Source: Camelus dromedarius
Lineage: Eukaryota
Direction: 5' to 3'
Assembly: GCF_036321535.1 (NCBI RefSeq)
Contig: NC_087436.1
Span: 75,456,001 to 75,520,000 of the forward strand
Length of the DNA: 64,000 bases
A model generated the notes under the pieces. That model was not told where the DNA came from and ran no database searches. It worked only from the letters and a program-made list of their open reading frames with translations. Below, piece after piece: positions 1-64,000 of this stretch (the stretch's first letter is position 1; each line of letters opens with the position of its first letter). The translations under genes and the position numbers were made by a program.

Positions 1-631
1 AAGCAGGACAGTGTGTGCAGGAAACAGGGGTCACAGAGAAGCTGTGGGGAGCCACACCCCACTGGGGGTGCAGTGTTCAGAATTAAGGGTTAGGAAATGA
101 TTTGTCCTTGAGGCTGAAGGTTGAAAGAAGTGTGTTGGTTTGCAGACTCTTTGGAGAAGTCAGGGAGAAGTGGGGATCCAGGAGGAGGGTAAGACGTGAG
201 ACCAGATGAGGGAAGCTGGGGCTTTCTGATGCTTGACCAACTTGAGTGGGTGAAAGTCTCAGGACTGTGAGATTTGCCAAGCCTAGGGAAAGGGGAGCGC
301 CAGATGATGGGGTCTGCACTTTATCCCATCAGGGGTAAAGATGAGCCATAGGGTAGTTTTAAAGCAGAGAATAATAATGGGTAACACTCTTAAAAGAGGC
401 TTAGTGTTTAAAACTCAGCCAAATAGTATGGCAGTTTTCAACCCATGAGAAATAGGAATTTGGGTTCGGAAATCTCTGGGAAGATGAATTTCACTATAGT
501 CTGTGGTATCTTCACCAGTTCAATTCAAAGTCATCCGAGCAGCCTTTGAAAGGACAGAAACAGGTCTCTGTGAGATCTGTGCTATACTTGGGTTCAAAGT
601 TACTTCAAAATGGGCACATTTGACTTCAATT

Positions 632-1843
632 GTGTCCCATATTTTCACTGCAAACATTTTTGTTGTGAGCAGTTTTACTCCACAACTAGTTGGCATTGGA
701 CAATTTTGCTGTAAAAGATAAAATAGAAACAAAAGCAAAATAAAAGAAGAACATTAAAAGAACATACTGAAACATGAAAAATTAACAAAATTTTAAAAAG
801 ATTTTATTGTGTAAAATACAAAAAGCATTTGAACATATTTAAAATGCGTGTAGATTAATGGTTATAGTTGTATCAGGTGTATCTTAGAGAAAGCGGTGAT
901 ACTTCCTTTCTCAAATCCATCGTTAAGGATTCAGGATCTAACATCCAGCATAAGTTCTTTACGATATTAAAAAAAAGATCTGCTGTTAAGTCTGTTCAGA
1001 TTCCCCTGGAAGTAAAACAAACAGACGAGGGATGCTGTTATTTCCCATCAGTACACACAGTGTGTATAACTGGTGGTGCACATCTGGACTACATTGAAAC
1101 GTTCCAGCACATGCCCAGTCCTTACACTCCACCAAGTCATCTAAGTCAGAGTCTGCACCAAACCCCAAATTCTGTCTACATCATGTCCTCCACTATCAAA
1201 TGGTGAAAAATCTTCACCATTTTCAAGAAACTTATCAGGAGTCGGGTAATGATTTCTTTCTGAGGAGACAGGAGAAGCTTGATTCTTCTTTTGCCTCCAG
1301 TTTCTAATATTATCTGATAAATTTGGTAAAGACGGCGTTAGAGAACATGACATTGAATCTAAATTAGCCAAAGAATTGAACATTGATGCTCTGGAAGACT
1401 GTTGCGAATTAGTAGCCACCTCTTTGATACTCACCGTAGCTTGGTACTTTTGGTTTTGATGGGTGGAACGAATGACTGTGCTCAACAAAGGATTTGCAAA
1501 ATGATATGTTATTTTCTAGTATAGCATGCAGTCTGAGTTTATGCTCTCCTGTTTCACACTTCCAGTAAGTTTTCTCATCATCACATTTCATATCAAGTCA
1601 ATCAATATACATAGCTGTTATCATCTACTATTTTAAGCCCGCCACATCTACTCGTCACTGTGTAGACCATTATGCGGTTTACTAAGATTTCCATAATAAA
1701 AAAATGAGAGTATCTTGTCAACGGAGAAGGGAAACCAAACTGTCAACCAGTTATTTTATCTTTTACAGCTGAATTGTCCTAGGGCCAATTCATTGTGTGG
1801 CAAAAACTGCTTCTGGCAAAGATTCTTATGAAATACCTAGAAC
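632..1843 (-). mobile_element. Fossil Mutator/MULE-superfamily DNA transposon (internally deleted) with terminal inverted repeats
   Basis: Inverted repeat core 698-725 vs 1752-1779 matches 26/28, with weaker similarity extending out to ~632 and ~1843. The interior holds a disrupted FLYWCH + MULE transposase frame on the minus strand. Confidence 0.85.
860..1670 (-). pseudogene. Disrupted MULE transposase: N-terminal FLYWCH zinc finger plus first half of the DDE domain
   Basis: From ATG 1670, across frameshifts and stops: MVYTVTSRCGGLKIVDDNSYVY / KCDDEKTYWKCET..KLRLH..EHSHS / LPNLSDNIRNWRQK..PDKFLENGEDFSPFDSG..DRI / DWACAGTFQCSPDVHHQLYTLCVL..IPRLFVLLPGESEQT / LDPESLTMD-FEKGSITAFSKI. These match the MULE motifs W-x-x-DGTF..QLYT and DFE. 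Confidence 0.85.
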
Positions 1844-2610
1844 AAGATTCAGTATGGATTCAGTATGCTGGTAGGTGGGAAATTGGAAAAAAATTTCTGA
1901 GACCTTTCTACACTGAGCCCTGCTTAAAATTCTCTGCTTATGACTATTACTTTCCTTTCCAGTTTGTTGAGAAATATCAGTTTCATCCATTTATGTTTAT
2001 TTAATACCCTCCTGTTCATAATCCAAAACAATCTGTGAGCTCCTTACATGTGCTTCACTTGTGCCCCATGCCTAGTGCACAGCTGAACATGCAACAGCCA
2101 CTCAGTGTGTTGCTTGATCTGCCTTAAAAATATCGAACTACTTACTCAAGTCCCTGTTCCTAATGAGCGTCAACATAGATAGTAGCAAAGTAAAGTGTGA
2201 GGTGCTGACAGTATCCGGTGGCAAAAGCTGCTCTTAGGATGCTGGTTGGTGCTAGTCCAAGTGCCGTTTTCCTGTGAGCGCGCTCTGATGGTTTCTGCTA
2301 GTTAACAGCAAAGAGAAACTTCAAGTCAGGGAGCAGCTTGTCCCCTGAGGTTTCTGTCCAATCGATTGTTTTTACTCCGGGTATCGACAGCTCTCTGCTG
2401 CATGCCCTTGTCTGTAGCTACGTGGGTTGACTGTGGTGACATGGATTACTGCCTCTCAGGGTTTAATCAGTGCCCAGCAAGCACCATGTATGCCTGTGAC
2501 TTTCCTTTGCCTTTTAATTGTTCAGGCTGTGGGGCTGTTGATGGTGCCGCTTTCGTGTGCTCATACCTTGACGGATCAGTTTTTAACTCAGAGCTTATGC
2601 TTCTTTGCAG

Positions 2611-2718
2611 GATGCCACCATTTGGAAGCCTGATTCATGCCAGAACTGCCGTTGCCATGGTGATATTGTTATCTGCAAACCTGCTGTTTGCAGAAACCCT
2701 CAGTGTGCCTTTGAGAAG
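2611..2718 (+). CDS. FRAS1: FRAS1 exon 3 equivalent, 108 nt, VWC1 (DATIWKPDSCQNCRCHGDIVICKPAVCRNPQCAFEK)
   Basis: ttctttgcag|GAT acceptor, AAG|gtatgg donor; peptide recognised as the FRAS1 N-terminal VWC repeat; phase 0-0. Confidence 0.97.
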
Positions 2719-2879
2719 GTATGGTATCCTAATTGTTTTCTAAGTGTAAAGTCAGGGAAGGTAGGGTTTTTGCATTTTTTCAGTCTTCTGGCTTTGACAT
2801 TTATCCCCATCCTTACTTGCAAGCTTTATGAAATGCAGGAGAGAATTTTAAACATATCATATCTAACAATATCTTAATT

Positions 2880-3100
2880 TCTGTTTATTGGGCATTTACT
2901 CTGGACCAGGCACTCAGGTAAAGGTTTTATAAATGTATCCCATTTAATATTCTGTTGGTTACTAATCTTTATCCCCACTTTGCAAGTGAGGAAAGTGAAG
3001 CCTAGAGATTTTAGGCAACTTAATATGATTATGCAATTAATAAACTGCTGCCCAGAGACCTTCCCCAGGTCTGACAGATGTCAAAGCCATCACACCATTT
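2880..3100 (-). mobile_element. MIR SINE (ancient)
   Basis: MIR core-like ccccactttgcaagtgaggaaagtgaagcctagaga plus a tttattgggcatttac end; approximate limits. Confidence 0.7.
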
Positions 3101-3906
3101 TACAAGCCATTGAATGTGTTGAAAGTCAGGGTTGACTTCTCAAAGATGATTTTCTAAAGACATTATTTGTTGTGCCACTGGTGGTATCATTGTGCTGCCT
3201 TTGGGCCTCCTAGGATCACAGGAGACATTTTGACTCAGGAAATCTGGTATTTAACCAAGTGGGTGAGGGATATTTCCTCCCTTCCCCTTTGTTAAAATTT
3301 TTCATTTTTTTGACTACACATCTATTCTGTTTGAATTTTTTTTTTTTGAGGTGCTGACTCTTTTCTTTTTAAAGTGAACCTACTTACAAAAAAAAAAAAA
3401 AAAGCTTAAGCTTCAAAGTTGAACATTTGAAACTCCTTAGAGAAAACCAATTATTTTCTTTAAAAAGCAGTCTGTCAATTTCATGAGCACAGTTTATTTT
3501 TCTAATTTTCTCCTTCCCCGCCCCATAATAGTTAATCTTGAGTCTTTGTACCATCTAATGCTGAAAAGTTTCTGTTTGCTTCCAACATTGGAGCAAAAGT
3601 TCTATATATCTTTAAGAGTATTTCTGAAAATAGATATATTTCTGAGAAGCTGTGCGCACATCAAATGTAAGATTTGATAATATTTTGTTGTATGTTATGG
3701 GGCTTTCTATTTTATGGAGTAAATACTCCTAAAAGATCTCTATTTTGCTTGCTGAGTAACTCATGTCAGAATCTGAGCTAGTTTTGTAACGGCCACAAAG
3801 ACATGACCTTTTCCACGTCACGTGAATAATTGCAGTATCATGGAAGAAGCCCTGAATTAGTTAGAAGACATAGACTGTAATGCTGAAAACTAAATGTGTT
3901 CTATCC

Positions 3907-4222
3907 CAGGGGCCAGCAGACTAAATCTGGACTGTCACCTGTTTTTGTATGACTTGTGAACAAAGAATGGTTTTGACATTTTTAAATAGTTGGAAAAAAC
4001 CAATAGAGAACAGTTATTTTGTGATGTGAAAATTATGTGAAATCAAGTTTTGGTATCTATAAAGTTTTATTGAAACCCAGACACACTCATTTGCTTAAAT
4101 ATTGTCTATGGCTGCTTTTGTGCTACAAGGACAGAGTTGTGTGGTTGTGACATAGATTATATGTGGTCCCCAAGGGCTGAGATATGTACTATCTGACCCT
4201 TTACAGAAAAAGTTTCTGCCCT
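3907..4222. mobile_element. hAT-Charlie non-autonomous element, MER58B-like
   Basis: caggggccagcagact start, internal ctcatttgcttaaatattgtctatggctgctttt, and tttacagaaaaagttt end as in MER58. Confidence 0.75.
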
Positions 4223-4239
4223 TTTTTCTATACCAATTG

Positions 4240-5160
4240 TGAGTTTGCCCCTTCCTAATTTGTTCTTCTCCTGATTTTTCTCATCGCAGTAAATGGCAAC
4301 TCCCTTCTCCCACTTGCTCAGGTCAAAAAGCTTAGCATCATCCTCCCCACTTTCTCCCCCAACCCCATCCAGTACATTAGCCAGTCCCCCAGCTTTTCCA
4401 TCGAAAAACGGTGCATCCCAAATACAGCTTCTCTGCTCTGACTCTGGTTCCACCTGTTATCACTTGTTACCTGCATTCTCACAGTAGCCTCTTAACTTGT
4501 TTCACTGTTTTTGTACTTGCCTCTTTCTGTGTCATCTTGATATAGCAGCCAGGGTGATCCTATTAAAATTTAAGTCAGATTGCGTTGCTTCTGTCCTTAA
4601 ACCCCTCCAAGAGCTTTCAGTGGCTCCTCTTCTCCCTTTGAGTAACTTCTCATGATTTCCTGTAAAGGACTATTGTACCTCTCTGATTAGTGGGCTCCTC
4701 CCCTGCTCCCTCTGCTTCAGACACCACGCCTGCCTGCTAGTCCCTGGATTTGTGCCAGCCATAGTTCTGCCGTTAAGGCCTGCACACTCTGCTGTTCCTT
4801 CTGAAATTGTCTATCTAGTTATCTGTCTGTCTGTCTTTTTTGTATGTATATATGTATGTATGTATGTATGTATCTATCTGTCTCTCTATCTAGATCCTTT
4901 ACTTCCTTCAAGTCTTGCTCAAATGCCATGCTATTCAAAATTGCAATTCTCCACCCACTACCACTACCACACATTTCCTATTCCTTTTCCAAGCTTTATT
5001 TTTCTTCTTGGCATTAACTGCTATCTGACATACTCCATATTTTACTGATCATTCTTGTTTACTGTCTTTTTTATTCACTGTATATCCCCAGCACCTACAA
5101 TATCACCTGACACAAGGTAGGCACTCAATAAATATCTTTTGACTGACTGACTGAATGAAT
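4240..5160 (+). mobile_element. L2 LINE 3' fragment
   Basis: Ends in the L2 terminus cctgacacaaggtaggcactcaataaata..tgaatgaat; pyrimidine-rich L2-like body. Confidence 0.75.
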
Positions 5161-5164
5161 GAGA

Positions 5165-6230
5165 GATGAAGCTAGAGAGTTGGTAAGTTCAAGGTTGTGG
5201 AGAGCCTTGCAGGCTGTGCTGTGGAGCTTGGAATTTTATTTCTAAGATGATAGAATACTAATGAAGGTTTTAAGGCATGTGGGTAGAAGGGCCAGCTTTT
5301 TTTTTTTTTTTTTGAAAGATCTTTCTGGTTTTTCAAAGATAATGCATACTATTGGAAATGAAGAGATCAGTTCCGAGGCTGTGAGAATAACCCAGATGAA
5401 AGAATGAGTCCTGAATCAGAGAGAGGGCAGTGTAGGGATCAAGAGGAAAGGGCAGGCTGAATAAATATTTACAGGGTAAGTCAGCAGAACTGAATGAAGG
5501 TAGGAGGATGAGAGAAAGGAAGAGGAAAGACAACTCACATATTTATAGCTTGATGACTAATTGGTTAACTGAGCTTCAAACTGATATTGAGAATATAGGA
5601 GAATGAGGAGAAACATCCCATCCAGGAGGAAAATGACTGTTTCAGTTTGGGCCACGCTGAGAGTGAAATGTTCGTGGAAGAGCCAGGTGGAAATGTCAGA
5701 AACGCAGCTGGATATATGAGTCTAAAGCTCTGAGGAGAAGACAGGGTTGGAGATACAATGTGGGTATCATTAACAGGGAGACAGTGTGTAAACCTTTAGA
5801 ATTAATACGCTCATCCAAAGAGATTATGTGTAAAAATAATTGAAGACCAAGGATGGAATTTGGGGAACACAGTCATTTAAGGGGAGGTGAATGTAAGAGA
5901 GGAAACTTAGGAAGGTTAAGAAGGCATGGTCAGAGAGGTGAATGGTAAGAAATGATCAGAGAAGAGAACAGTGTTATGGTAGCCAGGAGAGTAGTTTCCA
6001 GAGAGAGTTTGTGTCAACACTGTTGATCCCAGGTAAGGGAAAAAGTGGGAGAAGAATTTAATATCATCCACTGACTTTGGCAACATTGAAGTTGGCGTCA
6101 GTAAAATGGCAAGAGTGGATGCTCTGTTACCAAGGTTTGAGGAGTGGATGGAAAGTGGGAGAAGGAAGGCCAAGTAAAGGCTACTCTTCAGGGAGCTTCA
6201 CTGAGAATGGAAGAGAGAAATGGGACATTA
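5165..6230 (-). mobile_element. L2 LINE fragment, opposite orientation
   Basis: Purine-rich L2-like motifs (ttcagtttgggccacgctgag, ggaaatgtcagaaacgcagctggatatatgagtct). Confidence 0.65.
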
Positions 6231-8699
6231 GGTAGACACTGCTACATTTATAAACTTTCTTTGAACCTCCCATCCCCAAGCATCAAGCCTCGTGTGTGCC
6301 GCCATGGTGCTTGTGTGCACCCTTATTACACCCTTGACCCAACTGCAAGTGCTTGCTTATTTGTCTGCTTCTTCCTCCAGACGCTTAGCTCCTTGAGAGC
6401 AGGAATATGCCTTCTTCATCCTGCAGCCCATCAAACGGCATGGCATGGAGCACACAGGAGATGCTTAGTCCAAATTTGTAGAATAACCAAACAAGGGAAG
6501 GGAGAGGGTTTTGTTTTGGATTTTGATATTACTACGAAAGAGATATGATCACCTTGGGAGTAAAAGGGGGATAACCTAGACAAGAGAGAAGTTATGGGGG
6601 AGAAGGGAGACAGAAAGACAGAATGATAGAACTAGAAGAGTCCTTTTGAATTTATTTCATCAGATTTTCTCAATTTATAGACAAAGAAACAGACTTTTAG
6701 TTGTTTAGTCACTTGGTCAAAGGCACAGAGCTAGTCAGCGGCACAGCCATGACCAGAATCTAGTCCGTGGCTTATGACCCAATGTAATTTCTACTCCACT
6801 ACATTTTCCCTTGTGTTTTTCTGGAGCATGTGTTGTTATTCAGACGTGCTGTGGTACACTTACTCATGGGGTACATTTATTCACGGCACAAGTTAATGAA
6901 TCACCATTGTACCCTAAACCAAATTATTATTGTTATTAATAGTAACTTGAGTTCCTATCTTTTTTTAAACTTTAAAAAGCCCTTTGTAATTTATGTTTTG
7001 CTTATGGATTGACTGGAAATAACGTAGTAGTGTCAGTGGCAGTTCTGATAGATACTTGTATCTCTCTATCATCTATCTGTTCATTCAATATCTATATATA
7101 AGAGATTTTTAATTCATACCCTGTATCCATGTGGAATAGCTACCTATGTAGTTAGACAAATAGGGTCAGAGAGAGACAGAGACAGAGACAGAGAAAAGTT
7201 GAGAGAAAGAAAACAGGCATCGGAACCTTGGCTGTCTACCCCCACTCTGTCAGGACCAATCTTCTCTTCAGGTTTTCTGGAGAACAGGTATGCACAGAGG
7301 ACAATGCCATGCAAAGAAACGCTGCATTACATCGTGGGGTTGCAGCTGCAAACGTTTGGATTATCTCATTTTCTATCTGTATGAAGTTCTTAGTGGAAAT
7401 TAGAGTGATCTATTTTCTACATTTACTGTCTCAGTGGAATTTAGGCAAGGTTAACTTCTATTTGGGGCTCACATGACACATTTGTGAATATTCATTAATG
7501 TTGCAGCATATGTAGCATTTTATAAAACCCCATATCATATAAGTTTTATCCCTTATTAAGCAGATAAGAATTTGGTGATCATTATTACTGATGTATTTAT
7601 CTGTTTAGTGGATTAACAGTTGTGAAATTACAGTCCCATTTCCCATCCACTTTTGTGCATGCTGTTATATAAAATTAAATTCTTTGGTAGGTACAATTTT
7701 TTTTAATGGAAGCAGCCCAAAATAACAAAGAAACATTAATACATACAAAACTTTTCAAATTTACCAGCTGAATTCTTTGTAGACTTTTATTTTGTGGACA
7801 AGTCATGATCTCCTGTTTATTGTAGGATCCTCTACCATTTTTGATCAATACCACGAATTACCTGCTTTGCCACATCCCTAGACTTGAAGAAATGCTAAGT
7901 GGAAAAAACAAGATAAGTCAGAAGATCTAATAGAAGGAAAATTGGGCCTCAAAGACAAATGTTTGTGCCATAGTTTTAATAACTTTTAGAGAAACAGATC
8001 CTTCACAGTGGCCAATAGATGGTTAGTTAACATGTGACAGCTTCCCAATAAATCCTAGGGTATCACATGGAGGCCCATTCCCTTGATAGTGTCACGTATT
8101 GATAGAAAACACAATTGCAATTACAGAAGCCTTGATAAACAATGTAGATCTTTTTTGGAGCCCAGGAATTCTACCCGGCTCCCCGCGGTACATGTGATAC
8201 CCCCACGGCAATGCTGTTTCCTCTCCCAGCTCTGTCCTTCGGTTACCTGCCCCGTGCGCTCTGCTACTCTGTGTCCCAGGTGAAAGGGAACAGTGGAACT
8301 TCAGCTCCCCTCTGCTGGCTGCATCAGGCCTCTGTAGGATATTAGAAGACCTGCCAGCTCTGTGGCCCCCCCTAATCCATGTCTTCTCTTATCCCTTTTG
8401 GGGAAATAGAGTTCTTCTCTCACCCCAGCTGCTTTTCTGGTGTGACGCACAGATGGAGCATTTCTAGTGAATAAAATTCTTCACTTCATTACATGTGAAA
8501 AGATGGAGACAATTTTTAAGGAAATCACTTTCACAAACGGGTTCGTTTTATCTTTGAGAGCAGCTCATCTTGACAGAGAATCCTCTTTGTTAGTTTATCC
8601 TGTTTATTGTTGTCACCCATGGAAACTCCTGAGATGTAGCGAATCTGACATGACTGTTTGCTGCTGCTATTTGACACTGAGCTGTTTTTAAATGCTTAG

Positions 8700-8792
8700 G
8701 GAGAAGTGCTTCAAATACCCGCCAACCAGTGCTGCCCTGAGTGTGTGCCGGGGACTCCCGGATCTTGCCATCATGAAAAGAAAATCCACGCA
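8700..8792 (+). CDS. FRAS1: FRAS1 exon 4 equivalent, 93 nt (GEVLQIPANQCCPECVPGTPGSCHHEKKIHA)
   Basis: aatgcttag|GGA acceptor, GCA|gtaagt donor; contains the CCPEC end of VWC1; in frame with flanking exons; not called on the + strand in the ORF track. Confidence 0.95.
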
Positions 8793-9281
8793 GTAAGTAT
8801 TTTCTGACCCGTGGTTGATTCTGTCTGTAGCTCATTGACAAGGGAGGGCTGAATGCTAAACTTGTGTTGACAAGAGAGGATTTTCTTTCTTTCTTTCTTT
8901 TTTGGTTTGGGTTGTGGAGGATCTCAAGCTCATTTGACTTTCTGTGGGCATTTAGATTTCTCGAATAAGATTAAAACTGTCCTGTTTATTCCATAGCCCC
9001 CATAAATATTTGTCAATTGAATTTGTGTCTGTAGAAAGAATAGTCTGAGAATGTTTGAGGAAGAAGCCGTGTTGCTGAATAGTGCAAGGACCAGCTTCCC
9101 TTTGGGTACCATGTATGTGTTTTCACTTGATAGTTACAAACAACCCTGAGTGGGTTAGTAGAGCAGATGTTATTACTCTTGTGTTAAAGATGAAGAAGTC
9201 GAATCGCAAGAGCTTAAGGTACTTCCCAGTATCTTACTAATAAGTGGTGTGACCTGGTCTTCTTACTCCTCATTCAGGATG

Positions 9282-9495
9282 CAGTTTCTAAACTTGAGCA
9301 CTATTAACGTTTTAGGCTTTATTTTGGGGGGCCATCTTATGTATTGTTGGATGATTAGCAGCATTTCTGGTCTCTACCCCACCAGATAGCACTGTCCGCA
9401 GTCTGACAACCAGAAAATGTCTGCAGGCATGGCCAAATTTCCCGTAGAGGGCAAAAAGCTCACTTCTCCCCAGCCCCTTCCCGTTTAGAATCACA
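9282..9495 (-). mobile_element. hAT-Charlie element, MER20-like
   Basis: ttagcagcatttctggtctctacccaccagat and gacaaccagaaaatgtctgcaggcatggccaaat match the MER20 reverse complement as recalled. Confidence 0.8.
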
Positions 9496-10359
9496 GTACT
9501 GGAAATCAGTACTAAAGTTCTTTTATTATACTTCCTCATTCCAGATCCTGTAGGATTAATTTAGAGATATTAAATACTGATTTAAAGGGATCATTGCAAG
9601 ATTTATAATAGAAATTATGAAAATAGGATGGCTACAGTTCATCTCCGCTTGTACCTACATGTTCCCTTGAGGCAGCAGGTGAGGTTGAATGTGATAGAAA
9701 GAGGCTCTTTGCTTTAATCCTCATCTTCCACCGGATACAGAACTTTCCCCAAGTTAGTGTCTCTACCCATTCAGGAGAGAGCATAGGTTAGCCGGATTTG
9801 ATATATCCACTCTAGGCTGCTATTCAGCGTGTGTACCTAAAACTCTGTGAGTACAGTGCACTTTCCCCGTGGGACAGGATCATCTCACTCGAGCCCCTGT
9901 CTCCACATTACCTGAGGAAGCCACTCTTTCACTTCTGCACAATGTACTGCCGAATGACACCCAAGCAGGATGTACGTCTTCACACCGCGTGTCATCCTGC
10001 GCTGCTTGATTCAGTCTGTGTTATGGCGGGTGATGGAAATTTGCACATCACACAAAAGGATCCCCTGTGAAATGGAAAGTGCTGCAGGGCAGAGTGATGA
10101 TGGAATTAATGCCAGTTCATTATGATTGGAACAGGTGTGTGGTGCAGGGTCAAGACCTTAAGCTGAATCTTTCAAGTGAGGGAGCCCCAGGATCCAAAAT
10201 AGGGCCAGGATCTGGAGGGACAACAAACATCTTAAATAAGAGGTGGTACCAGGACATGAGACATCAGAGTTCAATTAATCTTAGCACTCAAATGGCTCTA
10301 ATGACACTTGTCATTTGTTTGCTCGTGTTATGTTTGTGCACATGTGCAATCTTCTTATC

Positions 10360-10868
10360 TTTTTTTTAACTTTTTTTTATTGAGTAATAGTCATTTTACA
10401 ATGTTGTGTCAAATTCCAGTGTAGAGCACAATTTTTCAGTTAGACATGAACATACATATATTCATTGTCACATTTTTTTTCGCTGTGAGCTACCACAAGA
10501 TCTTGTAGATATTTCCCTGTGCTATACAGTATAATCTTGTTTATCTATTCTAATTTTGAAATCCCAGTCTGTCTCTTCCCACCCTCTGCCCCCTTGGCAA
10601 CCACAAGTTTGTATTCTATGTCTATGAGTCTGTTTCTGTTTTATATTTATGGTTTTTTTTTTTTTTTAGATTCCACATATGAGCAATCTCATATGGTATT
10701 TTTCTTTCTCTTTCTGGCTTACTTCACTTAGAATGACATTCTCCAGGAACATCCATGTTGCTGCAAATGGTGTTATGCTGTTGGTTTTTATGGCTGAATA
10801 GTATTCCATTGTATAAATATACCACATCTTCTTTATCCAGTCATCTGTTGATGGACATTTACACTGTT
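10360..10868 (-). mobile_element. L1 3' end (5'-truncated)
   Basis: Poly(T) followed by L1 3'UTR and ORF2 C-terminal motifs (ttccctgtgctatacagta, tatggctgaatagtattccattgt, gatggacattta). Confidence 0.9.
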
Positions 10869-10877
10869 TCTTTTACC

Positions 10878-10971
10878 ATTTTAAATTGAAGTATAGTTAA
10901 TTTACAATTTATGTTAGTTTCAGGTGTGCAGCAAAGTGATTCAGTTATGCATATATATATATATATATATA

Positions 10972-11012
<41 letters not shown>

Positions 11013-11241
11013 TTTTTCAGATTCTTTTCTTTTATAGGTTATTGCAAGATATTGAATATAGTTCCCTGTGCTATACAGTAGGTCCCTATTTATTTTATAT
11101 ATAGTAGTTTGTATCTGCTAATCCCAAACTCTTAATTTATCCCTCCCCACCCTCTCTGCTTTCCCCTTTGGTAATCATAAGTTTGTTTTCTATGTCTGTG
11201 AGTCTATTTCTGTTTTGTAAATAAGTTCATCTGTATCATTT
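10878..11241 (-). mobile_element. Second L1 3'UTR fragment, directly adjacent to the first
   Basis: ttgaagtatagtt..gcaaagtgattcagttat..gttccctgtgctatacagtagg..cataagtttgttttctatgtctgtgagtct. Confidence 0.9.
10951..11010. repeat. Compound (AT)n(GT)n(AT)n microsatellite inside an L1 3'UTR
   Basis: Read directly. Confidence 0.95.
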
Positions 11242-13410
11242 AAGAGGCCTGATAGCATGGACAATTTTTTTCTATCTTTATAGTGATCTTCCTTGCCTCC
11301 CAGGTGAGACACCTGGCACTTGGCAGTGAACTTGTCCCAATAGGTGCTCAATAAAGATCAATGACTGGAGGACTCAAACAAGAGTAAATCCCTCCTCCAG
11401 CTTATCCATGTCCTTGTCCCAAGGGTATATTGTTCATTTGTGCGGTGGGTCGGTTCAGGGACCACAGATCTGCCTATGCGTTAGCTAGAAATCCACTTGG
11501 CCTCCTACTTTTTCTGGAAGAGTTTAAAAAGTCCTCCTCCCTGCCTCCCTTGCACTTCCCCCCTTCTGCTGTACCGCATCACGCAGAAAGCTCTAAACCA
11601 GCTAAGATAGGTCCATGCGTTGTTTTCCCACATGCAACTCTCAAAATATACTCCCCCAGAAAGTGTTATAATTAAGTTTCTGGTACTTGATGTAACTGAG
11701 AAGAAGTCTGAATTTCAGGAACTGTGGCTTGAAGGAGAAATAGTTTCTGGTGGTCTACTTCAAATAGGAATAGAAGAATGGTTTTTTTCAAATTGAAACA
11801 AAAGTCTCCAATTTTAGTCTTAATAAAGTTAAAGTGATCGTGTTTCTTGTCTTCCTGTCCTTCCTTTCTCTCTTTCTTTCTTCACCTTTCTAGATTGTTG
11901 CCAAAATCTTGTTATTATTATTCATTTTCTTGAGTGGGTGAAATGCTTGTCTGGGTTGGGACTGAGACTCACCTTGTCACTTGCATCACTATATTTCTTC
12001 CTGACTCTTGGAGCCTTTTCTGTCTTGCCCTGTCTGCTTGCTTGGGAAGCAGTTTCCAGAGCACTTTCCTGTCCCACTAAAAACAGTGGTAATTCTCTCT
12101 CTTTAGCCTCTGGCTTGCCTCGCGTGGGGTGGATTATGAGACTTTCTTCCAGTAGCTATAAAATAGCCTGGTGTTTTAAGAACTTTGGAATGGCGAAGTG
12201 AAGCTTCCCCCTAAGAGAGAGATTCAGAAGAGGCTTTAGGATAGAGTGAGTGTGGTGTTGGAGTGATGCCATCTCCAGAGAATGGAGCTGAAAGGAAGGA
12301 AAGTAAAGGATGGTCTGAGCTCCGGGCCATGTGAGGAGGCCACCTTTAGTGAAACAGCCATGCCTGGCAAGCGGACCTCCTTTGCGGGCATTGTGGGCAG
12401 CACCTTATACAACTGGCATTCCAGCAAGTCAAGACAAGTCCCCACATCTTTCTTGGAGGGAGGAAAACTCTTGAGCCTTTTGGCTGACTCCAGGTTATTT
12501 GAGATTTTCGCATGGGCTTATTACAGCCAGCATTTGGGGGACCATTTCATCCATGACCTCCCAAAGCTATCCTTGCAAATGAGCTTTTGGATCTCTGCCC
12601 AGCCTTGCCAACCAGTTAAGGAGAAAAGCCTGAAATATATTTTCCTAAAGAGTGGGGGATTTCTTTTTCCCTGTTATTTTCCCCACAAATTAGCTTGTGA
12701 AAGGGAGGACAAAGGACCTTTAACCCCCTTTCTTTTCCTCTGTACTAATTTAACCTCAGCACCAGATAATATTGTGTCTGAGAAGATAGTGCTTGAAGAG
12801 TCACTGAAAAAGAAAGTGGCAGGTGGTGATGCCCCAGTGCCCACATCCGATTGAATCCGGAGCGTGGAGAGAGAGGTCTGCCTGTTTTGCCTGTCTGTGA
12901 GGCTAAAAGGAGAACTAATTTATGTGTGTGAGAGAAGAAATGAATATTGAATTCTGCAGCTTTGTTCTCTTCAAAGTAGAGGATGTAATTACAATATGCA
13001 CAGAGCATCCCTAGATATTTAGTATTCTGGATCTATAACTTTGTAATGGCAACAAATTATATAAAGAAAAATTATTTTTTTTCTTCTGTCAGTAAACCAG
13101 GCAAATACTTTATGACCTTATCTTTCCTTTGGACTTATGTCAATAGCCAAGCTGACTTGTTATTTGGCTATGCAGAAGAATATATTTAAGATGTTGTCTG
13201 CAGAATGTGCTTTTGCCCAGTGTCAAAATCTCATGTTTTCAAAAGGTATTGAGATTAAGATGGCACAGCTAAAACCGGGTCTTGTAGGAGCATTGCTTTA
13301 TGTATCCATTATTTCTTGATTTTACAGAGCTTTCTTTGCTGTTACAGTGCTAATGAAAAGTAAGACTTTTGTAAATGGGTATAGGGAACACTGTGAAATT
13401 TAAAATTGAG

Positions 13411-13464
<54 letters not shown>
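13411..13464. repeat. (TATC)13 microsatellite
   Basis: Perfect tetranucleotide run read directly. Confidence 0.97.
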
Positions 13465-14039
13465 CATGTACAAAAGCCCGTGAGAGAGGTATCACTGTTT
13501 TAGTTATAAGAGTGGGAGATGAAAATGGAGGGAACTCATGTGACTCATGTCAAAGGGAGAAGTGAGAGTCATTCCCCTCCATCATTCTGTGCACTTTGGA
13601 TCACTGTCTGGGGCATCTGTGGCTTTGACATCAAGCAGTGGGGTCTCCCTGGCAAATGTTCATTGTTATTCCTATAATCCTCAAGCTTATTGTGAAGAGA
13701 GACTCCCTTCCTTAATTTTATGTCCCTTGAGTTAGATAATAGATTCACATCATTCAAGAACTTGAAGGTACCGAAGAGATCAGCTAATAGAGCCCTCTCA
13801 TTTTACAGATGAGAAAACTTTGGTGGTTGACAGGTTATTATTATAATTAAGTTCTGTGGTTTCAGTCTGAGAGGCGGTATGATTGCAGATGTTTAAGAAA
13901 TGACAGTGTTTCTTAGTAGTAACAAAAACAAGCTCTTGTTTCAATAAAATGTCTAGATGTTTAGAAGCAATCTCCTAACTTTTAATAAAGATGTTCACTT
14001 CTAGTTGTTTTATAAGCAACCTTCTAATTCTACTTTATT

Positions 14040-14900
14040 TAAGATATATAAATGATTCATTAGATATTTTAAACAGTACTTTGCTCTCTGATGACAAAAG
14101 TGAATATTTGTTTATTGGAGAAAATTTGTGAAAATAGAAAAGTATGCAAGCAGAGAAAAATCCACTAGTAATCTCTAAACTATGAAAACCACTATTGTTC
14201 CCTCGGTTTTCTTGAAGGGTGGTGGCAATGAAGATGGATGGTTGGATAGGTAGATAGAGATTTATGTTTTTACATATTGTATACTGTGTATCCAGTTTAT
14301 GTCTTGCTTTTTTACATGACATTATGTTGTAAGTAGTTCCCCCACATACTCTTGGAGAACATGATTTCCTATTATTAGATATTTGGGTTATTTCCAATAT
14401 TCACTGAAAGATTTCCAATTTCGCTATAAAGAACAATGAGATGGAATTCTTTGTATTTAAACTTTCTTGTGTATCATTGATCATTTTTCTTCAGATAACT
14501 TCTTAAAAGTGAAATTAGCAGATCAAAGCATCTAAAGATTTTGTGTATTGAAGCTGTGACATCTATGGTCATTAAAATTCAATTTTAAGTTGTCTGTGTC
14601 TAATGATAAACCCAGGGGGAATATTACAGTTAGTACAGCTTCTTTTCAAGTCTGATTACCTTGGGTAGGCCCCAGCTGGCTGAGTTATTCCAGGTGCTAA
14701 AGTGAGAGAAAGCTTTGTGTAGGAGAATCCCACTCCACTGCAGCTCCCCTAAAAATAACTACTATGAATTTTAAACAGTTCCCATATCTGATATTAAAAG
14801 ATATTATCTAATTTTATTTTAATTAATATTTTTTGCAGTTAGTAAAGCTGAATATTCTATAAACTTATTGCTGCATTTTCCATTGGGATTTTTTTCCTTT
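14040..14900 (-). mobile_element. Ancient degraded L1M-type fragment, apparently resuming at ~19710-19950
   Basis: Degenerate L1 3' motifs (gatatttgggttatttccaat, ttcttaaaagtgaaattagcagatcaaag). Confidence 0.5.
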
Positions 14901-14901
14901 T

Positions 14902-15913
14902 AGTATTGTCATCTGCAAATAGTGATTTTTAAATTTTTCCCTTGCAATTTGGATCCCTTTTATTTCTTTTTCTTACCTGATCACTGTGGCAAGGACTTCC
15001 AAAATTGTGCTGAATAAAAGTGATGACAGTGGGCATTCTTATCTTGTTCCTGACTTTAGAGAAGAATTTCAGCTTCTTACCACTGAGTGTGATGTTAGCT
15101 GTGGGTTTGTTGTATACGGCTGTTATTATGTTGAAGTATGTTCCTCTGTACCCACTTTGTTGACAGTTGTTGTCATAAATGAATATAGGATTTTGTCAGA
15201 TGCTTTTTCTGCATCTTTTGAGATGATCATGTGATTTTTATCCTTTGCTCTGTTAACATGGTGTATCACATTGATTGATTTGTGGATATTGAACCATCTT
15301 GCATCCCTAGAATAAATCCCACCTGATTCTGACATATGATCCTTTCAATGTATTGAATTCTGTTTGCTATTTCTTTTTTTTTTTTTTTTTAGGATTTTTA
15401 CATCTATTTTATCCCAGATATTATCTTGTAATTTTGTTTTTTTGTAGTGTCTTTGTCTGGCTTCCCTTGTATGTGAGGCATTGTTTCTCTCTTCTTGCTT
15501 TTAAAATTCTCTCCTTATCTTTTGTTATATTAATGACATGTTTTGGTGTTAATCTCTTTGAGTTCATCTTGTTTGGGACTATTTCCTTCCCCAGCTTAGG
15601 GAAGTTTTCAACCATTATTTCTTCAAATAACTTTTCTATACCTTTCTCTCTTCTCCTTCTGCAACCCCTGTAGTGTGAATGTTAGTATGCTTGATGTTGT
15701 CTCAGAGGTCCCTTAAGCTATCCTCATTTTTTTTTTTAATTCTTTTTTTCTTTTTGCTGTAATGATTAGGTGATTTCCACTAGTCTGTCTTCCATGTTGC
15801 TTATGTATTCTTTTGTGTTATCTGCTGTTGACTCCTTCTGGTGTTGTTGTTGTTGTTGTTTTTCATTTTAGTTGTTGTATCCTTCAGTTCTCATTGTTTC
15901 TTTTTTATATTTT
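14902..15913 (-). mobile_element. Older antisense L1, part 1: ORF2 RT-region fragment (14902-15460) fused by internal deletion to ORF1 (15461-15913)
   Basis: Minus-strand peptides [36 protein letters not shown] (ORF2) and ENFPKLGKE..TPKHVINITKDKERILKARREKQCLTYKG (ORF1). Confidence 0.9.
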
Positions 15914-16344
15914 AGAATTCGGCAAGGTAGCAGGTTACAAGATTAATGTACAAAAATCAGTTGCATTTCTTTACACTAATGATGAATCAACAGGAAAAGA
16001 AAGTAAAGAAACAATCCCCTTTAAAATAGCACCCAAAGTAATAAAATACCTAGGAATAAATCTAACCAAGGAGGTGAAAGACTTAAACATGGAGAACTAT
16101 AAAACACTGATGAAGGAAATTAAAGAAGACTTAAAAAAATGGAAAGATATCCCATGCTTCTGGATTAGAAGAATCAATATTGTTAAAATGGTCATACCGC
16201 CCAAGGCAATCTACAGATTTAATGCAATCCCTAGCAAATTACCCAAGACATATTTCACAGAACTAGAACAAATCTTAATAAAATTTATATGGAACTACAA
16301 AAGACCTAGAATTGCCAAAGCATTACTGAAGAAAAAGAAAGAGG
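15914..16344 (+). mobile_element. Younger L1 ORF2 segment A (post-RT region)
   Basis: [33 protein letters not shown]; colinear with 17610-18040. Confidence 0.95.
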
Positions 16345-18734
16345 ATACAGGCCTTCCTCAAAAAAAAGAGAACAATCTCAAATAAACAATTTAACCCACC
16401 AGCTGAATGAACTAGAAAAAGAAGAACAAAAAAACCCAAAAGGCAGCAGAAGGAAGGAAATTATAACAATTGGGGAGGAAATAAATAAAATACAGATTAA
16501 AAAGACCATAGAAAAATTCAATCAAACCAAAAGCTGGTTTTTTGAAAAAGTAAATAAAATCGATAAAACCTCTAGCCAAACTCACAAAGAAGAAAAAAGA
16601 GGGAGCACAAATTAGCAAAATAAGAAAGGATAATGGAGAAATTATAACAGATTAAATAGAAATACAGAATATCATACGAGAATATTAGGAAAAACTATAT
16701 GGAACCAAACTGGATAACCTAGAGGAAATGGACAAGTTTCTGGAAACATACTGTCCACCAAGACTGAATCAAGAAGAAACTGACCACTTGAACAAACCGA
16801 TCACTAGAAATGAAATCGAAATAGCAATAAAAAACCTCCCTACAAGTAAAAGTCCAGGACTGGACGGCTTCACTGGGAAATTCTACCAAACATACAAAGA
16901 AGAACTCATACCAGTCCTTCTCAGACTCTCAGAAGATCAAAAAGGAGGGAATACTCCCAAACTCCTTCTATGAAGCCACCATCACCCTGATACCAAAACC
17001 AGGCACAGACACTATCAAAAAAGAGAATAATAGGCCAATATCACTGATGAACACAGACGCCAAAATCCTCACCAAAATATTAGCAAATAGAATCCAACAA
17101 CACATAAAAAAGATTATACATCATGACCAAGTGGGGTTCATCCCAGGGACACAAGGGTGGTTCAACATATGCAAATCAATCAATGTAATACATCACATCA
17201 ACAAGAGAAAGGACAAAAACCACATGATCATCTCAATAGATGCAGAAAAAGCTTTTGATAAAATTCAACACCCATTTATGATAAAAACTGTCACCAAAGC
17301 AAGTGTAGAGGGAACATATCTCAACATAATAAAAGCTATATATGACAAACCTACAGCCAGCATAGTACTCAATGGTGAAAAACTCATAAGCTTCCCACTA
17401 AAATCTGGGACAAGACAAGGATGCCTACTATCACCACTCCTATTCAACATAGTCTTGGAAGTCCTAGCCACAGCAATCAGACAAGAGAGAGAAATAAAAG
17501 GGATCCAAATTGGAAAAGAAGAGGTTAAAGTGTCACTATATGCCAACAACATGTTACTATATATAGAAAACCCTAAAAGGTCCACACAAAAACTACTAGA
17601 GCTGATTGAAGAATTCAGCAAGGTAGCAGGTTACAAGATTAACGTTCAAAAATCAGTTGCGTTTCTTTACACTAATGATGAATCAACAGAAAGAGAAAGT
17701 AAAGAAACAATCCCCTTTAAAATAGCACCCAAAGTAATAAAATACCTAGGAATAAATCTAACCAAGGAGGTGAAAGAATTATATGTAGAAAACTATAAAC
17801 CATTGATGAAGGAAATTAAAGAAGACTTTAAAAAATGGAAAGATATTCCATGCTCTTGGATTGGAATAATCAATATTGTTAAAATGGTCACACTGCCCAA
17901 GGCAATCTACAGATTTAATGCAATCCCTATCCAATTACCCAGGACATATTTCACAGAACTAGAACAAATCATAATAAAATTCATATGGAACCATCAAAGA
18001 CCTAGAATTCCCAAAGCATTACTGAAGAGAAAGAAAGAGGCTGGAGGAATAACTCCCCCAGACTTCAGACAATACTATAGAGCTACAGTCGTCAAGACAG
18101 CATGGTATTGGTACAAAAACAGACATATGGACCAACGGAACAGAATAGAGAGCCCAGAAATGAACCCACAAACTTTTGGTCAACTAATCTTCGACAAAGG
18201 AGGCAAGAATATACAATGAAATAAAGACAGTTTCTTCAGCAAATGGTGTTGGGAAAACTGGACGGCAGCATGTAAACAGTGAAGCTAGAACACTCCCTTA
18301 CACCACATACAAAAATCAACTCAAAATGGATCAAAGACTTAAACATAAGACAAGATACAATAAACCTCCCAGAAGAAAATATAGGCAAAACATTATCTGA
18401 CAGACATCTCAAAAATGTTCTTCTAGAGCAGCCTACCCAAGCAATAGAAATAAAAGCAAGAATAAACAAATGGGACCTAATGAAACTTACAAGCTTCTGC
18501 ACAGCAAAGGAAACCATAAGTAAAACAAAACAACAACCTACGGAATGGGAGAAAATTTTTGCAAACGATGAAACTGACAAAAGCTTGATTTCCAGAATAT
18601 ATAAGCAGCTCTTATGACTTAATAAGAAAGAAACAAACAACCCAATCCAAAAATGGGCAGAAGACCTAAACAAGCAATTCTCCAAGGAAGAAATACAAAT
18701 GATCAGTAAGCAAATGAAAAAAATGCTCAATATC
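16345..18734 (+). mobile_element. Younger L1 ORF2 segment B (Z region, RT, downstream region); disrupted, with no endonuclease domain, 3'UTR or poly(A)
   Basis: ORFs 16728-16973, 17047-18219 and 18279-18617 are L1 ORF2p ([37 protein letters not shown]); YADD reads YANN; frameshifts and stops present. Confidence 0.97.
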
Positions 18735-19707
18735 TAACTCTTTGTTGAACTTTTCACTGTGGTCTGTCATTCTCCCAATTCCTGTAAGCATCTTTATGAT
18801 CATTGCTTTGAACTCCTTACTATGTAAATTACTTACCTTTGTTTCATTAGATTTTTTTTCTGGGGTTTTATCTTATTTTTTCTTTTGGAACAGATTCCTC
18901 TGCATCCTCATTTTGTTTGATTTTCTGTGTTTCTGTGAATCTGGGGAGACCATTACCTCTCCCGGTCTTGAAGGTGAGGCCTTGTGTAGGAGTGTCCCGT
19001 TTGTAGATTGTGTATGCCAGGTGGCCTTGGAAGGCCAGTTGGGGCTGGAGCAGGTGTGGGCTGGGGTGGGCTTTAGCGTGCTTCAGGCTGGGTTAGAGCC
19101 TCCCTGGCAAGATGCCTGAAGCTGAAGTGGGCACCAGCCAAGGCTCTCCTGGGCTGAGTTGGGGTTGCTGCCTTGATGGGATGGCTAGAGTTGGAGTTGG
19201 TGCAGGCTGGAGGGCATGCTGGGAAGACCTTGTCAAACTGGCTAGAGTGCCGGGTGTTTTTCATACTGCTGCCTCTGTGCTGGGACTCAGAGAGAGTGAG
19301 TTTGTGCACAAGCCCTTCAGGAGTGGAGTCTCGGTTTCCTGTAGCTCTCCGGCTTCCACAGCTGTGAGCCCCACCGGTTTTCAAAGCCAGTTACGAGAGC
19401 CTCTCTTCCTAGTGTAGGTCTCCAGGGCTGTGGTGCCCAATATGGGGCTTGAACCCCTCACTCCTCAGGGAGGACCTCCAAGTTTGTTATCCCATTCTGC
19501 TTTTGAGTTGCCTGCTGCGGGGAGGGGTCTCCTCCTACCCATCTCGATGGGTTTTTTTCTTTATATCCTAATTGTAGAAGAGCTGTTCCACTAATCTGCA
19601 GGTTGTTCTTAAGAGACAGTTGCTTTACATGTAGTTATAAATTTGCTGTGTCCATGGGAGGAGGTGAGCTTAGAATCTTCCTACTCTACCATCTTGATCT
19701 TGCCTCC
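18735..19707 (-). mobile_element. Older antisense L1, part 2: ORF1 5' part and 5'UTR
   Basis: Continues the sequence broken at 15913; homologous to 35660-36790; minus strand begins ggaggcaagatcaagatggtagagtaggaag, an L1 5' terminus with a decayed YY1-type motif. Confidence 0.85.
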
Positions 19708-21766
19708 TGTCTTGGATTTTTGTTTCTTCCTATTGCTTGTAAAGGCTTTGATGTAGTAGAGTGTAATTCTAATTAATATAACTTGCAGTTTTTAAAAATC
19801 AGTTTGTTATTTGCCTTTTAAATTTTTTATAATGTATATTTGACAGACTTTAAAATTTTTAACTCATTGGAACCTATCAATTTTTCTCTTGTAATTTCTT
19901 CCTTTGCTTTTATGCTTGGTCCTTTCAAAGTGCAAAGGTCAATTGCCTGCTATATTTTATCAGTCAATAGTTTATTAGCAAGTTGTGAACTTGCCCATTA
20001 TATGATGTACTAAATTTGAAATTTTATATTTAATTATAGAAGAAGTACAAGTTGATGGGAGGGGACTCGGCCTTGGCATCTACATCCATTACCACAATCA
20101 CAGTCACACAGAGGTGTGAAAACGAATAGGAAGGCCGGAGATTCCTGCAGTGGAGAGAAGGGAGAGGAGTGAGCACCTCTTACCTGCCACCCTTCTTGCT
20201 GGCTCTTTAACAACTCCCTTGTTTAACCTTTATAATATTCAAGTGAAGGGAATATTGTCATACCATTTCAGTTTTTTAGACCAGGAAGCTGAAACTTAGA
20301 AAGATTAAGGCACTCATTCATAGTCCCCACAGCAGAGAGGGCTGAGCTGGAATCTGAGAACATGTATGCATCCAAGGAAGTACTTGGTTCATCCAACTCA
20401 GTGCATTCCTTGTATTTCTGCCCTCTGGTAGTCCCAGTGAGTCCACCTAAGGAAAGTAATCGTGATAGCAAGATGAGGACTTGGTTCCCAAATAATTGGA
20501 AGACAGTGACTATGACTATAGTTGTTACAATAATAGCGTAAGTTCTTAGTATTCCAAAATGTCAGACCTGGCGTGCTTGCAACCTGCAGGGATTTGCAGA
20601 ATAAAGAAGTACTGTCTTGTTTAGGTAAGACGGGGTTCTTTTGTGTTTGAAAGAGAATAATTATTCTGGATGCTGGCTTGAAGAGAGGCTAGAGAATGTT
20701 TATTTTCTATGTTACGACACAGATGAAATCCTCAGATTATATTTGGGTGATTGAGCACCTGCAATGTGTGATGTTTTTAATGGAAGTCTATATATGATTT
20801 GTGCTGAATCAGATATCATATGCTACATTTAAGTGAGGCAAAGGAAGGCAGGTTCCAATATTTAAGAAAATGTTATAGGATGAAAACTTTTTTCATTAAG
20901 CTAATTATTTTCATACATCTTTTAAAAGGATTTCATACATCTTTCCATTCTGCCATTGAGAACATATTTAAGAGCTACTTCCCCAAGCAGTCAACATATT
21001 TGTAGTTTTTTGCATTCAGAGTTCAGCCCCCATCACTCTGCATCACATCTTGAGAGTGGTTCATTTACTTTTGGTACTTGGTAAATCACCTAACTCAAAA
21101 CATGGTTCTGTTAGATCCCTGATGCAGTGCTGCCTTTGGGAATGCTGTACCCCAGCCTGAAGTTGACTAGGAGCGTTCTGCATGTAGATGGGCACCCTCA
21201 CAAGGATTTATGGGAGAACTGGATTCGCCAGATGCCTCCTGCTGCCAATCACACTTTCCCTGGGGCCCTCAGATCCTTGGAACAGGAGAGAGAGAAAGAT
21301 GGGGGCAGGGAGAGATTGAGAACCCAAATATGGAAATGCATCAGGGTAAAAAGTAAAGCCAAAAAATGAAACAGGATCAGAGTGAGAGCTATAGAAAATA
21401 ATATAACTATTATAAAGAATTCAGTAGATACATGTGTACGTGTATGTATTTTACTTTGGTCTTCATAGAATTTTCTAAATGATGAGATTGGGGTAATTTT
21501 TATTTTCTATTTGTGCTTTTCTGAAAGTTTCAAGTATAAAATCTTAGGAATGAAGAAAGGAAAATGAAAGTTTATTTTTAAATTAGTCTCTGTCTGACTT
21601 GGAATATTGCAAACCCTGTTCTCAACCTTGCTAGCCTAGAGCCTTCTTCCATCCTTCCTGAGTTCCATCCTTCATTTGTTTGAAAGAAGGCTTACTTCTG
21701 TTCAGTCAAATGAAAGCTTGTATTCTGACAATAACCTTATCTTTCTTTCTTTTTCCTAACACACAG

Positions 21767-21926
21767 CATGGCACAGAGTGGGCCTCCCCCCCATGTAGTG
21801 TGTGCTCTTGCACTCATGGGGAAGTCCGGTGCACCCCTCAGCCATGCCCACGGCTGACGTGTGGACACCAGGAGCTGGAAGTCATCCCCGAAGGAAGCTG
21901 CTGCCCAGTCTGTGTGGGCCCTGGGA
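21767..21926 (+). CDS. FRAS1: FRAS1 exon 5 equivalent, 160 nt, VWC2 (HGTEWASPPCSVCSCTHGEVRCTPQPCPRLTCGHQELEVIPEGSCCPVCVGPG)
   Basis: cctaacacacag|CAT acceptor, GGGA|gtgagt donor; phase 0-1. Confidence 0.97.
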
Positions 21927-23673
21927 GTGAGTATGAGTTTACAGAGAGAGACATTCTTTTCCTCTGAGGTTTACCTGGGGACATCCCAGCTCTTCTCTTT
22001 CTTGCTCAGTGTGGCTCAGAGATCCCTAACCCCATTCTTTACTGGAACCTGGATGTAGTCTTGCACTTGGCAGGAAGCGATGTCAAAGAAAGAGAGGTTG
22101 GAACAAATCTTTAAGCTCCATTCCAAACTTGAGATTCTGCGACCCTCTGATTTATTATTTTGCCTTGGCCAGATGCACCCCTCTGCGTTCATAGCTCCTG
22201 AGAAAGAAAGGGAGGAAGAACAAGATCCTTTGATATGATTCCATGAGGCCAAGCTACCTCCGCCTGCCTCTTGGTGGAGAGAAGAACGAACAAATCACTT
22301 CTCCGGGCAGTATCACTAGCACTGAGTGTCCTGACTGGTCTTTGTGTCCACGCAGGTGGCATAACATCTTTCTCCAAAACACACTGAGCAGGAAGCAGGT
22401 ATTTAATCTGTCTTTATGGCATCTTTGCTGTAGAGATTGTGCCTCCCTGCAGACCAAGGCACGGCTCAGCAAGCCCGGGACACACTTGTAGGTCTTCCTC
22501 TCCTCAGAATCCATGCTTGGTCTGAGTACCCCTTATTACATTTTAGGGATATATGTCCCTTTCCATTTTTATAATGAAGTAGTATCTACTTCACAATAAA
22601 TACAAATTATTGTCATTGCTGCATTATATTCTGCCTTGGAATATAATCGCTAAAATGATAGTATTTTAAATAACACCTGGAAGCTACATTCTATTCTTGC
22701 CTTGTCCCTTTAAAAAGCCCTCTGATTTCTTTTTGATCCCCAGTTATTCCATTCCTGGCAACCATTTACCCTGGAGAACCATTCCAGGGATTCAAAATTG
22801 TGTTAGGAAATGATGAAAGTAGAATGCATTCCTCTTGGATTTCAGATGTCACCCACCAGAAAAGGACCAGCAGCTGCTTGGGGCCAAATAACCCTGCAAG
22901 TAAAAACACTCCAACAGTAGAGTTTAGAGATGGGCTGAAGAGTGGGCTCTCTGAATTTGTGGGCTCCTTTCTTATGTTTTAGGAGGCCTTCTTGTTGGCT
23001 CTCCATGAGAAAGATCTATTAGAAATATTTTTTCCTGGAGAGGTTGAAGGATCAGCCAGTGCTCACGCCATCATTTGCTGGGTGCCTAATAAAAATACAG
23101 GGTCCCAGTTCACCAAGCAGGGGGAGGGGGAACTTTTCTTTCCTTCTGTGGTCTTTCTCAACCTGTCATGTTTTTAATTTGCTATTAGTGACACCCTCCA
23201 TCAGGCACGGGGATATTTGCCAGGTGGATGAGGCCTCCACGGGCACGCTGGGCCCCACCCAGCTACTTGGTGTGTAGGGCACGTGCACGCCCCAGGCACC
23301 CACACCCATGTACCCACTGTGGGTGGAGTGTGGCAGCGTTCACTGAGCAGATTTGGGATCAGGCTCCTGAGAACCCAGGAAGGCAGGGGTGCAGCAGGAG
23401 GGAGGTGGGACCATGCCTGAGCTGAGGCTCCAGACCCCTAGCACATGCTACCTTGTCGCCCCAGACTTCACTTAGGAAACTCAGAGAGAAAGTTATTAAG
23501 ACTCGCACATGGTGACTGCAGAGCATTACCGCCCTAGTGTGGGGCCCACTTGTTTGCACTGCGCCCCTGAGCACCGGGCCCTGCGTGACTGCACTGGCCG
23601 CGCAGCCATGCAGTCAGCCCTGGGATAAGCGAGTGCAATGCTCCCAGTCATCCTTACTTCTCTGACCTTCCAG

Positions 23674-23807
23674 AACCCTGTTCCTACGAAGGCCATGTGT
23701 TTCAAGATGGGGAGGACTGGCGGTTGAGTCGGTGCGCCAAGTGTACGTGTCGAAATGGGGTTGCCCAGTGCTTTGCAGCTCAGTGTCAGCCTCTGTTTTG
23801 CAACCAG
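23674..23807 (+). CDS. FRAS1: FRAS1 exon 6 equivalent, 134 nt, VWC3 (KPCSYEGHVFQDGEDWRLSRCAKCTCRNGVAQCFAAQCQPLFCNQ)
   Basis: ctgaccttccag|AA acceptor, CAG|gtaagg donor; phase 1-0. Confidence 0.97.
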
Positions 23808-25124
23808 GTAAGGAAGACAGCCTCGGAGTGGACCCTTCACAGATTTAACTTCACTGTTCAGTGACTTGGAGTCTCTTCTGAGATCATGTCAGGCGGGCCT
23901 CGGAAGTACGGGGAACGAGAAGCAAAGGCTGTTCTATATTCCTTCTCCTTTTGGAGACCACCCCTGAGACATTTCTTTTACCCTTAGAAGCTACATATAG
24001 GTCTAATTACCAGCCATTTAGGCTCATTGTTACAGAATGAAAATGAGCCTTGAGGATACACACCGAGAAGCTGCCAACCTGAGTTGCAGATGTTCCAAAA
24101 ATGTCAAGCTAAACATCTGGAAAATTCAGTAAGATGATCAGGATTGTTAATGTTTTCAGTGCATAGGTATTATCTGCTTTTTAAAGACATTATACATGTC
24201 TTTGAACCTGGTTATCCAGATGTACATTGTTTAATTTTCTTATAAGCTAATGATTCAAATTATCAAGGGATTTTCTCTGGGGAGGTTTAAAATAGTGGGA
24301 TCTTGTTCTTCATTTAAAGCCAATCTGATTTTCAAAACATGAAGCTCTTCATACAGATTTAGAAGAGAAAATCAATTGCAAATAAATTTGATATACGTGG
24401 TATTTTCTAATTTTTTGTTCTTCTCGAAGCTCCTGTAGATGTTCCTTGGCAGTTGACAGATATCCATGAAAGGAGTTTGCCTCCAGTTGAAAAATGGCTC
24501 ATTTTTGATCTATGGAAAAGCTGGAAGCCAACATTCAGTTGATACAGAGCAGTATTTTGTGTCAAATAAAACAAAATCAATAACATGGCATATTGTGACA
24601 ATTGGGCAATATTTTAAAGGCAGACAAAAGGCAATTAGACAAGAAATGCTAACTGCCAAATAAAGGGAACATGTATCTAATTGAAAGGCTAGATTGTGTT
24701 ACCCACACTGTAGTACATGCTGCACGCCTGTCATGTCTCCCCATTCATCGCCAAGTCTTGTCCTGGCTCTGAGATTACAAATGAGCTTCTTGGTAGAGCT
24801 GCATAATATCTTACATTCAGAGGACATTGTAGTGTTGGGGCATTTTGATTTACACATTCCAGGCTTTAGCCCCCTTGTGTATGAAGGATAATTAAGCAGT
24901 TTATCACCATTATAATAAGGAGGTGGGAGGAGGGATGGAGGAAACACCATGGTGTACCTTTCGCTTTAAATCTTTAAAACCTTAACCATGAACTGTGTAT
25001 CAGGGGTTAGATTGAAAGTACTGGTTCCCATTTTTTAAAACATTAAATATAAATTCTATCTTCAAACAGTACTCCCTTATAGTTTGCATTGGTTAATTTC
25101 AAAAGATGGAATTTGTTACCATAG

Positions 25125-25531
25125 TTTTTTTTACAGATATATATACATGTATTCCTTTTCCTATTCTTTTTGGTGTTGAATATAGTTCCCTGTGCTATAC
25201 AGTATGACCTTGTTGTTTATCTAGTTTATATATAGTAGTTAGTATTTGCAAATCCTGAACTCCCAGTTTATCCCTCCCTATTCCCTTTCCTCCTTGGTAA
25301 CCATAAGTTTGTTTCTATGTCCGTGACTCTATTTCTGTTTTGTAAATAAGTTCATTTGTGTAATTTTTTTAAGAGTCCACATATAAGTGATATCGTATGT
25401 TATTTTTCTTTCTCTTTCTGGCTTAATTCACTTACTATGACAATCTCCAGGTCCATCTATGTTGCTGCAAATGGCATTATTTTATTTTTTTATGGCTGAG
25501 TAGCATTCCATAGATGATTATATATATACAC

Positions 25532-25563
<32 letters not shown>

Positions 25564-25668
25564 CACACACACACAACTTCTTTATTGAATCTTCTGTCAA
25601 TGGACATTTAGGTTGCTTCCGTATCTTGGCTATTATAAACAGTGCTGCTGTATTGGGGTGTATGTATC
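25125..25668 (-). mobile_element. L1 3' end (5'-truncated) with an internal (TA)n/(CA)n run
   Basis: Same 3'UTR motifs as 10878-11241, extending into the ORF2 C-terminus (tggacatttaggttgcttcc). Confidence 0.9.
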
Positions 25669-25929
25669 TGTTACAGTACTTTAGAGTTAAGTGATAGGTA
25701 AGCATTCTGAAGTCTTGGAAGTAGATTGATTTTAATCACTCTTACCTCAAGTCTATAGTTTTTGCCTTGACATTAAAAAAATCCAATTGTTAAATTATTT
25801 AAGCCATTTTTTCTTGATTTAATATCACTATTAGGTATTGAGTGTTCTGAGGATATAAAGAGGTGCTATAGAATTAGCACCGATTGGAAACATTTATCAC
25901 TACCACAATCTAACCATCACCACATTTTG

Positions 25930-26155
25930 GGCATTTATTATGTGCCAGTCATTAATTTTAAGGGTTTTTAATCCTTATAACAACCTATGAAGTAGCCACT
26001 ATTATTATCATCTCATTTTACAGTAAATAAAACTGAGACTCAGAGAGTTTAAATATTTCACTCAGGGTACCACAGTTAGGAAGTGTCAGTGCTTCTAACC
26101 TAGACAGTTCTACATCTCAACCTCAAAGGACCACAGTTGACTCATATCTTTAACC
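25930..26155 (-). mobile_element. MIR SINE
   Basis: ctcattttacagtaaataaaactgagactcagagagtttaa core. Confidence 0.75.
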
Positions 26156-26799
26156 ATTATGGATACAAGTTACATATCATTTATGTATAATAATCACAAT
26201 CACAATAGTTCCTAGCATCACGGATCATGATTGCAAGCATTTTATATGTTTTAACTCATCCAGTATTTAAAAAATGCAAGTTCAGTTGAAGAAAAGTATT
26301 TCCAGGTCTTGAGCTGTAGAAAATTTTGATTTTTTAATATAAGGTGTTTTTTTTTTTTATTGTAAAAGGACTCTGCATTTTTTAAGGGAAATTTGGGAAA
26401 AGCAGAAAAGAAAACAATCATTCATATTTCCACTATTCAAAAAGATCATGATAGAAGTTTTTTTGTAATCCATTCTAACTTTTTGGTAGGCAAATGTGGA
26501 TATATTTGTTTGTTTGCATAGTTTTAATCACATTCTAGAAGTTGGTGATCATCTCTGACAAAAGGAGAAATTACTTTGTTCAAATAGGGATTTTTCCCCA
26601 TAGTGGGTAGTGTAAATTCTTAAGAGAATAACTTGCTTTCAGCTTCTGTCCAGGTGCCTTGTGAACAGAGCTGTAACCTGTCTGCTTTTTTGTAGTCTCA
26701 TTAAAATGGTCTGTTCAGTCTGATGAGACTTCTTCCTCATGATAGTACCACCATTTTTAATACAGTTTTCCCATTCCCAATGTTGATTAATCTGAGTGG

Positions 26800-27700
26800 A
26801 TTGAACTTCATCTTCAGATATTTTTTCAAAAAAGATAGAAAACTGGTGTGTCTTCTGAGCCACTAAGTATTTGAGAATTATTTTCTTTTTGACTGCATTC
26901 ATGAAAGATAATTTGTAGGGGTCTAAAATTTAGGGGGATTATAACCTTCCCATATCAACTCCTTTCCATTGAATTCTGGAATTTAGTGCCATGAAGAAGT
27001 CTGAGGTTTGTCTGCTTTCTATTCTGTTATATTCAGCTAGTTTACTCTGTTGAATTCTTGCAAGATGTTTCTTTATCTTTATAATTAGAACTTTTTTCCA
27101 GGATATTTTTAAGTGAGGTGTCTTTCCACATATTTTACCTAGAATATTGCAAATCCCTTTCAGTCTGTATTCCAGTTTTCGAAATGTTTTCTTCAGCTGT
27201 GGCTTTGATTAGTCATGTCTGTTCCATTATTCTCATTTCTCCAGGAACACCTGTAATTCTTAGCTTGCTTCCTGATCTTTCCCCCTCATTATCGATCATA
27301 TTCTCTCATCATTTTTCACTTTGTGTCTTTCCTCTGCATTATGGAGAAAGTTTCTTGAGTTTGTATTTACTACCTCCAGTATTGATTTTAATTTGACAAT
27401 TTAGCTTTAATTTTCTTTTAATTCTTCCTTATTTTGCCTATCATTGGTTCATCTGCTTTTTTAATCCCAATGTTTTTTCTTTCTTTATTGCTTCTTGCTT
27501 CTATTTAATAAAGACTGCATTTTCTTGTATCTTACTGAGGTTGCAAAATGGCTTTTAAATCTTTTCTTTTAGATCCTGCAGTACGTAGTGTTCAGACATC
27601 TGCTTTTTCTGTGAATCTTCAGAATGTTATTACTTTTGTTTGCTGTTTAGGGTTTTTCCCCTCAAGTTCCTTTCTTTCTATTTCCTCATCCTTGATCAAG
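26800..27700 (-). mobile_element. Ancient L1M/HAL1-like ORF1-region fragment
   Basis: T-rich degraded sequence resembling antisense ORF1 (gaagaagtctgagg, gatgtttctttatcttt); limits uncertain. Confidence 0.45.
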
Positions 27701-28255
27701 AGAAATCTGTCCATACCTACTACTTGAAAGCTTCAGGGGTAAGTGGCCTGCTTTTGGCTAATTTCTCTTCTTGGCTCCATAGCCAGATGCTAAGAAATGT
27801 GCATATCTCCTCATCCAAAGGTCCGGCAGGTTTTTGTTTTGTGTATCTCTATTGTCCTGAGATGAGATCTTTTTCTATCTCCATTGCCCAAGCCTCTCAC
27901 ATTTTGAATTCATGAAACAAAAGACTATAACCCCCACTCTGCGCTGCTGCAAGGGTTCTCTCCATGTCGCTCAGGGACTGTGTGCTCCACTTGCGGGGCA
28001 TCCTCTTTCTGCTGCTTTCATCACTTCCTCTGCTCACCCTCCCCCAGTACACATGCATCCCACTCTTTGTGTTTTGTTTTGCTCTGTTTACATTATGGGC
28101 TCGACTAGGTATAGAAAGAAAGACATTGACAAAGGTGAAAGACTAGGTGGGCACTCTGGCCGCTCCAAACAGCAGCAGCCCCACCCTGTGGGGATGAACG
28201 CATGTTGTGTTTGATATAGGAAGGCAGAGATTTGAGAGGAAATGTTGGTTCTTAG

Positions 28256-28412
28256 TTTTTTTAACTTTTTTATTTTATTTATTTTTTGAAGGGGGGAGGT
28301 AATTAGGTTTATTTATTTGTTTAATTATTTATTGTAATGGAGGTACTGGGTATTGAACCCATGACCTCATGCATGCTAAGCACATGCTCTACCACTGAGC
28401 TATACCCTCCCC
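28256..28412 (-). mobile_element. tRNA-derived SINE, camelid Vic-1-like
   Basis: Minus strand ggggagggtatagctcagtggtagag (A box) and gggttcaatacccagtacctcca (B box), A-rich tail; tggttctta repeated at 28246-28254 and 28417-28425 as the probable TSD core. Confidence 0.9.
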
Positions 28413-28653
28413 TCAATGGTTCTTATTTCTGTTTAGGTTTACAAAGTAAAGAAAGGCCACAGACTGTCTTATGCTCAGTGGGACTTCCTCTTGGCAATGG
28501 CAGGAGGTTGGTGGTAGAATTTTCATCTAATTTCTATTGCTTCAGAAGTGTCATAGCGGAAGATACTTTGTTCAAGAGCTCTTGGCCATAATATGCTATA
28601 AATTCTGTCATAAGTATTTTTATTTAAGGAATGTGGAAAACGATAATTAAATA

Positions 28654-28884
28654 CCACTCACTCTTGAACAACATGGTGTGAACTACGTGGCTCCACTTAC
28701 ATGTGGATTTTTTCAGCAGTAAATACTACAGTACTAATTGATCCATGGTTGGTTGCATCCATGGATGTGGAACCACAGATATGGAGGAACTCTGGATACT
28801 GAGAACTGACTATAATTAATACTCAGATTTTCAACTGTGCAGAAGGTCACCTCCCTAACTGCCACATTGGTCAAGGGTCAACTG
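28654..28884. mobile_element. TcMar-Tigger non-autonomous element, Tigger2/MER8-like
   Basis: Ends ctcttgaacaacatgg and tcaagggtcaactg match the Tigger2 TIR CAGTTGACCCTTGAACAAC; TA at the left flank. Confidence 0.8.
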
Positions 28885-28989
28885 CGTATCTTAAAAGGTG
28901 GTCCTACCCAAAATTGTAATGTCATTAATCTTTTTTTTTTTTTTTTTTGGTATTGAACTCCTGTGATCACTGAGGGTGCCATATTAGAC

Positions 28990-29206
28990 TTGGGGTTGGC
29001 AAACTGTTTCTGTAAAGAGCCAGATAGTGAACATGTTCAGTTTTGCATGCCACATAGTTGGAACAACTGCTCAACCCTGCCGTTGTAGCACAAAAACATC
29101 CATAGATAGTATGTACATGAATAGATGTGGCTGTGTTCCGGTAAAAGTTTATGGAAATCAGTGGTGGGCTGGATCTGGTCATCAGTCTGTAGGATGCTGG
29201 CTCCTG
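28990..29206. mobile_element. hAT-Charlie element, MER58A-like
   Basis: ggggttggcaaactgtttctgtaaagagccagatagt..ggctgtgttccggtaaaagtttat. Confidence 0.8.
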
Positions 29207-31173
29207 TAGAATCTGTAGGTTTGGAAGGGCAAGTGTACATAGACCAGAATGATGGGATTCAGGTATAAGATAGCAACAAAAATGTACCGCTAAAAGGTCT
29301 TTCTCATTTCTCGGACCCATCTTGCTGCTCATCTTCTTCTTACTTGCCTCTCTTGTCCTGCTTATAAAGCACTGGCCCAGATGGGATCTCAATTCTCATG
29401 AAGTTCTCTCATATCCTGGGATATTTTCTCTGTAAATGCTTTTCCTTCTTGTCCTTGTGGGTCTCTATTTGTAAAGAAAGAGTCTGTTTCTGTCAATAAA
29501 ATATATAATTAGGTATTGTCCATAAAAGTCAGAAAGCCTCGTTTTCCTTGTACCAACCTCTATACAAGTAATTACTCTTTCCTCATGCTCTCCAGTTGAC
29601 TCTGCCATTTAACTTGGGTTTAGTCCATGTTGGTTAAGACAGATTGAGACTAACTCTCTATTTCCCTTTGAGATGTGTGATCATGACATTTGTTCCCTGT
29701 TTACTTAACACTGTGTAAGTTCATTGTCTATTTCAATAAAGTTACTGAATAGTGAGTGTGACATCAGATATACTTTTATTTTACTTCCTCATTGATATTT
29801 CTTTAAACTGAAGACTTCTGAGGTCAAGAAATGCTCAGTGATTTCATAAATGTCCAGTTTTCACATACTCCATTAAATATCAATTGTCACAATATTTTTG
29901 TAGAATTATAAAGAAATAAAATAACCTAGACAAGAGAAAACAGTTCTCATTTTAATTCTAGTGATTCAGATGTTTGAAATAAATCCCTATTAGATAGTAA
30001 TACATTACTCTAACTGATCATAGATAATTGAGTATAACTTAGTTAAAAAACTACTGAGATGTGATTGGAATTTTCCATGAAAGATGAAGCTTACTTGACC
30101 CCTATACTACAACACACCTCCAAGTACCCTGGCCTTCTTTTTTTGCAGAGTGAATTCCCTAGCAACCATGATAATACAATCCCATTTTCTCCTTCTTGTA
30201 AGAGAAAGTGCAAATAAATGTTGAGGAGATATCTTCTATATAAGATCTACCACCTCTTAGTCATTGAAACTTGGTTTATTCTAATCTTCCTTTTCCTACC
30301 TTTTATTTGTCTACCTTCCTGCCATTCAAAAGGCTCGTTGATAAGTCAAAGTGAGAAGCTGACTCTTTGGCATTAATGAGGAGACTGTTGCTATGAAAAT
30401 TCTTCTTAGGGCAGCAGAATGGTCTGATATTTTTGGGGTTGGGAGTAGTAAAGCTGAGAATGTAGGAATAAGGTGATGGAGGGTCCTTTGGGCATTTAGT
30501 GTTTGTCACCCACATTTCTCTGCACTGGCTTATTCCTAGATATCTAAGATCATGATTAATTTTTTCATGTTCAAGACCTCCCTAATACATATATATATAA
30601 ATGTGTGGATTCACATAAAAATGAAAAAAATAGTGAAATAGTTTATCAAGGGAGGGATACATTCACTTTGACATCAGCAGTAACTCAGTAAGAATGTAAA
30701 TGTTCTTAAGTGTTGAGATGGTTGTTGCTCTGAAGTCCCTCTTTCAACCATTTACTATTACCAGGTCAGCTCTGTGACCTTGGACAAGTCACGCAACCTC
30801 TCTGTTCTTTACTTTTCTTTGTAAAGGTGGGAAAAGGGCGTCTACTTCACAGGGTCATGTACAGCACTTAAAACAGTACCTGGCAAACACAAAGTCCTAT
30901 TATTATTGTTAACTGTTATTAGTTGTGCCTTTGTTTGTTCTTAGAAGTGGCTGGGACTTGAGGAATGGGCAGACTTCTTCAGAGTCCCACTGACCTGAGA
31001 AGAGCTAATTCTTATCAAAGCCCCAGGCAACTAATAAATACTAAACGAGAGGAAATTGCTGTTTCTGAATGCCTGAGGCACGTGATTGAGTTGGCTGTGA
31101 GTGAAGTGTTCCTACTGCCATGGATTTTATTAATATGGCCTTTTGATGGGTTGTTTTTTGGTGGGGTGTTAAG

Positions 31174-31257
31174 GATGAAACTGTAGTCCGAGTCCCTGGA
31201 AAGTGTTGCCCACAGTGCTCTTCGCGATCCTGTGCTGCAGCTGGCCGAGTATACGAG
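31174..31257 (+). CDS. FRAS1: FRAS1 exon 7 equivalent, 84 nt (DETVVRVPGKCCPQCSSRSCAAAGRVYE)
   Basis: gtgttaag|GAT acceptor, GAG|gtgagc donor; phase 0-0; end of VWC3 and start of VWC4. Confidence 0.95.
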
Positions 31258-32134
31258 GTGAGCTTTGATGTGCCCCGTATTGGTGTTCTGATGTCCGTTC
31301 CTAAACTTCTGCCCCCACCCCACCTCCCTTCTAACCCCCATACCTCCCACACCCATGTCTGACTCTTTGCCAGGATTAGGAACTCCGTACATAAATGGTT
31401 TTTTTCTTCTCTTCACGAAGAGCCTTTGTGAAAAAAATTAAATTGGAGGGGATTAGAAATATAAAAGAATGTTCTGGCAAGCAGCACCTGGTTCATGAAC
31501 CTTGGTAAACTTACTGTTCACACATCTTAAGGGAAAAAGGACTGTCATTGGTTACTCTCAGTTTACTCTTAGGTTGGAGGCTCTGGGAATGTCTGTCTGC
31601 TTTGGCTGGATTTTATGCACTGGTATCCAGAGACAGTGTCTCCCTGCCTTACAGTGGGGTCAGGGGCATGGGGGTGGGAGATGAGAGAGGGAAGGGAAGC
31701 GAGAAACTGGTGGTAGTGGGTTCCACAGACTTGAAAGTACTGCTCAGGCAGTCTGGATAACTACCCAGCACCTAGTAGTCACCACATAAAAGTGAGTTCA
31801 ACAAACAGAATGAATGATCTGTCTTGGGAGACAGCTGAGTCAAAAGAAGGTTAATTATTCATAAGCAAACAATATATGAAAAATAAGCCCTACTACTTCC
31901 CTTGTGTGCCAGTCATTCTATGGAAGACCAAATAGAAACTGGGATTTTGACTCTCAGTAGAGAATCTGGAACTGAATATTAGGGGATGGGTGTCACAAAT
32001 TCTAGACAGGTCACTGGAAGTCTAAATGAAAATAACTAACAGGGAAAGGCTTTGAGTATGTGCCAGATCTGTGCTGTCCAGTACAGTAGCCACACGCGTG
32101 CTGGATTAATTTCTCCTGGAAGAGAGAGCCTCTA

Positions 32135-32590
32135 CATCTGTTGTGGCAAGTAACAGAAATGCTCCTCTACAAGTGGCTAAAATGAAACATTTATTACCTC
32201 CTGGAGCAAGAAGCTCAGAGGTGGGGCAGTTGGGGGTTGATCAACCAGGTCTCAATGACGTTGTCAAGGATTTACACTCTTTGACCTTTCCACCCTGCCG
32301 TCTTTAGCATTTTGGCATTTACTTTCTGTCTCTTCCCCTCCTGTCCCAGTATGTTCCACAGCTTCAGGCATCTCCTTCTCACCCAATCATCACTAGAGCC
32401 TGGTGGAAGAAAGGGTTTTTCTCCCTTTATGGGGGAGAAGAGTCTTTTCCTCACCCTCTGCTGCTCCAGCCCACTTTCCCTGAGGTCCCCTGGGTTAGGA
32501 CTGGGACAGAGTCTGTGCACTGGCTGCAGGGAAGCCTGGGAAAGTGAGCATGTGGTGGTGCGAGGTGGTCTTCCAGCAGAGTGACCATTG
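32135..32590. mobile_element. Old MaLR LTR, MLT1-type
   Basis: gttgtggcaagtaacagaaa..aagtggctaaaa..atttatt start resembles old MLT1 subfamilies. Confidence 0.55.
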
Positions 32591-32898
32591 ATTAGGCAGC
32601 AAAGAGGATCTTCTTATTAATCTCCATGTTCCAGGGCCTCTACATGCCAGGCATAGAGCAGGCCCTCGGTGCATCTGTGGAATGAATATAGTTGGATGAA
32701 AACAAATCCAAAGTTCTCTTTGGACATTTACTGACTTTTTTTCTTGGAGACTACTGCTGCCTCAAGGATGATAATTTTCAGGAGTACATTCAATGTGGCT
32801 CAATTAAAAACTATAATAAAAATTGGGTCTTATGGATCTGTTTCTATTTGATACATGCAACATTGGATTTTCCACTTTTTTCCTCTTTCTTTACACAG

Positions 32899-33000
32899 CA
32901 TGGTGAGCAGTGGAGTGAAAATGCCTGCACCACGTGTATATGTGACCAGGGTGAGGTCAGGTGCCACAGACAGACCTGCCCTCCATTAAGATGTGAAAAG
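32899..33000 (+). CDS. FRAS1: FRAS1 exon 8 equivalent, 102 nt, VWC4 (HGEQWSENACTTCICDQGEVRCHRQTCPPLRCEK)
   Basis: ctttctttacacag|CAT acceptor, AAG|gtattt donor; phase 0-0. Confidence 0.97.
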
Positions 33001-33062
33001 GTATTTGGGAGTGTGTAGCTCGATTTTTGCTTTATCAGGGGCGGTCTAAGAAATGCATTTCT

Positions 33063-33133
33063 CATAATTGGGACATTGTGCTGTACACCAGAAATTGACA
33101 CATTGTAATTGACTGTACTTCAACCAAAAAAAA
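33063..33133 (+). mobile_element. Very short L1 3'-terminal insertion with poly(A) and TSD
   Basis: tgctgtacaccagaaattgacacattgtaa..cttcaa is the L1 3' terminus; TSD aaatgcatttct at 33051-33062 and 33134-33145. Confidence 0.9.
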
Positions 33134-33390
33134 AAATGCATTTCTTAGTCCAGTGTGTCCTCTGAAGGAATCAAAAGTTTTATGATGTTCAGAATATTGG
33201 AAAGAAATAGGAAAAATCTGCTTCCCAGGGAGGAGGCTGAGGTGGAAGGGAGGTCGTCTCAGCTGGATTAGGTGCTGAGAAAGAAACAGCGCCCAGAGTT
33301 GGGGTTTTACGTCCTGGTGCCCCGTCGGCTCGGATGTCTTCGCGCCCTCCTGACCACTGCCCTTCACCCGCCATTCTCTGTGTTTCCTAG

Positions 33391-33585
33391 GGTCAGAGAA
33401 GGGTTCGGCGTCATGGGCAGTGCTGTGAGGCCTGTGTGTCTCCTGCCGGAAGCTGCTCGCACGGTGGTGGGATTGTGCGGTACCAGGATGAAATGTGGAA
33501 GGGCTCGGCCTGTAAGTTCTGCACATGTGACCGTGGCCAAGTGACCTGCCAGACTGCAGCGTGTGCCAAGGTGGAGTGTGACCAG
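33391..33585 (+). CDS. FRAS1: FRAS1 exon 9 equivalent, 195 nt, end of VWC4 and VWC5 (GQRRVRRHGQCCEACVSPAGSCSHGGGIVRYQDEMWKGSACKFCTCDRGQVTCQTAACAKVECDQ)
   Basis: tgtttcctag|GGT acceptor, CAG|gtaagg donor; phase 0-0. Confidence 0.97.
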
Positions 33586-34977
33586 GTAAGGAGAAGAGGC
33601 ATTTCTGTGTGGAGAACATTCTCTCCAGCGGGATCAGTGGTCCCTCACCTGCTCCTTCCCTCTTGGCAGCAGAGGGGATGCTCAGTTCCAAGGAGCCTTC
33701 TAGCACAGCCCTTCCTGTGGTGTAGCATCAGTGTCACTCTGCTCAGACTGGCCTGAAACAGCCCCCTGGAGCTGTTAGATCTCAGTGCATCTGGTCAACT
33801 CGGGAGCCCTGAGCCAGCAACAGGAAAGGATAGGACATGATACGGGATGTTAGCCTATCAGTCAGCACGCTGGACCTCCAGCTGGTGGCCAGCCCAGTTC
33901 GCTTGGGTTGTCCGCAGGTGCCCTGGTGGTCCAGCTCCCATCTCAGGCCCCGCTGGCAGTGTTAAGCAGAAAGGAGAGCCAGCACCCAGAGGCTGCTCCT
34001 GTGTCTTGGGAAAGAAAATTGAAATGTGTTTTTGTTTTTGTTTTAAAGAACCAGGGAGGGGACCTCATAAATAGTTAACTCTGTTGACCTTTGTCAACTC
34101 TGCTGTCTGCAGAATTTCTAGAATCTTCCAACAAAGCAGCCTCTGTTTGGACTATAGATGTATAATGTGGAGAAATTGCTTCCTCCCCCCCCCCCTTTGA
34201 ACTCAATTTTGACCCACTGCAAAACAAACTGCTTTTAAAGCTGTCTCCTTCTCCCTCACCACTCCCATCCGCCCCACCGATTTCCCCTGGGGTTGTGAAC
34301 TCAAATAGATGCGGGAAACTTGGAAGATCTGAAGTGCTGGGTGTCTGTGAAGGCATTTTTCTTTCTGGTTCTTCTCCCCCACATCTCAGCTCCTCTTAGC
34401 ACGGTTGCTGAGGAGGAACAGGCTTTCAAACAGGGCTGTCAATGACAGGTGCTTTTTCATGTTGCCTCCTACTTCTGTGTCTGGGCAGAGCTGAGACGTA
34501 GTTAGGGAAGGAGGATCTTGCCTCTTGTAGTTTATGTCCCTCCACGTGCCTTTTCTTTTCTTCTCTTTCTTTATGTCAGGGGTATCAGAATGGTTGGACG
34601 AAGATGAGAAAAACCCTAGTAAGGGCCTTTTTCTGTCTCCCTCTCTGTCAGGCTGAGGCTGGGCTTCCTGGCCTCGGCAGTCTGCCCAGAGGATGCTGGT
34701 TATTTCCAAGGTTTTAATTTGTCTGATATCCTGGGGTTTATGGAACATCGAGGAGAGGTGATCCTGGTAGGGAGGGTCCTTTAAGCCACCTATTTGCAGT
34801 CAGGTCTAAACAAAGAGTCTCACATACAGAAAATAATTTGACCCATTATCCCTATGTCAATGCATTTCGAAGTACCGGCCAGCCCTCCAGGCACCTGCCT
34901 GTGGTAGCATGAGCCAGTTCTTTTCTGTTCTTAGGAAAAGGGGGAGCAACCACTGACGTAAGTGGAGAAGGCATAAG

Positions 34978-36790
34978 TAAAGCTGGGTTGGTGGTGCTGA
35001 AATCTTTTAGATTTTGTCTATCTGTGGAGCTTTTGATTTCTCCATCAAGTCTGAACGAGAGCCTTGCTGGATAGAGTATTCTTGGTTGTAAGTTTCCTCC
35101 TTTCATCACTTTAAATATATGGTGCCACTCCCTTCTAGCCTGTAGAGTTTCTGCTGAAAAATCAGCTGATAACCTTATGGGAGTTCCCTTGTATGTTATT
35201 TGTTGCTTTTCTCTTGCTAATTTTAATATTTTCTCCTTATCCTTAATTGTTGTCAATTTGATGACTATGTGCCTTGGTGTGTTCCTCTTTGGGTTGATTC
35301 TGTATGATACTCTCTGCGTTTCCTGGACTTGGGTGCTTGTTTCCTTTCCCAAGTTGGGGAAGTTTTCAGTGATTATCTCTCCAAAAATTTTCTCAGGTCC
35401 TTTCTCTCTCTCTCTTCTCTTTCTGAGACCCCTATAATGTGAATATTATTGCACTTCATATTGTCCCAGAGTTCTCTTAAACTATCCTCATTTCTTTTCA
35501 TTCTTTTTTCTGTTCTGAAGCAGTGATTTCCACTAACCTGTCTTCTAGCTCACTAATCTGTTCTTCTGCTTCATTTAGTCTATTCTTGGTTTCTTCTAGT
35601 GTGTTACTCATTTCAGTGATTTTGTTCTTCAACTCTGTTTGGGTAGTCTTTATATTTTCCAACTCTTTGCTAAAAATTTCACTCTATGCATCTAATCTCC
35701 TCTTGAGTTCCCTGAACATCTTCACCATCATTACTTTAAACTCTTTCTCAGATAAATTGCCTATCTCCTCATCACTTACTTCTTCTTCTGGGATTTTATC
35801 TTGTTTCTTGGCCTGGGAGATGTTCCTTTGCCGCCTCATATCGTCTATCTTTCTATGTGTTTGTGGATTCTTTCCACAGGCTTTGGGATTATTGTTTTCT
35901 TAATTCTGTTATCTGCACCTGGTGGATGAGGCTGGACTAGAGGCTTATGCAGGGTTCCTGGCAGGAGGAGCGGGTGCCTGCCCCCTGCTGGGTGAAGCTT
36001 GGTCCTGGACCACTGGTGGGTAGGGCTGTGTCTAGAGGCCTTTGTGGCTTAGGAGATCTGCTGATGGGTGCGGCTGTGTTCCCACTCTGTATGTTGTTTG
36101 GCCTGAGACTTGCCTACAGGCTGTTGGGTGGGGCTAGGTCTTGGTGCTAATGATCCAATCAAGGTGTCAGCCTCCATGTAGATTAACGCTTTTGGAATGT
36201 CTGCCACCAGCTTTTATATCCCCTAAGTGAGCTTCAGCCATCCCTTACATCCCTAGGAGACCCTCCAAATCCAGCAGGCAGGCCTGTGAAATCTGGGCAG
36301 GCCTAGCCCAGGCTCCTGTGAAATCACTGCCTCTGCCCATGAACTTGGTGCACATGAGTTTCTGTGTACACTTCCCAAGTGAATGGAGTCTCCGTTTCCC
36401 CTAGTCCCGTGAGGCTCCCAGAGCCAAACCCTGCTGGCCTTCAAAACCAGATGTCCTGTGGTCTCCTGCTCTTCCCAATGCCGGGACTTAAGCTGGGGAG
36501 CCTGACATGGGGCTTAGAGCTCTCACCTCTGTGGGAGGGCCTCTGTAACTTAACAGATCTTCAGCTTGTGGGTCGCCCACCTGAGGGGTATGGGGCCCAA
36601 TTATATCATGAGCATGCCCCTCCTGCTGTCCTTCTCTGTGTTTCCCTCTTTATATTTCCAGTTGCTGAAGATCTTTTTTGCTAGGTTCCAGTCTCTTTTT
36701 GATGGTTGTTTAGCATTCAGTTGTGGTTTCGTTGTAGTCTCCAGGAGAGGCAAGCTCGTGGTCCTACCGCTCTGTCATCTTGACTGGAAA
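34978..36790 (-). mobile_element. Antisense L1 5'UTR + ORF1, 3'-truncated
   Basis: ORF 34852-35352 contains ORF1p (RNTPRHIVIKL..KGTPIRLSADFSAETLQARREW..LQPRILYPARLSF); GC-richer 5'UTR ends near 36790. Confidence 0.92.
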
Positions 36791-39008
36791 TTTGACCCTT
36801 GTCTTTGATGTATAAAACCAAGTCCCTAGACATTGAAACATAAATAAATCATAAATAAATCATAGCATAATCTGGTGATTTCTATGATTCTGTATTTAGT
36901 ATTATCTTTGAGCATGAATTCACATGAAGTCAATTTATCTTTTTTTTAAAAGAAACTTGCACTCATATATGAGGGATTAAATGTGGGGGGGAGTCAAAGC
37001 TTGTAGCAAATGCACGGATGAGGGTAGTCGTGCCATCAGTGTGAGATGCCCTTCCCTTCTCCAGTGGAGGGAGAGTCCCTCAAGAGCCTTTCCTTTTCCA
37101 GTGGACAGGTGAGTGGATTAATACAGTCTTTGGTCTGGTGGGTGGCTGTTGGTGTGATTCAGTGGGGAGGGGTTAGCAGAGTCCACCTGGCCTATGAAGC
37201 AGAATCCTCTTAGAAAGAAAAGGGTTACTTTTGTTTCACAGAGTAGTTTTTCTCAAAGCAAAAGGCAAATGCTAATTGGAGCAGGCTCCCTACTGCAGTG
37301 AACTGTCGCAGTTTGGGGCACCCAGACGTCTATAAATAGCAGATCTGTTTATAACTTCCTATCTCACCAAAACTCCTTCCCCAGGAGCAGGGCTTGCTGT
37401 TATTTACAGCTGCGTTTGAAGACACCGAAAAGCCACCTTCTTTGCCTTATCGGGGTGATGCAGGCTCCGTTTTCAGTCCTGTCTGTGTGTACTGGAGCAG
37501 GCACTCAAGAATCTCTCATGCATTTCGTCTTTAATAGAAGTACACATACTCTGTCTCGTTTCAAAACATTGTTTTAAGTGACTTAGATAACAGGTTTATA
37601 AACCCCTTTATATGCTTAGAGAGCAAATTTCACTGTTTCTGTGTTATGCCTTCACCACCAGCTGATTTGTCACTTTTAGGCAAAACAATTTATATGTAAA
37701 TAACGTCTGCTCCCTAAAGCACTCTTTGCTCTCTCTTTTGGCCTCTGATTGGCATGAAGTTTTGAAGGACAGTAATCTATTTAACTCCCTCCTTTTTTAA
37801 ATTACTTTTCAGATACTATAAAAAGTCATGATCATTCATATACTTGTGTTTCTTTTAAAAGTTGTCTTTTCCTTCGTTAAAATAATACACATTCATTCTA
37901 GAAAATTGAAGACGCAAGAGAGGCAGAAAAGAGACTTTAAAATTTACCCATAATGCTACAATTTAAAGACAACCAATGCTTTTATTTTATATTTTTCTTT
38001 AATGAACAGCATTTTTAAACATAAAACATCATCTGATTTTTCTGTTTATGCAGTTTTACATTATTCAGTTTTTACCCAACATGGTTTTTGCACTTCAAAT
38101 GTAATACAGATCGCAAATTAAATAATGTCTTCATGCAAAGAAAACCACCATTTTTTAGAAAGTAGATTATATCTTTAGAAAGTGGAAAGTGCTACAAAGA
38201 ATACTCTTTAGCCTGTAGATACTAGATGGTAGTAAATGCATGCGAAAAATTCTAAATAGAGGTTGTATTTTTAACAGCAGAGTTCCTGGGATGTAGGACT
38301 GCAGTGGAATTATGTTTTCTGAGTTACAGAATTCAAAATTATTTAATTTGTTATAGTACACATTTATTATTTTTTAATAAATCAAAATTTGAAATGATTG
38401 ATGCTGGGCAGTTAAAATAATAAGACTTTGGAAGTTAAATGTCTACCTTCCTCCTGTGGCATTTCTTTCCTTCCTCTTATAATTTTTAAAATAGTGATTA
38501 TGCGAGTTGGATAACAGCTTCAGAAAAGAAATTAGTTTTCTGCTCTTTAATTTATGCCTGAGACTTCATCTGTGCATAAAAGGATGTGTCTGATTTTGTA
38601 TTCAAGGAAAAATGTTGATTTGATTTGAGCACTGTTAATGAAATGAAATCACAAGTTCAAACCTTGTATATTTAGGGTAGCCTGATCCTTTTCTGAAACT
38701 GGTAACTTTCCAAGACTGTAACATTAATCTTGGCCATTCTTCTTCTTTGTGTGAGTTCCTGGTCGTGGGTAGGAAATTACGCCCAAGTATCACCAGAACT
38801 GGAAAGAACTTGGAGGAAGGGATGAGCTGTACTGAGTAGGCTTTCCATAGGAAGATGGCGCAGGCGAGATGGACTAAGTCGTGGGCCAAAGCAGAGGGCT
38901 GTTTTGAGGTTTTTCATTCTAGTCAGGGAATTTAGCTGCTTTGCAATTTAGCATTGCTACCTGGAGATGTTAATTTGATATGTGCCTCCGCAACCCTTTC
39001 TTCTACAG

Positions 39009-39098
39009 GGTGAAGAATTAATTCACTTAGATGGAAAATGCTGTCCTGAATGCATTTCGAGGAGTAGTTATTGTGTATCTGAAGATAATGCAGAATTT
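39009..39098 (+). CDS. FRAS1: FRAS1 exon 10 equivalent, 90 nt (GEELIHLDGKCCPECISRSSYCVSEDNAEF)
   Basis: ctttcttctacag|GGT acceptor, TTT|gtgagt donor; phase 0-0. Confidence 0.96.
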
Positions 39099-39187
39099 GT
39101 GAGTATCGGGCTAATAACCAAAGCCTATTGAAAATTAATCATTCAAAATTAATTTAACAAGGGGGCATTACTTTCTCCTTTCTCTTA

Positions 39188-39905
39188 TCCATTCATTTGT
39201 TCAACAAACGTGATTGCACACCTACTATGTGCCGGGTACTAGAGATACAGAAATGAACACAGCAGCAGAGTCTCTGCTCTTAGTGAGCTTCCGTCCTAGC
39301 ATGGGAACAACTGACAACAAATACATGTCAGGTGGTGACGGGTACTGCCTCGAGAATAAAGCAGCCAGCGGGTAACTGAGGGGAGCGAAGTGCTCTTTTC
39401 CATCGGATGACTGGGGAAGTCTTATGGAGAGAAATTAGAGCAAAACCTGAAGGAAGTGAGGGAGCAAGCCGGGGATATCTGGGGGGAAACATAGCAGGAA
39501 GAGGGATCACCAGACAAAAAAGCAGTGAAGCAGAAGTGTGCTTGGCACGTCCGAGAAACAGCAAGAAAGTAGTCTGGGTGGAACGAAGCAAAGGATGGGG
39601 AAAGGAGTTGAAATGACGTCCAGGAGGTAGCTTGGTCCCTGGTTCTACCCTGTTGCAGATGGGAGCTGCTGGGGAGTTTTGAGCAGAGCAGTTCTGCGAT
39701 GGGGCTTACTTGTGAAAGATCACCTTGGCTGCCAGGTTGAGCCAGTCATGGGACGGGGCGAGCCTGGGAGTAGACAGTCAGGTTTTTGCAACAGTCCAGA
39801 GGAGAGGGGGAGTAGCTTGGTCTCCAGAGCAGATGATATAAAGCAATCGGGCTCTAGATTTATTTTGCAGGTAGAACTGAAAGGATTTTGATGGATTGGA
39901 TGTAG
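39188..39905 (-). mobile_element. L2 LINE 3' fragment
   Basis: cattcatttgttcaacaaac..cacctactatgtgccgggtact start; gcaggtagaactgaaaggattttgatggattggatgt end. Confidence 0.8.
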
Positions 39906-40249
39906 AGCAAAACTCTTATTAGCAAAGGTTTATTTCTCCCTAAATCTGTACTTTTTTTTTATTATATATCCCAAGGGAAACATATTTATCTTAACCTCTT
40001 CAAATTTGCTCTATTTATATAGCCCTTATTTTCCACATGGGGTTCCTGGAATGTGGATGATTGTGCGGCATACTTTTAAGTACATCATAAGTACAGCTGC
40101 TCCTTTGACCAATCAGAATGGGATCATAAGAATTAGGATTACATACTTTGACTTGTGAACTGATTCCTACACACTTTTTCTTTGTGATTTGGTTAAATCG
40201 CATCTGTCAACCTGCCAGTGTCTTGAATAAACTGGGAAGGTAGAATTGT

Positions 40250-40440
40250 GCAGGGTTAACATGCAGGCTCTAAGTTCAAACCCCCTACTTTGCCACATAC
40301 TGACTGTGACCTTGGGCAAGTTACTTAATCCTCAGTTGTAAAGTAGAGATAAAAATAGTACTTACCTCAGGTGTCTATTGAGATGATATGTATAAAGAAC
40401 TTAGAACAGAACCTGGCACATAAAAAAGCTTAAAAATGTT
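40250..40440 (+). mobile_element. MIR SINE
   Basis: ctgtgaccttgggcaagttacttaa core and cttagaacagaacctggcacata. Confidence 0.8.
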
Positions 40441-40441
40441 G

Positions 40442-40445
40442 GATG

Positions 40446-40525
<80 letters not shown>
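40442..40525. repeat. (GAT)7 GGT (GAT)20 trinucleotide microsatellite
   Basis: Read directly. Confidence 0.97.
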
Positions 40526-41073
40526 CATGCTGTTGGCATTGTTTGTTTCATACTGGTGTTTCACAATTTAGTCATCCTTATGTCCTAAGAGTGTAGGAGA
40601 TTAAATTTCCCTATAAAAATTGAATTTGTGTTTTCTCGGTCATAGTATTAATTTGCCTATCCATTTTTGAAGATAAATTAGGCCCAGTGGAATTCTTTAA
40701 AAAGCAAGTTGTTTTAAATAAGTACAAGTCCCCATAGTGCTCCAGTAGTACCACATCAGTGTCAAGAATTTGCTCTTACAAGCCTGTGTCCTTGACTGTG
40801 AAGTCCTTCCTATTGAGGGGAATTGAAGCCATGTACTCCCACACAAAGTGAGAATAAGAATCCAAAAATATTTCCTAGGCATCTTGTCTTCACCTCATAT
40901 TGGTATGCTTTCTTATTTTTGATATAGATAAATTTTGTTTCTATTCATAACCAGTGAATGAAGTTGCATGTTACTTGGGAGAAAAAAAATGGGTATTTCC
41001 TAGTGAAAAAAATGAATAGATCAGCCTAATGGTGTTTTTAGTGGTCTAATAAATACATTTCTCTCATTCCTAG

Positions 41074-41109
41074 ATGTCCTCAAATGCAAGTAAAGTTAAA
41101 CGTATTCCA
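41074..41109 (+). CDS. FRAS1: FRAS1 exon 11 equivalent, 36-nt microexon (MSSNASKVKRIP)
   Basis: ctaat branch-like motif, tttctctcattcctag|ATG acceptor, CCA|gtaagt donor; close to the human FRAS1 peptide MSSNASEVKRIP as recalled; phase 0-0. Confidence 0.93.
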
Positions 41110-41255
41110 GTAAGTATAGATGTTTAGCTTGTACATCAACATGTATAAAATTGTTTTAAGCAATGATTTGTGTAAACTGTCCTGGGGAACCTTAATGCCT
41201 TTATATTTTTAACAGTCATATTTGATGGCACTGTGGTCTGGGATTAAAAATCGCA

Positions 41256-41362
41256 GTGATACATGTAACTGAGTCACTGTGCTGTACACCAGGAGCTAAC
41301 ACAACATTGTAAATCAACTATACTTCGATTTTTTAAAAAATTTTAAAAACTGAAAAAAAGAA
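41256..41362 (+). mobile_element. Short L1 3'-terminal fragment
   Basis: gtaactgagtcactgtgctgtacaccagg..acattgtaaatcaactatacttc followed by an A-rich tail. Confidence 0.8.
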
Positions 41363-42816
41363 AATGTAATTGTCATAGTCTCTGGTTAGTTTCGATCACA
41401 TGAGGCAAACCCAGAAGACACAAAACTGCACTTCTAATGCCCTGTAGCTCTCTGCCTCAGTATCTACAGATATCTAGCTTGTGTTTGATTTCCCTCAAGC
41501 AAGGCCTCCCAAAAACGATCTACCAATCTCCAATAAATGGGTTGACTTAAAAAAAAAATCGTAATGAAACCAAAACTTCGACTCACTGAACTTTTCCTCC
41601 TTTCTTTAGCTTTCCCCCATCCCGACAATTCATAATGAATACTTCCCCAGCTATAAGCCCCTATACAGAACCTTTCTCTTTTTTGTGATGATTTTCTCCT
41701 GATTTTTTTTGGCTTAGAAAACTCAGTTTAACTGTCAGCCCAATTTTCAGTACCGCCAAGCGTTAGAGAGATAGCTTCTTTGGTCTGGGGGGTGTTCGTT
41801 CTGTGTACATTGTTTGCGGGACTACGATGTGTAGTTTCTTTTTAAGGAAAAGTGCAAGCATGTTTGTTCACACGAGCAAGCTTACAGTTTTGGAGGTTAT
41901 AGAATAAGGGGATCAGGAACCCAGTTTGTTTTGAAATGGGAGGGAAGCACTTCTACCTCCCCAAGATAATAGTTCTCATTTTCCTAACATTGTCATTCAC
42001 TGTTGCTGAATATTGTCACATTAATTGTTTGGAATACTTAACATCAGTGGGTTTCATAAGCATTTTACCAAAGCTTTATTTTAAAATATGCTCTTTTATT
42101 CTCTTTGGTTTTACCTCCTTTATCTCCCCAAACGTTCTGGTAGGAACCTTTTTCTCTCTTTTTCCAGGGTGAGTAGGACAGCGAGCAAAAAGAAACTGCT
42201 CTTTATAATTCACTTTGGACTCTCTGTCAGAGTACCAATGTTTATTACCCTAATTTGCTTGGCCGAGAAGAATACTGAGTGGAAGAAAGCCCATGGCACA
42301 TCCACAGCCCACAAAAAGTGGACACGCGAGAGCTGTCATTCTAAGAACACGACGACCTAGTATTATTCTTACTGTAGTAACAATAAGGAAATTCAGAGTT
42401 TTAAACAGTTTCCTACTGTTATAAAGATTGTATTTAATGTACCTGCTAATCACTAGGTACATAGTAGTCCCCTCTGGATGTTTTGTTGTTGTTGTTGTTG
42501 TTGTTGTTTTGTGAGATATGTTGAGAATCAAGTGTTAGATGCTTCTTGCTTGTTCTGGAAGCCCCACAATGCTTTCGCGCTTTACCTTTCTGCCTAGGTT
42601 CTACATCAGAATAAACCAATTATAAACAAAGGAGAAGTGCTATCCTTTAAACTTAGGACTCTTCTACTGCTGTCCTATTTCAGAGCTGGGTTTGCCATGG
42701 TACTGATCACGAGCCTTCACTTTGTCTCTTATGGAAATTATACGTTCTCCACCAGCAAACTGACTTCTGAATCTCTGCACCCTGATAACAACATCATTCT
42801 TTACTGTGTCCTGTAG

Positions 42817-42964
42817 GAGGGGGCAACATGGGAGGATGGCCCTTGCAAGGTGTGTGAGTGCCGGGGGACTCAGGTGACTTGCTACAAGCCCTCTTGTCCT
42901 CCATGTCCGGTAGCCACACTAGCCCAGATGGCAAAGGGACAGTGCTGTCCAGAGTGCACATCAG
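42817..42964 (+). CDS. FRAS1: FRAS1 exon 12 equivalent, 148 nt, VWC6 (EGATWEDGPCKVCECRGTQVTCYKPSCPPCPVATLAQMAKGQCCPECTS)
   Basis: gtgtcctgtag|GAG acceptor, TCAG|gtgggt donor; phase 0-1. Confidence 0.97.
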
Positions 42965-44403
42965 GTGGGTCCATGTCCGGTTTATTTCTGCTGAGATAAT
43001 TCTACTGCCAAAAAATTCAGAGAGATCTCTCCTCCAACCCCTTGCTGCTTTTTCTTTGAATAACCCACTGAGTTTGTTCGTTTGTTTCTTCTTAATTTTT
43101 CTAACAAATGATGCTAATTAATCTTTGTCCATGTGTTTGCCAAATTCAACTGATTATGAGTATATGACCTTGCACAAGTCCTTGACCCTCTCTGAATCTT
43201 ATGTTCTTGTTTATAAAACGTGCCTTAGCTACCTTGCAAAATTATTGTGAAAATCAAATAACTGAATGTTTGAAAACTTGTAAAGGCAAATATATGTGTT
43301 ACGACTCTTCCACTGTTGAAGATTTAAGAATTGCTGAAAGTGTGTTATGGATATTCATTTTTTTAAGGTGAACTGTTAAACAGATGGTTCCTTTTGGAGT
43401 GCTCAAATGGGTTTTTGAAGTTTAAAGACTCATTAATTTCTTCCAAAAGAAAATTTTATCTACTTGTTCTGCAACTCTGCTTTCAAATCACCTGGGGTTG
43501 AATTAGTTCCAGTTAATAATTGTTGGCAAGTGCTGGAGCTGCTCTGGCTGAGCAGTAATTTGCCTATAAGCTCATTCTCTCTTGGAGAAGTGGCATTTCC
43601 TTTCGTTCATACTTCATAATTAATTGTTGTCATCTGTGGGTTGCACCTTTTCACACTGGCAGTTGCTCTTACCGCACTCACCTTATTTTGGCTAATCGGT
43701 GTTTCTGGGAAGAGTTTATCATGGGAAAAGCATAGCAATGCTCTGGTTTCATTACATTATCTTCACCAAAGTGTCTCTCTGGGCTTTCCAAAACGAACAT
43801 TTGGCATATTATAACATACCATTCCTTGAAAATCAGGTCCTTGACAACTTTGAAACCTGAAAGAAGTCCTTTGCTGACAATTACTACGAAGTTCAGGGAT
43901 GATCCCAATTACTGGGAATGAGATTTGAAATTTTGGAGAAAAAGAAGAAAACTGGCCATATATATATATATATATATACAAATATTTTTGGAAAATAATA
44001 ACTATTCTTAAACATTGTAGGTTTTATGTCTTTTTATTCACACCAAAGCTTAAGAAGAACATCTAAGAAATGATAAATTATTGATTCTGCTTTAATCATC
44101 TTTATGGAGCTAGTCATTCCTGTTTCTAGAAGTAGAGACATTAACGGGGAAGGTTTGGTAATGATTTTAGAGTCTTCAATTTGGGGTAGAGGAGACAGTG
44201 ATAGCATTTTAGACAAGGAATGGTTCCTTGAAATTTTGCATTGAAATCAGTTTTGCTATTTGGGGTCCTTTTTCATACCCAAGTTCCAGAGTTTTCTATT
44301 CTCCATACTGTATAGGTCCATATACCCTGTAGATCCTTTGTCACAAGATGTGAGAGAAATTTCATGTTCTCCACTGAGTTCTCCTCTTTGTCCTTGATCG
44401 TAG

Positions 44404-44547
44404 TTCATTGCCACCCAGACTGCTTGACCTGCTCTCAGTCTCCGGACCACTGTGACCTGTGTCAGGACCCCACAAAGTTGTTGCGGAACGGACGGTGTGT
44501 GCACAGCTGTGGCCTGGGATTTTATCAAGCCGGTGCCCTCTGTTTAG
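44404..44547 (+). CDS. FRAS1: FRAS1 exon 13 equivalent, 144 nt, furin-like repeat 1 (VHCHPDCLTCSQSPDHCDLCQDPTKLLRNGRCVHSCGLGFYQAGALCL)
   Basis: ccttgatcgtag|TT acceptor, TTAG|gtatgg donor; phase 1-1. Confidence 0.97.
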
Positions 44548-45489
44548 GTATGGCTCCATGCAGACAGCCCAGAGAGGGACAGAGGCTCACTGTTGTACAG
44601 GAGGGGGTCATGATGCAGGAAATGCACAATTTCCAAAAACCAACAGAAGGTGGTAACATCATCTTTAGGCTCCTCGACCTCTTTACTTGCAGGTCTCTTT
44701 CTTCTGACATTTTGCAGGTGTTTCCACACTTAGATGACTGGGAGATAGATGATTGGGTGGTCAGATGCTGCTAGGTATTCATGGCTCGATTTTTTATTTT
44801 CAAAGACTTTAAAGGGTAGTAATGCCATCAGGATGCCTGGTATCATTCATAAAAACACTCAGTTAATCCAAGGTAGAGCTTCAGAGTTGACATGGACCTT
44901 CGAGATCACTTACTAGAACTTTCTCATTTTGCAAATGAGGAACCTGTGGGCCAGAGGACTAGCTGGCTTGCTTAATATCACATAGATAATTGGTAACAGA
45001 GCTTATCTTTTTTGGGTTACCGCAGGATCCTATAGTACTTCTGAGAAGGAGCTCTTAGCTGGGAGAATTTGGCTTGGTTGAGGCCAAATCATAGTTGCTT
45101 TTCCTCCTATCTCAGACTCTTGGGGTTAATTAACCATTTAACAGTGTGTAAGTTCATACCCTGGCTGTGAGTAGTTAACTTCTCAGTGCCTCAGTATTCT
45201 GACCTGTGAAGTGGGGTAATACATGTACCTTGTGGTACAAGGAGGGTCTCATGAGGATTACATGTGTCAATACATGTAAAGTGCCTAGAATAGCATCAAG
45301 GATATAGTCAGGCCTCAATAAAGGTCAACTGCTTTTTATTATTTTTGTGATTATTCACTTCTCCCTACTTTCTCTCCTGATTCATAATCTTCAGCCTTTT
45401 GGGAAGTTATTTATGTCTTTGCCATAAGGGATACTCTTGTAAAATGGTTGAATGAGAAGGATATTGGGGGCATTGGATAAGAAGAGAAG

Positions 45490-45712
45490 AGCACAGACCT
45501 TTGAGCCTAACTGCCTGGCTGCAAGTGCCAGCTTCATGGGACCTTAACCTTGGGCAGGTTACTTAGCCTCTGTCAGCTTGTTCCTCATCTGTAACATGGG
45601 GGTTAATACTGTCTGCCTCATGGAGTTGTGAAGATGAAACGCATCCATACACGTAAAGCACTTTGCACAGTGCCTGGTGTGAAATATGTGCTACATAAAT
45701 GACGGTGGTAAC
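45490..45712 (+). mobile_element. MIR SINE
   Basis: accttgggcaggttacttagcctct..ttcctcatctgtaacatgggg..aaagcactttgcacagtgcctgg. Confidence 0.8.
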
Positions 45713-45847
45713 ATTATTTTCCAGGCTTTCTTCTTCCCTGTGTCTCAGAGCCTCAGAATTGGGCTGTGTGGGAATCGGCATCAGGGTGATGCCAGTGAGC
45801 TAATCAGAGGTTCCCTTTCTCTTTCTCCCAATCTTGTCTGGAGCTAG

Positions 45848-45982
45848 CCTGCCAGCCCCAGTGCTCCACATGCACCAGTGGCCTGGAGTGCTCGTCCTGC
45901 CAGCCTCCCCTGCTGATGCAGGACGGCCAGTGTGTGTCCTCCTGTGGGAACGGCTTCTACCAAGACCGCCACTCCTGTGCAG
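45848..45982 (+). CDS. FRAS1: FRAS1 exon 14 equivalent, 135 nt, furin-like repeat 2 (ACQPQCSTCTSGLECSSCQPPLLMQDGQCVSSCGNGFYQDRHSCA)
   Basis: ggagctag|CC acceptor, GCAG|gtaatc donor; phase 1-1. Confidence 0.96.
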
Positions 45983-48021
45983 GTAATCACCTACCCGGTC
46001 CCCGAGAAAGCCACTCCCTCTTCCCGGTTATCCCGGGCCACCCGCAGCTGTAAGTAGGAGAAGAGATTCTGAATGACACTCCAGATGGCTTGAGAACAGT
46101 GGGTGAGAGAGCTGACACACATTGTTTTTATAATTTTATTGGAGCTTTAGTGACGTGTGTGTGATACGATTTCTGGAAGTCCTTTTGCACATGTCTGGGG
46201 GCACTGGGACACTAATTAACATCATACTTTTGGTTCCAATTGCCGTTATGTTGTAAGTTAGATTGCTTCGTCCTGTAAGTACACAGGGTTTACTTGAAAA
46301 CAAAGGGGAAAATACATCTTATATTTTAAAACTTTATTGTCACCTAAAGAGAGAGGGGGAAGCAGAAATAAGAAAGTGACATCATAATAACAAACTTGGA
46401 CAAACAAAACAAAAGCGGGCATTTAAGTTTGTTCCACTTGAGCATCTGTGTACTTAGCACACATACTAGTGTCTGTTACTTTAGTGGCTATGTATGTCTG
46501 CTTTTTTTTATACTTTTAATTTTATATTGCTAATTAAGACCTAGTTGAAATTCTTAATATCATAACTTCTCTGAAAGTAGGAATGCTCATAATATAATTT
46601 GTTTGTTTATACTTGACCATTTTTTTCAATAGTGATTATACTCATGGGTATAAAGTAAAAAAGTAAATGTATAAAGAATTTTTTAAATGCAGAAATAGGG
46701 GAAGGAGGTGATGGTGAAAGCAAAGACAAGAGGCAGAATCCTAAGTTTGTCTTTGGGGAGAGACCGGGAGTCAGATGTGCCCAGAACCTAAGGCAGGATG
46801 TGCAGTGTCAGGTAAACCTGAAGAGGCAGATGGGCCAGAGGGAGGGTCTTGGACGTCATACAAGGGAACCGTGGTATCTAGGCTCTGCATCTGAGCAGCG
46901 GGAGGTGGGCCAGTCTGAGGCTCAGCTGATATGATCCTCTCTTTCATGCCCTTGGTTAGATTTTCAGGAAAATCACTTGGAGGGAAAATGTTAAAAGCAC
47001 AGTGCATGGTATTCACAGGCTTGCAGGCTGACTGAGCTTCAAGGCCAGGTGAAGGTCCTCTGTGGGGGAGGCTGATGGCTGCTTCCACTCCAGGTCATGG
47101 TCATAAGGGGAGTCCACGGGATTGTGGAAAGCATCATGGAAGGAAACACTGGTACTGTGCACATCATGCAGATGTGAGCAGAGTGGGGCCTGGAGCCAGT
47201 CACATTACAGAAATGGAAGCATGCTAGCTTCTCAGTCCGGCTTGGGGGCTCCTTGAGATGTGTAAGAATTCTTCTGTATTTCTGTATCCCCGACATCAAG
47301 GGACGCACGAAGGGTTCCGATTAGTTCAGCATTTGTTGAACAAGTGTTTGAGGAATAAAGGAATGTACTACCCCTTGGTGATCCTTGAAGGACCAGTGTT
47401 TCAACAGAAGTCTCAGCCCTGAAAGAGAAAAGAACTCTTAATGTGTATTACTTATCATGTTCTGTTTACCTGTTATTTTAGGACAGGCTCAAAGTGGGCA
47501 CATACAAACGCTTTTATAAGTGTCTAATGGATTGGCAATTTAGGTAAACTGCTGAAATTTCAATTTGATGAAATTATTGAATGTACTCTTTACTCCCTTC
47601 TTCTATCCCATCAAAGAGACCTCCTGCTAGCACTCCTGCGACAAGTTTGCCTTTGAAAGGGAATTAATTCCCCCTAGATTTGACTCTTCCCTCCATTCCA
47701 CCTCCACCCCCTGCCCCACGTCCCACCTACAGGTTTACTTTTTTCTTTCTTTCTCTTTTTTGGGTGGGGCGCAGTGGGGCACATATCTTTTTCCCAAGCC
47801 CAGTGTTTTAACTGATAATGTTAATGCCGTTTCAGGGCACTTTGAAATGAGTAATGTTTCATTTGATTACTGGCGTATGTATGTAGCTGACTGCTTCCAC
47901 ATTCCATCCACATACCCGTACACAAATGCCTTCGCAGAAAGTTGCTGGAAAATTTGTTCATGCTCCCTCCAGGGAATTAAACCAATTTGCTTTAGTTCAG
48001 CCTGATTGCATTTTTATGCAT

Positions 48022-48067
48022 AAAATGAGAAGAAAGAAGAGAGCAAAATGAGAAGGAAGAAGAGAGC
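48022..48067. repeat. 23-bp tandem duplication in a purine tract
   Basis: aaaatgagaagaaagaagagagc then aaaatgagaaggaagaagagagc, one mismatch. Confidence 0.9.
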
Positions 48068-49522
48068 AAGAGGAGGGAGAAGAAAGAGAGAGAATGATCT
48101 TAAAAATGAAAGCTAAACTTGTGATCAATTTTTATATACTGTTTTGATGCCAAGACTGCCCAAATAAGCTTTCTCATTATTTGAATTTTTTGCAGTATCC
48201 ATAACTTGTGCCATTTTTGGTAACTTTTCGCCATTGACCTTAGAAGTCTGTCAGTCAGCCAGCACTCTTCCAGAAAGTGCTAAACATTTCAAAATGAAGC
48301 CGGTCATGTTCTGGTAACAACAGGTTTTTCTGGGTTGATTCCTTTTGGCAGGGTCACTTATGTTATGACTGGCATCACTTGCCACTTTAGTGACCCATCA
48401 AAACCAAAAGAAAGTGAACACTGTGCTGAGGAAACTCATTACCAGAAATTACCTGATTAATATTCATGCTCACTATGTTGAACACAGGGCAGAGTGAGAA
48501 ATAAGGGGCAGAGCCAAGTGGCACATAGACACACGACTCTTCAATAAGAGTGGGAGCTTGTAAACCAGAGAGGGGTGAAAAGAGACTCTAAGTCCTGCCA
48601 GAGAACTTCATCCTTAGGGGCCTTTATCATTGTCCCCTTTCCCTTGAGTTTTATGGAATATTATATATATGCACACACACACAGATATGCCTACAAAGGT
48701 GCACATATGTGTGCATGTATTAATATTATTGTTATGTTCTTGTGTTTGATTAAACTGAGTAGTGTTATAAATATAGATCACATTATGTGCCCCACCACAG
48801 TCACTGCTTCATTTCCTCTGCCTTCCCCAGCTTGAGAGTTTGATGCCTTGATTGCTTTACCTGAAGGCTCAGTACCACCCAGTTTTTATGCCGGTGTAAA
48901 CTGAAGACAAGAGTATGTAAGTTGCTTCTTTCCCACAGTGGGTAGGACCAAGGAGTAATCTCCCTCGTCATGCCCCAAACTCATCTTTCAGGCCTAGTGC
49001 TCAGGCTTCTGCCTTATCCCCTAGGCTTCCTTTGCCACCATGAAGATCTGGTCTAACGTCCCTTCTTGACCCCATGGACGTCAGGTCCTAAGATTGGGGG
49101 TTCTGCTTTGGTTTTTGCCACCTGTCCTGTTGTGAGCCATTTCCAGGAATCAGCAGCCCGTCTCTTAATCAGCCCCAGCCTGACAGTCAGGCTTGACCTG
49201 TGTGTGGGTGCTCTGTGCCTTTCTCCCCGTACCACATGACCTTGCACCCTTGCCGCATGGCTCTTGGGTACCACTTGTCCTGGACTTGCTGTATTCTCTC
49301 TACCAGAGTGGTAGTTCCACTACCTCTTCTTAGAAGCCCTGGTATTATATATCTTAATCTGGATCCAGACTGAGCTTGCCCATCCCAAGAACATTCTTCC
49401 TTGCCTGTCTTGCCCCTCTTTTCAGTGAACCCCTGTTTCACTCTGGTGGCAGTATTGAACTGTGCATGAAAATCATAGATATAAGAACCCATAAGAAGAA
49501 AAGTTAAAACAACCACACTAAC

Positions 49523-49806
49523 TCACAGACATAGAAAACCAACTTATGGTTACCAAAGAGGAAAGGGACGGAGGGATAAATTAGAAATTTGAGATTAATA
49601 GATATACACTACTGTATATAAAATAGACAAACAACAAGGACCTGTATAGCACAAGGAAATATATGAAATATAATAAGCTATAATAGAAAAGAATCTGAAA
49701 AAATATATGTATATGTATAACTGAATCACTTTGCTTTATACCCAAAACACTGTAAATCAACCATATTTCAATAAGAAGTAATAAATAAATAAATAAATAA
49801 ATAAAT
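49523..49806 (+). mobile_element. L1 3' end (5'-truncated) with (TAAA)n tail and 17-bp TSD
   Basis: TSD aaaacaaccacactaac 49506-49522 vs aaaacaactacactaac 49807-49823 (16/17); TT|AAAA endonuclease site. Confidence 0.93.
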
Positions 49807-50544
49807 AAAACAACTACACTAACACACATCATGCAAGATTAGTTTAAAATGAGTAACTCAAGACTAGATTTTGAGTAGACAAAAAGTAGAATTTATTTCA
49901 TTTTTATATGTGTATCAATGTCTGGTTTGTCAGCTTAAAACCCCAATATTCACAAACGTTTGAGGATGGAGCCGTGTGTACTCCCTGGCAAGGGCTGCCT
50001 TCCAGAGGCAGCAGATCCAGAGGTGAGAGGGATGGGGACAGGGTGCTCAAGACCATAGACTTGGGAGCCAAGGATTCCAATCTTGGTTCTGTCACTTCAA
50101 ACAGCATATTCTTTAACTCCGTGCTGCAGTGGCCTGTGGCTACAGCAGGGACAAGAATATCTGCTATATAGCACTGCTGTGCAGATTAAATGAGCAAATT
50201 CACATCTATCGTTTAGGATGGCGCCTGGCACCTATAAGCCCTCCATGTAGGTTAGGAGGCTTAGATTTCTGCTTCCTATTGTCATTCGTTTCCGTTCTCC
50301 AGCTCCTCCATTCATTCTCTTTGCCACTGCTCACAGTCTGGAGGATGAGAAGATAAGACTCCGTATTTGCCCATAGTGAGCTGGCAATCAAGGCAGGGTT
50401 ATCTGCTGCTTACAGAGATGTGAAAAAATAAAAATACAAACACAAAAACCTGTGCAGCTTAGTCTGTATCTGATTGCTGTGTGGTCTTAGACTTTGAAAC
50501 TTAAAGAATCAAGCAATTGAATTTTTTATAGGTTTGTACAAGAC

Positions 50545-50750
50545 AGGCTCATTTTGAATCTCAGCTCCATTACTTACTGCTTATATGGCTTTGGGCAGGT
50601 CATTTAACCACTTTGAGCCTCAGTTTCATCAACTGGAAAGTGGGGATAATATTATCTACTTTAAATCATTAACATGAAGTTAGAAAAGATGTTTGAAAAT
50701 GTAAATATGACTGACCCATAGTATGTGGACAACAAAAGGCGGCTATTGTC
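50545..50750 (+). mobile_element. MIR SINE
   Basis: ttgggcaggtcatttaaccactttgagcctcagtttcatc..gtggggataat. Confidence 0.75.
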
Positions 50751-51312
50751 ATCATCAAATCTGTTCCTTTATTTTTTAATTTATGCAAATGAAAATCAAA
50801 TAGCTTGCATTAGGAAACAAAAGAGTTTTGTGCCATTTGTGTCAGATTTATAATAGGTTTTATACATTATGGAGGAGTAAATATAATACAGAGAGCAATT
50901 TATTCATCCCAAGTTAAAATTATTTTATTTTCTTTAAAAGCTTTGATTAAATGAATCTGGAATTACCTGTTTCTTATATTCACAGAGAAAACTTTTGCTA
51001 AGAAAACCTGTAGAATTTGCATACACAATGCTGACCTAGCTGAGGCTTAAAAGCTGTAGTTTGAGCAGGGGAATTTCTGGCGTGAATCATCTGTTGGAAT
51101 CTTGCTTGACTGGAGCAGCCCAGCGCTTGGCAGCTGTGCAGCACGGGGCCCTCGGAGCCCAGGCAGAGCAGCGCTTGATGGGCGGGCGTTATATTCCACA
51201 AGCGCTTAGCCCAGCCTAGCCGTGCCCAGGACGAACCTCTTGGCAAAGGCATTTATGAAACTAATGTGGGAAAATGGATGTGGGGCGTGAGAAGGGCTGT
51301 GTGCCAGGCTTC

Positions 51313-51888
51313 CGTTGAGCCCCTGGGACATGCCCCGCCGAGTGTGGGTCCTTGGCTTTTCGCAGGAAAGAATTCAAGAGCGAGCCACAGCTGAGTGAAG
51401 GTAGATTTATTCAGAGAGATACATTGAAAGGCAAGAGAAAGGCCACGAGGTGTGGGGGTTGGGTGCTCAGATTAAAAGTAGGTACACACTCCATAGACAG
51501 AATGTGGACTGTCTCCGAAGAGGGAGAGAGGGGGGTGGCCTCGAGGCACTGTGTTGCTAGTTTTTATGCGCTTGGTGGCTTCATATGCTAATAAATGGAA
51601 GGACCAGTCTAAGTAGCCTGGGGAAGGGATTCCCAGAAAGTTGGCCATTTCCTACTCTTTGACCTTTTGTGGCTAGCCTTGGGACTGCCTTGGTGCCTAT
51701 GGGTGTGTTATTCACCATGGTAATATATTACAATAGACATATAATGAAGCTCAAGATCTACTAGAAGTTAAATCTTTCATCATCCTGAGCCTCAAGGCCT
51801 CCTGGGGGTTGAACCTTCCACCATTTTGATGTTAATTGCTGCAGCATTCCTTGAATGGCTGTGCCCTGCCCCCTTCCATCCTGTCTCA
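51313..51888 (-). mobile_element. Solo ERV LTR (ERV1-like), antisense to FRAS1
   Basis: Minus strand starts TGAGACAGGATGG, has a CATAAAAA TATA-like motif near 51565 and AATAAA near 51408; aggaaagaattcaagagcgagcc resembles ERV1 U5 sequence; TSD not clear. Confidence 0.8.
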
Positions 51889-54149
51889 AAACTGCTGTTC
51901 TGAAATCCTCAAGAAGACAGGAGCCCTCCTCGTTCTGGTGGGACAGTCACTGACTGTCAAGCTAGTATCCTCCATGGCCCCTCCAACATCCCCCAGAATG
52001 GTCTCAATTTCACATACTCAGTTTGGGGACCAGCACCTCCAACCACACTGTCTTCACTCATTTTGTCCCGCTCTCTAAATCCCATGCACATTCAAACCTC
52101 TAGTATTCTACAGCAATTGTGGTCTCTCACTTAATTGCTGAGTGTCTTGTGAAGGGGACTGACTGCTTCACGTGATATTCCTGTCTCCTCCATTCTGTTC
52201 AGGCAACGAGTATTCGCTGAGCCTCTTCCACATCCCAGGCCCTGGGATACAGCAGTGAACTGACAGAAAACTGCGCTGTGGCTCAGCAACTTACTTTCTC
52301 AATGGGAGGAGAGTGTCAGTAAATAAAGAAAGAAATAAGATCGTTCCCAGTGGTCACCACAATTTGAACCCATTACTTGCAGTGCTATAAAGACAGTTTA
52401 AAAGGTATATTATAGGACGTGACTGATCATTGAGACAAGGACAGGTCTTACACTCCTGAATTCCCTACAATGATAAGCACATATAAGGCCCTTGGAACAA
52501 TTTTTGATTGAAAAAAGTGTGATTTAAACCATCGCACAGAGTAGAAAGCACAGGAATGTAGGGGCATGCCTAGACTCTGGCTCACCTGTGACCAGACTTC
52601 CATTCAGCTTCTGTTATCTACTCCCTGTCAGCAATTCCTCGCTAGGTGTGGCCTCGGGAAAATTACAGAATCTTGTTTTCCCCACCCTCTTTTTCTTATC
52701 TTCATTTACCTCCCCTTTAAGATAATTGAGTGCCTTATCAGTGCTGAAAAGGTGATTCTTTAAAAACAAAAAAACAAAAAGCAAATAAACAAACAGAAAA
52801 ACCCACAACTGTCCCTGGAACTTGGGTAGCCTCCGTGGAGTGCTTTAAGCCATTCAGAAGGGAGGACAACTGGATGGCCCTCCTAGAAAGTATGTTTCTT
52901 GAGTAGACTAGACCCAGTGAAGCAGGTGACAATGGGATTCCAAATCCCCTCCCTCGTTGGACATTCTTGTAAAGGATACGTGGAGAGAAGAAAGAAGCAG
53001 CAGCTGGTGGTGTCTTGGCTGGGACCTCTGCTGTAGCAGGCTGTGTTTGGCATTTGTCTGTGCTGCGTATAGGCCCTTGCTGTGTTTGCCAGAAGACAGA
53101 CGATGGAACAAAAGGATCAGGTACCAGCAGGGAAAGCCCGTCACAACTGCCAGGGAGTTTATCTTCCAGACAGATCCCATTCTTCCTGACAAATCTGAAC
53201 CCCAAAATATTTCAGCTCTGGATTACAAAGTAGCGACAAGTCTTCTGGCTCCCCGCCCAGTTCCTAGGGCTCTCAGTTATTTTAGCCAGACTGTGTGGCG
53301 TACATTCCTTCTCTCCCTTCTGCATTCCCCACCCCAGCACTCTCCCTGTTCCACCCCTGCTCCCTTTTTGTGCTGCCCGCAGAGCGCCCAGCACCTCCAT
53401 GCTCTCGCTGCCCAGATCTGAGCAGGCTGTGCCCGTGAGCCAAGAAGTCTGAGAACTCACCCATCAGCTCGGTTTGGGTTGGTGGTCCCTCCTTTGACTC
53501 TTCAGTTTCTGTAGACAAGTGGACTCGAGGGATTACTGGGAAAATCAATAACCATTTAATTAACAGGGGCTGGGGAAAAACCCAGGGGGTCTTAGCAGCC
53601 AAGGGTGGCCAGTGGTCACAGTGGATGAGTGGAATCTGAGAGTTCTGTTTGGCTCATCCAGCTATATGCCTAGGTGGTTACTGTATTTGAAAACCGGGGG
53701 GTGGGGGGGCAGGGTAGGGTGCTGCTGTATTGTAGATTTAGGAATGTAGTGGGCATGGGTCAGCAGACCGAAAGGATAACCTGAGAGTGTTCCTGAGGAG
53801 CCAAATGTCTGCCTTTATCCTCTGACTTAAGTACCAACAAAAAGCTAGCCTGCTTGTAAATCTCTCCCCATGTGGACCTGCCAAAGCCTCTGTCAGCTGG
53901 GAGGTCGTTCCTTCAGTTCAAGCTCTATGTCTACAAAAGACTATGCTAAAAATTCAGATACGTCACCCAAGATGAGTAAATCATTCAGCTGTATCACGAA
54001 TGTGGTTAATAGATTAACTCTTTACCCAGCATGTGCCTTAGGGAAAAGGACTACAGGTTTTTTTTCTCCTTTAGTCATTTTTCCCCATAAGTAACAAATG
54101 AATTCATTTAATAAACTCAGTGAAATTCAAGGCACGTAAAAATCAGTGA

Positions 54150-55360
54150 AAATCCCTGACTCAGGCTCTCCCAAATCATGGCTGTTAGTATTGTGATGAA
54201 TGTCTTCCTAATTTATGTCCTGTGTGTGTGTGTTGTGTACACAGACAGACATAGATGCATTTATTTATTTTTCAACAGTGAAATCGCACTCTATGTATAG
54301 TTTTATTGCCTGCTTTCCCTGTGTTATTTATTATCCGTCTACAACATCTTTTAAAGCTGTTGTATAACTTTCCATCTGTAGCCATCTAAGAATTCATTTA
54401 GCCAAGCCTCTGTTGTTTGGCGCTGCTTCCTAATTTTTCCATTGTCATAACCACGATGTAAACATTTTGAATAGAAATTGTGGTAAATATGTTTGATTGA
54501 GGTAAATTCTTAGGTGATTGCTGGGTCCAAGTGTATATATGTACATTTTTAAGTTTTCAGCACATACTAATATATTATTCTCTTTTAAAGAAGTTGTAGT
54601 TTGCACTCCTACTGGAAGCACACGAGAGTGCCTCCCTCCCACCACCCTTGTCAATATGAGGTGTTAGGAGTCTTCTTAACTTTGTCAACTTGATTGATGT
54701 AAAAAGCAATCTTGATTATCTATTTATTTATACTTATTTTGGGGATTTATATGAAGGACGTTGATTTACCATATATATCTGTTCATGGCCCTTTTTCATC
54801 AGTGGCCTGGGCCAGGCCATTCTCTTGTTTATCTGTCTGTCTGTCTGCCTGTCCGCCCACTCCTTTTGTTCCTGTAGCCTATTCTCACTTTCCTTCTCCC
54901 CAGCTCCCCACTTAAATAACTATTCTAATGCAATTTAATGTGGATTTTTAATATGTATGTGTTCTTATAGTCTTGTATGTATGTACTTTAAATATTCATA
55001 CATATTACTAGGTAGATATCTCATACTTTTCCTTTTCTTAACTTTAAAGACTTTCTTAGAGCAGCTGTCAAGTTCACAGCAAAAATAAAAGGAAAGCACA
55101 GAGATCCCCCATTCACTCCCTGCCACCATGCATACATAGCCTCCCCCATTATCCACATCCCCCACCAAGTGGTACCTTTGTTACAATGGATGAACCGTTC
55201 ATTTACTTTTTTTTCCCTCACCAAGCATTGTTTCTGAGATGGATGCCCGTTGCTATGTGCACATCCAATCCATTGCACCTAGCTGCTGCTCTCCTGTGAA
55301 ATTTGCATATCTCTGGTTATTCATGAGGCTGCAGATTCTTTTCATGTGTTGATATTTTTT
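54150..55360 (-). mobile_element. Cluster of ancient L1M 3' fragments, including an L1MC/MD-like terminus at ~55035-55205
   Basis: attgctgggtccaagtgtat, tttgtcaacttgattgatgtaaaa; ttagagcagctgtcaagttcacagcaaaa..tttgttacaatggatgaacc. Confidence 0.65.
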
Positions 55361-57137
55361 CTATTACGAAGTCTCTTAAGAACATAGGGGTTTTCAGAAC
55401 ATGTGGAGACCAGACATTCCAATTTCAGAGTGTAAAGTTTTCTGCTGGCCCAGGGAGGAAGGTTGAGGGCAGAAACTAGACAGGGGACAAAAGCAGTTGG
55501 TAGTAAAAGAATCAAAAAGGATGATGACTCAGTGAACTTCTCCTTTTAGATTTGTCTGGCATTTGTGCCTCCTAGACTAGTAGCCTTGGCCTCAGATGAG
55601 ACCGTGACGCGAGGAACGGAGCACAGTCTGCCCGGCATCTGGGCTTCACCATGACCTTCACAGAGCTATTCTCAGTCACTTTCCAAAGGGCTTTTGTTGA
55701 GGTTTTGTAGCAATTGCAAAAAAAGAGCTCCAGGGTCTGGGGCTCTGGGAGAGGCTGGAGCCCCTTTATGTAACTGCTGGAATAATTCCTGCGGGCTTCT
55801 CCGTTACTTCCCTCCACTCCCGTTCTGAGTGGACCTCCCTTTCCCAGAGTCTTTGTTGTCCTTTCCTCTTCTGCCTTGCGTTACGTTTTAATTTGCTTCC
55901 TTTCTAATCACTTGGCTTTTGATGCCAGTTGAAGCAAGATTTGCTGGATCTCGCAGGGTGTGCCACTTGTGTGATCACAGGCAACATTCTCTGCTTTCTC
56001 AAACATGTCATCTCACCAAATCCCCATGAATGAAGTGCAACAAATATTATTACTCCCCCTTTACAGGTTAGGAAAGCAAGCAACAGTGAAGTTGAGTTTA
56101 AGACAGAACATTTTTGCATCCAGCAAGAGCTTCTTACTGGAAATTGACCCATTGTCTCCTGATAATACTTTAAAATTTGGCAAGTACTTCCTAGTCATTT
56201 GTGAGATGTGAATGAAAGTTATCAGTTGTCACAAAATGGATAAGGAACAGGATGAAGGAATTTGCCTTGTGTATGATGTCCTTGCTTGTGCCTGGATTTT
56301 GGGCTGTTTCATTTAATGGCGAGTAGAAACTTCTTGGCATTTAGGAAATCTGAACTGCAGCCTCACGGATGACTCTGAAAAGGTCTGCTGATCAAGGGTG
56401 CTGATTCCCTGGTGATGGCAGGTGAACATATTCCAAAAGACCACGGGAAAGTTGGGGAACCAAGGCTCCTTCTCTTTCCCGAGGGTCAGTTTGCACTGAA
56501 GGCTGAGCCCATGGGAATCTGTGCCCCCTGCCTGGGATCTGGGAAGGCTTCCTGGAAATCAGAAGTAGTTCACAGGAAATGTTTTAACACATCCCTAGAA
56601 AAGGGCTGCATTTTATTCTTGGAGTAGCATAGGTTAACATTTTTGACAGCAACCTTCTATTTCAAAATTATCAAGTACAGAAAAGAAGTTTGTTATTTTT
56701 AGAGTAGAGTTTCAGTATAGGGTTGCCAAAAGAAGAGTAATTCATTCCTTTTCATTTTGAGATGAATTGCTCAGCAAGCCAACACATGTCTTGTTATGCT
56801 CCAGAAAAGTCAGGGGCTCTCCTAAATAAATTATCTACTACACGTGAGATAAGAAGAAGGCTTTCTCTTATTCGTCCTCTGTTTTAATTTATTACCACAA
56901 TTTTCACAACATACACTTCAAACCCTGGGTGATCTGAAATGTATCACTAAGAGAAATTATGGCGAGAAGTCAGGGACTGACCTTTTATTTTTTGTAATAA
57001 CCCAAATGTAATAAAATCCACATGGAAAATAAGCCTGCAAGAAGAGATTATCTGCAGTGGCATATGTTCAGTGTGAGAAATTAGAAATCAATTGCAAAAC
57101 ACAGTGGGAGTATGTCATTATAAGAAATGACAGCTCA

Positions 57138-57163
57138 AAAAAAAAAAAAAAAAGGGGCAAGAA
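57138..57163 (+). mobile_element. Poly(A)-only retro-insertion with a perfect 16-bp TSD
   Basis: aagaaatgacagctca at 57122-57137 and 57164-57179 flanks A16-ggggcaagaa. Confidence 0.85.
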
Positions 57164-59029
57164 AAGAAATGACAGCTCAGCATAGTCCTGTGTTGACATA
57201 CCAGTCCCTTCTGCTGTCCTGCCTGGCCGTGGGTCTCGTCTTTTATTCTATATGGAAAAGAGAAGGGCCAGCATCACATTTGGTACATTACACAGATGCA
57301 GCGCAAGCTTTCGTCAGCATAAGCAGATCTGGACTCCAGCATTTATTAGACAAAATTTAGATCTTAACATCTTCATATCATTTCTTCAGGCTTTGACCTC
57401 ATGGTTAGTTGTTTCCATGTGGAAGGTAGCAGGATGAACCCCCCATAACCAATGAAAAGATCTGCTGTGCATTCATTTAATGTGCATTTAATAAGTTCTG
57501 ACTTTGTACCAGAAATCAATCTGGATACCAGGGGTTTAAGATGATAAAACATGGCCCCTATTTTGGAGGATATTACATTCCATTGAAGGGGATTGATTAA
57601 CAGAGTAATTAATACTGTAGGATAACTCACATGAGAGGCATGTACAAAGAGCTGCAGAAACACAGAGGAAGGAGTAGCTGACTTTGGACAAGTTCAGCCA
57701 AGCTGCAAGAAGTAGCGGCTTAGGAGGCCTCTCAGGTGTAAACAGGATTACAGGGGCTATGGAAGGGGTCAGAGGGATTTCCAACTCGGTCAATCCTGTG
57801 TGGGGCATCTGGAACCGATGCACAGGCACGTGGCATGCTTGGGGTACCCTGCTTCACAAAACTGGCTTGCTTCAGGGAGGTAGCACAAGGCAGGGCTGAA
57901 ATGCTAAGTAGGGCTCGGTTTGTGACGGACCTGAGTGCCATCCCTAAGTCTGTGGCTTCTATCCTGCTCAGCCTTTGACCCCCATTCTGATTGGCAGTAC
58001 CAGGAGCAATATTAAAACTATTTAACAAGCAGTATGGCACAGATCAGGTCAGTCGGAAGGAGGGAGACCCGAGACCCTCTCCTGTGTCAGACCTTTCGGT
58101 TGCTGGATCGTGGTGTCTGCCAGGGTTCCCAGGGCGGAAGCCACAGTATCAGGGAGGGGGCCAGAATGACAGCCGTTTACCAACCAGGTTGGAAGTATTG
58201 TTACTGTTTTCACAGCCAGTGCAGCAGTGTCTATACTGCCTTCAGACAGTCCCCTAAAGAACTGGGGGTTTTGCTTTAATTTCTCATCTCCGTGCCCGCT
58301 GGATAAAGATGGTTTCATCCTTTAAGGATGTCTTGAGTTAATTACCCTCTTTAAAGTAAGCGCTCCAAAAGCAAAACTGATCGATTCCTCTGCCCTGATG
58401 AAAACTTTTATGGGATGAAGTCCAAAGTCCTTACCCCTGGCCTCATGACCTGGCCCCTGTTGCCTTTTTTGCCCCCCTCCCTGTCATCCCCTCAGGCGCT
58501 TACTCCCTGGTGCCCCTGTGTTCACCTGTGGCGAGCTGGGAAGGCCTCCCAGGCCAGCCCGGCGTCTTGCATGTAGTACGTGCTTCTGTTGAACATTGAT
58601 ATACAGACCAGCCTGGCGTGCCTTCTTAGAAATGCACTTGGGTTTTTGTTTGTTTAGGTAACGGCTTTGAATCAGCTCCCGAGTCAGTAAGGCAGAGGCA
58701 CTTAACAGTGATAGACACTTCAGATAGTGACTCTAGTCAGTCACTAGAGAGTAGCTAAATAAATGAATGACAGATTTCATGTGTATTCAGGGTAGACTTT
58801 GTCACCGGGATCTTTGCATCCACATATTTAGTTATGTTGTAGTGTCAGTGGCTTATCTCAACACAACGTTCTCAGGCACCACTTATAAATAAGGTGTTAA
58901 ATGTAAGTGAAGTTTGTAGGCCACTGAGCTGTGTGCTCAGCACAGAGTTAACAAAAGAGATATGGACTCTGCCCTCATGAACCTTACGGTCTAGCGAGGG
59001 AACCAGATGATAAATAAGTAAACTTTCCT

Positions 59030-59545
59030 CCGCCTCTGCTTTCCATCTGCCATTGTCATCTCTTACCTGGACCAGAGCCGTTGACTCCCTACTGGTCTCC
59101 CTGCTGGCATGTAAGTCCATAACCCCTCTCTACATGGCAGCCAGAGAGAGCTTTTAAAAATCTAAATCACGGCTTCTGTCTATCCTATTTAAAAAGCCCA
59201 TTCATGACTCCCATTGCAGGTAGGATAAAAATCCTAATTTCTTTCCATGGTCTCCAAGGTCAAGTCTGATAGGGTCCCTGCCTACCCTTCCAGCCATGAA
59301 TCAGGAACACTGTGCCCCACTATGTCCACTGGGTCCAGCCACAAGGGGAGCCTTCAGTTCCTTGAACTCCCAAGCTCCTTCCCGTCTCAGGAGCTTTGTT
59401 TGTGCTGCTCTCTGGCTCTCCCCAGGGCTGGTCACGTCTCGTCCTTTAGAACTGCCTTAAGTCAATCCCTTTCTGTCCTACTACTGTTATTCTCTGTCAA
59501 AGCACTCTTCTTATCACTTACCACACTTTGCAATTATGTCTGAAT
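59030..59545 (+). mobile_element. L2 LINE fragment
   Basis: catctcttacctggac..ctactggtctccctgct..gcagccagagagagcttttaaaaatctaaatc. Confidence 0.75.
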
Positions 59546-60663
59546 TTGTTGGGGACAAAAGTTTTCTGAAATTAAGGCCTTTTTGTGCAGTCTGGAATTG
59601 AGGAGAGGATTGGATCTTAAGATTTTCAATTCAGGCATCCTTTCTTCTGATTCTAAAGGGATCCCTAATTAAGTTACTTAGGTATAGTTCTCAAGTCACC
59701 TGTAACCAGCAAAAGCGTTCTCCCTGCCAATTTTGGTCAGAATGGGTACCTATGAAAAATAGATGATGCTCCATTGTGAAGCCAACATTTTGAAAATCAG
59801 GATGCATTAACAGAGGCATGGGTGGGGTTAGCCATACGGACAGTTAACCAAACAATATATTTACTCATTCAGAATAGTCCTCTCTTTATAGATCTGCTAA
59901 GGTAAAGAGCAAGCATGAATGTAATTAAAAATCAAATGCTGGAAGAGGAGGACATTTTCAAGTCTTAAAGGAACAACTTTTGTCTAAAAATAACGTATAG
60001 TTAGAAATCTAAGGTATAAGAGAAAGTCAAGCTTCATGAGTACTCAAGATATATGTTTAGAGCAGATGCTACGGGGGTGGGGAGGGGGATGACCAGAGGC
60101 TGAGTTGTAAGATTTGTGAGGGAGGACAGAAGGAAGACGGCGGGGGTTGGGGGAGAGAAGGGTGCGGAGAGATGGAAAGGGAGGGAAAGAGCCCTGGGAA
60201 CCAAGCAGTACCAGGTCCCTCAAGGTCTAATCAAGGATTGGAGTACCTGGCACCCCTCCTTAGCTGATTCTTGATGCACTGGAGGTAAGAGCAGTCATCC
60301 TCTTGGCACTTTGTTGTGTGGTTACAAAACGCAGGGTGATGGAGGGCCATCTGATTTCATTAGACAGACCACGTATGTCTAGAAAATTATGATTCCCTTG
60401 CCTGTGACTCCCAGTGCTCAAAAGCCTCTGATTTCCTGTTCTCATTCTCTTAGTGATAATTTATTGAAGTTGTGTTTCTGGCCAACAGAAATAGGATTTT
60501 TTGGGGTGGATTTTTTTTTTCTCCTGTGGTGCACATATGTGCACGGTGGTTTAGGATTGAAGGAGCCAACATTCTCCTTATAAATTCTAAAACATTTGAA
60601 AGAAAAATCACAGCCTTTCCTTCCTACTATCGGTTGTTCACTGATTGTGCTGTTTGCCTGCAG

Positions 60664-60807
60664 CCTGCCACGAGTCCTGTGTGGCCTGCTGGGGCCCCAC
60701 CGAGAAGCACTGCCTGGCCTGCAGTGACCCGCTCCACGTGCTGAGGGAGGGCAGCTGTCAGAGCAGCTGTGGCGACGGGTTTTACAACAAACAGGGGACC
60801 TGCAGTG
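60664..60807 (+). CDS. FRAS1: FRAS1 exon 15 equivalent, 144 nt, furin-like repeat 3 (ACHESCVACWGPTEKHCLACSDPLHVLREGSCQSSCGDGFYNKQGTCS)
   Basis: gtttgcctgcag|CC acceptor, AGTG|gtgagt donor; phase 1-1. Confidence 0.97.
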
Positions 60808-61455
60808 GTGAGTGCCGGGCTTTGCAGATCAAAGCATCTTTTCCTCTTCCAGGATCCCTTGTTTTATTCAAATCATAGCACCAAAAATCAGTGTTTCTTT
60901 ACTCAACAAATATGCAAAGGCTGCTGACATTGACAGCGTCTTAGTAGTTTATGAAACGGTTTTCTTTTTCCCCCAACTGACAGCATCCCTTTTAACACCC
61001 CAGTCCTGCAACTACTTGTGAGGGTAACTGCTCACTCTAGCCTCGTCCTGCACGTGCAAACCACAAGGCTCAGGCTGCTCACTCCAGACCCACCGCTGTA
61101 GGGAGAGGCTTCCTTTCTCCAAATCCTAAACTCCCCATCAACGCCACATGGCCTTCCAAGTAGCGTGGGGACAAAGCCACTCAGGCCAGCTGAGGGCCAA
61201 CCTGCCTTTGGTGTTGGTATCACTGACTTAAAGCTGAAGTACTTATTGTCTGTTCTACCTTTTACACCGCTGCGTGGGAGTAAGAGTTAACCCGGCTTAG
61301 TGCTTCCTGTGCCCAGCACTGTTCCAAGAGCTTTCTAAACATTCGCCCACTGAGAAGCAGGAATGTATTGGGAGGGAAAGCATGACCTTGGGCAAGTTCC
61401 TTAATCTCTTCCCATGTTAGTTTCCCATTTGTAAAATGGGAACAACTGTGGTACC

Positions 61456-61912
61456 TGTGGTAGACAGAATACTGGTTCCTCAGAGATGTCCACGTCCTAA
61501 TCACCAGCACTTGTGAATAGCTGCCTCAGATGGCAAAAGGGACTTTGTAGGTGTGATTAAGACAAGGATCTTGAGTTGGGGGTGGTTATCCTGGGTTATC
61601 TGAATGGGCTGCTGTAATCACAAGGGTCCCTGTATGAGGGAGGCAGGAGTGTTGGAATCAGACAGGAAGATCTGAGACAGAGCAGAGGTCAGAGTGATGG
61701 TCAGAGTGTCAGGAAGGGGCCATGAGCATGCAGGCAGGAGCTGGGAAAAGACAAGGGAATGATCTAGCCATAGAGCTTCTGGAAGGACTGTAGTCCTGCT
61801 AATGCTTTGATTTTAGGACTTCTAATCTCTTAAGCTGTATAAGAAGTTTGTGTTGTTTTTAAGTCATTGAATTTATGGTCATTTGTTACAGCAGCAATGG
61901 GAAACTAACACA
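61456..61912 (+). mobile_element. MaLR solo LTR, MLT1D-like, inserted into a MIR
   Basis: TG..CA ends: tgtggtagacagaat..gatgtccacgtcctaatc..tttgttacagcagcaatgggaaactaacaca; MIR halves on both sides. Confidence 0.88.
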
Positions 61913-63221
61913 CACCCAATTCAGAAGGCTGTTGCTAGGATGAGTTAATGTATGCAGGGAATTTAGCACAGTGCCTGGCACAGAATACATGCTGTGTGAG
62001 TGTTTGGTGTTTAATCCTCACGACAAGTTCATGAGGTAGTTGTTACCATCCTTATTTTTCAGATGAAGAAATAGAGAGGCTAAGAAACTTGCCCAAGTCC
62101 CATAGCTCATAAGGGGCAGCGCTGGGACTCATGCTCGTTCTTCTGACTTCAGATCTTAACTGCCTCTTAACTGCTGTACTGCTGCAGTGACATAACATCT
62201 CCTTGTGCACCTCTGCCCGTTTTCCCTCTCTTCTTCTCGTTGTCCTCTCCCTGGCCCTCCTCTTCCCTTCCTTCTTGTCTTCCTGTCAGTCTTTAGATCA
62301 GCTGGCTGCCCTGTGGACATCGCCAGGTCCACAGGTAGGCACCAAATGGTGAAGGAAAGGTTCGAATTGAGTTTATTGTGATGGTCATACCTATTGAAAG
62401 GGTGTGATGACTTTTTTTTTAAATAACCAAGTCCACTAAGTCAGTAACAATCTGCAGTCCATAAAACTTCCTTGAGTTACAGTCCTCATTTTGTTTACTG
62501 ATCAGGGCAACAGTACAAATGAGATGATCCTGGGGACATGACAAACACACTTGTCTTAGAGGAGAGAGAGAGCTCTCAGCAGCTGCTGGCTGAAAGCTGT
62601 GCAGGGATCCATCCGCATCGCTGGTGTGAGAAATCTCACTCGATACAGACAAGTCACAGGTGGCTTCTGTGTGGATTTGGAAGAGAACAAGGAAAGAAAA
62701 GCAAGCTGCCATTACCCTGAGCATTTTAATCTTTTTCTGCCAGCATCACTTTCCTGCTCAATTAAGCCAGATGTATGCTCTAAAGGTCGGCAGATGTCAA
62801 GTTTGCACTAACTCAAAGGCCTCAAGGCATTTACCCTTTAACTCCCCGAGGACACTGGCTGCTGTCACTGACAAGGAGCCGGTGACACCGGCCTGCCACC
62901 GAGACGATAGTATCTGGAGTGAGAAGCAGCCTCTGCTAGGGAGCACGTGTACGTAAAAGGAGGGAGGGCTAGTGTGAGCCTGCGGCGGTGACGGGTGGGA
63001 ATGTTCTTGGGCTAAGAGGTTGAGTGAAGAAAGCCAGAGCTCCCTGCGGACTGGAAGAATTTAAAAAGAAGACTCCTGAACAGGTGGCCGAGGGAGAGAG
63101 TATATATCTGAAATGCTCTCTGTGTACATTTTGAAACAAAGCAGAAAGCAAATTTCCAAATAGGAGGATTGACCACTGCTGACAGTCAGCCAACCCATCA
63201 ATTGATCAAAAGGTAATTACT

Positions 63222-63354
63222 GGGGGAGGCTATACCTCAGGGTAGAGTACATGCTTAGTGTGCATGCATGAAGTCCTGGGTTCAATCCCCAGTAGCTCCA
63301 TGAAAATAAATACATAAACCGAATTACCTCCCCGAAAAAACAAATAAACAAAAA
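63222..63354 (+). mobile_element. tRNA-derived SINE, camelid Vic-1-like
   Basis: gggggaggctatacctcagggtagag (A box), gggttcaatccccagtagctcca (B box), A-rich tail; TSD aggtaattactg at 63211-63222 and 63356-63367. Confidence 0.92.
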
Positions 63355-64000
63355 GAGGTAATTACTGAACACCTGCCACGTGTGTGGCAAATACAAGACT
63401 TTGTGCCGCCATTAACGTTGGCCAGTGGTCGTTTTGATACACAAGGCTGGGATGTACAGTTTTCATAAGGTTATTGGAGTTCTCTAAGTTTGTATCAAAG
63501 GCCTTCAGAAAGGTTCACAGAAATATTTTCTAAAATAAGGGTGAGCCAAGTTACTGATTGGTATCGGAATGTTAATTAAGACGTCTGATGCTGATAATGC
63601 TGACTTCCTTTCAATTCAGATTAGTGCTGTTTAAGATAAAGACCAGCTGGTGTTGGTTTAATAATTTATAACCAAGCAGCCGTATCTGTAGAAATCTCAA
63701 AGTCGAGTGCTGAGAAAAATCCAGCACAACCTGTTATAAATGGTGCTATGCTCTGGCTGAAAGAATTTACAGCAACCAAGTTTATCTCTGGGACAGGCTT
63801 TGAGTTTTACAAATATTAGGTATAAAGGGTGGGGAAATTCAAAGGACAGAACCTCCTCATTCTTTAGTCATTTAAGTACCGGTGCTATTATGCAGGGCTT
63901 TTCTGACTCTAGCTAACACAATAAATCAAAGCAAGTTCAGAGGTTTCTGTTAGCCCGTCTCTCTTTCTTCCTTCCTCCTCTCCCTTTTTCTCTTTCCTTG

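What the first reader, a model, noticed from the sequence alone, without database searches (positions are those of the whole stretch)
632..1843. Fossil Mutator/MULE transposon with TIRs and a readable FLYWCH-DDE transposase in a mammalian intron
Seen: three small minus-strand ORFs (1409-1591, 1141-1488, 986-1168) plus flanking frames join into one protein with FLYWCH features (SRxGxxxxxxxxYVY..YWKC..HSH) and MULE core motifs. The first catalytic Asp of DGTF reads Ala (GCT, 1106-1108); the second survives as MD-FE with a 1-nt loss near 914. Coding similarity stops at ~860, before the CxxH motif and the catalytic Glu, so this is an internal-deletion derivative. A 26/28 inverted repeat (698-725/1752-1779) brackets it, and a weak possible TSD (gacttcaat 622-630 vs gattcagt 1846-1853) flanks it. 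Known: FLYWCH + MULE architecture typifies animal Mutator lineages such as Phantom; mammals have few described MULE families (Ricksha group). Inference: these TIRs do not resemble the Ricksha termini I recall, so this may be a poorly described family or one whose transposase is unannotated.
Basis: partly seen in the sequence, partly recalled or inferred. Interest (0 to 1): 0.75.

Follow-up and report, generated by a model that had tools for sequence, protein, structure and literature searches.

The report
Dead Mutator transposon with prawn relatives
This is a broken, internally deleted copy of a repeated Mutator-type jumping gene in an intron of what is likely a camel-family genome; the most similar intact enzymes found come from prawns, so it likely reached mammals by an ancient jump between species.

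Summary
Confirmed. Window 632-1843 is a dead FLYWCH + MULE (Phantom-type Mutator) DNA transposon. Read through six frameshifts and two stops, it aligns over about 270 residues at 48% identity with an intact 467-aa prawn transposase. It is multi-copy: 62-66 non-identical contig pieces per run lie only on the element, many with other deletions. New here: the deletion is in frame. It removes about 190 codons (CxxH and the catalytic Glu) but keeps the last residues and the stop, and other copies share the junction. The TSD is unresolved (5 of 9). Ricksha or Dfam membership could not be tested. The closest known items are Phantom elements, including a horse Phantom report I could not read. Human MULE protein fossils are already in print. 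This scan earlier noted two similar mammalian elements on other DNA with 'whipworm' relatives; none of my species-named hits was a whipworm. Verdict: likely a new member of a known kind, of moderate interest.

The parts
632..725 (.). TIR downstream of the transposase, about 94 bp, built of 15-16 bp sub-repeats; the outer end is uncertain by a few bases
698..725 (.). inner TIR core, 26 of 28 identical to 1752-1779 on the other strand
726..838 (-). AT-rich subterminal region after the stop codon, shared with other copies
   Evidence: depth above single copy at 697-909 and records 2-4
839..865 (-). last 8 residues and native stop codon (841-839) of the transposase; matches residues 460-467 of P0157
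860..869 (-). in-frame deletion junction, about residue 270 joined to about residue 461; about 190 codons (570 bp) lost, including CxxH (273-276) and the catalytic Glu (384)
   Evidence: same junction in P0012/P0155; spanned by records 3 and 4
866..1117 (-). N-terminal half of the MULE DDE domain; first Asp mutated to Ala (1108-1106), second Asp at about 917-915 with a 1-nt loss
   Evidence: local MULE profile 67.8 bits against a best of 4.8 in 500 shuffles
1118..1469 (-). linker region of the transposase (about residues 66-187)
   Evidence: tblastn 41-49% identity to P0001, P0002, P0004
1470..1670 (-). start codon (1670-1668) and FLYWCH zinc-finger region, frameshifted near 1604
   Evidence: local FLYWCH profile 35.6 bits against a best of 7.8 in 500 shuffles; alignment starts at Met1 of P0157
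1671..1751 (-). 5' leader and subterminal region; the most widely shared part among other copies
   Evidence: summed depth 268-420 at 1691-1761 against 7-12 on the flank
1752..1843 (.). TIR upstream of the transposase, about 92 bp; other copies cover it up to about 1832
622..630 (+). candidate left TSD copy (unproven)
   Evidence: 5 of 9 matches with 1845-1853, chance 6%
1845..1853 (+). candidate right TSD copy (unproven), overlapped by a perfect 11-bp tandem duplication at 1846-1867
2611..2718 (+). host exon encoding part of a VWC domain (FRAS1 by recall); the element lies upstream in the intron, antisense to it
   Evidence: Pfam PF00093 E 5e-6, 27.1 bits, just under the 27.6 cut-off

Best explanation
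The stretch 632-1843 is a dead, internally deleted copy of a multi-copy FLYWCH + MULE DNA transposon, which was likely moved by cut-and-paste transposition using enzyme supplied by full-length copies, and whose lineage likely entered mammals by horizontal transfer tens of millions of years ago. Shown: TIRs, one intronless transposase frame from Met1 to the native stop, an in-frame loss of about 190 codons, other copies in the same genomes, and a deletion junction shared by some of them. Inferred from Mutator/Phantom biology: a full-length element of about 1.8 kb made a 467-aa-type enzyme whose FLYWCH finger bound the TIR sub-repeats and whose D-D-E centre cut and pasted the element with a duplication of about 9 bp. 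Repair of an excision gap, probably using the short Ile-Thr match present on both sides, made the deletion form. That form lacked the Glu, kept both TIRs, and was copied in trans. This copy then decayed neutrally in the intron.
For: phmmer of one frame over 1.84 billion proteins: 252 hits at E<=0.001, best 6.7e-21. Of 20 top hits scanned, 6 carry both Pfam FLYWCH and MULE above cut-off. The X-joined read-through gives 48% identity over 273 columns to P0157 of Macrobrachium rosenbergii, E 3e-78. Local profiles built from 24 intact proteins: FLYWCH 35.6 bits and MULE 67.8 bits against best shuffles of 7.8 and 4.8; the C-terminal profile gives no hit, as expected for a deletion. Contigs of 3 runs: 82, 79 and 87 records laid, of which 62, 63 and 66 are under 99% alike; depth is single-copy at 200-696 and 16-420 in nearly all bins of 697-1832; 15 listed joints mark other internal deletions. 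Records 3 (759-935) and 4 (812-941) span the junction without a large gap, and P0012/P0155 carry it in one open frame. Neither TIR has a CG dinucleotide left, as expected of old methylated DNA. For transfer: majority residues of the fossil-like pieces match P0157 at 74% of 160 columns (biased upward), while the vertebrate proteins found (newts) are about 27-30% identical to P0157.
Against: No TSD is shown, and no second copy with flanks could be fetched. The exact ends are unverified: no contig was laid beyond 1832. The raw-read run laid nothing and gave no test. The trees do not resolve a sister group: the fossil sits in a polytomy of 14 rows with prawn, copepod and unnamed proteins (87/97), and my 9 pre-chosen fossil-like rows are not one clade (3 changes, 73 columns). 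The age rests on protein identity (110 of 147 to the majority of the others), on paralogue identities of 80-89% censored at 80%, and on a recalled substitution rate.
Confidence: 0.85

Rival explanations
1. It is a member or subfamily of Ricksha (Ricksha_0, _a, _b, _c), the known MuDR family of placental mammals, and is already annotated.
For: Ricksha is the only MuDR listed for human in Repbase (PMC5753468) and has long TIRs (79 bp; PMC1431705). RepeatMasker had already covered 374 of 437 human MULE-MuDR protein fossils (PMC9004415). Ancestral MuDR sequence is reported in four bats (PMC4971623).
Against: The TIR here is about 92-94 bp. By recall only, from no call, the Ricksha sub-repeat unit is a different sequence. 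Camelid paralogues are still 80-89% alike over 120-310 bp, which suggests a younger age than a placental-wide family.
Confidence: 0.12
2. It is the same family as the horse Phantom element reported by Marquez and Pritham 2010, or an uncurated Dfam/Zoonomia consensus: described or deposited, but obscure.
For: PMC6446971 says a horse MULE with a FLYWCH alignment was reported. Horse and camelids are both Laurasiatheria (established knowledge), and the inferred age would allow sharing.
Against: PMC6446971 found no MULE transposase in the horse sequence provided, whereas here it is plainly readable. The paper itself is not held, so nothing could be compared.
Confidence: 0.35
3. The in-frame deletion form spread partly because it made a truncated protein (FLYWCH plus half the catalytic domain) that bound TIRs and damped transposition, as KP elements do for Drosophila P elements (recalled analogy).
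For: The junction is in frame, keeps the start and the native stop, and is shared by other copies.
Against: One deletion in three is in frame by chance, and microhomology between like codons favours in-frame joins. Many other deletion forms exist. This copy has six frameshifts and two stops. There are no expression or selection data.
Confidence: 0.12
4. It is a processed remnant of a domesticated FLYWCH host gene, or a one-off contaminating or assembly-derived insert, not a transposon family.
For: Mammals have FLYWCH-domain genes derived from Mutator transposases (PMC10027918).
Against: TIRs bracket the frame, there is a MULE core, there are dozens of other copies, the locus is held at 0.99 in 20 runs of two organisms and 7 studies (14 rows flagged as possible sources, 6 not), and one contig runs unbroken from the flank into the element (200-1511).
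Confidence: 0.01

Closest known systems
Phantom subclass of Mutator-like elements (Marquez and Pritham 2010, not held; described in PMC3169594 and as group 20 in PMC6446971)
   Same: Single transposase with an N-terminal FLYWCH finger (PF04500) and a MULE domain (PF10551), about 470 aa; TIRs with internal sub-repeats; many non-autonomous deletion forms, as in the nematode Tm1 family.
   Different: Hosts listed for group 20 are invertebrates, a tunicate and an ichnovirus. The TSD of 8-10 bp is not shown here. Placement in group 20 was not tested because their alignment file could not be read.
Unnamed 467-aa FLYWCH-MULE proteins of palaemonid prawns (XP_066969100.1 Macrobrachium rosenbergii, XP_068250292.1 Palaemon carinicauda); also Caligus QQP42000.1, Lepeophtheirus and Octopus proteins
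   Same: Colinear from Met1 to residue 270 at 42-48% identity; for P0157 also the final residues before the stop.
   Different: They are intact, and their TIRs could not be fetched. The Palaemon and Caligus MULEs tabulated in PMC13359780 have other sizes (1136 and 496 aa). The tree does not make prawns the sister group.
Ricksha / Ricksha_0 / Ricksha_a (Repbase, Dfam; MuDR of placental mammals)
   Same: Mammalian MuDR with long TIRs and non-autonomous derivatives.
   Different: 79-bp TIRs (PMC1431705) against about 93 bp here. Ricksha proper carries an ERVL/MLT2B fragment, whereas this element's interior is transposase plus short leaders. Sequence comparison was not possible.
Horse (Equus caballus) Phantom report, cited in PMC6446971
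   Same: A FLYWCH-bearing Mutator in a laurasiatherian mammal.
   Different: No transposase could be detected in it by Dupeyron et al.; sequence not seen by me.

Membership tests
MULE / Mutator superfamily | MULE-type DDE transposase domain (PF10551) | tested here: met
   No direct Pfam hit on single frames; met through homologues and a local profile, 67.8 bits against 4.8
MULE / Mutator superfamily | Complete D-D-E triad with CxxH | tested here: not met
   First Asp is Ala; CxxH and Glu lie in the deleted part. Expected for a non-autonomous derivative; intact relatives have them
MULE / Mutator superfamily | Terminal inverted repeats, often long | tested here: met
   26/28 core, extension to about 93 bp
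MULE / Mutator superfamily | TSD of about 8-11 bp | tested here: inconclusive
   5 of 9 in the symmetric register, chance 6%; no flanked second copy
MULE / Mutator superfamily | Dispersed multi-copy family with deletion derivatives | tested here: met
Phantom | N-terminal FLYWCH zinc finger ahead of the MULE domain | tested here: met
   local profile 35.6 bits against 7.8; the 75-aa relative P0015 passes the Pfam cut-off
Phantom | TIRs with internal sub-repeats | tested here: met
   read from the sequence and from loose ends of other copies; judged by eye, no statistic
Phantom | Falls in group 20 of the Dupeyron phylogeny | not testable with these tools
   their fasta files are unreadable here
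Ricksha | DNA similarity to the Ricksha consensus and TIR | not testable with these tools
   no Dfam or Repbase library
Ricksha | 79-bp TIR | tested here: inconclusive
   about 92-94 bp here, ends uncertain
Ricksha (proper) | Captured ERVL 3' end with MLT2B LTR | tested here: not met
   839-1670 is transposase; only about 110 and 80 bp remain between it and the TIRs

The most novel reading that the evidence does not exclude
An unnamed second Mutator invasion of mammals, separate from Ricksha: a Phantom-type element from an aquatic-invertebrate lineage (prawns, copepods, octopus) entered a laurasiatherian or early artiodactyl ancestor by horizontal transfer and spread as several deletion subfamilies, one of them an in-frame form able to encode a DNA-binding, catalytically dead protein. 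It would be direct evidence of a mammalian MULE transposase, against the 2019 view that vertebrate MULEs are mis-identified, and it would have close intact relatives available for comparison.
Probability: 0.35. Interest if true: 0.6.

Novelty: new member of a known kind. Interest (0 to 1): 0.38.

Why it matters
The 2019 survey of Mutator evolution (PMC6446971, section 6, read) could not detect MULE transposases in vertebrates and asked for the placental reports to be re-evaluated. This locus gives a readable mammalian FLYWCH-MULE frame with intact relatives at 48% identity, so that question can be tested. A 2018 review counts fewer than 20 documented horizontal TE transfers into mammals (PMC5857283, passage seen), so a further one with aquatic-invertebrate relatives would add to a short list. 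The locus itself has no sign of function, and MULE fossils in the human genome are already counted (PMC9004415), which caps the surprise.

Tried and rejected
Pfam on three stop-masked frames and the three ORFs: no FLYWCH or MULE hit; only DUF5133 far below cut-off. Word-based protein search with the 85-aa core piece: 6 candidates, none significant. No host genome is held, so copy number, TSDs and orthologues could not be read from an assembly. TIR pattern in the window: only the two known arms. TIR pattern in metagenome contigs: one hit, L001, in 24% GC DNA with no transposase similarity, rejected as chance. Viral contigs with P0157: no locus. Raw-read run X24 laid nothing. ESM Atlas confirmed FLYWCH/MULE look-alikes in eukaryotes but named no closer taxon. 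Cluster look-ups gave no organism for any fossil-like fragment. The whipworm link from earlier scan notes: 0 of 8 species-named proteins and 0 of 23 were whipworm or mammal; most hits are unnamed, so whipworm relatives are not excluded, and those notes may concern another family. Sequence look-ups in earlier findings returned nothing. The bacterial promoter scan does not apply to a mammal and was ignored. The 11-bp tandem duplication was considered as TSD evidence and rejected: it is perfect, so likely much younger than the insertion. Paper searches found no description of a non-Ricksha MULE family in camelids or other Laurasiatheria; the library lacks most subscription papers, and Dfam and Repbase entries are not searched.

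Full report
Observation. A scan of the whole window for 28-mer inverted pairs with at most two mismatches within 3 kb found only this pair and one long inverted pair of repeats at about 14.9-17.5 kb. Gapped alignment extends the similarity to about 632 and 1843; the outer part alone is reached by 7 of 2000 shuffles. By eye each arm consists of 15-16 bp sub-repeats, and neither arm has a CG dinucleotide left. The proposed TSD gives 5 of 9 matches in the symmetric register (622-630 against 1845-1853), which 6% of random pairs reach; none of the registers scanned is convincing.

Protein. Pfam hit none of 6 single-frame queries with FLYWCH or MULE, and a word-based search with the core piece found nothing. 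A full phmmer scan with one stop-masked frame gave 252 proteins at E<=0.001, of which the best 150 were listed. The top hit is a 453-aa Caligus protein with both Pfam domains; tblastn lays its residues 1-234 on 1670-974 in four pieces at 42-50% identity, and none of the 150 proteins hit the window elsewhere. Two profile searches (32 hits of 4140 candidates; 91 of 8000 scored) added closer relatives. Read through with X at six frameshifts, the fossil aligns at 48% to P0157 of Macrobrachium rosenbergii, P0186 of Palaemon carinicauda and unnamed P0188, and at 42% to the sea-louse proteins. Profiles built from 24 intact proteins, cut at the Pfam boundaries, score it at 35.6 bits (FLYWCH) and 67.8 bits (MULE) against best shuffles of 7.8 and 4.8; the C-terminal profile has no hit. 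In P0157 numbering the catalytic residues are D190, D252 and E384, with CxxH at 273-276. D190 reads Ala here and Asp in 7 of the 9 fragments covering it.

The deletion. After residue about 270 the frame continues for eight more residues and a stop at 841-839. These match the extreme C-terminus of P0157 (6 of 9 identical, E 0.056 on its own). The ending is conserved among intact relatives, and MAFFT placed the same tail of P0012 and P0155 on it. So about 190 codons are missing in frame, with an Ile-Thr-like match on both sides of the join. A full-length element would be about 1.8 kb (inference). An earlier count gave E389 and 872-846 for these; the values here, replace them.

Other copies. The locus is held at 0.99 of its words in 20 of 24 listed runs, from two organisms and 7 studies; 14 of the 20 are flagged as possible sources of the window. 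Laying 200-2300 at 80% likeness on four runs gave 82, 79 and 87 records in three contig sets and none in the raw-read run. Of these, 62, 63 and 66 are under 99% alike. Summed depth is 7-12 on the left flank and up to 696, 16-87 over nearly all of 697-1690 (one bin of one run drops to 8), 268-420 at 1691-1761 and 82-102 at 1762-1832. The tool warns that depth is no copy number, so I read this as dozens of related loci, a lower bound because of the 80% cut. Fifteen listed joints (25 more not shown) mark other internal deletions. Two listed records from other loci (759-935 and 812-941) cross the junction with 11 and 2 gap letters, so this deletion form was itself copied. Two to three contigs per run have the base missing here at 915. 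The longest paralogous pieces are 80-89% alike.

Host and age. The fossil matches the majority of the other fragments at 110 of 147 residues, roughly 12% DNA divergence, which at a recalled mammalian neutral rate means about 50-90 million years. This is a rough inference; the fragments carry no organism names.

Relationships. On 73 core columns the fossil falls in a star-like group of 12 rows with 10 other fragments and one intact unnamed protein, P0158 (80/67, not strong); my 9 pre-chosen rows do not form a clade. On 265 columns it sits in an unresolved group of 14 rows with prawn, copepod and unnamed proteins (87/97). Prawns are therefore closest by identity and path length, not a shown donor. 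The only vertebrate proteins found are from newts, at 27-30% to P0157. A patchy distribution with a close invertebrate relative is best explained by horizontal transfer, but route and donor are open.

How it works. Shown: anatomy, decay, multiple copies, shared junction. From established Mutator/Phantom biology (PMC3169594, passages seen; PMC6446971, section 6 part 1 and passages): a FLYWCH finger plus a DDE domain acting on the TIRs, with TSDs of about 9 bp, and non-autonomous forms moved in trans. Inferred: this form arose by gap repair, lacked the Glu, and was moved by full-length copies; it is now inert. A repressor role for the in-frame product is possible but unsupported.

What is known. 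Human MuDR in Repbase is Ricksha, Ricksha_0 and Ricksha_a (PMC5753468, passages). Ricksha has 79-bp TIRs and an ERVL fragment (PMC1431705 and PMC3531169, passages). PMC6446971 found no vertebrate MULE transposase and doubted the horse and placental reports; its three readable supplements contain neither Ricksha nor Equus, and two fasta files could not be read. PMC9004415 (passage) counts 437 human MULE-MuDR protein fossils, 374 already masked; its supplement was listed but not read. PMC4971623, PMC5857283, PMC10027918 and PMC13359780 were seen as passages, the last with two supplement rows. Marquez and Pritham 2010 is not held, and it may bear directly on novelty. Ten paper searches found no account of this family. 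Two earlier notes of this scan describe similar non-Ricksha mammalian MULEs on other genomes with whipworm relatives; I could not link them by sequence, and no named whipworm protein came up here.

Verdict. A real Phantom-like MULE fossil of a multi-copy family. It works like Phantom; membership in Ricksha is untested and looks unlikely. Most likely a new or obscure member of a known kind. Interest 0.38.

Noticed in passing
window 1846-1867: A perfect 11-bp tandem duplication 2-3 bases outside the right end. It is the only perfect, non-simple tandem duplication with a unit of 9-13 bp in the 64-kb window and overlaps the candidate TSD.
   Followed up: partly
proteins P0253, P0257-P0259, P0263: Newts (Lissotriton helveticus, Pleurodeles waltl) have annotated 386-579 aa proteins with both FLYWCH and MULE domains, distant from this family. 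They are further vertebrate MULE transposase candidates.
   Followed up: no
protein P0158: An intact 466-aa transposase from an unnamed 2.6-kb Logan contig groups with the fossil-like fragments in the core tree, although overall it is less identical than the prawn proteins.
   Followed up: partly
protein P0226 and cluster: A 60-aa fossil-like fragment with 12 members seen on about 78 ENA/Logan contigs, the pattern expected of one locus of a commonly sampled host animal.
   Followed up: no
window about 14900-17900: Two long repeats in opposite orientation (arms 79-80% complementary) plus a 300-nt direct repeat at 92% (15909-16208, 17605-17904), likely rearranged L1 pieces by recall.
   Followed up: no
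window 28273-28409 and 63226-63353: Two tRNA-derived SINE copies in opposite orientation, called as tRNA-Ala and tRNA-Thr by ARAGORN; camelid type by recall.
   Followed up: partly
proteins P0200-P0204, P0207, P0214 and others: Many unnamed ENA proteins on large contigs (0.1-3 Mb) are 74-92% identical to the prawn transposase, so that lineage is widespread or recently active in at least one further eukaryote.
   Followed up: no
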